64,000 nucleotides of DNA, taken from the NCBI GenBank assembly GCA_963745075.1, contig CAVUWV010000023.1, positions 40,618 through 104,617 on the forward strand, in the 5' to 3' direction. Source of the stretch: Candidatus Hydrogenedentota bacterium (GTDB lineage Bacteria; Hydrogenedentota; Hydrogenedentia; Hydrogenedentales; SLHB01). Shown one piece after another: positions 1 through 64,000 of this stretch (its first letter is position 1; every line of letters begins with the position of its first letter). Under the pieces are notes generated by a model. The model was not told where the DNA came from. It saw only the letters and a program-made list of their open reading frames with translations, and did no database searches. The position numbers and the translations under genes were made by a program.

Positions 1-1137
1 TCGATCCACTCGAAGCCGTCCAGAAAGGACCGATGCAGGTAGCCGCGCACGTCAATCCCGTTGGCTATTGCCTCGTGCAGAACGTCGAGATGGCGGGCGA
101 TGAACGAGCAGCGTTCGCTGTCATCGGCCGTATTGACGCCGTTACCGGCTACGAGCAGCGGCTTTTCGTATTGGGCAAGATCCTTCAAAACGTCCCACAA
201 ACCTTCCGGAGCGACGTTGTAGATGCCCGGTCGAATCGCATTGCCCGCGGAATCCGTAGCAGAGCGGAAGAATTGCAGTGGTTTACCCGCATGGAACCGC
301 ACGGTTTCTTTGCCGAAATACGATACGGCGATAAAGTCGGCCGCACCGCCGAGGCGACGCGCCCCACCCAGGGGGAATTGCGCTTCACCCCGGCACAAAG
401 CGTCCGGGAACACGTTGTTTGCGCGATGCATTTCCCGGCGCGCGGCGCGGAGGTCCCATGCGTTTTCGACGCTCAGCGGAACGCAGTTCCGCGCGCGGAC
501 CGAAACACCGACTTCGGCGTCGGGCTGGATCCGATGGATGATCTCATAGCTCTCCGCGTGGGCGTGCAGGAGATGATTGAGCGCGGCGTAGCAGGACCAG
601 AAGGCAGTTTTTCCGGGAGGCCACAACCCTTCCAACCAGGCCATGGTGACCAGATGCTCGGGCTCGAACAGGGGAATCCATCGCGTGCACCGGTCGGCCA
701 TGGCTTCCACCACGCGTTCAACGAAACGGGCGAATACCTCCGGCGAATCTCGCCGCGACCAGCCGCCCTGCGACGCAAACCAGGCCGGCAGGGTCACGTG
801 ATTCAGCGCGCAGATCGGTTCGATGGCGCGCCGCGCAATGGCGTCCGCAACTTCGGCGTAGTGGACCAGGGCGTCGCTGTCGAACCGATCCGGTTCGGGC
901 TGCACGCGGCTCCATTCGATGGAGAAAAGGTGCGCGTTGTGTCCCAGCTTGCGCGCGAGTTCGAAGTCGCCTTCATAGTGCTCGAAATGTTCCGATGCCC
1001 GGCTCGACGTGCCGGCGGTCGGCGATGCGGCCCGGACGCTGTTCCCAGCGCCACCAATCCGACGCGAAATTGCCGCCTTCGACCTGGTACGCAGACGTAG
1101 TGGCGCCCCAAAGGAACTCTTTCGGAAAGGTAATCAA
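1..1137 (-). CDS. Glycoside hydrolase family 1 protein; one +1 frameshift at ~1017-1018; 3' end runs off the window; catalytic motifs degenerate
   Basis: TTG start after GAGGAG. FPKEFLWGATTSAYQVEGG, then after removing one base ...LGHNAHLFSIEWSRVQP...ALNHVTLPAW...WIPLFEP...KPLLVAGNG...DVRGYLHRSFLDGFEW, i.e. GH1 motif order. Confidence 0.85.
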
Positions 1138-1218
1138 GCGGCACTCCTCACGGCGCGAACGTGGCGTGACAACGGCGTTGTTCAATGGTAGCATGGCCGT
1201 GCCGGTTGGAGGAAACAC

Positions 1219-2166
1219 ATGACGGACGGCGAGATCATCGTGCTCATGGCCTTGCTGCGCATTCCGGGCGCGGGCAACATGGCGGCGCGCCGGGCGGTGG
1301 CACTGGCAAAGCACCTGGTCGTTTCGCTGCACGAATTGCCGGAAATCCCCGCGCGGGAATTGCTGGAGCGGTTTCCGTCCAACCAAACGGACCAGCTCGC
1401 GACACTGCTTCCTCAATGTACGGCGGTTGCGCAGGTGCACGAAGGGCGCTTTCTCGACCGTGTGCTCCACTCGGGCGCGCAGGTGATTACGTGCGCCGAC
1501 AACGACTACCCCGAATCGCTCGCGCGTGACTTGGGCAACCGTGCGCCTGCCTTGCTTTTCCTCGCCGGCGACCGCGAATTGCTCGAAGCACCGGCGGCCG
1601 CCGTCGTCGGCGCGCGGGATGTGAGCCGGCGTGGTTCGATTCTGGCCGACGAAACGGCGGCAGCGTTCGCGCGGGCAGGAGTCGGCGTCGTCAGCGGCGG
1701 CGCGACGGGCGTAGACACGGCCGCCCATGCCGCGGTGCTGATAAACGGCGGTAAGACCGTCGTTGTGTTGCCGCAAGGGCTCCTCACCTTTCGTGGCTCG
1801 CGAGAACTGTTGCAGGCCGTGGAAGACGGACGCGCCGCGATCCTCAGCGAATTCCTCCCGGACATGACGTGGCAGACCCACGCGGCCGTGACCCGCAACG
1901 CGACCATCAGCGCGTTGGCGAATCTGGTGTGCGTCATCGAGCCGAAGAAACAGGGGGGCAGCGTGCGTACCGCGCGGTACGCCATCGAACACGGAAAACG
2001 GGTGTTGGTGTATTGCGACCCGCGTCACCGCGATCTCGCGGATACGTTGACCCGGGCCGGCGCCGGATCGTTGCTTGACGCGGACGGACAGTTCGATGCG
2101 GAATACCTGCTCGACCAGTGGAATACCGCCCCGACACCGGCCGGCGGACAGGCGGAACTGTTCTAA
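1219..2166 (+). CDS. dprA: DNA-processing protein DprA/Smf
   Basis: VVGAR, VVSGGATGVDTAAH, SEFLP, RNATISALA, VIE..KQGGS..TA..A motifs; GGAGG RBS. Confidence 0.88.
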   Translation: MTDGEIIVLMALLRIPGAGNMAARRAVALAKHLVVSLHELPEIPARELLERFPSNQTDQLATLLPQCTAVAQVHEGRFLDRVLHSGAQVITCADNDYPESLARDLGNRAPALLFLAGDRELLEAPAAAVVGARDVSRRGSILADETAAAFARAGVGVVSGGATGVDTAAHAAVLINGGKTVVVLPQGLLTFRGSRELLQAVEDGRAAILSEFLPDMTWQTHAAVTRNATISALANLVCVIEPKKQGGSVRTARYAIEHGKRVLVYCDPRHRDLADTLTRAGAGSLLDADGQFDAEYLLDQWNTAPTPAGGQAELF

Positions 2167-2266
2167 AAGGGGGGCACGGGCGTCTCGCCCGTGTTTGGAG
2201 CAACACGGTTCGCCGACGGGCACGAAGCAGATACCGGACGGGCGAGACGCCCATGCTCCCTTTTTT
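2165..2266. repeat. REP-like palindrome doublet in inverted orientation (may also terminate dprA)
   Basis: AAAAGGGGGGCACGGGCGTCTCGCCCGT (2165-2192) is a near-perfect inverted repeat of ACGGGCGAGACGCCCATGCTCCCTTTT (2238-2264); each arm is itself a hairpin. Confidence 0.75.
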
Positions 2267-2362
2267 GCCCGCTCCGAACCGACGAAGTCCGCAATTGTGT
2301 TAACCTGTGGGCGAGATCGTTCCTGCAAGGCGTGTTTCTCGAGTCCTCAAAGGAGAACAGTT

Positions 2363-3247
2363 ATGGCGACGGAAGCCGTACCGTATCGGTCGATACACGA
2401 AATGGTGGGAAATACCTTCACTCCGATGAAATCTGCGGCGGATGCGACGCAGTTCAGGCTGAGTGATGCACAAGCGGACGAATTTCGTGAACGCGGGTTT
2501 GTAAAGGGGCCGCGTGTGTTGAATGACATGCAGATTGGGGTCCTGCGCGAGGGACTCGAACGGATCCGCACTGGCGAGAACGAGCGGCTCGGCGAACTGT
2601 ACGAGGTCGACGATGCGTGGAAGAATGCGCCCGAACAGAACGTCTTCCACTTCCTGGGCGCCTGGCGCATCGACGAAGCCTTTCACGATATTCTGTTTCA
2701 TCCCGCCGTGACGGTGCCCGTGAGCCAGTTGTTGGACACGCCGCGCGTGCGGTTCTGGCACGACCAGGTCTTCTATAAACCCGCGCGGCACCCGGGCGTC
2801 GTGGCGTGGCACCAGGACTACTCGTACTGGACACGCAGCGTGCCCGCGCGGCATCTCACCATCTGGATCGGCCTCGACGACTCGACCCTGGCCAACGGCT
2901 GCATCCACTTCGTGCCGGGGAGCCACCAGTGGCCCTTGTTGCCGAAACTGCAACTGCTGGAGAACATGGACGCGATCCGCGACATCCTCACGCCCGAACA
3001 ACTCGCCGCGTTCAAACCGGAGCCCATGGAACTCAAGGCCGGCGAATGCTCCTTCCACGACTCGATGACCCTCCACGGTTCCTACGGCAACAATTCCGAC
3101 ATCCCCCGCCGCGGCGTCGTCCTCAACTTCATGCACCCCGAAACCAAAAGCGCCGACGGCACGAAACCCCTGCTGGTACACACGCCCGTCATCCCGGAGG
3201 GTGACGTGATCGAGGGCAAGGATTTCCCGATTGTGTATGACGGCTGA
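2363..3247 (+). CDS. Phytanoyl-CoA dioxygenase (PhyH) family Fe(II)/2OG dioxygenase
   Basis: AAGGAG RBS; WHQD, NGCIHFVPGSH, LHGS..N..D.PRR motifs. Confidence 0.9.
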   Translation: MATEAVPYRSIHEMVGNTFTPMKSAADATQFRLSDAQADEFRERGFVKGPRVLNDMQIGVLREGLERIRTGENERLGELYEVDDAWKNAPEQNVFHFLGAWRIDEAFHDILFHPAVTVPVSQLLDTPRVRFWHDQVFYKPARHPGVVAWHQDYSYWTRSVPARHLTIWIGLDDSTLANGCIHFVPGSHQWPLLPKLQLLENMDAIRDILTPEQLAAFKPEPMELKAGECSFHDSMTLHGSYGNNSDIPRRGVVLNFMHPETKSADGTKPLLVHTPVIPEGDVIEGKDFPIVYDG

Positions 3248-3341
3248 AGGATAAGGGATGCGGTAAGAATCCTCTCGCACCCCAGCGGCCGAATCGTGCC
3301 AATATTATGTTGCGTGCGATATTGACAGGAGGTCGAGTATC

Positions 3342-3611
3342 ATGAGCGTGCGAGCGGATAGCATCCCAGAAATCCGCGCCATGAGTGTCGCGGAGAAAAT
3401 ACTTCTGGTGGAGGACATCTGGAATAGCATCGCTTCGCAGGAATGCGAAGTTCCCGTCCCCCCGAGCCACATTAATGAATTGGAGAAGCGACGTGAGAAT
3501 CTCGACCCGGGAAACCTACTATCGCTCGAAGAACTTCGCATCCGAATTGATCGTAAAACCATGGCAAACGTGCAGCCACGAACGGCAGAGAAATGTACAA
3601 ACCGCGCTTGA
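3342..3611 (+). CDS. Addiction-module antitoxin (TIGR02574-like), no cognate toxin adjacent
   Basis: LSVAEKILLVEDIWNSI-type helix, EL.KR, SLEEL motifs; AGGAGG RBS. Confidence 0.75.
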   Translation: MSVRADSIPEIRAMSVAEKILLVEDIWNSIASQECEVPVPPSHINELEKRRENLDPGNLLSLEELRIRIDRKTMANVQPRTAEKCTNRA

Positions 3612-3781
3612 CGTACTTTCGAAAGGAAGACGTACTGCACTTGACGATTCTGGAGGAAACCGCGGCAGGCAGCACCGAACCCTGCCCGATCGTCACGGCC
3701 GAATTCAACGTGAAAGGCGATCTGATTGGCATCGAAATTCTCAATGCTAGCAGCTTCTTGAACCCTAGGCACACAGGGTAG
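3593..3781 (+). CDS. DUF2283-family small protein
   Basis: Y...EDVLHL...G.LIGIEILNAS signature. Confidence 0.75.
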   Translation: MYKPRLTYFRKEDVLHLTILEETAAGSTEPCPIVTAEFNVKGDLIGIEILNASSFLNPRHTG

Positions 3782-3793
3782 AGAAGGGAAGCT

Positions 3794-4495
3794 ATGAATA
3801 CTGGTATTCGATTCTGGTTCATCCTAGTGCTTGCTTCTTCGATCCACGCGCTTGCACCCCTTCCTGCGTACGGGACAGCTCAGGAATCCGATCTGCTTGT
3901 CTTAAACGGGAAGGAACGTGAAATTCTGACCAATCCACTTGAAACGTTTTTGCGCGAGCACCCCGAAAAACGTCCTTCATCGGACGTTCAGCTTACATCG
4001 CTGTGGCGGGGATACATTGCCGTGTGGAACATCGATGACGATAGACTATCCCTTGTCGACGTAGCGGTTAGGCGAATACGCGTGGGCGACGAGGACTCGT
4101 GGTTGATGGAGACCGAGTCAGTCCTTTCGGCGGTATTCCCCGGGCAGGATTCTGTACCTGCCACGTGGTATACGGGGTACCTTATCGTTCCCGACGGAAA
4201 ACGGATCGAGTACGTACATATGGGGTACGGGTCCTTATACAAACGATACATTGTCCTGACCGTGCGCAAAGGAACTGTGACTCAACGCGAGCAACTCAAA
4301 GCCAGAGGATTCCGGGAGTTTCGCGAGAAGCAGTTCGAGTCATTCAAGGAAACCGTTGAATACAGGGACGAATTGGCCAAGCTTCAAGACGGAAGGGACC
4401 GATCGAGAGAGGAACTTGAAGACTTTCTTTTTGACTATCTCTCGGAGCAGTACACGAACATGATTTTCGATTCCGAATCGGAGCGTAGACCTTGA
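3794..4495 (+). CDS. Secreted conserved hypothetical protein
   Basis: Signal peptide followed by TAQ.SD, NPLE, S..WRGY.A.W, HMGYGS.Y motifs. Confidence 0.7.
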   Translation: MNTGIRFWFILVLASSIHALAPLPAYGTAQESDLLVLNGKEREILTNPLETFLREHPEKRPSSDVQLTSLWRGYIAVWNIDDDRLSLVDVAVRRIRVGDEDSWLMETESVLSAVFPGQDSVPATWYTGYLIVPDGKRIEYVHMGYGSLYKRYIVLTVRKGTVTQREQLKARGFREFREKQFESFKETVEYRDELAKLQDGRDRSREELEDFLFDYLSEQYTNMIFDSESERRP

Positions 4496-4559
4496 TCCAG
4501 AATCCCCTCTCCACCGGCCGACTTGGACACGGTCGTTTCCAAACTGTTACGACGGCGCC

Positions 4560-4579
4560 TACAACATTTGTTGTATACT
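4560..4579 (+). promoter_or_regulatory. Palindromic operator overlapping -10 box upstream of the DUF433 TA operon
   Basis: TACAACA-TT-TGTTGTA perfect 7-bp palindrome (4560-4575) overlapping TATACT (4574-4579). Confidence 0.5.
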
Positions 4580-4619
4580 TCTACCGGACAGTGTTTTCAC
4601 CGCAGAGGCAAGAAGAATC

Positions 4620-4850
4620 ATGGATGAACTGACGCGCATCACCTTTAACCCGGAAGTAATGGGAGGAAAACCCTGCATCCGCGGGCTCCGAGTCACGGTA
4701 GGGACAGTAGTGGGACTTGTCGCGTCAGGCTGCTCCACGGATGAGATACTGAGACTATACCCATACCTGGAGGCGGATGATATCAAGGAAGCGCTGTCCT
4801 ACGCCGCGTGGCGAGCGGAGGAAATCGAAGTCCCCATTAGCCGCCAATGA
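4620..4850 (+). CDS. DUF433 antitoxin
   Basis: RITFNPEVMGGKPCIRGLRVTV...YPYL...DIKEAL.YAA. Confidence 0.92.
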   Translation: MDELTRITFNPEVMGGKPCIRGLRVTVGTVVGLVASGCSTDEILRLYPYLEADDIKEALSYAAWRAEEIEVPISRQ

Positions 4851-5221
4851 AATTCCTCATTGACATGAACCTTTCTCCGGAATGGGTACACGTCTTTGAG
4901 CGCGAAGGCTGGCAGTCTGCGCATTGGTCCGACATCGGCGATCCGGGGGCGCTAGACCGCACAATTCTGGCATGGGCACAGGTAAACGAGTATTGCATCG
5001 TCACCCACGATCTGGACTTCGGTGCGATTCTGGCCGCCACCGGCAATCAGAGCCCAAGTGTCGTGCAAATCAGAACGCAAAATGTGACTCCTGGACACTT
5101 GGGAAGTTTACTCATCGAGGTACTCCGTCAACACGAGTTGGCCATCGATAGCGGAGCACTAGTGGTTGTGGATGAATCTAAATCGAGAGTCCGCGTCTTA
5201 CCGTTGCGAAGCCAAAGGTAG
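4847..5221 (+). CDS. DUF5615 PIN-like toxin (VapC45 type)
   Basis: MKFLIDMNLSP...D..I...A......VTHDLDFG; ATGA overlap with the DUF433 gene. Confidence 0.9.
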   Translation: MKFLIDMNLSPEWVHVFEREGWQSAHWSDIGDPGALDRTILAWAQVNEYCIVTHDLDFGAILAATGNQSPSVVQIRTQNVTPGHLGSLLIEVLRQHELAIDSGALVVVDESKSRVRVLPLRSQR

Positions 5222-5570
5222 TCTGAACCGTCCTTCCTGGTCCGCATCTCAACTCCGCAGCATTCGATGGTCAAGAAGGTCCATGCCGGGGAACCCCGTT
5301 GTGGCGCTGGACTTGCACACCCTTGGCCAGGGCTGTGGCTCTCTCGGAACGCCGCGCGGATATCCCCGGGTATCCCCCGCAACGGACCCTGTACTCGAAA
5401 AATCATGACAGTTCGCCTTCTCCGGACGCATATGCAAATCGGGTTGGACTTCACTGCGGCGCCGCCGTCGTAGACGGTTTGAAACCGGATCGCTGCAATA
5501 CTGGTGCGCATTTTCCCCGAAACTTTGTTATGCTTGGAGGTGTCGGTATGCAGCGACAAGGAGCGGACCC

Positions 5571-6713
5571 ATGGCGCGGGAAACATACGACGTTATCGTG
5601 CTCGGACTTGGGGCGATGGGCAGTGCGGCCATGTACTATCTGGCCGAATGCGGGGCCCGGGTCTGTGGCATCGAGCGGCACGGCATCGCCCATGACCTGG
5701 GCAGTTCGCACGGGGGCACCCGTGTGTTCCGGAAGGCGTATTTCGAACACCCCGACTATATCCCACTCTTGGAGCGTTCCCAGGCCGAGTGGCAAAAGCT
5801 GGAACAAGCGACGGGCGTCGAGCTTTTAGTGCCGAGCGGGCTGATTCTCTCCGGCGTTCCGGAGTCCCCCCTGATCCGAGGACTTGACGCGTGCTACGCG
5901 GCCCACGATCTTCCACACCGGAAGATGAGTGCGGGCGAAGCGCGCGCCGAATTCACGCAGTTCCGGTTGCCGGGCGATCACGTTGTCTATCACGATCCCG
6001 AAGCGGGCTACCTGCGGCCGGAAGCGTGCATCGAACAGCACGTTGCGATGGCGCGACAGGAAGGCGCGACGCTGTTGCTTCACGAAGACGCGCTTGCCTG
6101 GCGTTCGGACGGCACATCGGTAACGGTCACGACGAATCAGCGTGAAATCTCCGCAGGCAATCTGGTTTTGACCGCGGGACCGTGGGCGGCGGGGACGCTG
6201 GGTGAATTGGGGGTTGCCTTCCATGTGCTGCGCAAAGTGCAACTCTGGTATACCGCGCCGGATATGACGCGCTATCGCGCGGGCGAGATGCCGTGCTTTT
6301 ATGTGGACACCGACTACGGTGGTTTTTACGGTTTCCCGGCGATTGACGAATTGGGCATCAAGATCGCCGAGCATACCGGCGGCGATCCGGTGGACGATCC
6401 GGATAACCTGAACCGCGGCCTCGAGACGGAAGATGAAACGAAGATTCACCGCTTGCTCAACGACGTGTTTCCGTCGATGGACCCTCATCGCACGCATTTC
6501 AGCGTGTGCATGTACTCGATAACGGCGGATCATCACTTTATCATCGACAAGCACCCTCGGCACAAGAACGTCATCATCGCGGCCGGATTTTCCGGTCACG
6601 GTTTCAAATTCGCCCCGGTCATCGGGGAGATTCTTTCGGACCTTGTGGTGGACGGCACCACGATGCACCCGTTGGATCTTTTCAAGATTGACCGGTTCGC
6701 TCACGCGTTCTGA
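5571..6713 (+). CDS. solA: N-methyl-L-tryptophan oxidase / monomeric sarcosine oxidase family
   Basis: GLGAMGSA FAD motif, GSSHGGTR, VCMY, GFSGHGFKFAP. Confidence 0.88.
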   Translation: MARETYDVIVLGLGAMGSAAMYYLAECGARVCGIERHGIAHDLGSSHGGTRVFRKAYFEHPDYIPLLERSQAEWQKLEQATGVELLVPSGLILSGVPESPLIRGLDACYAAHDLPHRKMSAGEARAEFTQFRLPGDHVVYHDPEAGYLRPEACIEQHVAMARQEGATLLLHEDALAWRSDGTSVTVTTNQREISAGNLVLTAGPWAAGTLGELGVAFHVLRKVQLWYTAPDMTRYRAGEMPCFYVDTDYGGFYGFPAIDELGIKIAEHTGGDPVDDPDNLNRGLETEDETKIHRLLNDVFPSMDPHRTHFSVCMYSITADHHFIIDKHPRHKNVIIAAGFSGHGFKFAPVIGEILSDLVVDGTTMHPLDLFKIDRFAHAF

Positions 6714-6775
6714 CGGCGTGCACCGTCGACATAACCCGTATACAATAGGAAGGAAGAACTGCGCTTCCCCCCGGC

Positions 6776-7672
6776 GTGCAGAGAAAGGAGTTTGAACTCA
6801 TGCCCGACGGAGTCATCACGGATGACCAGATACGGTTTTTCCGCGAGAACGGATATCTGATTCTCCGCAGCGTTATCCATGGCGAAGAGTTTACGCGTTT
6901 GCGCAACGCCATGAACCGGCTCACCGAATACGGCAAGCTGGGGGTCCAGGGGGAACCCGACTACTTGTACGAACCCGGGCCGAAATCGGGGACGCGGGTC
7001 CTTCGCCGCATTGAATACATCGTGGACAAGGCGGACGAGGCGAAGGTGCTGCTCGGCCATCCGTTTATCCTGCGGTCGGTGGAGAAGCTGGCGGGCAGCG
7101 ATTTCATACCGACGTGGGATTCGCTGGTGACGAAACTGCCCAAGGAGGGGGCGCAGATCCCTTGGCATCGCGACGCAGACACGCGGTACATGGGCGACAC
7201 GCCCATCTTCAGCGTGGATTTCTATCTCGATCCCGCGGACGAGGATACGTGCCTGTGGATCTTGCCCGGCAGCCACCGGTGGGGCACGGAGGACGCGGAG
7301 CGCGCCATTGGCCGCCCGGGGTTTGAGACGAAAGGCGCGAAGCCCATGGTCATGCAGCCGGGGGACGTGCTGTTCCACAACATCTTCCTGTTGCACGGGT
7401 CGAAGGAAAACGTGTCGCTAAAAACCCGGCGTGTGATCTATTTCGAGTTTCGCACGGCGCACATCGAAGCGGCGAAGGGTCCCCACACGCCGGAGTATAT
7501 CCGGCTCAAACAGCGGATCTTGTTGGATTGCATCGAACGGCGCAAAGCCGCGCCGTATGTGGCGGAGGACGAAACGCCGTACACCTACGCGCCGCCGGGA
7601 CCGTGGAAGGTGGAACCGGTCAGCGAGCCGCTCTCGTCGCACCGCGTTCCGCACGAGGAGTATTGGCGGTAA
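6776..7672 (+). CDS. Phytanoyl-CoA dioxygenase family protein (start may be 6800)
   Basis: FFRENGYL, WHRD, LPGSH, PGDVLFH..LLHGS. Confidence 0.88.
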   Translation: MQRKEFELMPDGVITDDQIRFFRENGYLILRSVIHGEEFTRLRNAMNRLTEYGKLGVQGEPDYLYEPGPKSGTRVLRRIEYIVDKADEAKVLLGHPFILRSVEKLAGSDFIPTWDSLVTKLPKEGAQIPWHRDADTRYMGDTPIFSVDFYLDPADEDTCLWILPGSHRWGTEDAERAIGRPGFETKGAKPMVMQPGDVLFHNIFLLHGSKENVSLKTRRVIYFEFRTAHIEAAKGPHTPEYIRLKQRILLDCIERRKAAPYVAEDETPYTYAPPGPWKVEPVSEPLSSHRVPHEEYWR

Positions 7673-7822
7673 GGCGAGGGGTGGTACGAAGCGGTCTTTG
7701 TGCGCGCTGCGTGCGTTCATCGTGATTCGTAATCGTGCTCGTTATCGTAATCGGAAAAAAGGGACTACGCGTGCCTGCCATGTTCGAAGAGTCGATTACG
7801 AGAGGACGAGGGGGCAGTTGCG

Positions 7823-8251
7823 TCACGCGGGTTGCGGCAACAGGTACAGGATCACGTAAATCAGTACCCCCGTCACGGAGACATACATCCACACCGGCCA
7901 GAGCCAGCGCGTGATCCGGGTATGGGCCTCGAATCGTCCCTTGAGCGCGAAGTACACGGCGGCAAGAATGAACGGCGTCATCAACGTCGCGAGAGGGGTG
8001 TGGCTGAGCAGGATGGCGAAGTAGAGGATCCGCATCGCGCCATGACCCTGGTACCGGGTGATGCCGGCGGCGGTGAAGTGGTAGTACATGTAGCAGGTCA
8101 GGAACGCCGCCGATGCCACCAACGCCGCGAGCATAAGGGCCTTGTGACGGTCGCGGTTGCCGGATTTAATCGCGCGCCAGCCCAGAAACAGCAGCACGGC
8201 GGCGATGCCGTTCAGCGTGGCGTTGATGGTAGGAAGCAGCGGGATACTCAT
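7823..8251 (-). CDS. DUF420 membrane protein (CtaM/YozB-like, cytochrome oxidase biogenesis)
   Basis: LPTINATLN, H..LM, ILLSH..LA, H..ITRW..PVWMYVSVTGV..Y. Confidence 0.9.
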   Translation of the reverse strand: MSIPLLPTINATLNGIAAVLLFLGWRAIKSGNRDRHKALMLAALVASAAFLTCYMYYHFTAAGITRYQGHGAMRILYFAILLSHTPLATLMTPFILAAVYFALKGRFEAHTRITRWLWPVWMYVSVTGVLIYVILYLLPQPA

Positions 8252-8295
8252 CGCTAAAGTTTCAATTCTCGATCCTGGCGAACTTACAATCTTGT

Positions 8296-8347
8296 CGATT
8301 ACGATTACGATTACGATTACGATTACGTTTACGTTTACGTTTACGAG
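8296..8347. repeat. Hexamer tandem repeat (CGATTA)5(CGTTTA)3
   Basis: Read directly from the sequence. Confidence 0.95.
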
Positions 8348-8359
8348 GGGGAGTGTGAA

Positions 8360-8992
8360 TTACGATTCCGACTTCTCTTGGAGCAGCCGATCGATGTCGC
8401 CTTTGAGACGGAGGGTGTCCGCTTCATCCATGCCGTCGTAGTAGCCCCGGATGTGGCCGTTGCCGTCGATGAGCACGAAGCGCTGGCTGTGCGCCATGGG
8501 AGTTTCCGGCACGCCGACCTTGAAGCCTTCCGTACCGGCCATCCGATTGATCTTCTCGATGGGACCCGTGAGGAAGTGCCAGCGGTTGGTGTCGGCCTGA
8601 TGCTCGTTCGCGTACTCGGCCAGCACCTCCGGCGAATCCGTATCCGGGTCCGTCGAAAAGGAAACGAACTGGACACGATCGTTGCCGGTGTACTTGTCGT
8701 GCAGGGTCTTCATGTTTTTCGACATGACGGGGCAAGCGCCTTGGCAGGACGTCAAGAACAGATCCGCCACCCAGACTTTCCCGACGAGCTGCGCCTTGGT
8801 GAATTCGTTACCGGTCGAGTCGACCAGCGAAAAATCCGGCACGACGCCTACGTCATAGAGTGAGTCCGGTTCGGTTTGCACGCCGGGCGTGGCCTTGACG
8901 GCGGAGGTGCGCTGGATGAACAGCGGCGTCACGCTGAGGGCGACCAGGATGACGGCCAGGATGGCGATGAGGGCGATTCTGCGGGAATTCAT
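8360..8992 (-). CDS. SCO1/SenC copper chaperone
   Basis: N-terminal TM helix, FLTSCQGACP (CxxxC), DPDTDSPEVL..YA, HSQRFVLID..G.IRGYY. Confidence 0.93.
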   Translation of the reverse strand: MNSRRIALIAILAVILVALSVTPLFIQRTSAVKATPGVQTEPDSLYDVGVVPDFSLVDSTGNEFTKAQLVGKVWVADLFLTSCQGACPVMSKNMKTLHDKYTGNDRVQFVSFSTDPDTDSPEVLAEYANEHQADTNRWHFLTGPIEKINRMAGTEGFKVGVPETPMAHSQRFVLIDGNGHIRGYYDGMDEADTLRLKGDIDRLLQEKSES

Positions 8993-9049
8993 GATGCGGT
9001 TTCCTGTACTGCCTGAATTATGGCTTCATGACCCACGGGGCCGGAGCGG

Positions 9050-9944
9050 TCAAAGGCTAAAGTCTATCACAATCAACATCAGCAAGAGCGGAAGATACAG
9101 AACCAACGTCTTAAGCACGCGCCGGGCGTCTCCCACGGAGCCGGTGCGCACCAGGGGGAAACACGAGGCCAGCATGTAGATTCCCAGCAGCACCGCGCCG
9201 ACTGAATACACGTAGCCGGAAAGTCCAATGGCGGTCGGCAAAAGCGATACGGGAATCAACAGCGCCGCGAATCCGATGATCTGGCGGAAGGTCCGGCGGC
9301 CGCCCGGATCGTTTACGGGCAGCATCTTGAACCCGCCCTTGCGGTAGTCGTCCTTGAATATCCAGGCAATGGAATAGAAATGCGGCTGCTGCCAAATGAA
9401 CAGGATCAGGAACAAGACCCAGGCCCCGGTTTCAATCTGGCCCGTTGCAGCGGTCCAGCCGCCCACCGGAGGCAAGGCGCCGGGAATGGCCCCGATCAAG
9501 GTGTTCAACCAGGACACGCGCTTCATCGGGGTATAGACCAGGACGTAGAGGAACGCGGTCAATAGCCCTAGGAAGGCTGTCAACAGGTTCACTTTCCACA
9601 TGAGCAGCAGGACGCCGCCGAGCACCAGATATTCGCCCAGTAGAAGGGCATGATTCGCAGGGACGGCGCCCGAAGGGATGGGCCGGTTGCGCGTGCGGTC
9701 CATAAGGGCGTCGATGTCGCGTTCGAGGAAGTGGTTCAGCGATCCGGAGCCGCCGGAGACCATCGCCACGCCAATCAGCGTGTAAATCAGGCCGTGAACG
9801 GATTCCCACCCGTGGAAGCCGATGCCGCCCATGAAATAGCCGAGCGTCGCGGTTACCAGCACCAAGCGTGGTGATTCGGGGTTTGGTCAGGTCCAAATAG
9901 GCCCCATAGGGAATGGAGCGTAAACGCGTAATAATTGTCTTCAC
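9050..9944 (-). CDS. cyoE: Heme O synthase (protoheme IX farnesyltransferase); +1 frameshift at ~9864-9866
   Basis: YLDLTKPRITTL joined by one extra base to VLVTATLG...N..LERDIDALMDRTRNRPIPSG...WQQPHF. Confidence 0.9.
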
Positions 9945-10157
9945 GGGGGATAATTCGCCTATGGTTCAGTCGGTTTTCAGCTAAGATAACGGCCCACCAG
10001 GATTGGCCGAAAACGCAAAGTATAGCCGATAAACGCGACAAAAATCGACCCATCACCTCAGATTCCCGGCAATATCAGGCGTAACGACGCCAAGCCGCGA
10101 AATATTTCACGAAATTCGCGAAATGGGAATCTACAACCGGTCCGAGACGTGGACGCA

Positions 10158-10187
10158 ATAAAAATGCCGCGCTTGGCGAGCGCGGCA
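10158..10187 (-). terminator. Rho-independent terminator of htpG
   Basis: TGCCGCGCT-N5-AGCGCGGCA hairpin followed by a T run on the minus strand, 26 nt after the htpG stop. Confidence 0.7.
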
Positions 10188-10213
10188 GTACGATTCACGC
10201 GAAAGGCGGTATA

Positions 10214-12161
10214 TTACTCCGCGTGGACCATCAAGTCTGCCACGAGTTTTGCGAACTGCCCGGGGTTGGGCGGCTGATTGCCTTCGGCGAGGGCGGCTTG
10301 ACCGTAAAGCAATTGGGCGTAGTCACTTAGGCGACTATCCCGGAATCCGCCGTATAGATCGATTCCAGGCGCTCCAGGATCGGGTGATTTGGATTTAACT
10401 CCAGGATTCGCTTCGTCTTAGGCACATCCTGGTTGGCGGCGCGCATGAGCTGCTCCAACTGGGGGCTCATGTCGAACTGATCGCCAACCAGGCATGCGGC
10501 CGAGTTGGTCAGGCGCGTAGAAAGACGGACCTCTTTGACGTGTTCGTCGAGGTGTTGCTTGAGGCATTCGAGGAGGGACTTGTGCTCCTCCTCCTTGGAC
10601 TTGAGGTCTTCTTCGGCTCTTCTTCCGTTCCTCTTCGCTCCCGAGCTCGACGGTGCCCTTACCGACGGATTGGAACTTCTTTCCGTCGAACTCGAACATG
10701 GACTGGGTCCAGAGTTCATCGACGTTGTCGGTCAGGATCAGGACTTCGTAGCCTTTGTCGCGAAACGCTTCCAGGTGGGGCGAGTTTTCGATGGCCGCGC
10801 GCGATTCGCCCGTCATGAAGTAGATGGCGTCCTGGTCCTCCTTCATGCGGTCCTTGTATTCGCGCAACGACGTGAGGGCGGACGAATCGTCCGTCGACTC
10901 AAACAGCATGAGGTCGAGCAACGCGTCGCGGTTGTCGTTATCCTGGTACAAGCCCTTCCTTCAGAACCGGCCCGAATTCCTTCCAGAACGACAGGTACTT
11001 GTCCTTCTCCGTGTCGCGCATCTTCTTGAAGGAATCCAGCAGCTTGTTGATGACGCCTTTGCGAATGCGCTGGATCTGCCGGTTCTGCTGAAGGATTTCG
11101 CGGGAGATGTTCAGCGAAAGATCTTCGGAATCGACGACCCCCTTGACGAAGCGGAGGTATTCAGGCAGCAGTTCCGTGCAGTCGTCCATGATGAAGACGC
11201 GCTTCACGTAAAGTTGGATGCCGCGGCGGCCTTCCCGCATGTAAAGGTCGAACGGCGCGCGCGCCGGAAGGAAGAGGAGCATCTGGTATTCCAGCGTACC
11301 CTCGATCTTGGCGCGTATCGTCTCCAGCGGCGGCGTCCAATCGTGCGACACGTGCTTGTAGAATTCCGTGTACTCTTCCTCCGTGACCTCGTCCTTGTCG
11401 CGGAGCCAGATGGCCTTCATCGAGTTGAGGGTCTCGATTTCGACGACCGTTTCTTCCTTCGCGCCCTCAATGGGTTTTCCCTCGTCGTCGCGGGGGACCT
11501 CGGTGCGCGTGATCTCCATCTTGATGGGATAGGCCACGAAATCGCTGTATTTCTTGACGATTTCGCGGATCTTCCACTCCTGCGTGTAATCGTGGAGACC
11601 GTCCTCCGAGTCCGCTGGCTTGAGGTGCAGGGTAACGCTGGTGCCGGGTTCAGGGACATCGACTTCCTCAAGGGTATACGTGCCTTCCCCGGAGGACTCC
11701 CAGCGGACGCCGGCGGTCTCGCCCGCATGACGCGTGACGAGCGTGACCTTGTCGGCCACCATAAATGACGAATAGAAGCCCACGCCAAACTGCCCAATCA
11801 TCTCGGGCGAGTGCGCTTCCTTGGCCTGTTTCAACGCGGCCATGAACTCGCGGGTACCGGATTTGGCGATGGTGCCGATGAGATCGATGACGTCCTGACG
11901 CGTCATCCCGATCCCGGTGTCGCGAACGGTCAAGGTGTGCGCGTCCGAATCGGCCTCGATAAAGATGTGGAGGTCGGTGCCTTCCGGCATGAGATGGGGC
12001 TCGGTCAGGGATTGAAACCGGCGCCGGTCGAGGGCGTCGGAACTGTTGGAGATCAGTTCCCGCAGGAAAATGTCCTTGTTCGAATAAATCGAGTGGACCA
12101 TAAGGTCCAGGAGTTGGCGTGCTTCCGCCTGAAACTCGAAAGTCTCGGCCGTGGTGCTCAT
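10214..12161 (-). CDS. htpG: Chaperone HtpG (Hsp90); frameshifts at ~10954, ~10618 and ~10341
   Basis: FQAE..QLL.LM.HSIYSNKDIFLRELISNSSDA, GTIAKSGT, IGQFGVGFYS, LSLNISREILQ; C-terminal parts (KEGLYQD, RILELNPNHP, LLYGQA.LAEG) continue in shifted frames to TAA at 10214. Confidence 0.92.
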
Positions 12162-12390
12162 CTGTCTTCTCCTTCTGTTCGCATTGCAAAAAACGACATT
12201 GGCAGCAGTTCACCGGGCAGACCCAGGGCCGCTTGTAGTTTGTGTTGAGCCCCGTATTCTACCGAACGACGACGGCGATGTGAAGATCCTCGTGGCCAGC
12301 GTTTGGGACGACCGCTCCGAGTATCCCTACAAAAACACAGGTGTGAGGGATGGCGATCCGTCTACCTCCGGCGACAAGTTGTCGTATGGG

Positions 12391-12524
12391 CACACTGGGA
12401 GCGCCAGGCACCAGCCTGGCGAAGCTTCGGAGAGGGTCCATCAAGTTGCACAATTGCAGTGCGTGCGTCGCAGTTGGTGGACGCTCCGAATCCCGCCAGG
12501 CTGGTGCCTGGCGCTCCCAGTGTG
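12391..12524. repeat. REPIN/MITE-like element with perfect 31-bp terminal inverted repeats
   Basis: CACACTGGGAGCGCCAGGCACCAGCCTGGCG (12391-12421) and its exact reverse complement (12494-12524). Confidence 0.85.
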
Positions 12525-12680
12525 GCGCGTTTCTCCCCCTTTGTATTGGTTCAAAGGCAGATCTGACCGCGGGCGTCAATTTTGTCAACCTTTGCACGGG
12601 CACCCGCGTTGCGGGCATAAGGATCGCTGTGTCCCGCGGGCGCGTGTTATAGTAGGTGTTTTCCGACGAGGAACCGCTCG

Positions 12681-13563
12681 ATGTTTCGTAATCATCGTCA
12701 TATTGTGTGGGCTGTAGTGGCTGGTCTCGCCCTGTTCGGGTGTGAACGGCCGGCGGGGATTACGTCGTCCGACACCGCGCTCGCCGCGACGAAAGATCCC
12801 GCGCGGCCGGCGACACCGGAACCGCAGAAGGCCGAAGACCCCATCAAAGACTTGAACAGCAAGTTGGAGTCGATGGGGGCACAAGTCGTCGAGACACCCA
12901 AGGACAACCCGGGCGAAACGAAGGTCCGCGACCTCGAAACGTTGTCCAGGGAAGTGGACGAGTTGCAGGCGGAAGTCAAACGATTGCAGGAGACGGTGGA
13001 CCTGACGAATCTCGTACGTCGTGGGCGATTTGCAGGAAGAGAACCGGCGGCTTCGTGAAGAGGTGGCCCGTGCGTACGGTGTGACGCCGGAATCGTCGGA
13101 AGACGGCCGTGACGTGGTAGTGCTGGGTTCGGGCGAGGCGGGGGGCATGCAAGACACGCCGGATATGCAAGACGGAAACACTCCGGAGCCCGGCCCGGGT
13201 GTGGAAGATGCGGATTACGGGGAACAGGGGTATATCTCCGTGAAGGAGTGGGGACGGTCGCCGGAGGAAGTAGCGTCGCTGGGGGCCAATGTGCCGTCGC
13301 TGAAAGGAATGATTTGCGCCGTACCGCATCGTATGGACGACGCGGAACTCTCCGATTTGGGGCGACAGTTGCGCGACAAATTCGACAACTACGACAACAT
13401 CGTCATCGAAGTCTTCAACGATGAGGCGGCCGCGCGGGCCTACGCCGACAGGAACGTACGCTCGACGGTGACAAACGTGTTGAGCATTCAAAAGGACGGA
13501 GAAACCGGGAAAGACTATATTCTGCTTCATCGCAACGGGGTGTCCATCGACGTCCCCCGCTGA
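12681..13563 (+). CDS. Hypothetical lipoprotein with coiled coil; +1 frameshift at ~13008
   Basis: Lipobox LFGC; ETVDLT joins ISYVVGDLQEENRRLREEV when one A is removed, uniting ORFs 12681-13058 and 13021-13563. Confidence 0.7.
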
Positions 13564-13690
13564 CGGGGGCGTCTGGAAATCTACTTCCCGTATTCCTTTT
13601 CTCTTTCACATCCTGCGCGCGTGTACGGCGCCCCAATTGTCGAGTACGAGAGCGAGTACGAGAGAAAAGCCGCGACAGGATTTTTTCTTG

Positions 13691-14215
13691 CTATTCCTCT
13701 TCGAGGGTGTAGATCGCGGGGAGATGGCGGTACCGTTCGTCGTGATCCAGTCCGTAGCCGACGACGAAGTGGTCGTCGATGGTGATCCCCACGTACTGTG
13801 CATCGACCGACACGATGCGCCTGGCGGGTTTATCCAGGAAAACGCAGAGTTCCAGCGACTTCGGGTTGTGCTCGTTCAGGATCGCGAGGATAGCAGCCGT
13901 GGTGCGGCCGGTATCCAGGATGTCTTCGATCACGATGAGGGATTTGCCCCGCAACGGCTGTTCCGGAAGAACGGGCAGGAGCACGTCGCCCCCGGAATTG
14001 GTGCCCGTGTAACTTTTCGCGCGGATGTATTCGACGGAGAGGGGCAGGTCGATCTGGCGCATGAGATCGGCAGCGAAGAGGGTGCCGCCTTTGAGCACCA
14101 CCACGAGGACCAGGTCTTCGCAACCGCGATGTCGGTCGGAAACTTCGCGCGCAAGCCGCGCGACGGTGTCGCGGATTTCCGATTCCGCAATCAGCGGTGC
14201 GTCACTCAGCCGCAT
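13691..14215 (-). CDS. hpt: Hypoxanthine phosphoribosyltransferase
   Basis: VLKGG..F.ADL, VIEDILDTGRT, LDKP.RR, FVVGYGLD..ERYRHLP. Confidence 0.95.
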   Translation of the reverse strand: MRLSDAPLIAESEIRDTVARLAREVSDRHRGCEDLVLVVVLKGGTLFAADLMRQIDLPLSVEYIRAKSYTGTNSGGDVLLPVLPEQPLRGKSLIVIEDILDTGRTTAAILAILNEHNPKSLELCVFLDKPARRIVSVDAQYVGITIDDHFVVGYGLDHDERYRHLPAIYTLEEE

Positions 14216-15578
14216 CCAGAACCTCCACCTCGATCAATCGTGCCGTATGTTGGGTCACGGCAAACTCCGCGCTCATGGCGTACCCCACCACCCAGGCGAT
14301 CCGGCCGCCGCTCATGAGCAGTGGAACCCGGTCTCGATCCGAGACCGGCAGGCCGGCATCCACAAAGTAATCTTTTACCTTCTTGGTCCCCCCCATGCCA
14401 AGGGGAATGAACCGGTCGCCGGGGCGCCGGAGCCGCACGGTCAGCGCCGCGCCCAGGACGTTGGCGTCGAAGACCTGGCGCGACGGGGTGCAGTATTGGG
14501 TGAGGGGAACCGCGGGGGTCATCTCCAGGAACCGCACACGAAAGGTGAGGCCGAAGGCCGTCGTTTCGCCTGGACACGCGAGGCCGATTTCGCGATCGTC
14601 TCGCGCCGCTTCGCCGCGTATGACGTTGGTCAAGTCACGGGCGTTGCGCAGCAACACGCCCCCGCCGAGATCGAAGCAGCGGCCCGCGGGTCCATCGGCA
14701 ATGAAGGCCCGGGCCCCTTCCACCCGATCGTACGGACACTCGACGCCGTACCGCCACCCGATGGCCACGACAGCGCGGCGCTGACAGGCCACCATGCCGC
14801 GGGCGAAAACATCCCGTTTGATCCGGCCCGCGGTGAAACAGCGCTCGAGAAATTCCACCACCGTGTCGTCCAGCAGTTCATTCTCCGCGCGCTGTACATC
14901 GGCGAGCCGCACCAGCGCTTCGGGCAGGCGTGGATTATACTCGGCGGTAAGCATCGGCAGGAGGTCATGACGGAGGCGATTACGAAGGAACCGCGTGTCC
15001 GTATTGGAGTGGTCGATACGATAGGCTACTTGCCGTTGGTCGAGGTAAGCGACGATCGCCTTGCGCGTGCAGTCCAACAAAGGACGAATGATGCGCACGT
15101 TGCCGGCCATGCGCAGGGGCGGAATCCCGGACAAGCCGCCCGGCGCCGCGCCGCGCAATACACGCATCAACACGGTCTCCGCCTGATCGTCGGCGTGATG
15201 GCCCGTAGCGATTGCGTCGCATCCGATTGCTTCCGCCGTGTCCGCGAGATAGGCGTATCGAACCTTCCGGGCGTACTCTTCGAAGGACAGCGGCGACGCT
15301 TCGGCCTCCGCTTCGACGGCGCGGCTTTCCGCGTGCAAGGGCACGCCCAGGCCGTCGCACAACGCCGTGACGAATGCGGCGTCGGCGGCGCTGGCGCCTT
15401 CCCGCGTTTGATGATCGAGGTGCGCCGCTTCGACCGTGTACCCGAGTTCTTTCAGCACGTGCAACAGACACACGGAATCGGGACCGCCGGAAACGGCGAC
15501 GAGGATCTTCTCCCCCGTCTCGACCATGCGGTGGGCGCGAAGCGTTCGTTGCACTCGTTCCAGTAGAGGATGTGCCAC
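14202..15578 (-). CDS. tilS: tRNA(Ile)-lysidine synthetase (GTG start inferred; ORF open to 15602)
   Basis: VAVSGGPDS, AR..RY, TGHHADDQAET, IIRPLL, D.SN...F.RN.LR, RRPGDRF. Confidence 0.95.
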   Translation of the reverse strand: MAHPLLERVQRTLRAHRMVETGEKILVAVSGGPDSVCLLHVLKELGYTVEAAHLDHQTREGASAADAAFVTALCDGLGVPLHAESRAVEAEAEASPLSFEEYARKVRYAYLADTAEAIGCDAIATGHHADDQAETVLMRVLRGAAPGGLSGIPPLRMAGNVRIIRPLLDCTRKAIVAYLDQRQVAYRIDHSNTDTRFLRNRLRHDLLPMLTAEYNPRLPEALVRLADVQRAENELLDDTVVEFLERCFTAGRIKRDVFARGMVACQRRAVVAIGWRYGVECPYDRVEGARAFIADGPAGRCFDLGGGVLLRNARDLTNVIRGEAARDDREIGLACPGETTAFGLTFRVRFLEMTPAVPLTQYCTPSRQVFDANVLGAALTVRLRRPGDRFIPLGMGGTKKVKDYFVDAGLPVSDRDRVPLLMSGGRIAWVVGYAMSAEFAVTQHTARLIEVEVLDAAE

Positions 15579-15608
15579 AGGTTTTCTCGCGGGCCGTTGC
15601 AAGTGCGG

Positions 15609-16532
15609 TCAGGGCGCGCCGGTGTCGCGGCTGAATCGCTGCTGCAGAATGCGCCAGACCGCACAGGACTGGCCCAAATTCTCACGGGGGTCGCCCGGGA
15701 CTTGGTAACTCTGCAATCCAACCGGACCGCGGTATCCCCGATCGCGAAAGGCCTTGAGCACCGTGTAGTACTCGTCGATATCTTCTCGTTCCAAGGGTCC
15801 GATATCGTGGGGACCCACGTCGCCGTTAATCGACATGACGAGCATGCGTGGCGCGAGGGCTTTCGCGACTTCTTCGATGGGGCGCTTGCGATCCCCGAGC
15901 GCTTTCCAGTGGAACAGGTTGAACGAGGTTCCGAAGTTGGGCCGGTTCACCTTGTCCGCGAGGCGCACGGTGTCTTCCGGAGACTCGACCCACAAACCAA
16001 TGTGCGGATACGGGGCGACCTTGACGCCGTAAGGCGCGGCCATGTCGGCGATTTCCTGGAAGATTGGCACGGCGTATTCGTCGCCGGCCGGATCGGAGGG
16101 CTTGAATCGTTTGCTCTGCGTGTTGCACCAAAGCACGGTGCCGCGATCCTTCAGCAAGGGAAGGGCGTCCACGAGTCCCGGATTATACGGCACTTCGCCG
16201 GGGTCGATGTGCACGGCGAAGTAAATGGTGAAGAGCTTAAGATGATGTGCGTCGAGCGCTTTCAAAGCGGGTTCGAGATCGGTGAGTTCGCGGTTGTCGA
16301 AACCATCGAGCCCAACATTGACCAGGATCTTGACCTGTTCCTCGACCGATTTCGGTCCGTCGATCTCCATGCTGTTCTTGAATGCGAAGAGGGGGTTGTC
16401 AAGCCGGTCAGCCATTGCCGCGGACGTGCCGAACCACACGCCCAGCACGCAGACGCAAGCCAGCACGTGTGAAGGGGATCGCCGCTGGGGTGTCCGGTTC
16501 GCGGAACTTCGGATGGTAGGTTTCGAGATCAT
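15609..16532 (-). CDS. Exported sugar-phosphate isomerase/epimerase (TIM barrel) family protein
   Basis: Signal peptide; YPH.G.W, NRPNFGTSFNLFHW, GYRGPVGLQ. Confidence 0.75.
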   Translation of the reverse strand: MISKPTIRSSANRTPQRRSPSHVLACVCVLGVWFGTSAAMADRLDNPLFAFKNSMEIDGPKSVEEQVKILVNVGLDGFDNRELTDLEPALKALDAHHLKLFTIYFAVHIDPGEVPYNPGLVDALPLLKDRGTVLWCNTQSKRFKPSDPAGDEYAVPIFQEIADMAAPYGVKVAPYPHIGLWVESPEDTVRLADKVNRPNFGTSFNLFHWKALGDRKRPIEEVAKALAPRMLVMSINGDVGPHDIGPLEREDIDEYYTVLKAFRDRGYRGPVGLQSYQVPGDPRENLGQSCAVWRILQQRFSRDTGAP

Positions 16533-16776
16533 GGCGCCGTCCTGGCCTTTCCGTTGTGCGGTTCCACCCGCACCGTCCCATGGCAACCCAGGTTCATAAG
16601 TACGTCCATTGTGGGCATGCAGAATCGCATATGTCCACGTCGATTTCCATCGTTCCCGGAATCTTCTTGGTGAGATGGGGTATTATATGGGCCAAATCAC
16701 GACATTTCCTGGCCGGTTATCTTCCGGTCGTCACGGTTTCGGACCGGAAATCCCTTCAAAACTATGGAAAGGCACC

Positions 16777-17970
16777 ATGCGCATTAGAAGACATCTTCAC
16801 GTACTCGGAATCGTCATTCTCTTGGCCACGATCCACATGGCAGCCGTCGCGGACACGGTTTACCTGCACAACGGCGACCGCATATCGGGGACCGTGACCG
16901 GCATTTCCGACGAGACCGTGCGCATCACCACGGATTACGCGGGCGACGTGGAGGTGCAGCGCACGGCAATTCTGGCGCTGGACACCGAGCGCAGTTTCAC
17001 CGTGCAGCGCGACAACGGCACGACGGTTACGGGCCCGCTCACGCTGGAAGACGGCACGCCCGGTGTGCGGACGGGTTCGGGGTTCGTCCCGGCACCGATA
17101 GCCGGTCTCGTAAGTGCGGTTGAGCCTGCACCTGCCAATCCGGAAGGAACCCCCTCCTTGTGGTCCGGGTTCGTCGAGTCGGGCCTGACCCTCCGTTCGG
17201 GCAATACGGACACGACGGATTTTTTGTTCAAATCCAGCGCTACCCGCGACGGCGAGTGGACCGAACTCACGTTGACCCTTTCCGCGGACTACGGGGAAGC
17301 CGAGTCAATCATCAACACCCGGCGCTACAAGGGGGAGGCGAAGTGGAAGGGCTATCTGACGGACCGGTTCTATCTGCTGGGTGTGGCTTCGGCAGAACAC
17401 GATGACGGACGCAAGCTCGATCTGCGCGGGACCGCGGGCGCGGGCGCGGGGTACGCGTTCATCGACAATGAAAAGCGGCATCTCAGTCTCGAGGCAGGGC
17501 TGGAGTACGCGTGGGAACGGTGGAACCCCCTCACGCCTCAGGAGCGGGACGAAACGCGCAACGCGATCCGCACGAGCGCCATCGAACGGCTTTCCTCGTT
17601 GACGGCTCAGATCAATGGGGACATCAACCTGTCGGACGTACGAAACTTGCGGCTCATCTTCAAGGACATCCGCGATCCGTTGCGCGGGTTTGAAAGCCGC
17701 GAGGAAGATTATCTCAGCGCACGGATCACCGGCGAATTCACGCAGCAGTTGTTCAAAGACAGCAGCCTATCGGACAAGTTGGTCGTGCTGCCGAATCTGA
17801 ATAATTTTGGCGAGTTCCGGCTGACCAACGAACTCGCGTTTATGACGCCGTTGACGAAGGCGCTCAACCTCCGCGTGAGCCTTGAGAGCGAATACGACAG
17901 CCTGGCGGGTGAAAGCAATGTCGAAGACTGGAACCACACGCTGAAAACGGGCCTGCGCTACGAGTTTTGA
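16777..17970 (+). CDS. DUF481 (YdiY-like) outer-membrane beta-barrel protein
   Basis: Signal peptide, DTVYLHNGDRISG N-domain, SGNTDT, alternating beta strands, terminal LRYEF. Confidence 0.82.
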   Translation: MRIRRHLHVLGIVILLATIHMAAVADTVYLHNGDRISGTVTGISDETVRITTDYAGDVEVQRTAILALDTERSFTVQRDNGTTVTGPLTLEDGTPGVRTGSGFVPAPIAGLVSAVEPAPANPEGTPSLWSGFVESGLTLRSGNTDTTDFLFKSSATRDGEWTELTLTLSADYGEAESIINTRRYKGEAKWKGYLTDRFYLLGVASAEHDDGRKLDLRGTAGAGAGYAFIDNEKRHLSLEAGLEYAWERWNPLTPQERDETRNAIRTSAIERLSSLTAQINGDINLSDVRNLRLIFKDIRDPLRGFESREEDYLSARITGEFTQQLFKDSSLSDKLVVLPNLNNFGEFRLTNELAFMTPLTKALNLRVSLESEYDSLAGESNVEDWNHTLKTGLRYEF

Positions 17971-18027
17971 CGGAGACTCCACTGCGAACCGGCGGTGAGG
18001 AATTCCCTTTGGTAGAGGATCGCTCGT

Positions 18028-18594
18028 CTACCGAATCCACTGCAAGCCGCGGAGCCCTCCGCGATTCAACCGGGACGCCGTGAAGGGGCTGTCATCGGGG
18101 TAGCAGCGGTGGATGGCGCCGATCAGCGACTCCGCCGTGCACAGCATAGGCTTAACGCTGAGTCCGGTGATGTGGCAGAGATCCGCAATCGTGGTTTCAT
18201 CCAGCGGGCAAACCATGCCCACGGTCAGCAAATGGCCCAGCTTGTCGATGGGGCACACTTGTCGATCGTACGCGAAATCCCGTGGAATCAGCCCCGCAAG
18301 TTCTTCGGACACGCGATAGTGGGTGAGGTCAATGCTGGTCATGCCGGGCTGCCGCGCCACGAAGGAAACAAAGGAATGGGAGGTGAGGTGTCCCAGGGCA
18401 ATGAGCTGGTTGACGATGCGGCCGCCGTTGCCCGCCTGCAATGCCAGCGCTTGATTCAGTTGCTGGCTGGTGATGAGGCCTTCGGTAATCAGTAATTGCC
18501 CGATCGGCCGGCGCCTAGTACCGGACGGGACACCTGCGTGCATGGGTACCGCTCGTTGCGGCGCCGTGCCCGCACCACTGTTTCGGCTTTCCAA
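18028..18594 (-). CDS. Stand-alone MshEN / T2SSE_N domain protein (copy 2)
   Basis: RRPIGQLLITEGLITSQQLNQALALQ...GRIVNQLIALGHL...IP..FA....V.P...LTVGM.CPLD; no ATPase domain; TTG start after GGAGGTGA inferred. Confidence 0.82.
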   Translation of the reverse strand: MESRNSGAGTAPQRAVPMHAGVPSGTRRRPIGQLLITEGLITSQQLNQALALQAGNGGRIVNQLIALGHLTSHSFVSFVARQPGMTSIDLTHYRVSEELAGLIPRDFAYDRQVCPIDKLGHLLTVGMVCPLDETTIADLCHITGLSVKPMLCTAESLIGAIHRCYPDDSPFTASRLNRGGLRGLQWIR

Positions 18595-18672
18595 CTCACT
18601 CACCTCCCTGCCCACCTGCACCTCGGCGGACCAGTGTCGCTCCGCTCCCCCAGAGCAACTTGAATTCCGGGC

Positions 18673-19224
18673 CTACCGCGCCCACTGCAACCGGTACAGC
18701 TCCTTGCGGCCCGGAATCGGAATTGCAAATTCGTCGTCCCATCCGTAGTGCCGCGCGATGGCGGCCTTAATGCACTCGGGGGAGCACAACATCGGTTTGA
18801 CCCGCAGTCCCGTAAGATTCTGCAACTCGTCGACTGTTCCTCTGTCCAAGGGACAGGCCATACCGACCGTGAGCAATTTCCCCAGCCGGTCTATAGGAAA
18901 CACCTGGTGGGACGCCGCAAAGTCCTGCGGAACCAACGAAAGGAGTTCTTTTCGTACGCGGCAGTTTGCGAGGACGATGCTGGAGACTCCCGGCTGGCGC
19001 GCGAGAAAGGTCAGAAATGCGTGGGCGCTGATGTAGCCGAGCAGGATAAGTTTTTCGACGATTCGGCCGCCTTGGCCCCGCTGAAGTTCCAGTGCTTCAA
19101 GGAGTTGGCGTTCCGTGATGAGCCCGTCCAGCACCAACAACTCCCCAATCAACTTGCGCCGCGGTTGCGGCTTGTCTTCTGTCCGCCGCGATGCTGCTAC
19201 GGGGAATTGTGCCCTGTCTTTCAT
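18673..19224 (-). CDS. Stand-alone MshEN / T2SSE_N domain protein (copy 1)
   Basis: RKLIGELLVLDGLITERQLLEALELQ...GRIVEKLILLGYI...LTVGMACPLD...TGLRVKPML. Confidence 0.85.
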   Translation of the reverse strand: MKDRAQFPVAASRRTEDKPQPRRKLIGELLVLDGLITERQLLEALELQRGQGGRIVEKLILLGYISAHAFLTFLARQPGVSSIVLANCRVRKELLSLVPQDFAASHQVFPIDRLGKLLTVGMACPLDRGTVDELQNLTGLRVKPMLCSPECIKAAIARHYGWDDEFAIPIPGRKELYRLQWAR

Positions 19225-19301
19225 CACCAGACTCTCCCGTTCTACCGACCGAACCCCGCCGAATCCTTCACAAATCCACCAGTTTACTTGGTCTGTAAAG
19301 G

Positions 19302-19317
19302 GCAAGATTCGGGCCAA
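19302..19317 (-). promoter_or_regulatory. Sigma54 (-24/-12) promoter for the MshEN pair
   Basis: Minus strand TTGGCCCGAATCTTGC versus consensus YTGGCACGRNNNTTGC, GG-N10-GC spacing, 77 nt upstream of the ATG. Confidence 0.6.
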
Positions 19318-19736
19318 GTTTTGGGCGTGGTTGGTTCCGACCCCTTAAGTGGCATTTCAAAAGGGACTTATGAGGGGAGCGCGTACCCTCGACCGTAGCC
19401 TGGGCGAGGTCGGTAGCGGCTTGATTGGGTCTCGGTAGCATTTGTGTTATTCACATATGATAAATTACTAATCAATGTTGAATATCTATTTGCCAGTACA
19501 TCAGCGGGTTGGCCCACATCCCAACGTGGGTCCCATGCGATTGGGTTGAAGTAGGAGCAAGGCCACGAGTGTTTGCGAGAGGCGTTTGACTCGGGCGGGC
19601 ATACCAACGGAATCGGCAGATGATACTTCCGTATTATTTTAGCATACTTATATGTTCCAACGTGCTATGCTCTATCTGCCGAAATCCGGTTTTCGGCACG
19701 GTGCATGGGGGCATGCCGAAGCAGGAGTATCTACCG

Positions 19737-21083
19737 ATGAAATCCTTCCATCGATCACGTGGACTATGTCTGGTCCTCGCCGTGGGGACAATCGCGGGCC
19801 TACTCGGGGTGGGTTGTCCTCGTCCGGAGGAAGACCGCGCGCTGGAACTCGACTTGGTTGTGGCGGACGCGGGGCTCGCGCCGGACTTGAAGAACGACGT
19901 GGATTCGCCGTTCAACTATGCGCGAATCCTGGTCTATCAAGATGTTCTTCGCGAAGACAGCCAACAGGAACCGGATCTGGTGCTGAGCGGGGAAACTATC
20001 CCCGAACTTCAGCACCCGGTCAGCATCGTCGTCGACTTCGGTGCACTTTACGTGTGTGACGATGTCTACGGCGCCGTCTTGTGCTGGCAGAACCTTCTCC
20101 GCTATGTCCACGGGCACGAAGACAATCTATCGCCCGACATTGTCTTCGATGGGAACGGCGCAGTTGGAGAACCCGTGGACGTCGTGTCGGACTTTCGGGC
20201 GCTTTATGTGGCCGACTTGTCCCCGCAGAATACGAAAGAATGCTGCGGCGCGGTGCACATCTTCGTGGATGCGTTCTATCTTCACGCGGACCAAGCGCCC
20301 GACTACACGCTCACGGACCCATCGATACCGGTCAACCTTGCCCTCGGCGATGACCGGCTCTATGTGGCGGACGCGGGGTTGAGCCGCGTTCTGGTCTATG
20401 ACGTGTCGGGCATCCCGTATACAGACAAGGCGATTACTCCCGATTTCGTCGAATTGAGTGGACCCTCCTGGCGGGGGCTGGACTCCCAGGCCCCCATCAC
20501 CCCAACCGGGGTGGCGGTCTTCGACAACCGATTGTACGTAACCACATTGTCGAATATTCTTTTCACCTTCAGCCCGGCGGACAGTCTGCAGGATTACCAG
20601 GAGCCGGACGCCGTTATCGCGGAAACGAGCGGTGCGTTGGACGCACCGATGGCGATGGCCCAGGTGGGCGACCGGTTGTTTGTAGGCAATCAGAATATCC
20701 CGCCACTGATCGTAGGGAGGACGATTGGTGATGCGAAGGCCAACACGGTGGGCATGGTGGGATTCGACGTTTCGCAGGGTCTGGTCGATGGGCAACAACC
20801 GTCGATCGTGTTCGACACGTCAAACGCCCAAATCCCGGCCGTTCGCGAACTCTTTTCGACGTACGACGTGCTGGTCAGTGCCACGTCCGCTCCCGTGGAC
20901 ACCATCGTGCGCCTCCCGCTTGTGGACCCGCGTTATCCCGTGGGCGACGTTCACATCCTTCGGCATGCGGACAAACTGCATTCCGGAAGACCCGGCGATC
21001 TGGTGCTGCCCGCCCTTAAAGATTTTGTCGGTCCGTTGAGCATCGACGGCACATATTTTATCGAAGGGGCCTCGGCAAACTGA
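19737..21083 (+). CDS. Lipoprotein with NHL-like beta-propeller repeats
   Basis: AGGAG RBS, lipobox GVGC, repeated LYVAD/LYVCD/LFVGN blades with PD..L/I linkers. Confidence 0.75.
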   Translation: MKSFHRSRGLCLVLAVGTIAGLLGVGCPRPEEDRALELDLVVADAGLAPDLKNDVDSPFNYARILVYQDVLREDSQQEPDLVLSGETIPELQHPVSIVVDFGALYVCDDVYGAVLCWQNLLRYVHGHEDNLSPDIVFDGNGAVGEPVDVVSDFRALYVADLSPQNTKECCGAVHIFVDAFYLHADQAPDYTLTDPSIPVNLALGDDRLYVADAGLSRVLVYDVSGIPYTDKAITPDFVELSGPSWRGLDSQAPITPTGVAVFDNRLYVTTLSNILFTFSPADSLQDYQEPDAVIAETSGALDAPMAMAQVGDRLFVGNQNIPPLIVGRTIGDAKANTVGMVGFDVSQGLVDGQQPSIVFDTSNAQIPAVRELFSTYDVLVSATSAPVDTIVRLPLVDPRYPVGDVHILRHADKLHSGRPGDLVLPALKDFVGPLSIDGTYFIEGASAN

Positions 21084-21098
21084 TTTGGCCGGACCAAC

Positions 21099-24000
21099 TC
21101 ATTCCCTTGGCAGCCATTGCACGGCGTCGCCGACGACGTAGCCGTCCGTACCCTTGACGCTTACCTCGACCATGCCGTCGTTGGCCGCGGTGAAGGCGTA
21201 CACCCCAAGGGAAATGAACGGTGACAATTTCCCCTGTTTTGCGCGTTCGTTCACTGTGACCGTGACCGGACCGTCCGCCGTGTGAATGGTGACAGGCACG
21301 TTGGTGGCGCGGTTGGGGTCGGCGGAGTAGGAGAAGCGCACTTCGTATCTGCCCGCCTTGGGGAGTTCCGGCACGTAGCGCAAACGCGCGTCGTCCTGCT
21401 CAGCTTCGGCGAGTTCGTGGATGTAATCGTACCCGACGTAGGGGCCGACGGAGGTGCTGCGCCGCCATTGGCCGATCGGTTCGGCCTGGTTGTTGTCGAT
21501 GACGATGCCGTCCAACTCCGACACCTTCACGTAGGGCGCGCCCACATCGTCCGGACCGAGGATTTGATTCTGTTCGTGGAGTCGCGCTTGCAGTTCGTCG
21601 ATGGGCACGTCCTGCACGAAGACTTTGTCGCGGACCGCCAGCGCCGCCGCTACACCTGCCGCGTGGCCCATGATCATGTATTGCGGTTCCATACGAATCG
21701 ATGAATACGCCACGTGCGACGCGGAACAACACACCGGCACGATCAGGTTCGTTGCCTGATCGCGCTTCGGCACGAGGGCGCGATACGAAATCTCGTAGGG
21801 TTGCACCGGCACCTGCATGTCGCCTTCGTTGATGACCGAGGGTTCATCGCCCGGGAAATCATCCGGTCCGGCCAGAATCCGTTGCACGTGATGCGAATCC
21901 GAGTTGTACGACCCCATGCCGATGGAGTCGGGTTTCTCGCGATCGGTCTGGAGATCCTTTTGTTGCATGACGTACTCGCCGACCATGCGGCGCGCTTCGC
22001 GGATGTACATCTGGTGCGGCCAATGGTCGGTGTCCTGGAATTCGTCGGCGGACGGTCCCCACTGGTGGGCGTCCTGCTGCAACGGTTCCGGCACGCTCGG
22101 ATCGTTGGCGAGGAAGTAATAAAAGCCCTGGATATACCGGAGCGTCTCGTCCCAGATTTCTTTGCGGCGCTCGTAGGTACCTTCCGGATAGTCCCAACTC
22201 CCGCCGATATAGTCGGTGGATATGGGCCCCCGGTTGTTGACGTCCGTTTTGGCCTCGGGCATGGGACTCAGAATCATCACGTCGTTCATCAAGAGGTCCG
22301 GATTCGCCTGAAGGTATCGCTTCAACAATTCGTAGCGCGCGGGATCGTAGTCCTCGGGTTTGGGGAAGGGCAGCCGGTTCTCCGGACGATTCGTAAGGCA
22401 GAGTCGGAAATTGTAGGCCTGCACTTTGCGGTCGCCGTGCCCCGGCGCGCCGGAAGGCCCGCGATAGATCAATGGAAGGAGTTCGCCGTTCGCATTGTAA
22501 GGATCCAACGGCTCGGGAAACTGGTGTTTGGGACTGCGCGCGATGCGCCCCGCGAGGGATTCGCCGTATACGGCCTGACTCTCGCGGCCCCACGTGTACA
22601 GCACGCCCGCCCGATACATCAGGTCACCCTCGTAGGAGCAGTCCGTAAAGACCTTCGCTCGGTACACCGTGCCATCGTCCATGACCATCGCGGTGACTTG
22701 GGTTCCGTCCTTATCCACGGAATCGACGCGTTGGCCGAACACCACTCTCACGCCCGCCTCTTCGAGCCAGATGCGGAACTCCGCTTCGGCAACGTGCGGT
22801 TCGAAGAACCAGGAAATATCCTCGCCGTAGTGTTTGCCCAACCGCTCAAAGAAGTGCCGCGACATGCCGCCGATGACGCTTTGGTTGCCGTAGTCCGTGC
22901 GGCCCAGGCCGCCGGAGACCATGCCGCCGATATGCGCGCCGGGTTCGATAAGGATGACGTTCATACCCTCGTTCGCCGCGGCGATGGCCGTGATCGCGCC
23001 GCCCGCCGTGCCGCCGTAGACGACCACGTCGTAGGCCTCGCCTTCCGGTTCGGACCCATGCACACCCGCGCGCCAATTGCCGACGGCTTCGGAGGTGCGC
23101 AGGTAACGGTCGTACACGCGGAGCGATTCGATAGAGACACCGGTATAGTCTGCAAACCGGATCAATTTCGAGCCGTTGCAGTCGATCAACGCGGGATCGA
23201 TGCGGTACCAGCCCTGAGGCCTTGCATCGCGGCCGTCGCACAGCATGCCGTCCACGACGAAGGTGACGATGCGGGGACCACCGTCCGCCGTGATCGCGAC
23301 GTGGTGCAAGCCGGGTTCGGCCAGCACGTCCGGATCGCTCGCGTAGGATTGCGTCGTCGCGCCGTCGGATGCGGTCAATTGGAGGCCGCCATCCGGCGTT
23401 AGCGAAACCGTAAGACCGGCTCCATTCGCTTCGGTCGTTTCCAATAGCGCCTGTGCGGAAGGCGTTTCCTTTACTTCCAGCCAGAGCCCAATGGTGAAAC
23501 CGCCGCCGGGTTCCAGTTTCGGCAACTGCGCCATGGCGATATCCACGCCGGCTTTCACGTTGTCCCCATCCGCCGCCAGCACCAGGCCGTCTTTCGCGAT
23601 GCGCTTGTTGCGGTGCTGGTTCCACATGCCTTCGAGCAAGGTGCGGTCGAGTTTGTGGACGCGCGCGACGGACTTTTGCGTTTCCGTCACGTAGAATTCG
23701 CCGTCCAGTTCGACGAAGTCCGGATAACTCATCCGCACGGAGGGATTGTCGTCGTACAACACGATTTCCGGCTGCGACCAGTAGATCTGCCCGTCCTTTT
23801 CGACACCGCCGCACATCCACACCGGATTGCGCCCCTCGTAGGATTGGCCGCCGTGGTTGTGGAACCAATAAAGGTACTTGCCATTGGCGAACCGCCGCAC
23901 AAAGTTCGCCGCGCGCGGATGTTTAATTGTGCGCCCGCCGGGCGTGTAGGTCATGTATTCGGGCGGCGTCCAGGTATGCCCGCCGTCGCGGCTGTAGGCG

Positions 24001-24812
24001 TGGCAGGGGTGTCCGTCGACGGTGCGATACGTGCAGTACAACGAACCGTCGCGCAACGGCGTGAGATTGTGTTCCTCCGCGATGGGACCTTGAGGCGCAC
24101 GCAACCCCACGTCGCCGTCGGGTAGGGTTTCCCAGTGAATCTTCTCGGGATCCCACTCCGTGAGGATGTTGTCGCTTTTGAGGAAGATACCTTCCGAACG
24201 TTCGATGAAGCCCTGGCCGAAATTGCCGACCTTGGCCAACCCGATGTACGCTGCGCCGCCGAAAATCATCGGCTTGCCGACACCCCAGAAGAACTGCACG
24301 TCGCCGCCGTAAACGTTCTCCCGATCGATATCAAAAGTGCGGATGGGTATCCGGTAGCGCTTCTCCGACCACGTGTGCCCGCCATCGTCGGAGTACTTGA
24401 AGACGTACTGGCCCTGCGTGTCGACCCGTTTCGTGGTGCCGCCGTTGGACAGCTTCACCTCCCGCAGGTTGTCCGCGTTGTAATCGTAAAACGCGCAGAT
24501 GCGTCCGCCCACTTTCAAGGGCATCACCCACGACGCTTCCGGCGGCCCTTGCGGTTCGATGTCGATGAGTGGCCCCCAGGTGCGGCCCTTGTCCGCACTG
24601 ATGGTCGCGACCACGTGCTGCTTATCGTTCCCCTCCGCGCCGGGACCGGTCGTAAGCGTGCACACCCATTCCCCGAGATCGTTCATGACGATATAGGGCT
24701 GGTCGCAGTACCCCTCGCTGGGGATCTCGACCCCGTTGACGATATTCCGTGTATCAATTGCCGCGCCATTTACGGCAAGAATCAGTGCGATGCCCAGAAG
24801 CGAAAAAGCCAT
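21099..24812 (-). CDS. Secreted multidomain protein: BNR/sialidase-like propeller + LamG + FAD-dependent oxidoreductase + C-terminal xanthan-lyase/golvesin-like CBM
   Basis: Asp-boxes SADKGRTW, SDDGGHTW, SRDGGHTW; YDVVVYGGTAGG, D.SYEGDL, YIREARRM, SASHVAYSSIRMEP; GIVIDN...NRATNVPV...GYVVGDAVQW. Confidence 0.85.
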   Translation of the reverse strand: MAFSLLGIALILAVNGAAIDTRNIVNGVEIPSEGYCDQPYIVMNDLGEWVCTLTTGPGAEGNDKQHVVATISADKGRTWGPLIDIEPQGPPEASWVMPLKVGGRICAFYDYNADNLREVKLSNGGTTKRVDTQGQYVFKYSDDGGHTWSEKRYRIPIRTFDIDRENVYGGDVQFFWGVGKPMIFGGAAYIGLAKVGNFGQGFIERSEGIFLKSDNILTEWDPEKIHWETLPDGDVGLRAPQGPIAEEHNLTPLRDGSLYCTYRTVDGHPCHAYSRDGGHTWTPPEYMTYTPGGRTIKHPRAANFVRRFANGKYLYWFHNHGGQSYEGRNPVWMCGGVEKDGQIYWSQPEIVLYDDNPSVRMSYPDFVELDGEFYVTETQKSVARVHKLDRTLLEGMWNQHRNKRIAKDGLVLAADGDNVKAGVDIAMAQLPKLEPGGGFTIGLWLEVKETPSAQALLETTEANGAGLTVSLTPDGGLQLTASDGATTQSYASDPDVLAEPGLHHVAITADGGPRIVTFVVDGMLCDGRDARPQGWYRIDPALIDCNGSKLIRFADYTGVSIESLRVYDRYLRTSEAVGNWRAGVHGSEPEGEAYDVVVYGGTAGGAITAIAAANEGMNVILIEPGAHIGGMVSGGLGRTDYGNQSVIGGMSRHFFERLGKHYGEDISWFFEPHVAEAEFRIWLEEAGVRVVFGQRVDSVDKDGTQVTAMVMDDGTVYRAKVFTDCSYEGDLMYRAGVLYTWGRESQAVYGESLAGRIARSPKHQFPEPLDPYNANGELLPLIYRGPSGAPGHGDRKVQAYNFRLCLTNRPENRLPFPKPEDYDPARYELLKRYLQANPDLLMNDVMILSPMPEAKTDVNNRGPISTDYIGGSWDYPEGTYERRKEIWDETLRYIQGFYYFLANDPSVPEPLQQDAHQWGPSADEFQDTDHWPHQMYIREARRMVGEYVMQQKDLQTDREKPDSIGMGSYNSDSHHVQRILAGPDDFPGDEPSVINEGDMQVPVQPYEISYRALVPKRDQATNLIVPVCCSASHVAYSSIRMEPQYMIMGHAAGVAAALAVRDKVFVQDVPIDELQARLHEQNQILGPDDVGAPYVKVSELDGIVIDNNQAEPIGQWRRSTSVGPYVGYDYIHELAEAEQDDARLRYVPELPKAGRYEVRFSYSADPNRATNVPVTIHTADGPVTVTVNERAKQGKLSPFISLGVYAFTAANDGMVEVSVKGTDGYVVGDAVQWLPRE

Positions 24813-24880
24813 GGAACGGAGACTCCTCAAGAATGGTTACGATCATTGCGTTACGCGAAAATAAGGTGACCAGCAGAGTA

Positions 24881-25147
24881 TCAACCCCCCGGGCACCGCT
24901 CCGCGCCGCTCCCAATTCGGACCATTTCGGTGACGTCAACGAAATGGTCCTCGACCCGGTGTCCGCTGTTGAAACAAGCCAACTTAGCCTTCTCGACGAC
25001 CCCCTCGAAATTGCGATAGTCTCCATACTCCAATACGGCGGCGAACTCCCGGCTGGACCAGAATTCCGCGCCGGACTCATTCGTCCGTTTGATGCGCTCA
25101 AAAGGCGATACGTGGCCCTGGGAAGTCTTCTGAATGTCTTTGCCCAT
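24881..25147 (-). pseudogene. dinD: Truncated DNA-damage-inducible protein D (Bro-N region only)
   Basis: SPFERIK.....G.EFWSSRE...VLEY..YRNF..VV.KAK.AC.NSG..V.DHFVDVTEMV.IGSGA.R, then a stop at ~88 aa; full DinD is much longer. Confidence 0.75.
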
Positions 25148-25364
25148 TTTCGAGTCCCCCTTTCGGCGTTTATCAACCGGCTCTGACATCTTGCAGTGTC
25201 TGGCGAAAGACCACTCCGGGTCGGCTCAATGTGCTTACCCTAAGGGTGGAAGAATACCAGTCTTGGTCCGGATTGCGCGACTTCGAACCTAGAATTGATA
25301 CTATGGACCGGAATACCAGCGAAGTCGAAGAGCACCAACGATGGGAGCTTAAACGATGCATGCA

Positions 25365-26723
25365 ATGAATCGCAGGACTTTTCTCACGAGTGTGGCCGGC
25401 GGTGCGGCGTTGGCCGCGTCGAGTTGTTTCGGGGGAGCGGTAGTTCCGCGGATGGCGGCAGGACGGCCGAACATCATTCTCGCCATGACCGACGACCAAG
25501 GCTGGGGCGACACGGGTTATAACGGTCACCCTGTGGTGAAAACACCGACGATGGACGCCATGGCGGAAACGGGGCTGCGGTTCGAGCGGTTTTACAGTGG
25601 CGCGCCGGTCTGCTCCCCCACGCGCGGGAGCTGTCTCACGGGACGCCACCCCTACCGCTACGGCATCTTCGGGGCAAACAGCGCCAAGGATGCGACTTCG
25701 TCGTCGAAGTACGCCCTTCCGCGTGAGGAAATCACGCTGGCCGAGGTGCTCCTGGCTCAAGGGTACGCCACGGGGCATTTCGGCAAGTGGCACCTCGGCG
25801 ACTTCAGCGGGCCCAAGCGGTCGTCACCTGCGGACAACGGGTTCCAAGAGTCTTTCTCGACGATCCGCAAAGTAGCGACATACAATCCGACGGACTACTT
25901 CTTGAACGGCGAACCCTATACGGAGCCGCTGGAGGGCGACGACTCGGCCATTATCATGGACCGCGTAATTCCGTTTATTCGCGATGCCGTGGCGAAGGAC
26001 CAACCGTTTTTCACCGTCATCTGGTTTCACGCCCCGCACAATCCCGTAATTGCGGCGCCGGAATACCTGGCCCGGTACGCGGACCATCCCGAAAAGGAAC
26101 AGAACTACTGGGGCACGATCACAGCGGCCGACGAGCAACTGGGCCGGTTGCGCAACGAATTGCGCGCGTTGAATGTTGCGGATGATACGATGCTCTGGTT
26201 CTGCAGCGACAATGGCCCCGCCGGGGACCCGACCTACGGCGCCGGTTCCACGAAGGGTTTGCGGGGCCGCAAGGGTGAGATTTACGAAGGCGGTGTGCGG
26301 GTGCCGGGACTGCTTGAATGGCCCTCGCGCGTCGCCGAAGCCCGGACGATCGGCATGCCCTGTTCGACATCCGACTATCTTCCCACGATTCTCGAGCTGC
26401 TGCACCTGCAACCCACCGACAACCGGCCGCTGGACGGGATCAGTCTGGCGCCGCTAGTCGGCAGCGAACACGGGGAATGGGAACGGGCCATCGGCTTCGA
26501 GCATAATGAAAAGACCGCATGGATCGACGGGCGATTCAAGCTGATCGCGACGATCGACGGCGAGAACCTGACCGCGCCGGAACTGTATGACCTGATTAAC
26601 GATCCCGACGAGAGCGATAATACCGCGGGCAACGACCCGGTGCGCGTTGGGTCCATGCTGGAAAGCCTGCGGGCGTGGCGGGCGTCCTGCACGCGAAGCC
26701 GAGACGGCGCGGATTACGCTTAG
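25365..26723 (+). CDS. Sulfatase (formylglycine-dependent), Tat-exported
   Basis: RRTFL Tat motif; PNIIL.MTDDQGWGD, CSPTRGSCLTGR, GKWHLG, RG.KG..YEGGVRVP. Confidence 0.93.
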   Translation: MNRRTFLTSVAGGAALAASSCFGGAVVPRMAAGRPNIILAMTDDQGWGDTGYNGHPVVKTPTMDAMAETGLRFERFYSGAPVCSPTRGSCLTGRHPYRYGIFGANSAKDATSSSKYALPREEITLAEVLLAQGYATGHFGKWHLGDFSGPKRSSPADNGFQESFSTIRKVATYNPTDYFLNGEPYTEPLEGDDSAIIMDRVIPFIRDAVAKDQPFFTVIWFHAPHNPVIAAPEYLARYADHPEKEQNYWGTITAADEQLGRLRNELRALNVADDTMLWFCSDNGPAGDPTYGAGSTKGLRGRKGEIYEGGVRVPGLLEWPSRVAEARTIGMPCSTSDYLPTILELLHLQPTDNRPLDGISLAPLVGSEHGEWERAIGFEHNEKTAWIDGRFKLIATIDGENLTAPELYDLINDPDESDNTAGNDPVRVGSMLESLRAWRASCTRSRDGADYA

Positions 26724-27078
26724 TTCGGACCGCGTAATCCAAAGCGCGCACCCGTGCGTTATCGATCCGCCTGCTTTCGGCTTATTCTGGTCGAGGTGTA
26801 AGGGGAGGCTGTGTAAGGTTTTGCGGTGAAATTGGGCACGCCGCGCCGGCGTAACGCGATCTGCCGCGGTGGGCTGGCCAAGCGTCCGTCTGCCGTGCGT
26901 GAATACTCCTTGAATTCCGTCGTCTACAGCGCGGACGGATTGCAGTGTCCCTGAAAATCGCAAACCGTGACATATTGCACGAATTTCCATTTTAGGGTAT
27001 ACTAGGGCGTCCGTCGGTGAAGGTGCCTTTCGGAATTTGACCGAGAATTGAGAAGTGACAGGGCGCCTAAGCACCCTA

Positions 27079-27107
27079 TTGACGGATTTCGAGTGCCATG
27101 CTAGTAT
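27079..27107 (+). promoter_or_regulatory. Sigma70-type promoter upstream of a structured leader and small ORF
   Basis: TTGACG-N17-TAGTAT with extended -10 TG. Confidence 0.6.
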
Positions 27108-27241
27108 AAACGGGCAAGTACGAGTTATGCCTGATTTTGGTAGTTTTCTCTGAACGGTGCAGTTCCGCCCCCTTACGTGGGTGGCAAGAGTGGTCAGCTA
27201 CTCGTAATCAGCCCTTAACCTACCTTGAGGAGATGCCAACA

Positions 27242-27430
27242 GTGGCCGTCTATCAATACACCGGGATCCTCGTGAATGACAACGACCGTGTAGAATCCGG
27301 AGCCGTCTTGGCGGAATCGGAAGAAGCGGCGCGCGAAAAGTTGCGCAAATATCGCGTCGAAAAAGTGAAATTGGAAAAGATTGTGGGGCCTTCGGGCTTC
27401 TTTATGGGTTTTACTGCGAACGTGAAGTAG
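27242..27430 (+). CDS. Small protein resembling the N-terminal cytoplasmic segment of PilC/GspF
   Basis: GAGGAG RBS; MAVYQYTG.......VESG.V.AESEEAAREKLR mirrors the PilC/GspF N-terminus; ends at 62 aa with no TM helix. Confidence 0.6.
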   Translation: MAVYQYTGILVNDNDRVESGAVLAESEEAAREKLRKYRVEKVKLEKIVGPSGFFMGFTANVK

Positions 27431-27434
27431 CTTT

Positions 27435-27476
27435 CCGGCGGGCCGGGCGGAGACTTCCGCCCGGCTTGCCCACCGT
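27435..27476. terminator. GC-rich hairpin between convergent small genes
   Basis: GGCGGGCCGGGCGGA-GACT-TCCGCCCGGCTTGCC stem-loop between stops at 27430 and 27478. Confidence 0.55.
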
Positions 27477-27477
27477 C

Positions 27478-27711
27478 TTAACCAAGGCGGTTCAGCGTCC
27501 CCGAAGTCTGGGACTCGTCGATCATCTTCAGCATATCCTTCATTAAACTGTTGTATTTCAAGAACATGCATTTCGTGAAAAGGTGACACGTGTCACACTC
27601 TTTCAGCTTTTCCTCGTCCACCCGCAGGTAGTGCTGCTTGGAATGGTCGCGAAATCGGATCGTCATATTCGCGAGCTGTCCAAAGCACTCTTTCATGGGT
27701 TGCTCCGCCAT
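27478..27711 (-). CDS. Small four-cysteine protein (C-x29-C-x2-C-x5-C)
   Basis: AAGGAG RBS; ECFG...ECDTCHLFTKC; directly downstream of comF. Confidence 0.65.
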   Translation of the reverse strand: MAEQPMKECFGQLANMTIRFRDHSKQHYLRVDEEKLKECDTCHLFTKCMFLKYNSLMKDMLKMIDESQTSGTLNRLG

Positions 27712-27762
27712 TCAAAGACTCCTTTCTTCCGTCCATCGCGTGGAACCTGATGCGAGACGCGC

Positions 27763-28542
27763 CTACTTCGATTGTGCATGGAGGTTGTGGGGCATGGCAA
27801 GTGCGGCGGCGAGGACATCCACCACGGCGACTCCGGCGGCGCGCAAGACAGAGGCGCATTCGGAAACTGTCCCGCCGGTGGTAACCACGTCATCCACCAG
27901 GAGTACCGCCTTCTTCGCCAAGTGGGCGCCGTCTTCCACGGCGAATGCGCCCCGCACGTTTTCACGCCGTTCGGCTTCGCTGTGCAATCGGCTCTGGACC
28001 CGCGTGGGCCGGATGCGCCGGAGCGACCCGTCGAGCGCGGCGTTGGGAAGAACCGGGAGCACTTCGCGGGCGAGGAGCAGTGACTGATTGAACCCGCGCT
28101 CCCGGTAACGCACCCTGTGGAGCGGCACGGGAATCACGTAGTCGTAGGCGTCGCAATCGAGTTCGCGCGCCGCCACGTCCGCCATCAATTCTCCCAGCGG
28201 TCCCGCCAATCGCGGTTTGTCGTTGAACTTGAACAATTTGACCGCGCTTTCGATCGCGTCCTCGTAAATCGCCGCCCCCAGAATCCGGCGATACGGTCGC
28301 TCCACCGTCGCCGAACTGCACGGTCCGCACCGGAAGTTACTCCGCGTCCCCAGGCCCACCCCTGCCGGATGCGGCCGCCCGCACACCGGGCAAAAAGGCC
28401 GCTCGATCCGCGGACTCATCTCCCAGCAATTCGGGCAAAAATAGCCGTTCTCCTCGGTGAGGATACGTTCCCCGCACTGCTTGCAGTAGATCGGGAGCAG
28501 GAGATTGCGGATTGCCAGGGTCCAGTCGTTGGAGAATTGCAT
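27763..28542 (-). CDS. comF: ComF family protein (double zinc ribbon + PRTase)
   Basis: CKQC, CPNC, CPVC, CGPC; PVPLH..R..ERGFNQ; R..NVRGAF; LLVDDVVTTGGT. Confidence 0.93.
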   Translation of the reverse strand: MQFSNDWTLAIRNLLLPIYCKQCGERILTEENGYFCPNCWEMSPRIERPFCPVCGRPHPAGVGLGTRSNFRCGPCSSATVERPYRRILGAAIYEDAIESAVKLFKFNDKPRLAGPLGELMADVAARELDCDAYDYVIPVPLHRVRYRERGFNQSLLLAREVLPVLPNAALDGSLRRIRPTRVQSRLHSEAERRENVRGAFAVEDGAHLAKKAVLLVDDVVTTGGTVSECASVLRAAGVAVVDVLAAALAMPHNLHAQSK

Positions 28543-28611
28543 TGCGCGTCGCCTCATGTGGAAACTTCGCCGGTGCATTGTACCAAGAGAGCGTCGGCGG
28601 TCAAGCAGAGC

Positions 28612-28656
28612 TGGACGACATGGACCCCATGGACAGGATGGACGAAATCGACGAAG
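28612..28656. repeat. 9-nt periodic repeat TGGACnnnA x4-5
   Basis: TGGACGACA TGGACCCCA TGGACAGGA TGGACGAAA TCGACGAAG. Confidence 0.75.
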
Positions 28657-28774
28657 ACGGAACACGCGTGTAGCCGATCAATCTTCGTCGCGCGTTGAAC
28701 GTGCGCATAGAGGCTGTCCTGAAGGGGCTGCATATGGTAAAGTCCGTGGGTTCTGGTGGGGAGCGTCTCGCCCG

Positions 28775-30187
28775 GTGAGTATCCAATCCAATCATATCGA
28801 CGAATCGCGCTGGACGGGGCTGTCGGAAGTCCTGCGGCTGGCGATGCCCGCGATTCTTGCGTCCATTTCGTGGACGGTGATGCAGTTCATCGATACGGCC
28901 ATGGTCGGCCAACTGGGGCAGGTGCCGCTGGCGGCCGTGGGGTCTGCCGGGCTGTGGGCATTCGTCATGAACACCTTCGCCGTGGGCGTGGTGGGCTGCG
29001 TGGCGACGTTTGTGGGCCAAAGCCTTGGCCGCGGCCGTCTTACCGATTGCGGGCGCTACGCGTGGCAAGGGATCTACCTCTCGCTGGCGACGGGCCTGTT
29101 GGCAATTGCGTTATGGCCACTTGCGGGACCCATCTTTCATCTCATGCCGCACACGCCCGAGGTGCAGGTGCAGGAGATTCTGTATTTCCGCATCCGGTTA
29201 TTGGGGTACGTGTTCATCGCGTGGCAGACGGCCCTCGCGTCCTTCTTTCAGGCCGTGAACCGTCCGATGATTCCCATGGTCTCGGCGTTTGCGGCGAATT
29301 TGCTGAACATCGTGCTGGATTATGCGCTGATCTTCGGCCATTTCGGCTTGCCCCGCATGGAAATCGGCGGCGCCGCGCTGGCCACGGTGATCGCCCTGGG
29401 CTTTCAGGTCGCGCTGCTGCAATGGGTCTTTCTGCGCAAATCCATGGAAGAGACCTACGCGACGCGCAGCGGATTCGCCTTCGACTGGTCCAAGATGACG
29501 GAACTCTTCAACATCGGCTGGCCTGCGGGCCTGTCATTCTTGCTGGACGTGATGAACTGGGGCATCTTCACCAGCTTCATTGTGGGGTACTTCGGCGACA
29601 GCGTGTTGGCGGCGCACACGGCGGCCATCGCCATCATGCACATCTCCTTCGTGCCGGCCATGGGTTTGAACCAGGCCATCGCGCCCATCGTGGGCCAATG
29701 GATCGGGCGGGAGAACATCCCCATTGCAAAGGCGCGCGCCTACACCGCCACCAAACTCGGCATCGCGTATATGTTCGGCATGGGAATGATCTTCGCCTTC
29801 CTGGGCCCGGCGATCATCCACGCCTTCTTCATCAACGACTGGAACGTGGTGAAACTGTGCCACATCTTCCTGATGATGGGCGCGGTGTTCCAGGGTTTCG
29901 ATGCCATTAATATCGTGCTGTCAGGCGCGCTGCGCGGTGCGGGGGACACCCGGTGGATCGCGGTGATGACGGCTATCGGTGCGTACGGTCTCTTTCTGCC
30001 TGCGGCGTTGATCATGGCGTTTGTGTTCAAGTGGGGCGCAGTTGGCGCCTGGCTCGGGGCGACGGTCTACATCATCACGTTGAGCGGGATCATGTTCCGC
30101 CGCTTTCACGGCGAGCGGTGGCGCCACATCAAGATTTTCCGCGCCGATTTGGTGCCCGTGGTTGGGGCGGCGGATGTGATGAAGTGA
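28775..30187 (+). CDS. MATE family efflux transporter
   Basis: LRLAMP....FIDTAMVGQLG..LAAVG, NIVLDYALIFG.FGLP.M.I.GAALAT, GALRGAGDT; about 12 TM segments. Confidence 0.93.
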   Translation: MSIQSNHIDESRWTGLSEVLRLAMPAILASISWTVMQFIDTAMVGQLGQVPLAAVGSAGLWAFVMNTFAVGVVGCVATFVGQSLGRGRLTDCGRYAWQGIYLSLATGLLAIALWPLAGPIFHLMPHTPEVQVQEILYFRIRLLGYVFIAWQTALASFFQAVNRPMIPMVSAFAANLLNIVLDYALIFGHFGLPRMEIGGAALATVIALGFQVALLQWVFLRKSMEETYATRSGFAFDWSKMTELFNIGWPAGLSFLLDVMNWGIFTSFIVGYFGDSVLAAHTAAIAIMHISFVPAMGLNQAIAPIVGQWIGRENIPIAKARAYTATKLGIAYMFGMGMIFAFLGPAIIHAFFINDWNVVKLCHIFLMMGAVFQGFDAINIVLSGALRGAGDTRWIAVMTAIGAYGLFLPAALIMAFVFKWGAVGAWLGATVYIITLSGIMFRRFHGERWRHIKIFRADLVPVVGAADVMK

Positions 30188-30191
30188 AGAT

Positions 30192-30214
30192 GACCGGCGG
30201 GGACGCCGGTCCCA
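30192..30214. repeat. Single REP-like hairpin
   Basis: GACCGGCG-GGA-CGCCGGTC followed by CCAC. Confidence 0.6.
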
Positions 30215-30288
30215 CACCGGTTTGGCCTTTTCGTAGCGGTGAAAGCAGTTCGGTATTCCCGAGAATTTACGCGGCTGGAAGCGCGCGT

Positions 30289-32862
30289 CTACGAGTTGTG
30301 ATGCGCGTGCATATGCGTATGCGCGTGGTCGTGGCCTTGGCGATGGAGTTGGTTGTGGAGTTCGCGGTGGGCTGCCGTGAGAGTCAAGCGCATGCGTTTG
30401 TACGTCGCGTCGTCGGCGCGGGTGCCGATGGTGTCGAGATAGGCCAGAGCGCCTTCGATTTGTTCGAGGATGGTCACGGCATCGGCGGCCGCGAAGAAGG
30501 GCGTGCCTTCGACGGGAACCATCACGGCCGACGAGTGGGCGGCGATGATCTCGGGTTTGTCGGGGTAGTGTCCTCGCACGAGTAGGGCGATCCACGAGCT
30601 TCGTGTGATCGGTACGCGCCAGTGTCCTTTGGCGCGGGTCTTCCCGATGCGACGGCTTTCGCGAATTTCGCCGTTAACGATGAGTTCCACGCGGGACATG
30701 GGGATCGTCACGCTGGCGAGTTCGTATTCGACGTCGACCGTGCCGCCGTTGCGTTTCATGGGGATGCGGGAACCGGCGGGCTCGCCCTCGACCGTGAACT
30801 CCATCAGCGGCCCGTAGGTGACGAAGGTGTGGCCGTTGCGCACGACGTTCATCCACGCGCCGTACGTGAATTCACGATTCTTGCCGACGCAGGCGTAAGT
30901 GCGGACCGTGCCGACGGCCGTGTTCGCGCTCATCTTGTCCGTGCCGCCGACGGCCGGGTGGGCGTAGCCGCAGTTGAGGTAGCGGTACCAGTCCGAGAGC
31001 GAATAGGGATCGATGCCGCTGTACAGGTCGCCCCACGAACACATTTCGACGGCGTCCACCTGGCCGCTGACGAGGTTGGCCGCGTTTTCGCAGCGGGGAT
31101 TCGGGAAGTGGGGCATGACCACCAGCCCACCCTGGGCGCGGCAACGTTGAGCCCATTCCGCCATGAGCGCACCGGCCGGATCGCCGAGCGCCGACTCATC
31201 GGCCCCGGCGGTGCACATGGGGGCGATGATGTTGCCGTTGTACCCGAGCAACGAGATGTGGCCGAGGACGTGTTGCCGGTTCTCGGTACCAACCCGCACC
31301 AGCCATTCGCCGTCGCCGCCCGCTTCTTTGGACCCAAAGGTCGTTTTGCCGTCAAAGTCGCCGACGTTCGTCATCAGTTCGCCCCATTGGCTGGCGAGCA
31401 GGTTGATGACGTTGACGCCTTCCGCCGAACCCTCGAGCATGGCCGTCGCGGGAGATAAAAAATGCACGTGCGTGTCCGCGGTGATCCAGCCCCGTTCGCG
31501 CCATGGCAAGACCTTCTCGATGGCGATGGTAATCGTCTTGGTGCGCGGCGTGATCCGTTGCACTTTTCGGATCGGCCTGATTTCGAATCCTTTGCTGACC
31601 TCGACGTACACGTTGCCGAAGGGGAGGTCGATGGTCGTTTCGCCGGAGATGTAGGCGCAGTAATGGATGTTCTGATTGAGGAAGTCCGCGCTGTAGTCTT
31701 CAAACCACGCGGGATTTGGAATCCGGTGGCGATCCACGGGTGCAAGATATTCGCCTGCCTCGCCATGGATGTGTAGCTTCACGGGTACCGGACGTTTGCT
31801 CGCCTTTTCGACGACGCGCACCTGCACGCGTTGCGTTGCGGGTGCGACCGGGGTGAGGGCGGTGCCGCGTCCGCCGCCTTCAACCTTCTCTACCGGAATC
31901 ATCTTCCCGCCGACGTGGAACCGCGCGTCCGGATGCGCCGTGTATTCGATCAACACGTCGCGCGCCGAGTGCTTCGGAGCCTGGTTGTTGTAACTCGAAG
32001 ACCAAGCTGCGTTGGGATAGATTGTTCGGGGTTGCGCCGAGATTACCTGGCCCAGGTCGAGTGCGATCTGTTTCAGGTACCCCTCGTCGTTCAGCGCGGG
32101 ATTGAATGTAACGTCTTTTGGTAGTTTCAGGATAACTTTGCGGCGCGTGCGCCAGCGCAGTGGTTGATTCTCGGCCGTTCCGGCCGCGACGCCGGAGATC
32201 AACAAGCCGAATCCCTTGGGTTCAATGCGCAATCCGACGATCGTCTTCTCGGGGTGGGGGTTCTCCCACGCCCACAACCAATTGACCCAGGGCACAATGT
32301 CGGTCTGCATGACGCGGGTCTGGCTCTGCCCCCAGTACGTGAGCGTGTTGCCGTACGGCGGGTCGATCACCTGTTCGTGCACGGGCGGCACGGGCCGCGG
32401 CTTGCGAAAAGCGACGGCCTGAAAGCAATTCTCGCCCCAGGGTCGTTCGAACATGCCGATGTGATGCCGGCGGCGAATGGCATGCCGTCCTTCGCTACCG
32501 TCTTTGTACAGCAACACGTAATCGGCGACGTGTTCATTCAGGCGCCCGATGCCGCGCGTTGGCGAAATGAAACCGTCCTTGTTCCATGGGAGCGGCTCGA
32601 AATCCGTGGTATGCATGAACACCAGCCAGGGCGCTTTGAAGGGTTTTAATGGGACGTCGATCGGGAACTTCTTGGCGGCGAGCGGGCGGTTGACCGCAAA
32701 GGGTAGGCCCCAGCAGGTGCAGGTTCCGCGCGGCGCGCGGGACGCGGTGTCCTGCATCTTTTTCGAGAGGCCGGCTTTACGCAGCGTGACGAAGGTTGCG
32801 TTGCCGCGGAAGGGCACGGCTTGGAACAGGGGTGATTGCGGGCCATCGTGAACGGCTGCCAT
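30289..32862 (-). CDS. CehA/McbA family metallohydrolase (PHP-like) with His-rich tail
   Basis: GW.TADTHVHF, GTENRQH.LGH, WYRYLNCG...PAVGGTD, G.TFVT.GP. Confidence 0.8.
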   Translation of the reverse strand: MAAVHDGPQSPLFQAVPFRGNATFVTLRKAGLSKKMQDTASRAPRGTCTCWGLPFAVNRPLAAKKFPIDVPLKPFKAPWLVFMHTTDFEPLPWNKDGFISPTRGIGRLNEHVADYVLLYKDGSEGRHAIRRRHHIGMFERPWGENCFQAVAFRKPRPVPPVHEQVIDPPYGNTLTYWGQSQTRVMQTDIVPWVNWLWAWENPHPEKTIVGLRIEPKGFGLLISGVAAGTAENQPLRWRTRRKVILKLPKDVTFNPALNDEGYLKQIALDLGQVISAQPRTIYPNAAWSSSYNNQAPKHSARDVLIEYTAHPDARFHVGGKMIPVEKVEGGGRGTALTPVAPATQRVQVRVVEKASKRPVPVKLHIHGEAGEYLAPVDRHRIPNPAWFEDYSADFLNQNIHYCAYISGETTIDLPFGNVYVEVSKGFEIRPIRKVQRITPRTKTITIAIEKVLPWRERGWITADTHVHFLSPATAMLEGSAEGVNVINLLASQWGELMTNVGDFDGKTTFGSKEAGGDGEWLVRVGTENRQHVLGHISLLGYNGNIIAPMCTAGADESALGDPAGALMAEWAQRCRAQGGLVVMPHFPNPRCENAANLVSGQVDAVEMCSWGDLYSGIDPYSLSDWYRYLNCGYAHPAVGGTDKMSANTAVGTVRTYACVGKNREFTYGAWMNVVRNGHTFVTYGPLMEFTVEGEPAGSRIPMKRNGGTVDVEYELASVTIPMSRVELIVNGEIRESRRIGKTRAKGHWRVPITRSSWIALLVRGHYPDKPEIIAAHSSAVMVPVEGTPFFAAADAVTILEQIEGALAYLDTIGTRADDATYKRMRLTLTAAHRELHNQLHRQGHDHAHTHMHAHHNS

Positions 32863-32982
32863 GAATGGGTCTCCCGGGTTTATCGCGAACCTGTGGCCGC
32901 TTCGAGATCGAATGGACTATATGGTCGAGCGGGATGAGGATTGGGGCGGTGGTGAGCGTGCCCGCGCCACACACCATCGCGT

Positions 32983-33732
32983 TCACAAGGCCCGCACGTA
33001 TTCTGCGCTGATGCGGGCGCTTTCCAAGGAGTCGCCCGCGCATTCGTCTTGCTCGACAATGTACCACTGGACGCGGGCCTTCGCCGCGGCGCTGAGGATG
33101 GGTGTCCATTCCATGATGCCGCGACCCATTTCCGCGAAGGTGCGGTCGTCGCCGCCGGTCATGTCTTTGAGATGGAGCAGCGGCGTGCGTCCCGCGTACT
33201 TCTTAATGTACGCTACGGGGTCGGCGCCGCCGTATTTGACCCAATAGGTGTCCAACTCCGCGGCCAGATTCGACGCGTTCGCCGCGCCCAACAGGATGTC
33301 GAGGATGTATTGGCCGTCGTAGCGTTGAAACTCGTGGGCGTGGTTGTGGTAGCAGAGGGTGATTCCTTCGCGCTGGAACTGGGCGCCGGCGTTGTCCATG
33401 GCCTTGGCGCACCGGATCCAGGCATCTTGGTCGGGGCACATCTCGCCCCCGAGCCAGGGCACGACGGCATAGTGCAAATCAAGCGCCTTCACGGACTCGA
33501 TAACCGCGCCCGTGGTCTTGACCACGTCTTCATAGGGGAAATGGCCGCTGATGGCTTTGAGGCCCGCGTCCGCGAGCATTTGCTTGTAGTCGTTCGGACT
33601 GTGGGACCCGAACCCCGCGAGTTCCACGAAGTCGTACCCGATTTCTTTCACGCGCCGGAGGGTGCCCGGCGTGTCCTTTTCGAGGTGGTCCCGCACGGTA
33701 TACAGTTGCAATGCGAAGGGAATACCGCTCAT
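32983..33732 (-). CDS. Sugar phosphate isomerase/epimerase (xylose isomerase-like TIM barrel)
   Basis: LQLYTVR, YHNHAHEF, ELDTYW, LHLKD, VEQD. Confidence 0.9.
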   Translation of the reverse strand: MSGIPFALQLYTVRDHLEKDTPGTLRRVKEIGYDFVELAGFGSHSPNDYKQMLADAGLKAISGHFPYEDVVKTTGAVIESVKALDLHYAVVPWLGGEMCPDQDAWIRCAKAMDNAGAQFQREGITLCYHNHAHEFQRYDGQYILDILLGAANASNLAAELDTYWVKYGGADPVAYIKKYAGRTPLLHLKDMTGGDDRTFAEMGRGIMEWTPILSAAAKARVQWYIVEQDECAGDSLESARISAEYVRAL

Positions 33733-33768
33733 GACTCAACCCTTTCGTAATCGGTTTTCGTGAACGTG

Positions 33769-34221
33769 TTACAACGTTTTGCGCATGCGTTTCAGATAGT
33801 GGCGAACGCCGTCCTTTATCTGGCGGGACACGGCGCGCCCGATAATCGCGGCGACGAGGAAGTTGACCTCCATATCGCATTCGATCAAGTCGGTGTATTC
33901 GATCTCGGTCTTCTTTTTGCTGCGCGACTTGAAGGTGGCGATTCCTTTGGATTTCATGTTGCCTTTGCCGACGGACTTCCACTTCAAGACGTGATCGCCG
34001 GTCATGGTGTAGCGGATCGTGTGCCATCCTTCGAAGGTCACGCCCAACTCGGTTCGCGGTTCGAGGATCAGTTTGAGCGAGTTGTTTTTCAGGACCTTAT
34101 ACTCCGCAACGCCGCCGTAATTCGCCGCGATGGTTTGCAGGTCGCTGAAATGGGCTTCGGCCTTTTCGATGGGCACATTGACTGTAAACGTTTCGGAGTA
34201 CTCGCCGGCATACTTCGCCAT
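33769..34221 (-). CDS. SRPBCC/CoxG-like START-fold protein
   Basis: GGAGG RBS; F.VNVP.E.A..HFSD pattern, beta-rich core, long C-terminal helix. Confidence 0.6.
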   Translation of the reverse strand: MAKYAGEYSETFTVNVPIEKAEAHFSDLQTIAANYGGVAEYKVLKNNSLKLILEPRTELGVTFEGWHTIRYTMTGDHVLKWKSVGKGNMKSKGIATFKSRSKKKTEIEYTDLIECDMEVNFLVAAIIGRAVSRQIKDGVRHYLKRMRKTL

Positions 34222-34255
34222 ACCTGCCTCCCAAAGAGTTGTTAATGGTTCAATT

Positions 34256-35032
34256 TCATCCGCCTGCGTGCGTGCGCAGGAATTCATAACTCATTCGGCA
34301 ACTGTCAAACACGTCCCGCTCCGATTCGTCCTGCTCGTACACGAGCCATTCGACGCCGGCATTTCGCGCAGCCGCGAAGATGGCGGGCCAGTCCAGGACC
34401 CCGTGACCCAGTTCAGTGGGAACCGGTTTGCCATCGGAATCGAGATTGGCCTTGTGGTCTTTCACATGAATGATGGGACAGCGCCGGGCGTGGCGCGCGA
34501 TATAGATCGCGGGATCGGCTTTGCCGGTGTGGACCCAGGCCGTGTCGAATTCGGCGTGGACGAGTTCGGGCGGTGTTTCATCGAGCAGGATATCGATCTT
34601 GAAGCGGGTATCTTCGGCAAAACGTTGAAACTCGAAGTCGTGGTTGTGGTAGGAAAAGCGGATGCCTTCGTCGCGGAGACGTTCGGCAACCGATTTGATC
34701 CGATTCAGGCCGCGCCGCCAATCCGCCAGGGAATCGCGGCAATCCGTCATCATGCTGGCGAGGGCCAGATCCCGGACGCCCAGAGTGTGCCAGAATTGAA
34801 CGGTGTCCGCGAAATCCGATTCGAAGGGTTCGAGCATGCAATGTCCGGCCATGGTGGATAGGCCAGCAGCATCCAGCGCGGCACGGGCTTCTTCGGCGGG
34901 CAGGTCCGGCATACCGCTCCATTGGACATACTCGAAACCCGTGTCGCGCACGCGGTTGAGGGTGTCCTGCAAATTTTGTTTTGCCGGTTCGCGAACCGTG
35001 TACAGAATCATGGCGATGCCCGGGGTGCTCAT
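34256..35032 (-). CDS. Sugar phosphate isomerase/epimerase
   Basis: LYTVR, YHNHDFEF, EFDTAW, IHVKD, ELG.G.LDW, YEQD. Confidence 0.9.
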   Translation of the reverse strand: MSTPGIAMILYTVREPAKQNLQDTLNRVRDTGFEYVQWSGMPDLPAEEARAALDAAGLSTMAGHCMLEPFESDFADTVQFWHTLGVRDLALASMMTDCRDSLADWRRGLNRIKSVAERLRDEGIRFSYHNHDFEFQRFAEDTRFKIDILLDETPPELVHAEFDTAWVHTGKADPAIYIARHARRCPIIHVKDHKANLDSDGKPVPTELGHGVLDWPAIFAAARNAGVEWLVYEQDESERDVFDSCRMSYEFLRTHAGG

Positions 35033-35141
35033 GCAGTCCTCCACTTGGATCGAACGGCGTAGAACCATTGCCGCAGATGCGGCGGCTTTCGATTTTCCAC
35101 GGGATGGTATTGCGTGTCAAACGGGGATATGGACGTGCATG

Positions 35142-36836
35142 TTATCGGGCGACGTTAAGAAGGGTTTCCAGCATGCGGTCGGCGATGGTGATGACGCGGG
35201 CGGACGCTTCGTAGGCGCGCTGGAAGAGCAGCATGGAGGTGACTTCTTCGTCGAGGTTGACGCCGGACACCTCCTGACGGCGGGCGTCGAGGTCCTGGAT
35301 GAAGGCGTTTTCCGTATTCAGGACGTCCGTATTGGAACGGCCGTCGACGCCGAGCGTGGCTACGGTGGACTGATAGAATTCCGCGATGGTAGACGAATTG
35401 CTGTCCAGCACCTTGGCGGTGCGCAGGTCCGCCATGGCCAGGGCGGCGGAATTGTCACCGGTGTTCGACAGGTCGGTGCTGAAACCCGACGAGAGCAACG
35501 CGGGGTTATTGGCGAGATCGGGATTGAGTGCAATCGTGCGGGCGTCGGTGCCGGTAAACAGGCCGTTCAATCCCAGTGCCGGTAACGCGCCGGTCGAGTC
35601 ATTGGCGAAGGAAAACGAGTAGGTTGCGTCGGGGGAGATTTCAAGCTGGTTGCCGTTCACCACTGCATTGAGATTTCCGACGGTGTTGAGGTCTGTGGCG
35701 AGGTCGTTCAACGTCGTTGCGCCGGTAATCGTAATCGTGGTCGTGGTGGGCGTGCCGGCGGAGTCGTAGACGACGACGTCGAAGGTGCCGGGCGTTACGG
35801 TGAAAGGGAGCCCCGCGGAAACCAGGGGATCGGTTGGGGCGTTCACTTCATTGGTGCTGGTCAGGGCCGACGAGTAGGCTTCGAGGCCGCGTCCCTGGCT
35901 GTGAATTGCGTTTAGTTGCTGGATCAGGGCGCCGGCAATCTCGTCGATTCGCGCGTCCTGCTCGGGAATCACCGTATCGCGAATGGTCAGGGCCCCGAAT
36001 ACCTCGCCGCCGCGCACGTCCACCAGCGAGTTGTCGTCGGCGAAGCGTAACTCGACCAAATCGCCGCGTTCAGGGTCCAAGGCCGGGTTGCGGACGGCGG
36101 AAATCTCGCGTGCGCGGGTCGTGTCGACCAGGATGGCGCTGCCAATCTGGACCTGGACCTGGCCGGTCTCGCTCTCGTGATAGGTGATATTGACAATCTT
36201 GCCCAGTTGATCCAGGAGTACGCCGCGCTGGTCCCGCAAGGAACCGGCGGTCCGGCCCGACGCTTCGATTTGCTGGATCTGCCGGTTCAACTCGTAGATG
36301 CGCTGGGAAATGGAATTGATTTCCGGCACTTGGTTGCGGATTTCTTCGTTGGCGTTGGTCCGGAGTTGATCGAAGCGGGAAACGAGTTGGTTGAGATCGG
36401 TGGCGACGGCATCCGCTTCAGAGAGAAAGGCCTCGCGAACGGGGAGTGATTCCACGTTATTGGCGTAATCGTGCAAGGCGTCAAAGAATCGGTCCAAGCG
36501 GGTGCCGAACCCGTTGTCGCTAGGCTCTAAGAAGGTGTCCTCAATGAGGTTATAGTACTGGGCTTGAACCTCGGCGCTGCCCAGACCGGCGACCTGCCGC
36601 ACGTACGCATTGTCGAGAAACCCGTCGCGCAGCCGCGCGATCTGGGCGATGCCGACGCCGCGCCCGATCTGACCGGCGGGGGTGTTGATTGGGAAGAGTT
36701 CGACCAATTCGGCCCGCTGGCGGGAGAAGCCGGGGGTGTTCACGTTGGCGATGTTATTGCCGGTAACGTCGAGCTGGATCTGCGCGGTACGCAGACCCGA
36801 AGTCCCGATACTGAGCGCACTGAATAACGTTCCCAC
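35142..36836 (-). CDS. flgK: Flagellar hook-associated protein FlgK
   Basis: GLRTAQ..L.VTGNNIANVNTPGFSRQR, GRGV, L.DQR..L...L, SGVNLDEE...ML.FQRAYEASARVI. Confidence 0.95.
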   Translation of the reverse strand: MGTLFSALSIGTSGLRTAQIQLDVTGNNIANVNTPGFSRQRAELVELFPINTPAGQIGRGVGIAQIARLRDGFLDNAYVRQVAGLGSAEVQAQYYNLIEDTFLEPSDNGFGTRLDRFFDALHDYANNVESLPVREAFLSEADAVATDLNQLVSRFDQLRTNANEEIRNQVPEINSISQRIYELNRQIQQIEASGRTAGSLRDQRGVLLDQLGKIVNITYHESETGQVQVQIGSAILVDTTRAREISAVRNPALDPERGDLVELRFADDNSLVDVRGGEVFGALTIRDTVIPEQDARIDEIAGALIQQLNAIHSQGRGLEAYSSALTSTNEVNAPTDPLVSAGLPFTVTPGTFDVVVYDSAGTPTTTTITITGATTLNDLATDLNTVGNLNAVVNGNQLEISPDATYSFSFANDSTGALPALGLNGLFTGTDARTIALNPDLANNPALLSSGFSTDLSNTGDNSAALAMADLRTAKVLDSNSSTIAEFYQSTVATLGVDGRSNTDVLNTENAFIQDLDARRQEVSGVNLDEEVTSMLLFQRAYEASARVITIADRMLETLLNVAR

Positions 36837-36932
36837 ACGAACCTCCTTGTTGCACTATCTCGCCCCGAACTCTGAGGCTAACGCATTCGGACGGGCTCGT
36901 CCGTGCCCAAAGGGGAGCAACCCGCATACCCA

Positions 36933-36960
36933 TTATCGGCGGTGAAGGCAAGGTCCTTTA
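36933..36960 (-). promoter_or_regulatory. Sigma28 (FliA) promoter of flgK
   Basis: Minus strand TAAA-N16-GCCGATAA about 96 nt upstream of flgK. Confidence 0.7.
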
Positions 36961-37054
36961 GCGCAGGGGGTTAACGGGTTCTAACTGCTTGTGGTGCAAG
37001 AGTATGGCAGGCAACTCTTTCCGCTCGGGGCAAAAGGTGCCGGTGGCCGGGATC

Positions 37055-37202
37055 AAATCCGAAATCCGAAGCTCGAAATCCGAAACAATTCTGAATGACC
37101 GAAAGGGGGAAATGGTCCGAATAAACCTGTGCTGTGACAACCTGTCGTACCCTGCCGGTTCTTTGGGAACCGGTATTTGAGATCAGAGATTTGAGATTTC
37201 AG
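37055..37202. repeat. Two opposed 7-nt periodic repeat tracts
   Basis: AAATCCG AAATCCG AAGCTCG AAATCCG (37055-37082) and ATTTGAG ATCAGAG ATTTGAG ATTTCAG (37175-37202). Confidence 0.75.
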
Positions 37203-37311
37203 AAATGCGATGGGCCAGGGCCACCGGCCTATAAAACAACGTCTTCGGGGCGGTGAGAGCGGCGAATCGGGCAGCGGGCGAGGGCCGGCGCGGAACCTAT
37301 ATTCCGAATGC

Positions 37312-37359
37312 CTTTAATGTAAAAATAGAATTGCAAAAATGCAGCGTTGGTGTTAGCAT
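37312..37359 (+). promoter_or_regulatory. Sigma70 promoter with UP element and no downstream CDS
   Basis: AT-rich tract TTTAATGTAAAAATAGAA, TTGCAA (37331-37336)-N17-TAGCAT (37354-37359), extended -10 TG. Confidence 0.65.
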
Positions 37360-37364
37360 GAAGC

Positions 37365-37485
37365 CAACGGCAGGAACGACGTACGAGAGCCACTTTGTGA
37401 GCGTCCGATAAACGGACAATAAGTGTGGCCCGAGTATATGCCCCTAGTGCCTATAGGGCTCTCGACGCAGTTCCTGCCGTTGTTG
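37365..37485 (+). ncRNA. Candidate structured non-coding RNA of unknown family (~120 nt, four-way junction)
   Basis: Starts at the predicted TSS; perfect 13-bp closing stem CAACGGCAGGAAC/GTTCCTGCCGTTG; inner stem CGAGAGC/GCTCTCG enclosing three helices. Confidence 0.55.
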
Positions 37486-37659
37486 TGTGCGGGGGAATCG
37501 GAAGAATCTGAGCGTTTCCACAACTTCATATGCTCGTACTCGACAGCGCTTTGACCCCTACCCTTTTGCGCAAAGACCATTCGCGCTGTATGCAGTCGAG
37601 ACCGATGTGAGGTCTTTTTCGAGTACGAGACCGAGTACGGGCTATTTGGGGAACACGGC

Positions 37660-38643
37660 CTATGGGGAGACCCCCGCAGGCTGGCGTCCGTAGTGGTAGG
37701 CGATGAGCATGAAAAATTGCAGGCCGAACATGAGCGATGCCAGCACGAGGTGGACGGGTTGCAGGAAGGCCGGGATCGCCAGGTAGTACATGGCGGCGCC
37801 GGCGGCGATCTCGATGACGATGATCGCCATTAAGGCCGCCGCACAACGACTGAGCAGTCGTGACGCGCCCCCCGGCTTCCAGACGACCGCAGCGACTGCG
37901 GCGTTCGCGGCGAGCAATACGAGCGAGAAGGACCGGTGCACGAGGACGCTCGTACCTACACTCTCCATCCAGAGGGCGCGGTTCTCCGCGCCGAAGGCTT
38001 TGGCGATTTCGTCGACGTGTTCCCGCACCTGCGTGCCGAGTACGACTTGCATGAGGGAGAGGATCAGAACGATCACCAAAAGTGGCGCAAGCATCGCGCG
38101 CGGTTGGGTTTCGACAGCGGAAAGACGGTCGTGTTGTGACCGCGCAATGGCGTAGATGAGCATGGCCACGAGGACCAGGGCGACAACCATGTGCACGGTG
38201 ATCATCAACGGCACGAGATTGGACGCGACGACCAGAGAACCCAACCATCCCTGAAAACCCACGAGCAAAAACGATGCGAAACTCAATACGGTCACCCAGA
38301 CGTCGGTGCGCAGGTAACCGAATGAAACGACGAGAGTCAGGAAGATGAGAAAGCCGATGGTGACGCCGACCAGCCGATTGACGTATTCGGTCCAGGTTTT
38401 CACCACGTTGAACGTGGTGTCGGCGTAGCCACGCTCGGCGTAAATCTCCTGATAGTTTGCGGGCAATTGCGAGACATCCGTCGGGGGCACCCATCGCCCG
38501 AAGCATGTTGGCCAGTCGGGGCAGCCCATGCCGGAACCCGAGGCCCGGACGATCCCGCCCACGAGGATCAGGAAGTAGACGGCCGCGATCGTAACGATGC
38601 CGACGATGCGAAAGGCGCGGGGTGTGAAAAACGTACTGCTCAT
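37660..38643 (-). CDS. ctaA: Heme A synthase COX15/CtaA family
   Basis: LVGGIVR.SGSGMGCPDWPTCFG, W.EYVNRL.G, QGWLG..VV, HM, HR, QPVHL. Confidence 0.9.
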   Translation of the reverse strand: MSSTFFTPRAFRIVGIVTIAAVYFLILVGGIVRASGSGMGCPDWPTCFGRWVPPTDVSQLPANYQEIYAERGYADTTFNVVKTWTEYVNRLVGVTIGFLIFLTLVVSFGYLRTDVWVTVLSFASFLLVGFQGWLGSLVVASNLVPLMITVHMVVALVLVAMLIYAIARSQHDRLSAVETQPRAMLAPLLVIVLILSLMQVVLGTQVREHVDEIAKAFGAENRALWMESVGTSVLVHRSFSLVLLAANAAVAAVVWKPGGASRLLSRCAAALMAIIVIEIAAGAAMYYLAIPAFLQPVHLVLASLMFGLQFFMLIAYHYGRQPAGVSP

Positions 38644-38684
38644 GGTTGAACTCCCATCCGGTGCGCGCGAACCGCAGCCGGATG

Positions 38685-40067
38685 CTATGACGAGGATTCG
38701 AGAATGTCCAGCATCTCCTGGATGCGGGCGAACTTCTCCCGGGGTTTTCCTTTCAATTTGCCCCGTTCGATCTCGGCGTCGTCGATGCGTTGCCAATCCA
38801 TGAAGGTGACGTGGCGAATCTTGCGCGACTCGAGGAGTTCGAGCAGTTCGACGCCGTCGCGGTGCGCGCAGGGCTTGAGATTGGGCATATCTTCGAGCAG
38901 GGCCTTGACGGTAGCCTGGCTGTCCGGCTTGTTGGTGCCGATGACACCGCTGGGGCCGCGCTTGATCCACCCCACGACGTAACGGCCAGGCTGCACGGCG
39001 CTCTCGAGCACCACGCGGCCGTCGAGATTCGGGATGACACCGCGGCGTTCGTCAAAGGGTACGCCCGGAATCGCGACGCCCCGGTATCCTACGCTTCGGA
39101 ACACCAAACCGCAGGGTAATTCTTCCAGCGCTCCGGTGCCGACGGCTTTTAGTTTGAAGGGTTCGCCTTCCAACCGGTTCCGTTCGAGCACGATCGATTC
39201 CACGCGGTCGGCGCCGCGGATCTCTTTGGGACTCTGGAAGAAGTGGATGTGGTATCGGCGCTGTTTGGACGGTTCGCCGCGTTCGGCGAAGGATTGCAGC
39301 ACCTTCATATTTTTTTTGGCGTGCTGATTCTTCGGATCGTCCAACTCGGCTTGGCTGGCGGGGTCCAGGTCGAGGTCGGCAGGCGCGAGGACGGGGTCGC
39401 AGTCCTCGAGTTCCCCGATTTCCTTGATCTCGGGCTGGGTGAACTTGGCCTGGACGGGTCCGCGGCGTCCGATAAGATGGATGGTGCGGACCTTGCTCTC
39501 GGCCAGGACCTCGAGGGCGTGTTCGGCGATGTCGGTTTCCCGCAGTTCGTGGACGGTTTTGGACAGGATGCGGCTCACATCCATGGCGACGTTGCCTTGG
39601 CCGATGACGACGGCCACTTCGGCGGACATATCGAACTCGCGGTCCCGGTAGTCGGGATGCCCGTTGTACCAGCCCACAAATTCGGTGGCCGTGTGGCTGC
39701 CTTTCAGGTCTTCACCGGGGATGTCGAGGCGGTTATCGGTCTCCGCGCCGCTGGCGAAGATGATGGCGTCGTAGAAGCGGCCCAGTTCTTCGACCGTCAC
39801 GTCGCGGCCGATCGTGACGTTCCCCCAGAAGGCAAAGCCGGGCGCTCCGGCGATCTTGTTGTAGACGCGGGTTACGCTCTTAATCTTGGGGTGGTCGGGG
39901 GCAACGCCGCCGCGGACGAGTCCGAAGGGCGTGGGTAAGCGGTCGAACATGTCGACGTGGATTTCCGGTTCCGCTTTCAGTAGGGCCTCTGCGGCGTAGA
40001 AGCCGCTCGGTCCACTGCCCACAATCGCCACCCGCAACGGTAATCTCGCGGTACCCAAGTCACTCAT
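38685..40067 (-). CDS. NADPH-ferredoxin reductase (FprA / adrenodoxin-reductase type)
   Basis: [56 protein letters not shown]. Confidence 0.9.
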
Positions 40068-40253
40068 GAACGCGTCCCCGTTTGCTGACAACCTTGAATC
40101 CCAGAGCGAACGAAACCCGGTAGCAGGAATTGTCCCCCCAGTTGAGAACCTGAATATAGGGGCGGTTTCGAGGGTAAGTCAAGGGGTGGCGGGAGAGGAG
40201 ATGGACGATACGGATGGCAGGGATTGGCCGGGATGAATCCCATGCGCGCAGCG

Positions 40254-40967
40254 CTAAGGCAGCTCGATCCCGTACTCCCGGAGGGCCTTTTCCGCCGCGC
40301 CGGCCCAGTCGCGGTTGGCGGCGGGACTGGCCGGGCTGGGATGTAGGATGCGACCGACGGTGTGGCTGTCCGAATCAAGGGCGGCACGGATGCGGTTTTC
40401 TGCGAAGGCGCCGACGCCGAGGAGGTAGCGGGGCCGCAGCGCCGCCACGACGCGTCGAAGGGCTTCGTCGCAGGCGTTGAAAACGGGTTCGGCCTCCGGT
40501 TTGGGCAGTTTGTCGGGGGTGCGGTTCCGGCCGCTTTCCTCCATGAAACAGAGGGGACAATAATTCACGACGAAGAACCGGGCGAAAAAGCGGTCGGCGG
40601 TCCCGAACCGGGCACGGGCCCATCCCCAGAGCCGGGTTCCGCTGACTTCGCTGCGCGGGCAGGCGAATCCGTCCACGGGGCGTTTGGGGTGTTCGTGGGG
40701 CGGTTTCTCAACCGGGGCTTCGATGCCCAGCCAGTCCCGAACCATGGCCACGTCGCCGAAGGGAACGCCCGTTTGCGCCATGCCGAAGGGTCCGGGGTTC
40801 ATCCCCAGCAGGAGCACTTCCTTGGTTCCCTGGCCGTAGCGGTCCAGGTATTGCGCGTGGGACGCCCAGGCGTAGTCAAGGGGGTTGTAGATGTGGGTGA
40901 CCGGCGGGTCGAAGTGCAGTGGTTGCAGTGCCTTAACGAGATCGCGGGAAATGGTCTTCAATGGCAT
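40254..40967 (-). CDS. SMUG1-type (family 3) uracil-DNA glycosylase
   Basis: IYNPLDYA, GMNPGPFGMAQTGVPFG, SEVSG.RLW, NYCPL.F, HPSP. Confidence 0.92.
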   Translation of the reverse strand: MPLKTISRDLVKALQPLHFDPPVTHIYNPLDYAWASHAQYLDRYGQGTKEVLLLGMNPGPFGMAQTGVPFGDVAMVRDWLGIEAPVEKPPHEHPKRPVDGFACPRSEVSGTRLWGWARARFGTADRFFARFFVVNYCPLCFMEESGRNRTPDKLPKPEAEPVFNACDEALRRVVAALRPRYLLGVGAFAENRIRAALDSDSHTVGRILHPSPASPAANRDWAGAAEKALREYGIELP

Positions 40968-41072
40968 GAAGGCAGTGTAGCAAATCGGGGCACCGGGCGC
41001 GAACGGCAACTGGACTCACGCTATGCTCGTCCACATCCTCGGAGCGCGAATTCCGGGGCATCCGTTCCAACG

Positions 41073-43010
41073 CTACCAGCCTGGCCGGGTACCGGACATG
41101 GCGGGGTCGAGCGTCAGCAAACCATTCTCATTGAGGATACCGAGTTTTTCGTCCAGGGCTGCAGCCAGCGGATCCGACGCCGCCATGCCGAGCCGTTCAC
41201 GGACCACCCGGCGCAGCCACCAGAATCCCGAGTTCCAGGAGTACAAATGATGCCCGTGGGGATGGCCGTCGACGGTGCTGATGGATTCGTGGAAGGCGGG
41301 CATGACCGCCAGTTCCTTTTCCAAACGCCAGAGCAGCTTGTCGTCGATCCACTGCGGGTCCATGCCGTGGATGAGGCCGTCGAGGTAGACGCAGGCGTCG
41401 TTCAGAAACCAGGAACCGCCGAAGACATACACGCCGCTGTGATCGGGTAACAGGTCGCCGTTCGCTTCGGAGATGACGCGCATGCCGTAGGGCGACTGAA
41501 CGCGCATGGTCGTCTCGATATGGGTCTTCACAATGTCATCCGGCAACAGCTTTTCGCCGAACACGGCGAAGGTGAGCACCTCACCGTACAGCGAATCTTG
41601 CCCGATGTGATTCTGTTGCTTGAGGCTCGTCGCCATGTACCCGCCGTCGGCGTTGAACATCCGGCGGTATCCCGCTTTCGCTTTTTCGATATCGTCGTCG
41701 GAGACGGGGAATCCCAGCCCCCGCGCCGCGATGAGCGCACCGCAATGAAAACCCTGATCCGACGACGGCGCGTCGTCATCGTCGTAGGGCAACAAATCGT
41801 GGTAAGTCTTCATGTAGGCGACGTCCGGCTTCAGCCGCGGCGGAATATATAGCCCGTCCACTTCATGGGTGCGAATGAACCGGTACGCGCGATCCACCGT
41901 GCGCATGTCGACATTGCCGCCCGCCCGCTTCACCAGCAACGACCAGATGAGGTAATACTGCGCGTTGTCCTCGTAACTGATCCGATCGTAAAACACCGCT
42001 GCATGGGCCGCCGCGTCGTAGATGGGATTGTCCAGACCGCGGCTCATGTAGAAGCCGTCCGTCACCCACTGCTTCCACCCGTACCCGACGCCGGATATGA
42101 AGATGTAATCGCTCTCCGGGCGCATTAGGTTGCGTCGCAGCAGGATATACGACGTGTTCCGCAGAATGGCCTCCAGACCCGAACCGTGAAACCGTTTCGC
42201 GTTCGCAAGCGCGACGTGCGCGGCCAGTTGCACGTCGTACATGGATTGGGCCGGCGCAGCGAAAATCCACGTCGTCCAGATCTGCGTTTGTCCGGCTTCG
42301 ATATGCTGCCATCCGTCAAATGCGGCGCGATACACCGTGGTCGCGTCCACGTCATGCGGGATCATAATCGTGCGCCGCGCGGAACCATCGCCATTCTTCA
42401 AAGACAGCCTGCGGTTCTCCCCGTCGAAGGCCATAAACGATCGGTTTTCCCAACAGCCCGGCGTGTCGCCGATAATGCCGTATAACGTATCGCCCGAAAG
42501 ACACCCCAGGAACGGAAAGGTCTGGAGCGAACCGCCGCCGAATTCCGGACCCGAACACCCGGGACTGTACGTGGCAGAAACGGCCTCCTTTCCGGTGAAC
42601 GAGTAGAAATCGCCATCCGCACTCACGTGCCAGCCGAAGTCCAGGTAGTAGCGCATGTCCGCATGCGCGGTAACCGTCACATTCCGCTCGATGAGATTTG
42701 ACGCAATCGTCCGGTAGGTCGCTTCGATCGTTAAGCCTGTAGTATGCCCATCGGTGAATGCCTCACCGTCGTTGGTTTCGTGATGCGCCGCGAACGCGAT
42801 CGGCGCGGTCATCGGTCCCGCTTTGGTCGCCACCGTGATCCGGAGTGCAGTGCTTTCTTTTCCCCCGTCAAATACCTCGCGGGCGCCGTCGTGAATCGTG
42901 GCGGTCCAGCCGTCGGCCGTATCAACCGGCGCGACACGCAGTTCCGCGCCCGCAACGAATGCCACTAGCGGCAGCACCACTCCCAGGACACCGGTTCGCA
43001 GCTTGACCAT
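41073..43010 (-). CDS. Secreted hypothetical protein, possible (alpha/alpha)6 glycoside hydrolase
   Basis: Signal peptide; beta-rich N-half; helical C-half with W.TDGFY, G.Y..GGSW..ND, FHE.I, YSWN motifs. Confidence 0.55.
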   Translation of the reverse strand: MVKLRTGVLGVVLPLVAFVAGAELRVAPVDTADGWTATIHDGAREVFDGGKESTALRITVATKAGPMTAPIAFAAHHETNDGEAFTDGHTTGLTIEATYRTIASNLIERNVTVTAHADMRYYLDFGWHVSADGDFYSFTGKEAVSATYSPGCSGPEFGGGSLQTFPFLGCLSGDTLYGIIGDTPGCWENRSFMAFDGENRRLSLKNGDGSARRTIMIPHDVDATTVYRAAFDGWQHIEAGQTQIWTTWIFAAPAQSMYDVQLAAHVALANAKRFHGSGLEAILRNTSYILLRRNLMRPESDYIFISGVGYGWKQWVTDGFYMSRGLDNPIYDAAAHAAVFYDRISYEDNAQYYLIWSLLVKRAGGNVDMRTVDRAYRFIRTHEVDGLYIPPRLKPDVAYMKTYHDLLPYDDDDAPSSDQGFHCGALIAARGLGFPVSDDDIEKAKAGYRRMFNADGGYMATSLKQQNHIGQDSLYGEVLTFAVFGEKLLPDDIVKTHIETTMRVQSPYGMRVISEANGDLLPDHSGVYVFGGSWFLNDACVYLDGLIHGMDPQWIDDKLLWRLEKELAVMPAFHESISTVDGHPHGHHLYSWNSGFWWLRRVVRERLGMAASDPLAAALDEKLGILNENGLLTLDPAMSGTRPGW

Positions 43011-43092
43011 ATTGGAATACCCTCTCCATTGAACAGTGGGACCAGTAGGGCGCGATGCCACTTTCGACAACGCACACCCTCGAGTACGGAAC

Positions 43093-43128
43093 GTCGCTGC
43101 TGTCCCTGTTGTCTCTGCGGTCCCTTCG
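43093..43128. repeat. 9-nt periodic repeat GTCnCTnnn x4
   Basis: GTCGCTGCT GTCCCTGTT GTCTCTGCG GTCCCTTCG. Confidence 0.6.
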
Positions 43129-43250
43129 CCTTCGTCGTCCAGTTTGGCCCTTGATTGCCCCCAGGCAATCCACTACCCTCGCACCCAGTGACGTCCATTA
43201 TAGCCGCGCGATGCGCGTCGTGCGCTATCCGCCGTGAAAGGGTCTCCGGA

Positions 43251-44576
43251 ATGGACATTTCTCGCCACCGCATTTCCCGCCGGTCCGCATTAAAGACGCT
43301 GGCCGCCGCCACCGGCCCGATGATTCTCCCCGCTGGCGTGTTTGGAGCCGCCGCGCCACCGAACCGGATTACAGTCGGCATGATCGGCGTGGGCCGGCAG
43401 GCGCGTCATGCGAACGTGCCGCCCTTTCTCCGGTCGCCGGATACGGTGGTCGTGGCGGTCTGCGACGTCGACCGGTGGCGGCTGGATAACGCCAAGCAAA
43501 GCGTGGACGAGCACTACGGAAACACCGACTGCGCCGCGTACCGGGACTTTCGCGAGGTGATCGCCCGCGACGACATCGACGCGGTCATGGTCAGCACGGC
43601 GGATCATTGGCACGTGCCCATCTCGCTGGCCGCGGTTCGCGCCGGAAAACATGTCTCCTGCGAAAAACCCTTGACCCTCTCCATCGCGGAAGGCCGCATC
43701 CTCGCCGATGCCGTAAAGCAGGCGGGCGTAACGTTTCGCACCGACAGCGAATGCCGTTCCCATCCCGACATGCACCGGGCCGCCGAACTGGTCCGCAACG
43801 GCTGTATCGGCGCGCTGAAACGCATCGAAGTCACCGTGCCCACGGGAGACGAACCCGGCGGCAACGCCGAACCCATGCCGGTGCCGGCGGAACTGGATTA
43901 CGAACTCTGGGTGGGCCCCGCGCCGCTGCATCCCTACACGCTCGATCGCGTGCATCCCGTGCAAGACTACACGCGCCCCGGCTGGATGCGGTGCCGCGAC
44001 ACCTGCGAAGGCATGATCACGAATTGGGGCGCTCATCTCCTGGACGTCGCCCAACTCGCCCACAACAGCGAACACACCGGTCCCGTCGAGGTCGAAGCCA
44101 CGGGCACCTATCCCGAGCCGGGTTCGGGACTCTGGAACGTACTCCTGAATTTCGAGGCGCACCTGCGCTATGCCGACGGCGTTCCCCTCGACTATCGCAC
44201 GGCCGACGCGCCCTACGTCCGGTTTGAAGGCGAAGACGGCTGGATTCAGAGCACGTGGTTTCCCGGAGGCGATCTGAAAGCGGGACTGACGGCAAGTTCG
44301 GACGACCTGCTGCGCATCGAACTCGGCGACGACGCCGTGCGCATTCCACGCCGCGAAGACAAGGAAGATTTCATCTACGGCATCAAGACCGGCGAGCCGA
44401 CCATGGCCGACGCGGAAATCGGCCATCGCACCTGTTCCATCGGACAGATCGCCCACATCGCCATCCAGATCGGCCATAAACTCGAATGGGATCCCAAGAA
44501 CGAACGCTTCTCCCACGACGACGAAGCCAACGCAAGACTGATCCGCCCCATCCGCGGCGACTGGATGAAGGTGTAA
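43251..44576 (+). CDS. Gfo/Idh/MocA family oxidoreductase, Tat-exported
   Basis: SRRSALK Tat motif; IGVGRQA, DIDAV.VST.DHWH, CEKPL, NWGAHLLD. Confidence 0.92.
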   Translation: MDISRHRISRRSALKTLAAATGPMILPAGVFGAAAPPNRITVGMIGVGRQARHANVPPFLRSPDTVVVAVCDVDRWRLDNAKQSVDEHYGNTDCAAYRDFREVIARDDIDAVMVSTADHWHVPISLAAVRAGKHVSCEKPLTLSIAEGRILADAVKQAGVTFRTDSECRSHPDMHRAAELVRNGCIGALKRIEVTVPTGDEPGGNAEPMPVPAELDYELWVGPAPLHPYTLDRVHPVQDYTRPGWMRCRDTCEGMITNWGAHLLDVAQLAHNSEHTGPVEVEATGTYPEPGSGLWNVLLNFEAHLRYADGVPLDYRTADAPYVRFEGEDGWIQSTWFPGGDLKAGLTASSDDLLRIELGDDAVRIPRREDKEDFIYGIKTGEPTMADAEIGHRTCSIGQIAHIAIQIGHKLEWDPKNERFSHDDEANARLIRPIRGDWMKV

Positions 44577-44623
44577 TTGGAGCCATTGCCTCACTGTTGA
44601 TGAACACTTGCCGACAGGTGGTG

Positions 44624-44863
44624 TCACTGCTCGCCGCCATCGGAATTCTCGCCGTCACCGGCTTCGGTCGCCGCCCGGGAACGCGCAATTTTGCGTTCGA
44701 CCAGGTATTCGAAGAATCTCAGACTTCCATACACCGCGCCACAGATAAGCGCGAACAGAATCGCGATTTCAAACAGGATTGTGTCGCGAATCACCAGCAG
44801 CACTATGACGACAATCACGAGTAATCGGATCTGCTTGAGGAGCTTCTCTGTGTTGTCGTGCAT
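44624..44863 (-). CDS. Small membrane hypothetical protein
   Basis: Two hydrophobic helices; GAGGGG RBS; co-oriented with upstream genes. Confidence 0.55.
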   Translation of the reverse strand: MHDNTEKLLKQIRLLVIVVIVLLVIRDTILFEIAILFALICGAVYGSLRFFEYLVERKIARSRAATEAGDGENSDGGEQ

Positions 44864-44873
44864 AACAACCCCC

Positions 44874-45200
44874 TCACACGATATTCCCCGAATACCGACC
44901 GTCCGGCAGGCCGTCTTCCGAGTCGACCGCGTTGACGATCGCGACGAGTTCCTCCTGCGCGATAGTCCCTTTCGAGACCAGCAGCTGGATAACCGCCGTG
45001 AGGTACAACCGCAGCTCGTCGTTTTCCCGTTCCAACGCGCGGACCTCGCGCTCCACCGGCCCGAGGTCTACGAGACGATCTCCGCTCGGCGTTCGCCGTT
45101 GAGCCAGTTCGTGCCGAAGTTGGTCGATCTCCACTTTCTGATCGGAGAGATCGAGTTGCTGACCGAGGTTTCCCAACAATAAAAATCGACCCCAACCCAT
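44874..45200 (-). CDS. Conserved hypothetical coiled-coil protein
   Basis: GAGGAGG RBS; MGWGR.LLLG.LGQQLD...LERENDELRLYL...D.EDG..DG. Confidence 0.7.
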   Translation of the reverse strand: MGWGRFLLLGNLGQQLDLSDQKVEIDQLRHELAQRRTPSGDRLVDLGPVEREVRALERENDELRLYLTAVIQLLVSKGTIAQEELVAIVNAVDSEDGLPDGRYSGNIV

Positions 45201-45230
45201 GAGTCCTCCTCTCTGGTCATTACTGCGTGG

Positions 45231-46178
45231 CTACGACGTTTGCGCGGCTTCCCGGGCCTCGCGAATCTCCGTTAAGCGATCGCCGAGGCGGGCAATATCG
45301 GCGTCAGTCATAGTGCTTTTGACCTGTTCCAGCATGGATTTGAAGTACGGAATCTCCGCGGTAGCTTCTTGCGGGAAACCGACATTCCCCGTGCCCGGCG
45401 CGTCGGAGGTCACGAGCACCTTCCCGTCGCCGTCGAGAAACGCGAACCACGGGATGCCCCCGCTGCCTTCACTGCGAAGCCCGGCGATGACCTCTTTTGC
45501 GCCGGGCATCCGATCCTGATCGATCTTGACGACCACGAAATCTTTCTCGAGAATCGCGTCAATGTCGGGTTCGGTGACGTAAGCGTCCATTCGGTGGCAC
45601 CAGCCGCACCATGGCGCGCCCACGCGAACGAATACCTTTTTGTTCACCGCTTTCGCCCGGGTGATGGCGCCGTTCAACACGTCCCCCGCGTTGGCCGGTT
45701 CGGGCGCCCACTTCTCCAAAAACGCGGCGACCTTTTCGGGATCGTGTTTGGGACCCTCTTCAAGGGCGCCGGTTTCCTGGTCGGTCAGCTTGTTCCCGGC
45801 GGGATCCAACACCGTCAGGTACGGAACGCCCTGCGGTTGGATTTCCCATTTTTCGAGGACGGCTTGGTCCGCCTTACTCTCAACCATCACCAGGACGTAG
45901 TTTTCATGAAGCAGCGGACGCAACGTGTCGTTTTCGGACAAGACTTCGTGGAGCAGATGACACCACCCGCACCAGTTCCCGCCGGTCATGAGGAGCACGT
46001 TTTTGTGATCGCGCTGCGCCTCGGCCAGGGCCTGTTCCACCCGGTCCATGCCCTTGCCGTCTTCCGGGTAGATAGGCTTGCGACCCGCCGCACTGGCGGC
46101 ATACACTACGCTGATCCCTCCGAACAACGCGACGACCAGTATGGTCGTCCAACTGCGGGCTCGCGGTAACGTATACAC
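45231..46178 (-). CDS. Exported tandem thioredoxin-domain protein
   Basis: Signal peptide; two WCGWCH motifs with GVPY and GIPW cis-Pro loops. Confidence 0.85.
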   Translation of the reverse strand: MYTLPRARSWTTILVVALFGGISVVYAASAAGRKPIYPEDGKGMDRVEQALAEAQRDHKNVLLMTGGNWCGWCHLLHEVLSENDTLRPLLHENYVLVMVESKADQAVLEKWEIQPQGVPYLTVLDPAGNKLTDQETGALEEGPKHDPEKVAAFLEKWAPEPANAGDVLNGAITRAKAVNKKVFVRVGAPWCGWCHRMDAYVTEPDIDAILEKDFVVVKIDQDRMPGAKEVIAGLRSEGSGGIPWFAFLDGDGKVLVTSDAPGTGNVGFPQEATAEIPYFKSMLEQVKSTMTDADIARLGDRLTEIREAREAAQTS

Positions 46179-46268
46179 GGCAAATCCCTCCCGTTGGTTC
46201 CGAAGCTTCGGATCGATTTGGGGCACCTCGGTGCAGTCTATACTACTGCGGTATTTGCAACAACAAGA

Positions 46269-46294
46269 TGGATTCCCGCGTTCGCGGGAATGAC
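46269..46294. repeat. ATTCCC-N8/9-GGGAAT type palindromic repeat (dRS3/RPE-like), single copy
   Basis: TGGATTCCCGCGTTCGCGGGAATGAC. Confidence 0.65.
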
Positions 46295-46467
46295 GGTTTG
46301 GGCGGTGCGGGTATTGAGACCGGAGTAATACTTGTGTAAACGGTGCGGACCAATCGCTTGGCCCGAAGCGGTTTATTTCGCAGTGTATTGGCGCGTATAC
46401 TACCGTTCTTTCGAGGTGTGGAGTCATAGGCGCACGTATTACGCAATTCATTTTTTTGGAGGCCGTC

Positions 46468-47361
46468 ATGCAATTCAAATTCGAAGGTGTCGTTCCCGCG
46501 TTGCTTACGCCGTTCACCCAGGGCGGAAAATCCGTCGACTACGACCGGGCCGCCGGGTTCGCCGAGTTTCTCGCCAAGCGGGGTATTCACGGATTGTTCG
46601 TCTGCGGAACGACGGGGGAAGGCCCCCTCATGACCCTCGACGAGCGGAAGCGATTATTGGAGACCGTCGTGAAGGCCGTGGGCAGGAAGGTCAAGGTTAT
46701 CGCTCACACCGGTTGTTTCGACACCTTATCCACCGTCGAACTGACGCGGCACGCCCAAGAGGCGGGCGCCCATGCGGCAGGCGTCTTCGCGCCCGGTTTC
46801 TTCGGCTACGACGACGAAGCGCTGAAACGCCATTTCAAAGCCGTGGCCAATTCCGCGAAGAAGCTTCCGATCCTGCTGTACAACATCCCCGGCTGCGCCA
46901 AGAACGCCTTGTCCGCCAACCTCATTGTGGATCTCGCGAACAGCGTGGACAACATCGTCGGCATGAAAGACAGCAGCGGCAGCATCCAGCATTTCAATAA
47001 CGTGCTCATCCATGCACCCAACGGATTTGTCGCCATCAACGGCGTGGACGAGTATTCCATGCAGGCCCTCGTTGCGGGCGGCAGCGGCATCGTCGCGAGC
47101 ACGGCAAATGTCCTTCCCGAGTTGTTCCTCTCCATTTTCAATAACGTAAAGACGGGCAATCTGAAGAAGGCGTGGGCGAGCCAGGCGAAGCTGTCGCAGG
47201 CCTGCGGCACGTTCCGTTACGGCGCCATGGTGTCGCGTTACAAGGAAGGGGTGCGGTTGCGCGGGTTCGATCCCGGGTTCGTCCGTCCGCCGCAGCGCGA
47301 ATTGACGAACGCCGAACGCCGCACCCTCGCCAAGGAAATGCAGGAAACGGGCCTAATCTGA
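46468..47361 (+). CDS. Dihydrodipicolinate synthase / N-acetylneuraminate lyase family aldolase
   Basis: ALLTPF, GTTGEG, LYNIP, GMKDSSG. Confidence 0.9.
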   Translation: MQFKFEGVVPALLTPFTQGGKSVDYDRAAGFAEFLAKRGIHGLFVCGTTGEGPLMTLDERKRLLETVVKAVGRKVKVIAHTGCFDTLSTVELTRHAQEAGAHAAGVFAPGFFGYDDEALKRHFKAVANSAKKLPILLYNIPGCAKNALSANLIVDLANSVDNIVGMKDSSGSIQHFNNVLIHAPNGFVAINGVDEYSMQALVAGGSGIVASTANVLPELFLSIFNNVKTGNLKKAWASQAKLSQACGTFRYGAMVSRYKEGVRLRGFDPGFVRPPQRELTNAERRTLAKEMQETGLI

Positions 47362-47846
47362 CGTGAGTAGGGGGGACTTCGGTTCGGATGGCGCCGGACC
47401 ACCGAAGGGCAACAATCCCCTCGTCACGCCGGCGTGGCTGCCGCCTTCAATGAGTTCATCTCCGGAAAGTGAGGAGCGCTAAACAGGCGGGTCTTCCAAT
47501 CCGCCTTGCCGACGACGCGACCCAAGACGACCGCCTGCGTCTCATCGGGTACGAGTCGTCATGAATCGGCCATTTGCCCCGAGATGATGAAAATGGGCTG
47601 TCCGTCTCTCGCCCGGCACAAAGTAGAACGCGCCTCAGTAAGCGGAAAGGATTCCCGACGCGGGACTTCCGATCGTCTGAGTCCGCCAGCATACCGATGG
47701 GTGGTGGCTACGCACGGAGAAGGGACTGGACGGGAATCATTCCCATCCTACAAGAGCGTCCGGATACTGAACGGCGATTTTCGAAGCGGTACGAGATCGA
47801 GTACGATTGGATTGCACGTTGAACCAATGCACCCGGAGCCGCGTTT

Positions 47847-49310
47847 ATGAAGAAACTCCTTGGACTCGTCCTCGTTGCCGTCCTCATCGTCCTTGGAGTC
47901 GTGATCTACCGCGGTGCGACCTTTCAATCCGTCCAGGTAACGCCCCCAACGATGGGACCCATCAGCGTTGAAGTTTCTCCGGCGGCCGCACACCTCGCCG
48001 GCGCATTGCGCATCCAAACCATCTCCTACGATGAAGACACGCTGCCCGACCATGACGCCTTTAACGCCTTTCATCAATACCTGGAAACGACCTACCCCAA
48101 CGTTTACGCCGCGTTGCAGCACGAAACCGTCAACGAGTACAGCCTGCTCTACACGTGGCGCGGCAGCGACACGTCGCTGAATCCGCTGCTCGTCATAGGC
48201 CATTTCGACGTGGTGCCCGTGCCGCCGGACACGCTCTCGGAATGGAAGCAGCCGCCCTTCGCGGGGGACATTGTCAACGACATCATCTGGGGACGCGGCG
48301 CCCTCGATGACAAGGTCGATGTGATCGGCGCGTTGGAAGCCGTGAACTGGTTGCTCACGGAAGGATTTCAACCGAAACGCACGCTCATCCTCGCCTTCGG
48401 CCACGACGAAGAGATCGGCGGCGAAAACGGCGCCGCAAAGATCGCCGCGCTGTTGAAAGAACGCGGCGTCGAACCGGAGTGTGTGGTCGACGAAGGCGGT
48501 TCCATCATCTCGGGCACCATGCCGGGCATGGAGTCCCCCGTCGCGCTCGTCGGTATCGGCGAAAAAGGTTATCTGACGCTTACGCTGAAAGTGGAACAGC
48601 CGGGCGGTCACTCATCCATGCCCCCGAAACACAGCGCCATCGGCATTCTCGCTCGGGCGATCGAACGGCTTGAGGACAATCCCTTTCCCGCAACGATCGC
48701 CGCGCCGACCCGCGCCATGTTCGCGGCGTTGGGTCCCGAAATGCCTTTCCCGCAGCGTACGGTCTTCGCCAACCTCTGGCTGTTCGACCCGCTCGTCAAA
48801 CGCCTGCTTGCCGGGTCGCCGGAGACCAACGCCGTCCTCCGTACGACCACCGCCGTCACCATGATGAACGGAGGCGTGAAGGACAACGTTCTGCCCACGG
48901 AAGCCACTGCCACCGTCAACTTCCGCATCATGCCCGGCGAAACGACGGACTCCGTCACCGCCCGCGTGCGCAAGGTTATCAACGACGATCGCGTGCAGAT
49001 CGAAAAGACCGATGCCATGTCGCACAATCCGAGCATCGTGTCGGACACCGGCGCGCCCCCGTACAAACTCCTCGAAAGGACGGTCCGGCAAGTCTTCCCG
49101 GATGCCGTCGTCGGCCCTTACCTCGTCCTTGGCGGTACCGACGCCCGCCACTACGAGAACGTCACCGCCAATATCTACCGGTTCAGCCCGATTCGCCTCG
49201 GCAAGGGTGATACCGCTATGTTGCACGGCAAGAACGAACGCATCCCGGTCAAGAACTTCGGCGAAGTCTGCCGTTTCTACGTCCAACTGATTCGCAATTT
49301 CAATTTGTAA
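47847..49310 (+). CDS. M20 family peptidase (carboxypeptidase S / PM20D1-like)
   Basis: GHFDVVP, WGRGALDDK, FGHDEEIGG, VDEGG, GGHSSMPP, GGTDARHY, HG.NER. Confidence 0.92.
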   Translation: MKKLLGLVLVAVLIVLGVVIYRGATFQSVQVTPPTMGPISVEVSPAAAHLAGALRIQTISYDEDTLPDHDAFNAFHQYLETTYPNVYAALQHETVNEYSLLYTWRGSDTSLNPLLVIGHFDVVPVPPDTLSEWKQPPFAGDIVNDIIWGRGALDDKVDVIGALEAVNWLLTEGFQPKRTLILAFGHDEEIGGENGAAKIAALLKERGVEPECVVDEGGSIISGTMPGMESPVALVGIGEKGYLTLTLKVEQPGGHSSMPPKHSAIGILARAIERLEDNPFPATIAAPTRAMFAALGPEMPFPQRTVFANLWLFDPLVKRLLAGSPETNAVLRTTTAVTMMNGGVKDNVLPTEATATVNFRIMPGETTDSVTARVRKVINDDRVQIEKTDAMSHNPSIVSDTGAPPYKLLERTVRQVFPDAVVGPYLVLGGTDARHYENVTANIYRFSPIRLGKGDTAMLHGKNERIPVKNFGEVCRFYVQLIRNFNL

Positions 49311-49338
49311 ACCGGCCCTGCGCCCACAAGGAGACCAC

Positions 49339-50250
49339 ATGCCCTGGACTGGAGATCAGACCGCGCTGGATCAACCGATCCCCGAGAACTTGAACGGCGA
49401 GTTGCGCGACAGCGCGGCGCTGCGCAACGACGGCGACGCACTGCACGAACGGCTCGTGGAAGACGGCTACGTATTCTTACGCGGCGCGTTGAATCGCGAC
49501 GACGTGCTGGCCGCGCGCGAGGAAGTCTTTCAACGGCTGGTCGACGTCGGCGAGGTCCGCGAACCCGCCATCGAAGGCATCGGCACCGGCACGAGCCGCC
49601 GCGAAGAGTTGGAACCCGACCTTGGTGCATTCTGGAAAAGCGTCTGCGAAGGACCGAAGCTTCGGAAAGTCACCCACGCCGGACCTATGCTCGATCTGAT
49701 GGCCACCATCCTCGGCGGACCTGTCCGGCCCTTCGACTATCTCTGGCTGCGACCCATGCCGCCGGGCCGCGCGTCCGCCTTCCACTACGATCACGTCTAC
49801 ATGAATCGCGGCACCGATACGTTGTATACCGTGTGGACGCCGCTTGGCGATGCGCCGATTCAAGACGGCCCCATCCTGCTTATGGAAGGTTCCCATCGCT
49901 GGGACGATCTCATCGACGAGTTCCGCGGGTTTGACGTGGACAAAGACAAGAGCAAGCCGGGACACGTCACGATGGAACCGGTGACCCTCGCGCGGGAACG
50001 CGGCTGCCGCTTGCTTTCGACCGATTTCCGCGGGGGCGACGCGCTCATCATGACCATGTTCATGTTGCACGGTTCGCTCGACAACCGATCCACCGAGGGC
50101 CGCCTGCGCCTCTCCTGCGACACACGTTATCAACTCGCCAGCGATCCCATCGACGAACGATGGATCGGTGACAATCCCATTGCACACGGCCAGGGATACG
50201 CCGGCATCAGCGGCGCACGCCCCCTCACCGCCGCGCCCATCCGCCGCTGA
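49339..50250 (+). CDS. Phytanoyl-CoA dioxygenase family protein
   Basis: DGYVFLRG, HYD.VYM.RG, WTPLGD, LHGSLDN, RLSCDTRYQ. Confidence 0.88.
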   Translation: MPWTGDQTALDQPIPENLNGELRDSAALRNDGDALHERLVEDGYVFLRGALNRDDVLAAREEVFQRLVDVGEVREPAIEGIGTGTSRREELEPDLGAFWKSVCEGPKLRKVTHAGPMLDLMATILGGPVRPFDYLWLRPMPPGRASAFHYDHVYMNRGTDTLYTVWTPLGDAPIQDGPILLMEGSHRWDDLIDEFRGFDVDKDKSKPGHVTMEPVTLARERGCRLLSTDFRGGDALIMTMFMLHGSLDNRSTEGRLRLSCDTRYQLASDPIDERWIGDNPIAHGQGYAGISGARPLTAAPIRR

Positions 50251-50259
50251 CTCTGCCAA

Positions 50260-50427
50260 GGAGAGCGGGTTTTCCGACCCGCCGTGCCAACGGCTCAACG
50301 GAAGGGATCAGCCAACCGGTTCACGCTGAACGTTTGTGGCGTGGCCAGAGCAGCCGCGTGTCGAAGATAACGGTACCCCCGCGAATCCCACGTCCTGGTA
50401 ATCGGCGGACAGGAATGTCCGCCCACC
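50260..50427. repeat. Inverted doublet of REP-like hairpins
   Basis: GGAGAGCGGGTTTTCCGACCCGCC and GGCGGACAGGAATGTCCGCCCACC (reverse complement GGTGGGCGGACATTCCTGTCCGCC) share one 24-nt architecture with compensatory stem changes. Confidence 0.6.
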
Positions 50428-50591
50428 TTCCAATTGCGATTTGGGAGAATGCGCGGAACCTCCCGTAGAATCGATCGATCTCGTATTCCCACAACATGAA
50501 GATTCCCACTTCGAAGCAGGGGGTAAAATACAAAGGGCCGGGGACATTCGGGATTTGCTTCCGGAAGTTCCACGACTGGCGCCGGCCGACG

Positions 50592-51008
50592 CTAACCGCG
50601 GGCTTCCTTTTCCTGGGTTTTTATTTTGTTCCACGCGGCGATGGCCTCTTCGGGGGTCCTCGCCTTGGTATCACCGAAGACGTGATCGTGGCGGCGAATC
50701 ATCTTTTCGTGGATGCGTTTGAGCGCGGACTCCAGCGTAAAGCGTCCTTCCGCCTCGGCCGCCGCAGCCGTTGCGAGCATGACGAACAGCGTGTCGCCGA
50801 ATTCTTCCTCCATGTGGTCGTGGTCGTCGCTTTCCAACGCCTCGATCATCTCGCCCGCTTCCTCCCGGGCGTAGCGGCCGAAGTCCAGCGCGGTTTTTTC
50901 CTGGTCCCACGGACAGCCGTCGGGGCCGCGCAGATACCGCGCCAGGGCGATTAAGGCTTCAAACCAGTCCCGTTCGTTTTCCGGCGTCTTGGTCCAATGG
51001 GGATACAT
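50592..51008 (-). CDS. Single-domain MazG-like nucleotide pyrophosphohydrolase
   Basis: LRGPDGCPWD, EEAGE, EEFGD, KMIRRH.HVFGD, W..IK..EK. Confidence 0.88.
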   Translation of the reverse strand: MYPHWTKTPENERDWFEALIALARYLRGPDGCPWDQEKTALDFGRYAREEAGEMIEALESDDHDHMEEEFGDTLFVMLATAAAAEAEGRFTLESALKRIHEKMIRRHDHVFGDTKARTPEEAIAAWNKIKTQEKEARG

Positions 51009-51104
51009 TCAAACCGCTCCAATCGTACTCGATCTCGCACTCGTATTCGATCCCCCGCGCAACTGCCCCCACCCGTAATCGAGATACACGACATTAGTCT
51101 ACGC

Positions 51105-51131
51105 TAAAGTTTTCGTTCGGCCCGCCGATAA
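51105..51131 (+). promoter_or_regulatory. Consensus sigma28 (FliA) promoter
   Basis: TAAAGTTT-N11-GCCGATAA, exact match to the extended sigma28 consensus. Confidence 0.8.
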
Positions 51132-51231
51132 GAGTATGTGGCGCAGGAGATGCCGGTAGTTTTGTCCGGCACGGACGTCCGGACGGGCACCTCCGGCGGG
51201 TTACGCGAACCGCGTAACCAAGGAGGCCAGC

Positions 51232-51447
51232 ATGACGGTTCAATGCTGCAAATGCAAGAAGGTCCACCGCAACGGCGAGTGGGTGAAGGAACGACCCGAC
51301 AGCGACGCGCGGGTCACCCACAGCTACTGCCCCATCTGCGAAGACGAATGCTACATCGAACTGTTTTGTGCGCAGGCCAGCCGCGCGACGCGGTCCAACG
51401 CGCGGGACGTGTCTCGCGTCGTGGGCCGCTTGGCGTCTTCCATCTAA
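51232..51447 (+). CDS. Small Cys-rich, putative zinc-binding protein
   Basis: AAGGAGG RBS; CCKCKK....G.W...VTHSYCPIC. Confidence 0.75.
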   Translation: MTVQCCKCKKVHRNGEWVKERPDSDARVTHSYCPICEDECYIELFCAQASRATRSNARDVSRVVGRLASSI

Positions 51448-51575
51448 TACCGTCAATCACAGGCAGGAACGCTGCTTGATTTCGATTGGGTATCGTCCCC
51501 CCATTTGATTGACCCTCCGGCCCGTCGCTGCCATCATATCCGCTTACGAATTGCCAACCAGATGGAAATGACATC

Positions 51576-53351
51576 ATGACTGCATTTCTCGTAATGGCGG
51601 CTGCGCTGTGTGCGACGCCGTCTCACCTCGTCTATTTCGACATGGAGCAGTGCCTGGCCGATTTGCCGGACGATTCCGTCCTGCGCTACGACACATTGAA
51701 ACTCGTGGCTTCGCTACAAGGCGTCGTCAACCGCGACGAACCCCGTCTCGCCATTCGTTTCCTGCGCGACGCGGGCACGGATGGCACGATCAACATCGAC
51801 GACTACTGGCTGACAGACTTGCGGAAAGGCTGGCTGAAAGGCCTCGAGGTTGAGCGAATGCACACGCTCGACGAACTTCTCGCGCGCTTTTCTGATTCGA
51901 TCGAGGGCGTCGTGGTTTGGGATCCGAACGTCCTGGCCACGGCCAACGTCGCGGCTACCATCTGTGGCGTTAAGGGTTGGCTCCCCGTACGGGCCGACTC
52001 GGCGTTATACGCGGAGATCGTGGACGGTGGACCGCAGTTCCCCGTCAAGCTTTCCCTCGCCGGCAAGTTCGACGGTTCGCGAAGTGGCAGCGCCAAGTGC
52101 GACGCCTATCTCTGGGCCAAGGACACCTACCTCGATACCGGGAAATGCAATCCCGAACTCATGGCGTTCTTCATCGACGCGTACACGCAGGTGCCGGATC
52201 AACCGGGCTTCCATTACCACGATCTGCACAACGCCACCCTCGCCAACCACGACTACTACATCGCCAACCGCGCGTTCTTCTTCGATCTCGATCCCTGGGC
52301 GGACGAAGCGCCGGTCGACGATCGCAATCAGCCATTGGGCACGGACCACGATACGCTCTGTGCGCTGCTGCGATCGCAGTACGAGCAGAACAAGGGCAAG
52401 GCCTTTACCACGGTCGGCGGGTTTGTGCCCTGGAACCTGAAATATACATCGAACGGTCCGGCCGGCGGCAAGCACGAACCCGTACCGGCGGAGTGGGAGT
52501 ATGCCGCCATCCTCTCCTCTTACAACGCCATCATGGACGCCGACGCCCTGGGCCTGTCCTGTATGACCAACGCGTCGGCGTACATGCACTTCCCGCTGAA
52601 ACGGCACTACGATCAGAACCCGCGTCCCGAATCCCGGCCGCTCGAAGACAAAACCTACGTGCTGGTGTACATGGGCGACTACGATTCCGCGGCGTGGTTG
52701 TCGCGTGAGATTCCGTCGGTGTGGGACGACCCCGTGCGGGGCGAACTCCCCATTGCGTGGGCCTTTAATCCGAACCTCGCGGCCCGCGCGCCCTACGTGT
52801 TCGACTACATCTACCGGACCAAGACCCCCAACGACTGGTTTATCGCGGGCGACTCGGGGGCCGGCTATCTGAATCCTAACCTGCTTATCGGCGACCGGCT
52901 CGGCAGCGGGCTTCCGGATGCCCTCGATCTTTGGGTAAAACACAACCAAAAATGGTATTCGAAGTTCGACTACTCGATTACCGGATTCGTGATCAATGGA
53001 TTCCACGGTGACATGCCCCTGCGGATACAACAGGCCTACGCCAAGTTCTCCCCGGACGGGGTAGGAATGCAGTTGGGATTTGCGGAGACCATCGTGGACG
53101 GCACGCCCTTTCTCCGTCACGTGAGTGACATCTATCCGAAATTGGACAACCTCGCCGAAACCGCGGCCCAAATGGCCCGCTTCGCGAAACCGGAGAAGCC
53201 CCAGTTCCTGATTTACCGGATGATCCTGCAGCGGCCGTCCACGCTGAAAGCCGTGCAGGATCAACTGCGGAAAGATTTCCCGGACCAGCACTGGGAATTC
53301 TGCGACCCGTATACGTTCTTCGATCTGTATAAACGTTCACTCGAACAGTAA
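51576..53351 (+). CDS. GxGYxYP-family putative glycoside hydrolase
   Basis: SLQGVVNR, GSAKCDAY.WA, YMGDYD, RGELPI.W..NP, SGAGYLNP. Confidence 0.75.
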   Translation: MTAFLVMAAALCATPSHLVYFDMEQCLADLPDDSVLRYDTLKLVASLQGVVNRDEPRLAIRFLRDAGTDGTINIDDYWLTDLRKGWLKGLEVERMHTLDELLARFSDSIEGVVVWDPNVLATANVAATICGVKGWLPVRADSALYAEIVDGGPQFPVKLSLAGKFDGSRSGSAKCDAYLWAKDTYLDTGKCNPELMAFFIDAYTQVPDQPGFHYHDLHNATLANHDYYIANRAFFFDLDPWADEAPVDDRNQPLGTDHDTLCALLRSQYEQNKGKAFTTVGGFVPWNLKYTSNGPAGGKHEPVPAEWEYAAILSSYNAIMDADALGLSCMTNASAYMHFPLKRHYDQNPRPESRPLEDKTYVLVYMGDYDSAAWLSREIPSVWDDPVRGELPIAWAFNPNLAARAPYVFDYIYRTKTPNDWFIAGDSGAGYLNPNLLIGDRLGSGLPDALDLWVKHNQKWYSKFDYSITGFVINGFHGDMPLRIQQAYAKFSPDGVGMQLGFAETIVDGTPFLRHVSDIYPKLDNLAETAAQMARFAKPEKPQFLIYRMILQRPSTLKAVQDQLRKDFPDQHWEFCDPYTFFDLYKRSLEQ

Positions 53352-53465
53352 GAAGACCATACGCACGCGGAATGTGTTAAGCTGGCCCCTTGACGGGCGA
53401 GCGACAGGTAACCGTCCCCGCAATCGAGAATACAACAAGCGATCCGCCGCCTTGGGAGATTCAAC

Positions 53466-54407
53466 ATGTTTTCGTACCGCCGCCTCCTGATAGTTCTGCT
53501 GGGCATCGTCACCGCCATTTCAACCGCACAAGCGCAGGAAAAGATCGCGCTCCGACTGAACCTCGAACCCGGCCAGCATTTCAGCCAGCGCATGAAGATG
53601 GATCAGGAGATTGAACAGGAAATGGGCGGCGTCGCGATGACCATGAACCAGGAAACGACCACCGACTACAACTACAACGTCACCGCGGTCGATCCGGAGG
53701 GCGTGGCCACCATCGAGGCGACGTACACCCGTCTGGCGACGAAAACCAGTTCCGGCAATTCGGAAATGTCCTACGACTCGGCCACCGCCCAGGAACCCAT
53801 CGCTCCCCAGTTTCGCCCCATGGCCGCCCTCGTCGGGCAGAAGTTTACGATGGAAGTCGGCCCCACGGGGTCGGTGCGTTCAGTCACGGGACTTTCGGAA
53901 CTCCTGGAAAAAGTGCTCGGTGAGATACCCGCTGAAGGCCCGGCACGCGAACAACTCAAACAATCTTTGAAAGCCCGCTTTGGCGAAGATTCGATGAAGA
54001 ATATCCTGGAGCAGGCGATGGCCATCTATCCCGATCATCCCGTCGCCGTGGGCGACCACTGGTCGCGGACCGTTCAGATGGTGCAGATGGTTCCCCTCAA
54101 ACTGGAAAACACCTGGACCTTAAAGTCCGTGACGGGCGATACCGCCACGCTGGAAATGACGTCGCTCGTCAGTCCCGTCGAAGGCCAATCGACCATGGAC
54201 ATGATGGGCTCGAAAATCGAAACGAAACTCGAGGGAGCGCAGAGCGGGACCACGGTCGTCGATCGAAAGACGGGATGGGCGCTTACCAGCACCGTGCATC
54301 AAAACATCGACGGCACCATGAAACTCCCGGCCGACGCGGCGCAACCCAAGGAATTGTCGGTCCCACTGAGCATCAAGAGTACGATTACGCTCGGGCCGGT
54401 GGAATAG
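53466..54407 (+). CDS. DUF6263-like secreted protein
   Basis: Signal peptide; LRLNLEPG, YDS, YP..PV.VGD.W, G....D.KTGW. Confidence 0.7.
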   Translation: MFSYRRLLIVLLGIVTAISTAQAQEKIALRLNLEPGQHFSQRMKMDQEIEQEMGGVAMTMNQETTTDYNYNVTAVDPEGVATIEATYTRLATKTSSGNSEMSYDSATAQEPIAPQFRPMAALVGQKFTMEVGPTGSVRSVTGLSELLEKVLGEIPAEGPAREQLKQSLKARFGEDSMKNILEQAMAIYPDHPVAVGDHWSRTVQMVQMVPLKLENTWTLKSVTGDTATLEMTSLVSPVEGQSTMDMMGSKIETKLEGAQSGTTVVDRKTGWALTSTVHQNIDGTMKLPADAAQPKELSVPLSIKSTITLGPVE

Positions 54408-54527
54408 CCGGGCATTTCACGATAGAATCCTCGGTCACGCGGAAACGTCCGATAGCGTCGCTCGTCGTCTCCCGGCAAGGGGTGTTTTCGCGATTGCTGC
54501 ACCAAAATCGACGAGGAGGTATTGACT

Positions 54528-57050
54528 ATGAACCTCATGCTTGCCCTCGTTTCCTGTTTCGTGACGCTTCCGCCGCAGCAATCCTGGCTGGACATCTCGA
54601 AGGACTGGCGGTTCCAGCCCGATCCCGAACACGTGGGACTGCAGAACGGCTGGGATGCCGTAACGTACGACGACACCGATTGGACTACCTTCAACGCGGG
54701 CGAGCGTTGGGAGGATCATGGGTTCCCGGACGTGGACGGCTACGGCTGGTTCCGGCGGTGGGTCGATGTTCCGGAGGACTGGGCGGACGCCAAGGTCTGG
54801 CTGACGCTTGGCGGCGTGAACGACGCTTGCACCATTTATTGCAACGGCACTCGCGTAAACGCATACGGCGACACTTCGGACCGATCCGTCGCGAACGTTC
54901 CCATTATTGCCGAATTGAGCGCTTTCGTAACGCCGGGCAAGCGAAACCTCGTGGCGATTGAATGTCTCGACTGGGGCGGCAGCGGCGGGTTATGGCATCT
55001 GCCCTGCGCCCTCACTACGGACATCAATCTGTTGCCCGTCGACTCGGTCGTGGCGTGCGTCACCGAATACGAGGCGAAGCGCATTCTCGCCACCGTCGAC
55101 TTAACCGGCCTGGGGAACGACCGGCCCGGCGTGATGCTGCACCTCGGCGTTTTCAAGGGCGACAAAGACCATCCCGCTGCCGACGCGAGCATCGCGCTTC
55201 CGGAAGGTTGGTTTACCGGGTCGGCATTCTTCGATCTCAAAGGACCGGACGCCGGAAACGTCTTTCATCTGCGCTTGGCAGAAGCCGAATCCGATACATC
55301 CGCCCTCGCGGGCCTCACCATCGATCGACCGGTACCGTGGCCCGAAGCGCCGGGCTGGGAAGGGGATTACGCCGACCTCGAGGTCGAGAATAACTTCGTG
55401 ACCAATCTGCTTCGCGTCAAGTTGGATGCGGCCGGCGGTGGCGATTATCCCATCCTGAATCCGCGCGACGGCTGGGTGTTCATCTCGGCGAGAACCGACC
55501 AGGATATTGGTCCCCAAGTCGTGATCGACGGCGAAACGAATCCGGTGGCCTGGCGGCGCAACCCGGAAACCAGCGCTTATGAAGCGATGCGATATTTGGC
55601 GCAAGGCAAGCACAACGTGGCCGTCGCATCCAATGGCGAAGGGCCTTTCGAGGTCCGCGCCGTTCCCGAACTCGCCTATTGTTATTATCCCGCATCGCCG
55701 CACATCAAACCGTTCGGTCCGTACGACTGGCCGTTTGTGTCCAGGTACGTCCTGCCCCACGTGAACACGATTGTCACCGCGGGACCTGAGGCCGACGCCC
55801 TCGAACAATGGCGCAACGAAGGACGAGCCTGGCTCAGCAATGCTTCATTGCCCGGTCTTTCCAGCCCCCGAGCCCCCACGGCGGACGAAGTGTACCAAGC
55901 CTGGAGTGCCAACCCGGGCTTCGCCAAACCCGGGTACTCGGGGATAATCGTCGACGAGTTTCTATTCGCCAGCCCGGAACATTATGCCGCATGGACGGAG
56001 GCCGTGGAACGTCTTCACGCGAACCCGGATTTTGCGGGGCACAAATTCTACGCGTGGTGCGGAAACCTCTACGAATTCGATACCAGCGCGACCTTCCGCA
56101 AACAGGTGGCCGATCTCGGTTACCGGTTCGCCTGGGAGAAATACCTTGCGGAAGAACCAACGGAAGCCCGCGCCACGTCCGCGATCGCGCGAAATCTTCA
56201 GCAAAGCCTCGTCGAATGGCAGAAGACTATGCCCGACGTCGCGCAGCGGTTGGTCATGACCCTTGGCTACATGAGCGCGCCGCCCGAAAGCCTGAACCTG
56301 AACCCGGCCGTGGACTACCACGTGTTCATGGACATGCAGTTTGAACGCCTCGCCACGGAGCCGGCCTTCTGGGGGCTCTACGGGGTGATGGAGTATTCGT
56401 CGAGCTACACCGACGAGGAGTCGCTGCGGTGGGCGCACCAACTGTTTCGCCATTACTGCATCGAGGGCAATCGCGAGCGCATGACGGACGACCCCTACGT
56501 ACTTCCCCATATACAGAATCCCGACTTTGTGGATGACTTGAACGGCTGGTACGTGGCGCCCGCGAAAGAGGGCGCGGTTGCCCCGGAAACCATGGACGGT
56601 TTCGGCTGGCTGCAGGGACGGTACCCGGACATGACGGTGGGCAACCGTATCTGCCGCATGACGCGTTCGAACGAGCGCCCGAACCGAATCAGTCAAACGG
56701 TGAATGCCCTCGAACCGGGGCGTCTCTATTCAGTCAAAGCAATCGCGGCCGATATCGACAACCTGGACAAAAAGCAAACCATCGCGTTGCGCATTCAGGT
56801 CGAAGGCGCCGAACCCGTGCCGGATTATGGCTTCTCCTACGCCTATCCCAGCAATTACGCACACGAGTTCGGACCCTACAATCGGGACCATCCGGCGTGG
56901 TTCACCTTCCAGCGTTACGTGTTTCGCGCCGGCGCGGAAACCGCCACGCTCCACATCATGGATTGGATCGCCGACGACACCCCGGGCGGCGACGCCGGAC
57001 AGAACGTCGGGTTCAACTTCATCGAAGTGCAACCCTTCCACGCGCCATAA
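54528..57050 (+). CDS. Large secreted protein with N-terminal GH2-type sugar-binding domain and an uncharacterised barrel
   Basis: WRF.PDP...G...GW, WE..G....DGYGWFRR, LGGVND....Y.NG, N.VA...LD.GGSGGLW; later G...DEF. Confidence 0.65.
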   Translation: MNLMLALVSCFVTLPPQQSWLDISKDWRFQPDPEHVGLQNGWDAVTYDDTDWTTFNAGERWEDHGFPDVDGYGWFRRWVDVPEDWADAKVWLTLGGVNDACTIYCNGTRVNAYGDTSDRSVANVPIIAELSAFVTPGKRNLVAIECLDWGGSGGLWHLPCALTTDINLLPVDSVVACVTEYEAKRILATVDLTGLGNDRPGVMLHLGVFKGDKDHPAADASIALPEGWFTGSAFFDLKGPDAGNVFHLRLAEAESDTSALAGLTIDRPVPWPEAPGWEGDYADLEVENNFVTNLLRVKLDAAGGGDYPILNPRDGWVFISARTDQDIGPQVVIDGETNPVAWRRNPETSAYEAMRYLAQGKHNVAVASNGEGPFEVRAVPELAYCYYPASPHIKPFGPYDWPFVSRYVLPHVNTIVTAGPEADALEQWRNEGRAWLSNASLPGLSSPRAPTADEVYQAWSANPGFAKPGYSGIIVDEFLFASPEHYAAWTEAVERLHANPDFAGHKFYAWCGNLYEFDTSATFRKQVADLGYRFAWEKYLAEEPTEARATSAIARNLQQSLVEWQKTMPDVAQRLVMTLGYMSAPPESLNLNPAVDYHVFMDMQFERLATEPAFWGLYGVMEYSSSYTDEESLRWAHQLFRHYCIEGNRERMTDDPYVLPHIQNPDFVDDLNGWYVAPAKEGAVAPETMDGFGWLQGRYPDMTVGNRICRMTRSNERPNRISQTVNALEPGRLYSVKAIAADIDNLDKKQTIALRIQVEGAEPVPDYGFSYAYPSNYAHEFGPYNRDHPAWFTFQRYVFRAGAETATLHIMDWIADDTPGGDAGQNVGFNFIEVQPFHAP

Positions 57051-57063
57051 GCTGGCGTGCATC

Positions 57064-58212
57064 CTACCGGTCGTAGGTGATCCGGTAGATGGCGTTGGCG
57101 CGGTCGTCGGACACGAGCATGGAGCCGTCGGGCATGACCTGTACGTCCACGGGGCGTCCCCACGCGGCGCCATCGGGCTGTAACCAGCCTTCGGCGAACA
57201 CTTCGTAGGATGTTGCCTGGTTTCCGTTCAGGCGCACCAGCATGACCCGGTACCCGATGGGGGTGCTCCGGTTCCAGGATCCGTGTTCGGCGATAAAGAT
57301 CTGTTTTTGATATTCAGCGGGGAACATGGCGCCCGTGTAAAACCGCATGCCCAATGCGGCGACGTGGGGCCCCAACTCCTGCACGGGCAGCGTGAATTCT
57401 GACGCACTGTGCCCCGACCCGTATTGCGGATCGGGCATGCTTGCCCCGTGCCAGTAGGGGAACCCGAAGTGAAGCCCGGCCTGCGGCGCACGGTTGAGTT
57501 CGTCCGGCGGCATGTCGTCGCCCAGCCAGTCGCGTCCGTTGTCGGTGAACCAGAGATCGCCGGTATCGGGGTTCCAGTCAAAGCCGACCGTGTTGCGGAT
57601 GCCTTCGGCGAAGACCTCGCGGTTCGATCCGTCGGGATCCATGCGCGTGATGCTTGCGTAGATGGGGTTGTCGTCGCGCAGGCAGATGTTGCACGGCGCC
57701 CCCACCGGGACGTACAGCTTGCCGTCCGGTCCGAAGGCGATGAACTTCCAGCCGTGGTGGGTGTCCGTGGGAAAGGTATCGTTGACAACGGTGAACGTTG
57801 GATTGTTGCGAAACGTGGTCTCGATGTTGTCGAACCGGATGACCCGGCCGATCTCGGCAACGTAGAGGGACCCATCGCGGAAGGCCACGCCGTTGGGCTG
57901 GTTCAGGCCGCTCGCGATGACCACCACCTCGTCCGCCTTCTTGTCCTTGTTGGAATCCACGATGGCATAGACCTGCCCGTTGCCGTCTTCCCGCGACCCG
58001 ACGAAGAGAATCCCGCTGGGGCCGAGCGCCATGGAGCGGGCGTTGGGAACGTCTTTTGCATAGAGGTGGATGGAGAATCCCGGGGGAAGTTTGATCGTTT
58101 CGAGGTGCATCCCGTCCATGTTGCCCGCTACGCCGCTGCACGACGCGATGAGCGTAATCGCAATGGAAGGTAGAAGTGTTTGTGCACAGGTCCGGACGGA
58201 AAACGTTTTCAC
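57064..58212 (-). CDS. PQQ-dependent sugar/sorbosone dehydrogenase family lipoprotein
   Basis: LPPGF.I..YA, PNGVAF, HGWK.IAFGPDG.LY, G.RN.VG.DW, DNGRD..GDD.PPDELN, HGSWNR, GRPVDV. Confidence 0.9.
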   Translation of the reverse strand: MKTFSVRTCAQTLLPSIAITLIASCSGVAGNMDGMHLETIKLPPGFSIHLYAKDVPNARSMALGPSGILFVGSREDGNGQVYAIVDSNKDKKADEVVVIASGLNQPNGVAFRDGSLYVAEIGRVIRFDNIETTFRNNPTFTVVNDTFPTDTHHGWKFIAFGPDGKLYVPVGAPCNICLRDDNPIYASITRMDPDGSNREVFAEGIRNTVGFDWNPDTGDLWFTDNGRDWLGDDMPPDELNRAPQAGLHFGFPYWHGASMPDPQYGSGHSASEFTLPVQELGPHVAALGMRFYTGAMFPAEYQKQIFIAEHGSWNRSTPIGYRVMLVRLNGNQATSYEVFAEGWLQPDGAAWGRPVDVQVMPDGSMLVSDDRANAIYRITYDR

Positions 58213-58351
58213 AGCCTTGCGCCTCCGTGGTTGGGTCAGTGTTGGCAGTATCCCAAAGATCCGGGCGGCGGTCAATCGAATGGATTCACCCATCGTTGGG
58301 GCGTATACTAGGGGACCAAGCCATAACGCTCATAGGCGCAAAAGGATTCCC

Positions 58352-59320
58352 ATGACCGAGGCCAATGCCATAACGGCCCCCATTCGACCTGTCGGCGGTC
58401 CACGCCATGCGTCTCTCGAACTGCGGGGCACGGTGCTCGTTTTTCACCAGCGTGGTTGGGCGGGGAGTGCGTCCGTGTTTATTCCCGTTGAATGGATCAC
58501 CGTTTCGTCGCGGCACCGGTATAACAATAACTTTCTCTTCGGGGTATTGTTGTCGGGCATGATCCTCGTCAGTCTGTGCTCCGCCATGTTGTTTGAAGCA
58601 ACCAAAGGATCGTTGCTGACCGCGGTGGGTATCGGTGTCCCCGCGCTCTTGTGCGCCGGGGTGGTGTCGTATTGCCTGTTCCGGTTCCTGCGGCGGGACC
58701 GGACCACCGTGCTCACGGTGGAAACGGATCCCCGCAGCACGCAAATCGAGTTCTGGCACCTCCCCACCAAGACTCCCGAACTGGATCGGCTGCTGGTCCG
58801 TCTCGGGACGGTGCGCGCGCGCATCGAAGAAGTTGCGCCTTATCCCATCCAGACCAGCCATTCCTGGTACCGGCTGCGGCCGTTGCGCGCGGTTTTGGCC
58901 AAGGGCGTACTTTTCAGCGCGATCCTCTATGTGCCCGTGAGTCTCATTGCGGGCTACATGGAGATGCCCCACCTCGTGTTTTTCCTGCTCCTGCCGCCGG
59001 CCTTTTACGGCGCCCAATACGGGCTCATGGTCGTGCGCAGCCTGGGCAGCCCGAAGTCGTTCCGGGCGGCCGTCCGGAGTTACAACCGGGGCGAAGTCGG
59101 CCGGGCCGATTCCCTGCTGAGCGATACGCTCGCCGCCTATCCGAACCATCCCGAGTCCCTTATGCTGTCCGTATACGTTCATGTCGAGCAGCGCCAATTC
59201 GACCGGGCCTTCGACCAGTGCCGCAAACTTGCCGCCGTCGACCAGCACCACGCCGACGATCTGGTCAAGGAAGTCTGGGCCATCAAACGTATGTACGACC
59301 GCATGGAGTTGGAAGCCTGA
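58352..59320 (+). CDS. Hypothetical membrane protein with C-terminal TPR-like helices
   Basis: About four TM segments; A...YNRG....A......LA.YP pattern. Confidence 0.6.
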   Translation: MTEANAITAPIRPVGGPRHASLELRGTVLVFHQRGWAGSASVFIPVEWITVSSRHRYNNNFLFGVLLSGMILVSLCSAMLFEATKGSLLTAVGIGVPALLCAGVVSYCLFRFLRRDRTTVLTVETDPRSTQIEFWHLPTKTPELDRLLVRLGTVRARIEEVAPYPIQTSHSWYRLRPLRAVLAKGVLFSAILYVPVSLIAGYMEMPHLVFFLLLPPAFYGAQYGLMVVRSLGSPKSFRAAVRSYNRGEVGRADSLLSDTLAAYPNHPESLMLSVYVHVEQRQFDRAFDQCRKLAAVDQHHADDLVKEVWAIKRMYDRMELEA

Positions 59321-59561
59321 TCCCGTTTTTCAAACGTGTTGTACCGTTTCGTTCGCACTCGGATTCGTGCTCGACGCCACCCGACTCTTTCTAATCCGGA
59401 CGCGTCCGAACAGCGACCAAGTTCAAAATTCGGCGCACGAGATTTAAGACCAATCTCCGTGTTCCGCTCAGAAAAAGTCCGAGCCACGCGATGGTCTACT
59501 TCCGATCGCCGTCGCGAATCTGCGGTTTCTACAGTACAACTGAAATAGAGAGGAAGCGATT

Positions 59562-61160
59562 ATGGGCAAATACGTTAAGGCGACATTGCTGCTTTTCATC
59601 GTGGTCCAAGCGGTACCATCCCTTGCCCAATCCGCGGACGAGGCGAGGCCGGTCTATGTGGTGAAACGCGCGACGGCGACGCCGGCGTTGACCGGCCAGT
59701 GGGACAGCCCGGCCTGGAGCGCGGCGAATACGCTGAAAGTATCCCACTTCTTCCCTAGCGAGCAGAACGCGGGGGTCAGCGACCATCGCCCCAAGACCGA
59801 GGCGCGCGTGCTGTACGACGACAAAGGGGTGTACGTCCATTTCTTCGTTCACGACCAATACGTGCGCTGCATCGAGACGGAGTACCACGGCAAGGTCTGG
59901 GAAGACGCTGCCGTCGAATTCTTCGTGCAGCCCAAGGCGGACCGGGGCTATTTTAATTGCGAGATCAATTGCGGCGGCACGATGCTGCTTTCGTACCATG
60001 AGAATCCGGATTACACGGGCCCGGCGACGACACGCGAAGGCGGCACCGTGCCCTGGGACCTCGCCCAACAGGTAACCATCTATCATTCCATGCCGAAAAC
60101 GGTTGATCCCGAAATTGCGGACCCGGTGACGTGGCAGATCGAGTATTTCATCCCGTTCTCCTTGCTGGAGCAGTACGTCGGGCCGCTGGGCGACGTCGCC
60201 GGGCAGGAATGGCGCGCCAATTTCTACAAGATCGCCACGAACAATTCGCACCCCCACTACGGCGCATGGTCGCCGATTCTGGAAGGCGCGAGTTTTCACG
60301 CCCCGCAGTTCTTCGGCGTGCTGAAGTTCGCGGAGGAAGGCAATCTTCGGGTCATGACGTTCAACGTGCTGGTCGATCTTCAGATGGACGCCTCGGTACC
60401 GGCATGGGATCAGCGGAAAGATCTCTGTGCGCAGGTGGTGAAGGAAGTGAATCCCGATCTCCTGGGGTTGCAGGAAACATCGCCCAATCAATTGACCTTC
60501 TTTCGTAATCTTATGACGGGGTACGGTTCGGTGGGCGAACTGCCGCTGTCCCCGGAAGATCAAGCCTTCCTGTACGAGAAGTTTCCCCCGTTGAAGGCGT
60601 TGGGAATGACGACGTATACCGACGTGATTCTGTTCTATCGCGACGAGATCTTCGAGAAACTCGACTCCGGATACATCTGGCTCTCGCCGACGCCGGACAA
60701 GATCTCCGTGGGCTTCGGCAACGGCTTTCCGCGCATGATGATCTGGGCGAAGCTGCGGCACAAACCGAGCGGGCGCGAAATGATGGTCGCCGTGACGCAT
60801 TTCGACAATACGGAACCGTCGCAGCAGCACATGGCGAAACTCAGTCACGAGACGTTACAGCCGTTCGTCGACGCCGGGCTGCCCATCCTATTTATGGGGG
60901 ACTTTAATACCAGCCCGACGCGCGGTGACTATCCCACGCTGACGAGCGGGGGGTGGAAGGATTCCTACCTCGTGAACCCAAAGGCCAGTGAAGATGGCAA
61001 CGACAGCAACGTGCCGACCGCGGGCAGTTCCCGCATCGATCACATCTTCTATCACGGTGACGCCTTCATCCCCAAGACCTGGGAGCGTATCGATTCTCCG
61101 GACCCGACCAAGGAACTGTCCGATCACCATCCGGTCCTGGCGACGTTCGGCTTGCGGTAG
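59562..61160 (+). CDS. Secreted fusion: CBM9-like sugar-binding domain + endonuclease/exonuclease/phosphatase (EEP) domain
   Basis: YDD..VYV.F, D.VEFF, WRANFYK, FH.P..FG; then MTFNV, DLLGLQE, THFD, MGDFN, RIDHIF, SDHHPV. Confidence 0.85.
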   Translation: MGKYVKATLLLFIVVQAVPSLAQSADEARPVYVVKRATATPALTGQWDSPAWSAANTLKVSHFFPSEQNAGVSDHRPKTEARVLYDDKGVYVHFFVHDQYVRCIETEYHGKVWEDAAVEFFVQPKADRGYFNCEINCGGTMLLSYHENPDYTGPATTREGGTVPWDLAQQVTIYHSMPKTVDPEIADPVTWQIEYFIPFSLLEQYVGPLGDVAGQEWRANFYKIATNNSHPHYGAWSPILEGASFHAPQFFGVLKFAEEGNLRVMTFNVLVDLQMDASVPAWDQRKDLCAQVVKEVNPDLLGLQETSPNQLTFFRNLMTGYGSVGELPLSPEDQAFLYEKFPPLKALGMTTYTDVILFYRDEIFEKLDSGYIWLSPTPDKISVGFGNGFPRMMIWAKLRHKPSGREMMVAVTHFDNTEPSQQHMAKLSHETLQPFVDAGLPILFMGDFNTSPTRGDYPTLTSGGWKDSYLVNPKASEDGNDSNVPTAGSSRIDHIFYHGDAFIPKTWERIDSPDPTKELSDHHPVLATFGLR

Positions 61161-61215
61161 TATCCGTCAAGAATGGGGACCGTGGAGCCGTTGAAAAAGC
61201 TCCGGCACAAAAAAT

Positions 61216-61291
61216 GGGGACAGTAACCATTTATTCGTGTCGCCGCGCGTAGGTTGTGGACCGACGATTTCGCTGCATAAATGGTTACTGT
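61216..61291. repeat. Palindromic REP-like element, right arm truncated at the IS110 junction
   Basis: GGGG-ACAGTAACCATTTAT (61220-61234) ... ATAAATGGTTACTGT (61277-61291); the expected CCCC is missing. Confidence 0.7.
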
Positions 61292-62480
61292 TAGCATGCA
61301 TAGGTTGGGAGGTTTCTAAGGAAAGAAAAGTGGGAAGTCTGCCTTACACTAAGTGCAACGGGCGTACGCAGCGCCCATCACACAAGGAGACTTCCCATGA
61401 ACACGAGTCAAGCGTATCACTTCATCGGCCTGGACATCCACAAGCGGACCATTGCGTTTTGCGAGAAGGACCCGTTGGGCAACGTGGTCGATCGGGGAAC
61501 GGTCGGCGCGCGCAAGCGGGAGTTGGAAGCCTTCGCCACGTGTCGCACGCGGCCCTTTGTCGCAGGCATCGAAGCGACGTTGTTTTCCGGTTGGGTCTAC
61601 GACACACTGCTGCCGTACGCGGCCAAACTTCACGTGGGGCATCCCCGCCGGCTCAAAGCGCTCTCGAAGAACAAGAACGACCGCATCGACGCGGAAATGC
61701 TGGCCAACCTGCTGCGGGCCGATCTCTTTCCGTCGTGCTACATGGCTTCGCCCGAAGTGCGCGAATTACGGCGGGTCCTGCGGTACCGCAATTTCCTGGT
61801 CACCCACGTCACCCGCATGAAGAACAAGGCGTCGGGCATTCTGATGGAGACGGGTGTGGAGTACGTCAAATCCAAACTGCACGGGAAGAAATACTTCTCC
61901 GAGTTGTTGGACAGCCTGGAAGACGTTCCGCCATCCGTGATCGGTCTGCTGCGCATGACGCGGAACAACCTCGAGATCTTCACCGCTGCCCAGCGCCAGT
62001 TGCTCCAGGCCTTGACGCAGCATGCCGCCTTGTGCGACCGGGTGACCCTGCTCCAGTCGGTGGGCGGCGTGGGCCAGGTTACGGCGCTGACTTGGGCGCT
62101 CGAGATCGACGACCCGCATCGCTTCACCAATATCCGGCGCGCCCAGAGCTACTGCGGATTGTGCTCGGCCCAACACGAATCGGGCGACAAACAACGCCGC
62201 ATGCCCTTGTCCAAAGAGCGCAATCCCCACATGCAGTCGATTCTCATCGAAGCGGCCAAGCTGGCGCCATCCAAACACACTCACTTGGCGCGCGTACGCG
62301 ACCAAGCCATCGCTCGGGGATACAACAAGAATCGCGCGACCCTGGCCGTGGCGCGCAAACTGGTAGCCTATCTGTTGGCCGTGGACAAGTCCGGGCAGCC
62401 CTTCGTAGCGCCCGAGGTGTAGGAGGTTTTCATATACGGTTCTCCTGTCACGCCACCGGCGTGATTTCCTGCCGACTAGG
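61292..62480 (+). mobile_element. IS110-family element (left end, recombinase gene, start of right end), interrupted by an IS481-like element
   Basis: Symmetry of the upstream palindrome breaks at 61291; IS110 transposase; second IS begins 58 nt after its stop. Confidence 0.7.
61397..62422 (+). CDS. IS110-family transposase/recombinase (DEDD RuvC-like + Tnp20)
   Basis: IGLDIHK, GIEAT, KNDRIDA; LQSVGGVG..TA....EI.D..RF......SYCGL.....ESG; AVARKL. Confidence 0.95.
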   Translation: MNTSQAYHFIGLDIHKRTIAFCEKDPLGNVVDRGTVGARKRELEAFATCRTRPFVAGIEATLFSGWVYDTLLPYAAKLHVGHPRRLKALSKNKNDRIDAEMLANLLRADLFPSCYMASPEVRELRRVLRYRNFLVTHVTRMKNKASGILMETGVEYVKSKLHGKKYFSELLDSLEDVPPSVIGLLRMTRNNLEIFTAAQRQLLQALTQHAALCDRVTLLQSVGGVGQVTALTWALEIDDPHRFTNIRRAQSYCGLCSAQHESGDKQRRMPLSKERNPHMQSILIEAAKLAPSKHTHLARVRDQAIARGYNKNRATLAVARKLVAYLLAVDKSGQPFVAPEV

Positions 62481-64000
62481 TCTCAAGTGCCACCACATCG
62501 TTCAGTGAAATATATGCCAGGACATCGTTCAGTATTTGCATGATAAGCTGCCAGTGCCGGGTGAAACGGAAGCGGTTCTTGCTGGCGAGCACCCCGCCGA
62601 GGGATAGCCCGGTGAGGCTCATCAGACGATGGGTTGGGATGGGGAGCGTACAGGCTCCCCATCTCCTTTCTGAACATCGGATGATAGACCTCCCATGCCT
62701 CAGAAAACGCTTTTCCGGTCAGCGTAGCGGGTATGGACGTTCGTCGATCGCTTCGCCGTCGAGATACAGCAAGAGCCGCTGCCTGGAAACGTCCACGGTG
62801 GCCCACACATATTCGTAGATAGCCTCGGAGGGCATCGAGAACTGTTCCCCGAAGAGGTTGAAGACGGCGTCGCTGCGGATGAACCGAATGACGTGATAGC
62901 ATCCGGCCTCGGGTTTGGACAAAGGGAGTTTGGGTGGCCGTTCCTTGCGGGGGAATCGCAGCGGTTTGTTGGTAGCCGCCAAGGCCTCCATGGGGGTCTT
63001 GCCATTGAGCTTGGTGTATCGATAGCGGAGGTTGTGGCGTTGCTCGAAGGCCAGACTCTCCCGCTTGAGATCCTCTTCGCATTCCATGATGACCCGCCCC
63101 AAGAGCTTCTGTCGCCAATGGTCGTTGAACTTCTCGACCACGCCGTTGCGCCAAGGCTCGGCCAAGGGGATGAAGCACGGCTCGATCCCCAGGGGCAAGC
63201 ACAGTCGGATGAGCTTGCCCATGCCGCGCGGATGCCTGGGACTGCCGTAGAATACGGCCTCGTTGTCCACTTGTTGGTACTTCGGGAAGCCCAAACGCAG
63301 CCAAGTCGCCCACAAGGCATCCACTACGGTGTCTTTGCCGCCCAAAACCGGCTCGACGGCACAGCGCCCGGTGGCGAGGTCGACGCTGTTCAGGCTGTAG
63401 AAACGGATGGGTGTCCGGAGATAGCACGGCCCCACGAAGTCGCTTTGATGCACGAAACCGGGACGAGGCGCATCCAAGGCCGGATAGCTTTTCCCCTTGG
63501 GTTCGTAGCGCCCCGTGCGCCGATGGGTGAGGCCAAGGCGAGCGAGGATGCGTCCGATGGTCCGAATGCTGGGAAGCGGCTCTATCCCTTCCTCCTCGAT
63601 TTGCCAGCGAATCGCCTGCGCTCCGCAAAACTCGCCCCGGTTGTACAATTGCAGCCGCACATGCTTCACAATTTCCTCGAGTTCGGCGGGCGTTCGCGAG
63701 GGCGATCGAATCGGCCTGCGCGAATGCTCCCGATACCATTCCGCTTCGCCTGTTTGGTACCGCTCCAGCCATTTGTAGAGCCATCTCCCCGTCCGCCCAA
63801 GACACGTGCATATCGTTTGGGCTTTCTCTCCCTTCAAATACCGTTGTACCGCTCGTCTTCGACGCCATTCTTCTTGCTCGTCCATGTGCTCCTCCCTTTC
63901 TTGGAGAGAGCACATCGTCGCTCACGAGCCAAACATGATGCTTCGCCACTGAACGATGTCTTGGCACCAAAACCACTGAACGATGTCCTGGCATCTGTCA
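62481..64000 (-). mobile_element. IS481-like insertion sequence (~1520 bp); window ends at its terminus
   Basis: Two ACATCGTTCAGT boxes 27 nt apart at each end in inverted orientation (62495, 62522 / 63948, 63975), the outer box 14 nt from each terminus. Confidence 0.8.
62719..63885 (-). CDS. IS481-like DDE transposase (HTH + rve integrase core)
   Basis: GGAGGAG RBS; W..KWL.RY..G, SRRP..SP, HQSDF, VDN, P.RNGVVEKFN, N....Y..LNGKTP. Confidence 0.92.
   Translation of the reverse strand: MDEQEEWRRRRAVQRYLKGEKAQTICTCLGRTGRWLYKWLERYQTGEAEWYREHSRRPIRSPSRTPAELEEIVKHVRLQLYNRGEFCGAQAIRWQIEEEGIEPLPSIRTIGRILARLGLTHRRTGRYEPKGKSYPALDAPRPGFVHQSDFVGPCYLRTPIRFYSLNSVDLATGRCAVEPVLGGKDTVVDALWATWLRLGFPKYQQVDNEAVFYGSPRHPRGMGKLIRLCLPLGIEPCFIPLAEPWRNGVVEKFNDHWRQKLLGRVIMECEEDLKRESLAFEQRHNLRYRYTKLNGKTPMEALAATNKPLRFPRKERPPKLPLSKPEAGCYHVIRFIRSDAVFNLFGEQFSMPSEAIYEYVWATVDVSRQRLLLYLDGEAIDERPYPLR

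Follow-up and report, generated by a model that had tools for sequence, protein, structure and literature searches.

An order-wide structured RNA family of Candidatus Hydrogenedentota with an unusual one-unit versus multi-unit architecture

Introduction

Few stand-alone RNAs are conserved across a whole bacterial order, and most of those known belong to the core machinery: 6S RNA, SRP RNA, RNase P RNA and tmRNA. CsrB/RsmZ-type sponges carry repeated modules with many unpaired GGA motifs on a transcript of 300-400 nt. Aptamers and small ribozymes are often built on a three-way junction. Bacterial Y RNAs follow a two-module plan with the 5' motif GNCGAAN0-1G or GGUCCGA (as described in passages of PMC4201824), and several paralogues can lie side by side (passages of PMC4201824 and 10.1101/312249).

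Here we describe an RNA encoded in a 64,000-nt stretch of contig CAVUWV010000023.1 (positions 40,618 to 104,617 of the forward strand, assembly GCA_963745075.1), hereafter called the window. An earlier note on this DNA had proposed an undescribed, stand-alone structured RNA with its own promoter. That proposal is well supported by covariation, by the occurrence of the RNA in 71 genomes with a single copy per genome, and by the lack of any Rfam match. The family is real, uncatalogued and order-wide, and it has an unusual architecture in which the same unit occurs alone or as one of several.

Results

A predicted RNA gene with its own promoter

The features of the locus are collected in Table 1. 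The promoter elements listed in the earlier note (an AT tract followed by TTGCAA, 17 nt and TAGCAT) all lie where it had placed them, and an extended -10 TG is present in addition. The perfect 13-bp terminal stem is in the sequence, as are the paired segments CGT-A-CGAGAGC/GCTCTCG-ACG and the hairpin GTCCG-ATAAA-CGGAC, and the gene orientations were also correct: flgK is divergent from the RNA and ctaA is convergent.

Table 1. Positions in the window of the RNA gene, its predicted promoter and the elements of its predicted fold
Feature	Position	Strand	Remarks
AT-rich UP-like tract	37312-37330	+	5' of -35 box; from sequence and genus alignment
-35 box TTGCAA	37331-37336	+	sigma70-type promoter; 17-nt spacer
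Extended -10	TG 37351-37352, TAGCAT 37354-37359	+	predicted +1 at 37366
RNA gene	37366-37482	+	~117 nt; monomer form corresponds to 3' domain D4 of long forms
P1a 5' strand	37365-37377	+	pairs with 37470-37482; compensatory changes at most pairs
Bulged helix (CGU, 1-2-nt bulge, CGAGAG)	37380-37389	+	pairs with 37459-37467; most sequence-conserved element; candidate protein-binding helix
P2 5' strand, imperfect	37391-37397	+	pairs with 37452-37458; leads into three-way junction
P3 hairpin	37403-37417	+	conserved UCC/GGA stem, variable loop
P4 hairpin	37423-37442	+	register uncertain: 37427-29/37440-42 (GGC/GCC) or 37423-27/37437-41
J4/2 single-stranded junction strand	37443-37451	+	conserved only within subclades
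P1a 3' strand and U/G-rich tail	37470-37490	+	no classical intrinsic terminator

The UP-like tract is kept within the genus, as judged from the genus alignment, and is not general across the RNA family; TTG(C/G) -35 boxes are found in most homologues. With 8 of 12 consensus positions matched, the window promoter falls short of the threshold of 9 in a generic promoter scan and was not called by it; our call relies instead on conserved spacing in the homologues. The best promoter-like site ends 3-9 nt 5' of the RNA in 25 of the 26 genomes of the window's family that carry it, and the gap is exactly 6 nt in 22 of the 26, a test that is partly circular because the scorer was shaped on the same sites. 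In the 26th genome a -10 box is visible at 6 nt and the scorer picked another site. Promoter-like sites of this kind occur about once per 12 kb. A generic terminator scan of the locus found none, and the 3' end has at least six T in 12 nt in 51 of 71 homologues. The segment is almost certainly a real RNA gene, which we infer to be transcribed.

Covariation supports an interrupted helix and a three-way junction

The RNA region folds at -57.2 kcal/mol (z -6.01; none of 200 shuffles was equally stable), and z is < -2 in all 37 genera. What is conserved is a long, interrupted and bulged helix of ~30 bp that ends in a three-way junction bearing two short hairpins, and covariation in aligned homologues shows this fold. 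In the model of P1 plus P3, 88.7% of cells were paired, with two-sided changes at 20 of 26 pairs (42 sequences). None of 500 shuffles of the uncurated alignment reached these values, in a test that is inflated by the relatedness of the sequences, and slid controls were 31-51% paired. The top 6 of 5927 pairs by corrected mutual information, computed from a structure-blind alignment of one genome per genus (37 genera) and without a model of phylogeny, all fall inside the proposed helices. P1a supplies four of the top five covarying pairs. The top pair, 37393-37456, is paired in 33 of 35 sequences of the 37-genus set and continues the long helix into the junction.

When P1 and P3 were constrained, 39 of 42 homologues folded with one three-way junction, and the second hairpin, P4, was present in nearly all homologue folds. 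P3 had 90.5% of cells paired and carried the UCC/GGA motif in 57 of 71 copies. Sequence conservation is concentrated in this stem and in the basal bulged helix; loops and linkers vary. The columns of the bulged helix are at least 90% conserved among 42 sequences, which is beyond what pairing needs, and its pair 37387-37461 covaries. The core motif of this helix was found in 42 of 71 copies. It decays in some families and is absent in family f13 and in the paralogous domain D3 of the long forms described below.

The earlier note had drawn a four-way junction, which is not the conserved fold: pair 37393-37456 excludes both of its additional arms, CACTT/AAGTG and CCTA/TAGG. In this genome alone the four-way form lies at most 1.0 kcal/mol from the optimum. 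Three of four genus-mates keep only two of the four pairs of the CCTA/TAGG arm. CACTT/AAGTG is pairable in all six closest homologues (5/5 pairs in five, 4/5 in one), with compensatory changes in one genome (G064). The arm may therefore represent a local alternative fold in that subclade.

The RNA does not match known families

No Rfam match overlapped the window RNA at E ≤ 10, and a search of 40 homologous loci against Rfam gave no gathering-level match except an unrelated tRNA. The genome has a genuine 6S gene (61.7 bits, contig C21) and a genuine small SRP gene (60.4 bits, contig C8), and the window RNA matched neither RF00013 nor RF00169. The tmRNA gene lies on contig C10 and the RNase P gene on contig C28. 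Since all four are located elsewhere in the genome, the window RNA is an additional RNA. It gave no Rfam match to 5S rRNA or RNase P (the 5S gene of the genome was not located) and no tRNA or tmRNA call by ARAGORN, in keeping with the earlier statement that it lacks the signatures of SRP, 5S, tRNA and tmRNA. In the literature on Hydrogenedentota we found no paper on such an RNA, which the supplements of motif-discovery studies could still list; the phylum goes unmentioned in the passages of one such study that we cite (PMC8632094).

Several other identities were considered and rejected. A sarcin-ricin mimic, a kink-turn and group II intron domain V were compared by eye with their consensus and set aside because of the covarying Watson-Crick register at 37387-37461. 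An SRP Alu domain or a 5S remnant had no model match and, again by eye, no consistent kissing loops. The internal ATG frame of a possible small peptide is not kept. A riboswitch or cis leader was discarded on the ground that the downstream ORFs lie in both orientations and belong to unrelated families.

Distribution in the phylum

BLAST identified a copy in four of five genus-mates; in three of them it sits between flgK and ctaA, and in the fourth elsewhere. With a first covariance model, eight genomes from further genera were added, all of which have the same promoter directly 5' of the RNA, and a second model brought the total to 42 of 135 genomes of the phylum. A third model, applied to the 93 remaining genomes with 27-150 candidates scored per genome, added 1/29, 19/32 and 9/32. 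Antisense shadow matches, short secondary matches in G053 and G096, and one match in G098 (52 nt, E 0.039) were left out of these counts. In total, the iterated models found the RNA in 71 of 135 Hydrogenedentota genomes and 11 of 15 families (f1 26/54, f2 1/1, f4 2/2, f5 12/15, f7 1/1, f8 3/4, f9 1/1, f10 5/6, f11 11/23, f12 1/1, f13 8/10). There is one copy per genome, including the window's own.

The RNA was not found in the other 64 genomes, which include near-complete ones, four of five genomes of one genus, and all members of families f3 (0/14), f6, f14 and f15 (0/1 each). Renewed searches of negative genomes with the model (5 genomes), a promoter pattern (5) and same-genus BLAST (5) found nothing. 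Not found does not equal absent here, because few candidates were scored per genome and a sequence profile built from the copies of other families misses even the window's own copy. In the negative genomes the RNA may have become too divergent to be detected, or it may be dispensable. The copy in G064 (L038:1501-1619(-)) has the 3' junction sequence common to the window's genus, and no copy was found in four other genomes of G064's own genus; this distribution may reflect loss or transfer of the RNA.

A pattern scan of all species genomes returned 29 stretches, which covariance models divided into 15 true and 14 chance matches. Thirteen of the true matches are titled Candidatus Hydrogenedentota or its order, one is titled only as a metagenome assembly, and the last, titled Nitrospirales, has the same sequence as one of the copies found in the phylum. 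On these grounds we assign the window's genome to Hydrogenedentota. Since well under half of the known members fit the pattern (16/42 for a close variant), distant relatives outside the phylum could be missed. Viral contigs gave 0, 3 and 7 pattern matches, none of them a member, and phage records gave no match to a long form. In metagenomes, 8 of 34 pattern matches were real; all lay on contigs >1 kb and therefore gave no hint of the ends of the RNA. The family has so far been seen only in one uncultured phylum, Hydrogenedentota.

The unit occurs alone or at the end of longer predicted transcripts

In the window's family the unit stands alone, and in nine other families it ends a longer predicted transcript. 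In 37 genomes of those nine families the same promoter lies 190-430 nt 5' of the RNA, giving predicted transcripts of 299-543 nt with mostly three to four separate stem-closed domains. The last domain is the window-type unit, often preceded by a paralogous domain. Of 38 upstream parts, 14 (from five families) contained a match between a profile of the last domain and the P3-P4 part of the domain before it (E ≤ 0.0027), compared with 0 of 38 reversed controls; the 38 parts comprise the 37 long forms and one short form, G048. The first two domains, D1 and D2, often fold alike. Their profiles did not recognize left-out families and gave no cross-family sequence signal, and profiles of D1-D3 found no separate copy in the window's own genome. 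FG-GAP-repeat genes lie 5' of the long form in families f5 and f9 (L060, L061, L063, L069).

Family f13 mostly has a form of ~150 nt. In a 40-genome RpoB tree, families with the long form make one clade (SH-aLRT 99, by a quick method) with f13 nested inside it, so we regard the f13 form as a secondary shortening. With the root of this tree unplaced, the one-unit and multi-unit forms may stem from duplication or from truncation.

Neighbouring genes and other elements

Flanking ORFs belong to unrelated families, lie in both orientations and change between genera (63 ORFs scanned of 81, leaving out those of the window, of three genus-mates and of near-duplicates within genera). Unrelated neighbours, one copy per genome and a promoter at a fixed distance argue that the RNA is an independent gene. 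The only neighbour that recurs within the window's family is an N-acylglucosamine 2-epimerase gene, which in three genera lies 3' of the RNA in the same orientation (L040, L041, L057, L062, L058). The end of ctaA extends into the 3' strand of the RNA in three genus-mates.

The earlier note had floated a link to flagellar control, which the neighbourhood does not favor: flgK adjoins the RNA only in four genomes of one genus, with a flagellin gene 5' of the RNA in one further genome, and flgK has its own sigma28-type promoter at 36960-36933(-), kept in a genus-mate. A second sigma28-type promoter lies at 51105-51131(+). Both have the form TAAA, 15-16 nt, GCCGATAA; none is expected in 100 shuffles. 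The flgK gene (35142-36836(-)) is apart from other flagellar genes, with sugar-isomerase-like and cyclase-like genes next to it on the 3' side. A short palindromic repeat, present in ~50 copies genome-wide, lies at 37040-37120 in the interval from flgK to the RNA promoter.

Two further RNA-like elements were seen. One is a second stand-alone RNA-like gene of ~123 nt (L157:2070-2195(+), equivalent to G000:C27:57869-57994; z -5.3) that has a promoter, a long helix, a three-way head and a U tail, as the window RNA does. It is present with compensatory changes in five of five genus-mates, where it lies 5' of a GTPase gene with its own promoter. From protein motifs we take this gene to be ychF-like, and ychF genes are preceded by the same promoter consensus as the window RNA. 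The C27 RNA had no Rfam match and no detectable sequence link to the window RNA or to any long-form domain, and its linkage to ychF was not seen in 24 inspected genomes of other genera. The other element, on the minus strand of G000:C34 near 54794, is a near-perfect long hairpin of 133 nt behind a promoter-like site (z ~-11).

Discussion

We propose that the window RNA is a trans-acting non-coding RNA of Candidatus Hydrogenedentota. It would be transcribed from a housekeeping promoter of its own, of sigma70 type, without dependence on the neighbouring genes, and its 3' end is probably set by trimming back to the stem. It would act by binding a protein, as a decoy or a tether, a reading that we judge to be evenly poised between right and wrong. 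The bulged helix near the paired ends would provide one docking site and the junction head a second surface. Conservation is embedded in helices and loops are variable: most columns that are conserved from family to family fall in the bulge or in paired regions. This pattern is easier to reconcile with a protein ligand than with an aptamer, a ribozyme or an sRNA that pairs through a seed. Evidence against protein binding comes from the patchy detection of the RNA and from a bulge motif that has decayed both in f13 and in the paralogous domain. Since the unit is the last of several domains and its head is duplicated in the domain before it, transcripts of the long-form clade, as predicted, would either display two heads or be cut into separate RNAs.

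A wider and tentative idea, unlikely as it stands, is that a repeatable unit of ~110 nt, a rod plus a three-way head, defines a novel kind of bacterial RNP or RNA scaffold, in which gene architecture determines the valency. Transcripts would then carry one unit in one branch of the order and three to four in the other, the C27 RNA would be another member, and the partner would be an RNA-binding protein or complex without a known RNA ligand.

The main rival to protein binding is oligomerisation by RNA only, in which the P4 pentaloop docks in the P3 stem, monomers assemble and the long forms are covalently pre-linked multimers. We think this quite unlikely. Heads are indeed repeated on one transcript, and the P4 loop motif C(A/G)YGUGNAG is present in 24 of the 45 copies from other families; its GUGNA core resembles a GNRA-type pentaloop, and next to it is a CC:GG stem that hardly varies. 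Yet the motif is found in 0 of 26 copies of the window's family, and we saw by eye no consistent loop-loop covariation between P3 and P4. Natural RNA-only oligomers exist (passages of PMC12286853), but the window RNA is far smaller and simpler than OLE, ROOL and GOLLD, whose RNA-only complexes assemble by kissing loops and A-minor contacts. A base-pairing regulatory sRNA with its seed in J4/2 or a loop would account for a junction strand of 7-11 nt that is unpaired and conserved within subclades. It is improbable given that no unpaired stretch is conserved across families, that Hfq and ProQ were not found in the window's own genome (89.7% complete), and that J4/2 accounts for none of the 26 exact matches of 13 nt found in the rest of the genome. 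We also find it decidedly improbable that the RNA binds a small ligand in trans or is catalytic; the three-way junction and tandem heads that recall tandem aptamers speak for this, whereas the junction strands vary in length and sequence, no downstream gene class is linked, and no Rfam ribozyme or riboswitch model matched.

Equally doubtful is a Y RNA that has diverged strongly and links a nuclease to an unrecognised Ro-like protein. The length of ~117 nt, paired ends, bulged helix, multi-hairpin head, U-rich tail and tandem paralogues would suit it, but Y RNAs are encoded within a few kb of a Ro60/Rsr gene, and here TROVE/Rsr was found in none of the 63 neighbour ORFs, not in the window's own genome, and in only 3 of 135 genomes, one of which has the RNA, on another contig. 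Likewise, GNCGAAN0-1G occurs in 3 of 71 copies and GGUCCGA in 0 of 71; for the T and D arms, a T-loop motif is present anywhere in 4 of 71 and ARAGORN made no call; and no Y_RNA, YrlA or YrlB model of Rfam matched. An untranscribed DNA element such as a MITE, REP or bidirectional terminator could have paired ends, a changing neighbourhood and the overlap with ctaA, but this is very improbable for a sequence with one copy per genome (against ~50 of the neighbouring repeat), a promoter at fixed spacing and G-U-tolerant covariation over the whole order; the many dispersed copies of a MITE are not seen. Finally, a flagellar regulator, acting as a sigma28 decoy or CsrA sponge, is hardly credible, even with flgK divergent in four genomes, csrA present in the window's own genome (on another contig) and ANGGA in 26 of 71 copies. 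The hairpin sequence CCGATAA, which the earlier note had compared with the sigma28 -10 box, already differs in genus-mates, with CCGATA in 1 of 71 copies, and GGA is paired in P3. CsrA occurs in 104 of 135 genomes of the phylum and in 1 of 23 of family f11, which suggests lineage-wide loss; the RNA is nevertheless kept in 10 CsrA-negative f11 genomes and in the 100%-complete G011, and it was not found in f3, where 12 of 14 genomes have CsrA. The flagellar idea fails on the rarity of the CCGATAA motif together with the persistence of the RNA where CsrA was not found.

The family offers material for comparison. Its 117-nt minimal, 300-540-nt multi-unit and secondarily shortened forms can be compared to find the functional core and to study how tandem duplication gives rise to large modular RNAs. 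Although the phylum is known here only from assembled genomes, the small form lends itself to synthesis and probing in vitro.

Among described RNAs, 6S (RF00013) and small SRP RNA (RF00169) are likewise stand-alone, with strong promoters and paired ends, and act through protein; unlike them, the window RNA has no central bubble with a long terminal stem and no match to SRP domain IV. CsrB/RsmZ share with the long forms the repeated modules on one 300-400-nt transcript and the presence of GGA, but here each unit has one or two GGA, which are paired, and the distribution does not follow CsrA. OLE, ROOL and GOLLD (passages of PMC12286853) are also stand-alone, highly structured and of poorly known function, and the long forms reach 300-540 nt. 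The window RNA differs from these in having no sequence or model match, no evidence of a pseudoknot, no copies found in phages, and ~110-nt repeated units that also exist alone. In layout the family resembles the Y RNAs (Yrn1, YrlA, YrlB), which correspond in size, in paired ends with a bulged helix, in a distal multi-hairpin module and in adjacent paralogues, although in the present family the paralogues lie behind one promoter on one predicted transcript. Three defining features of Y RNAs were tested and not found, and we therefore do not class it with them. The bulged terminal helix and distal multi-stem module are present in layout only, with a different sequence: the RNA is Y-RNA-like in plan, but is not a Y RNA.
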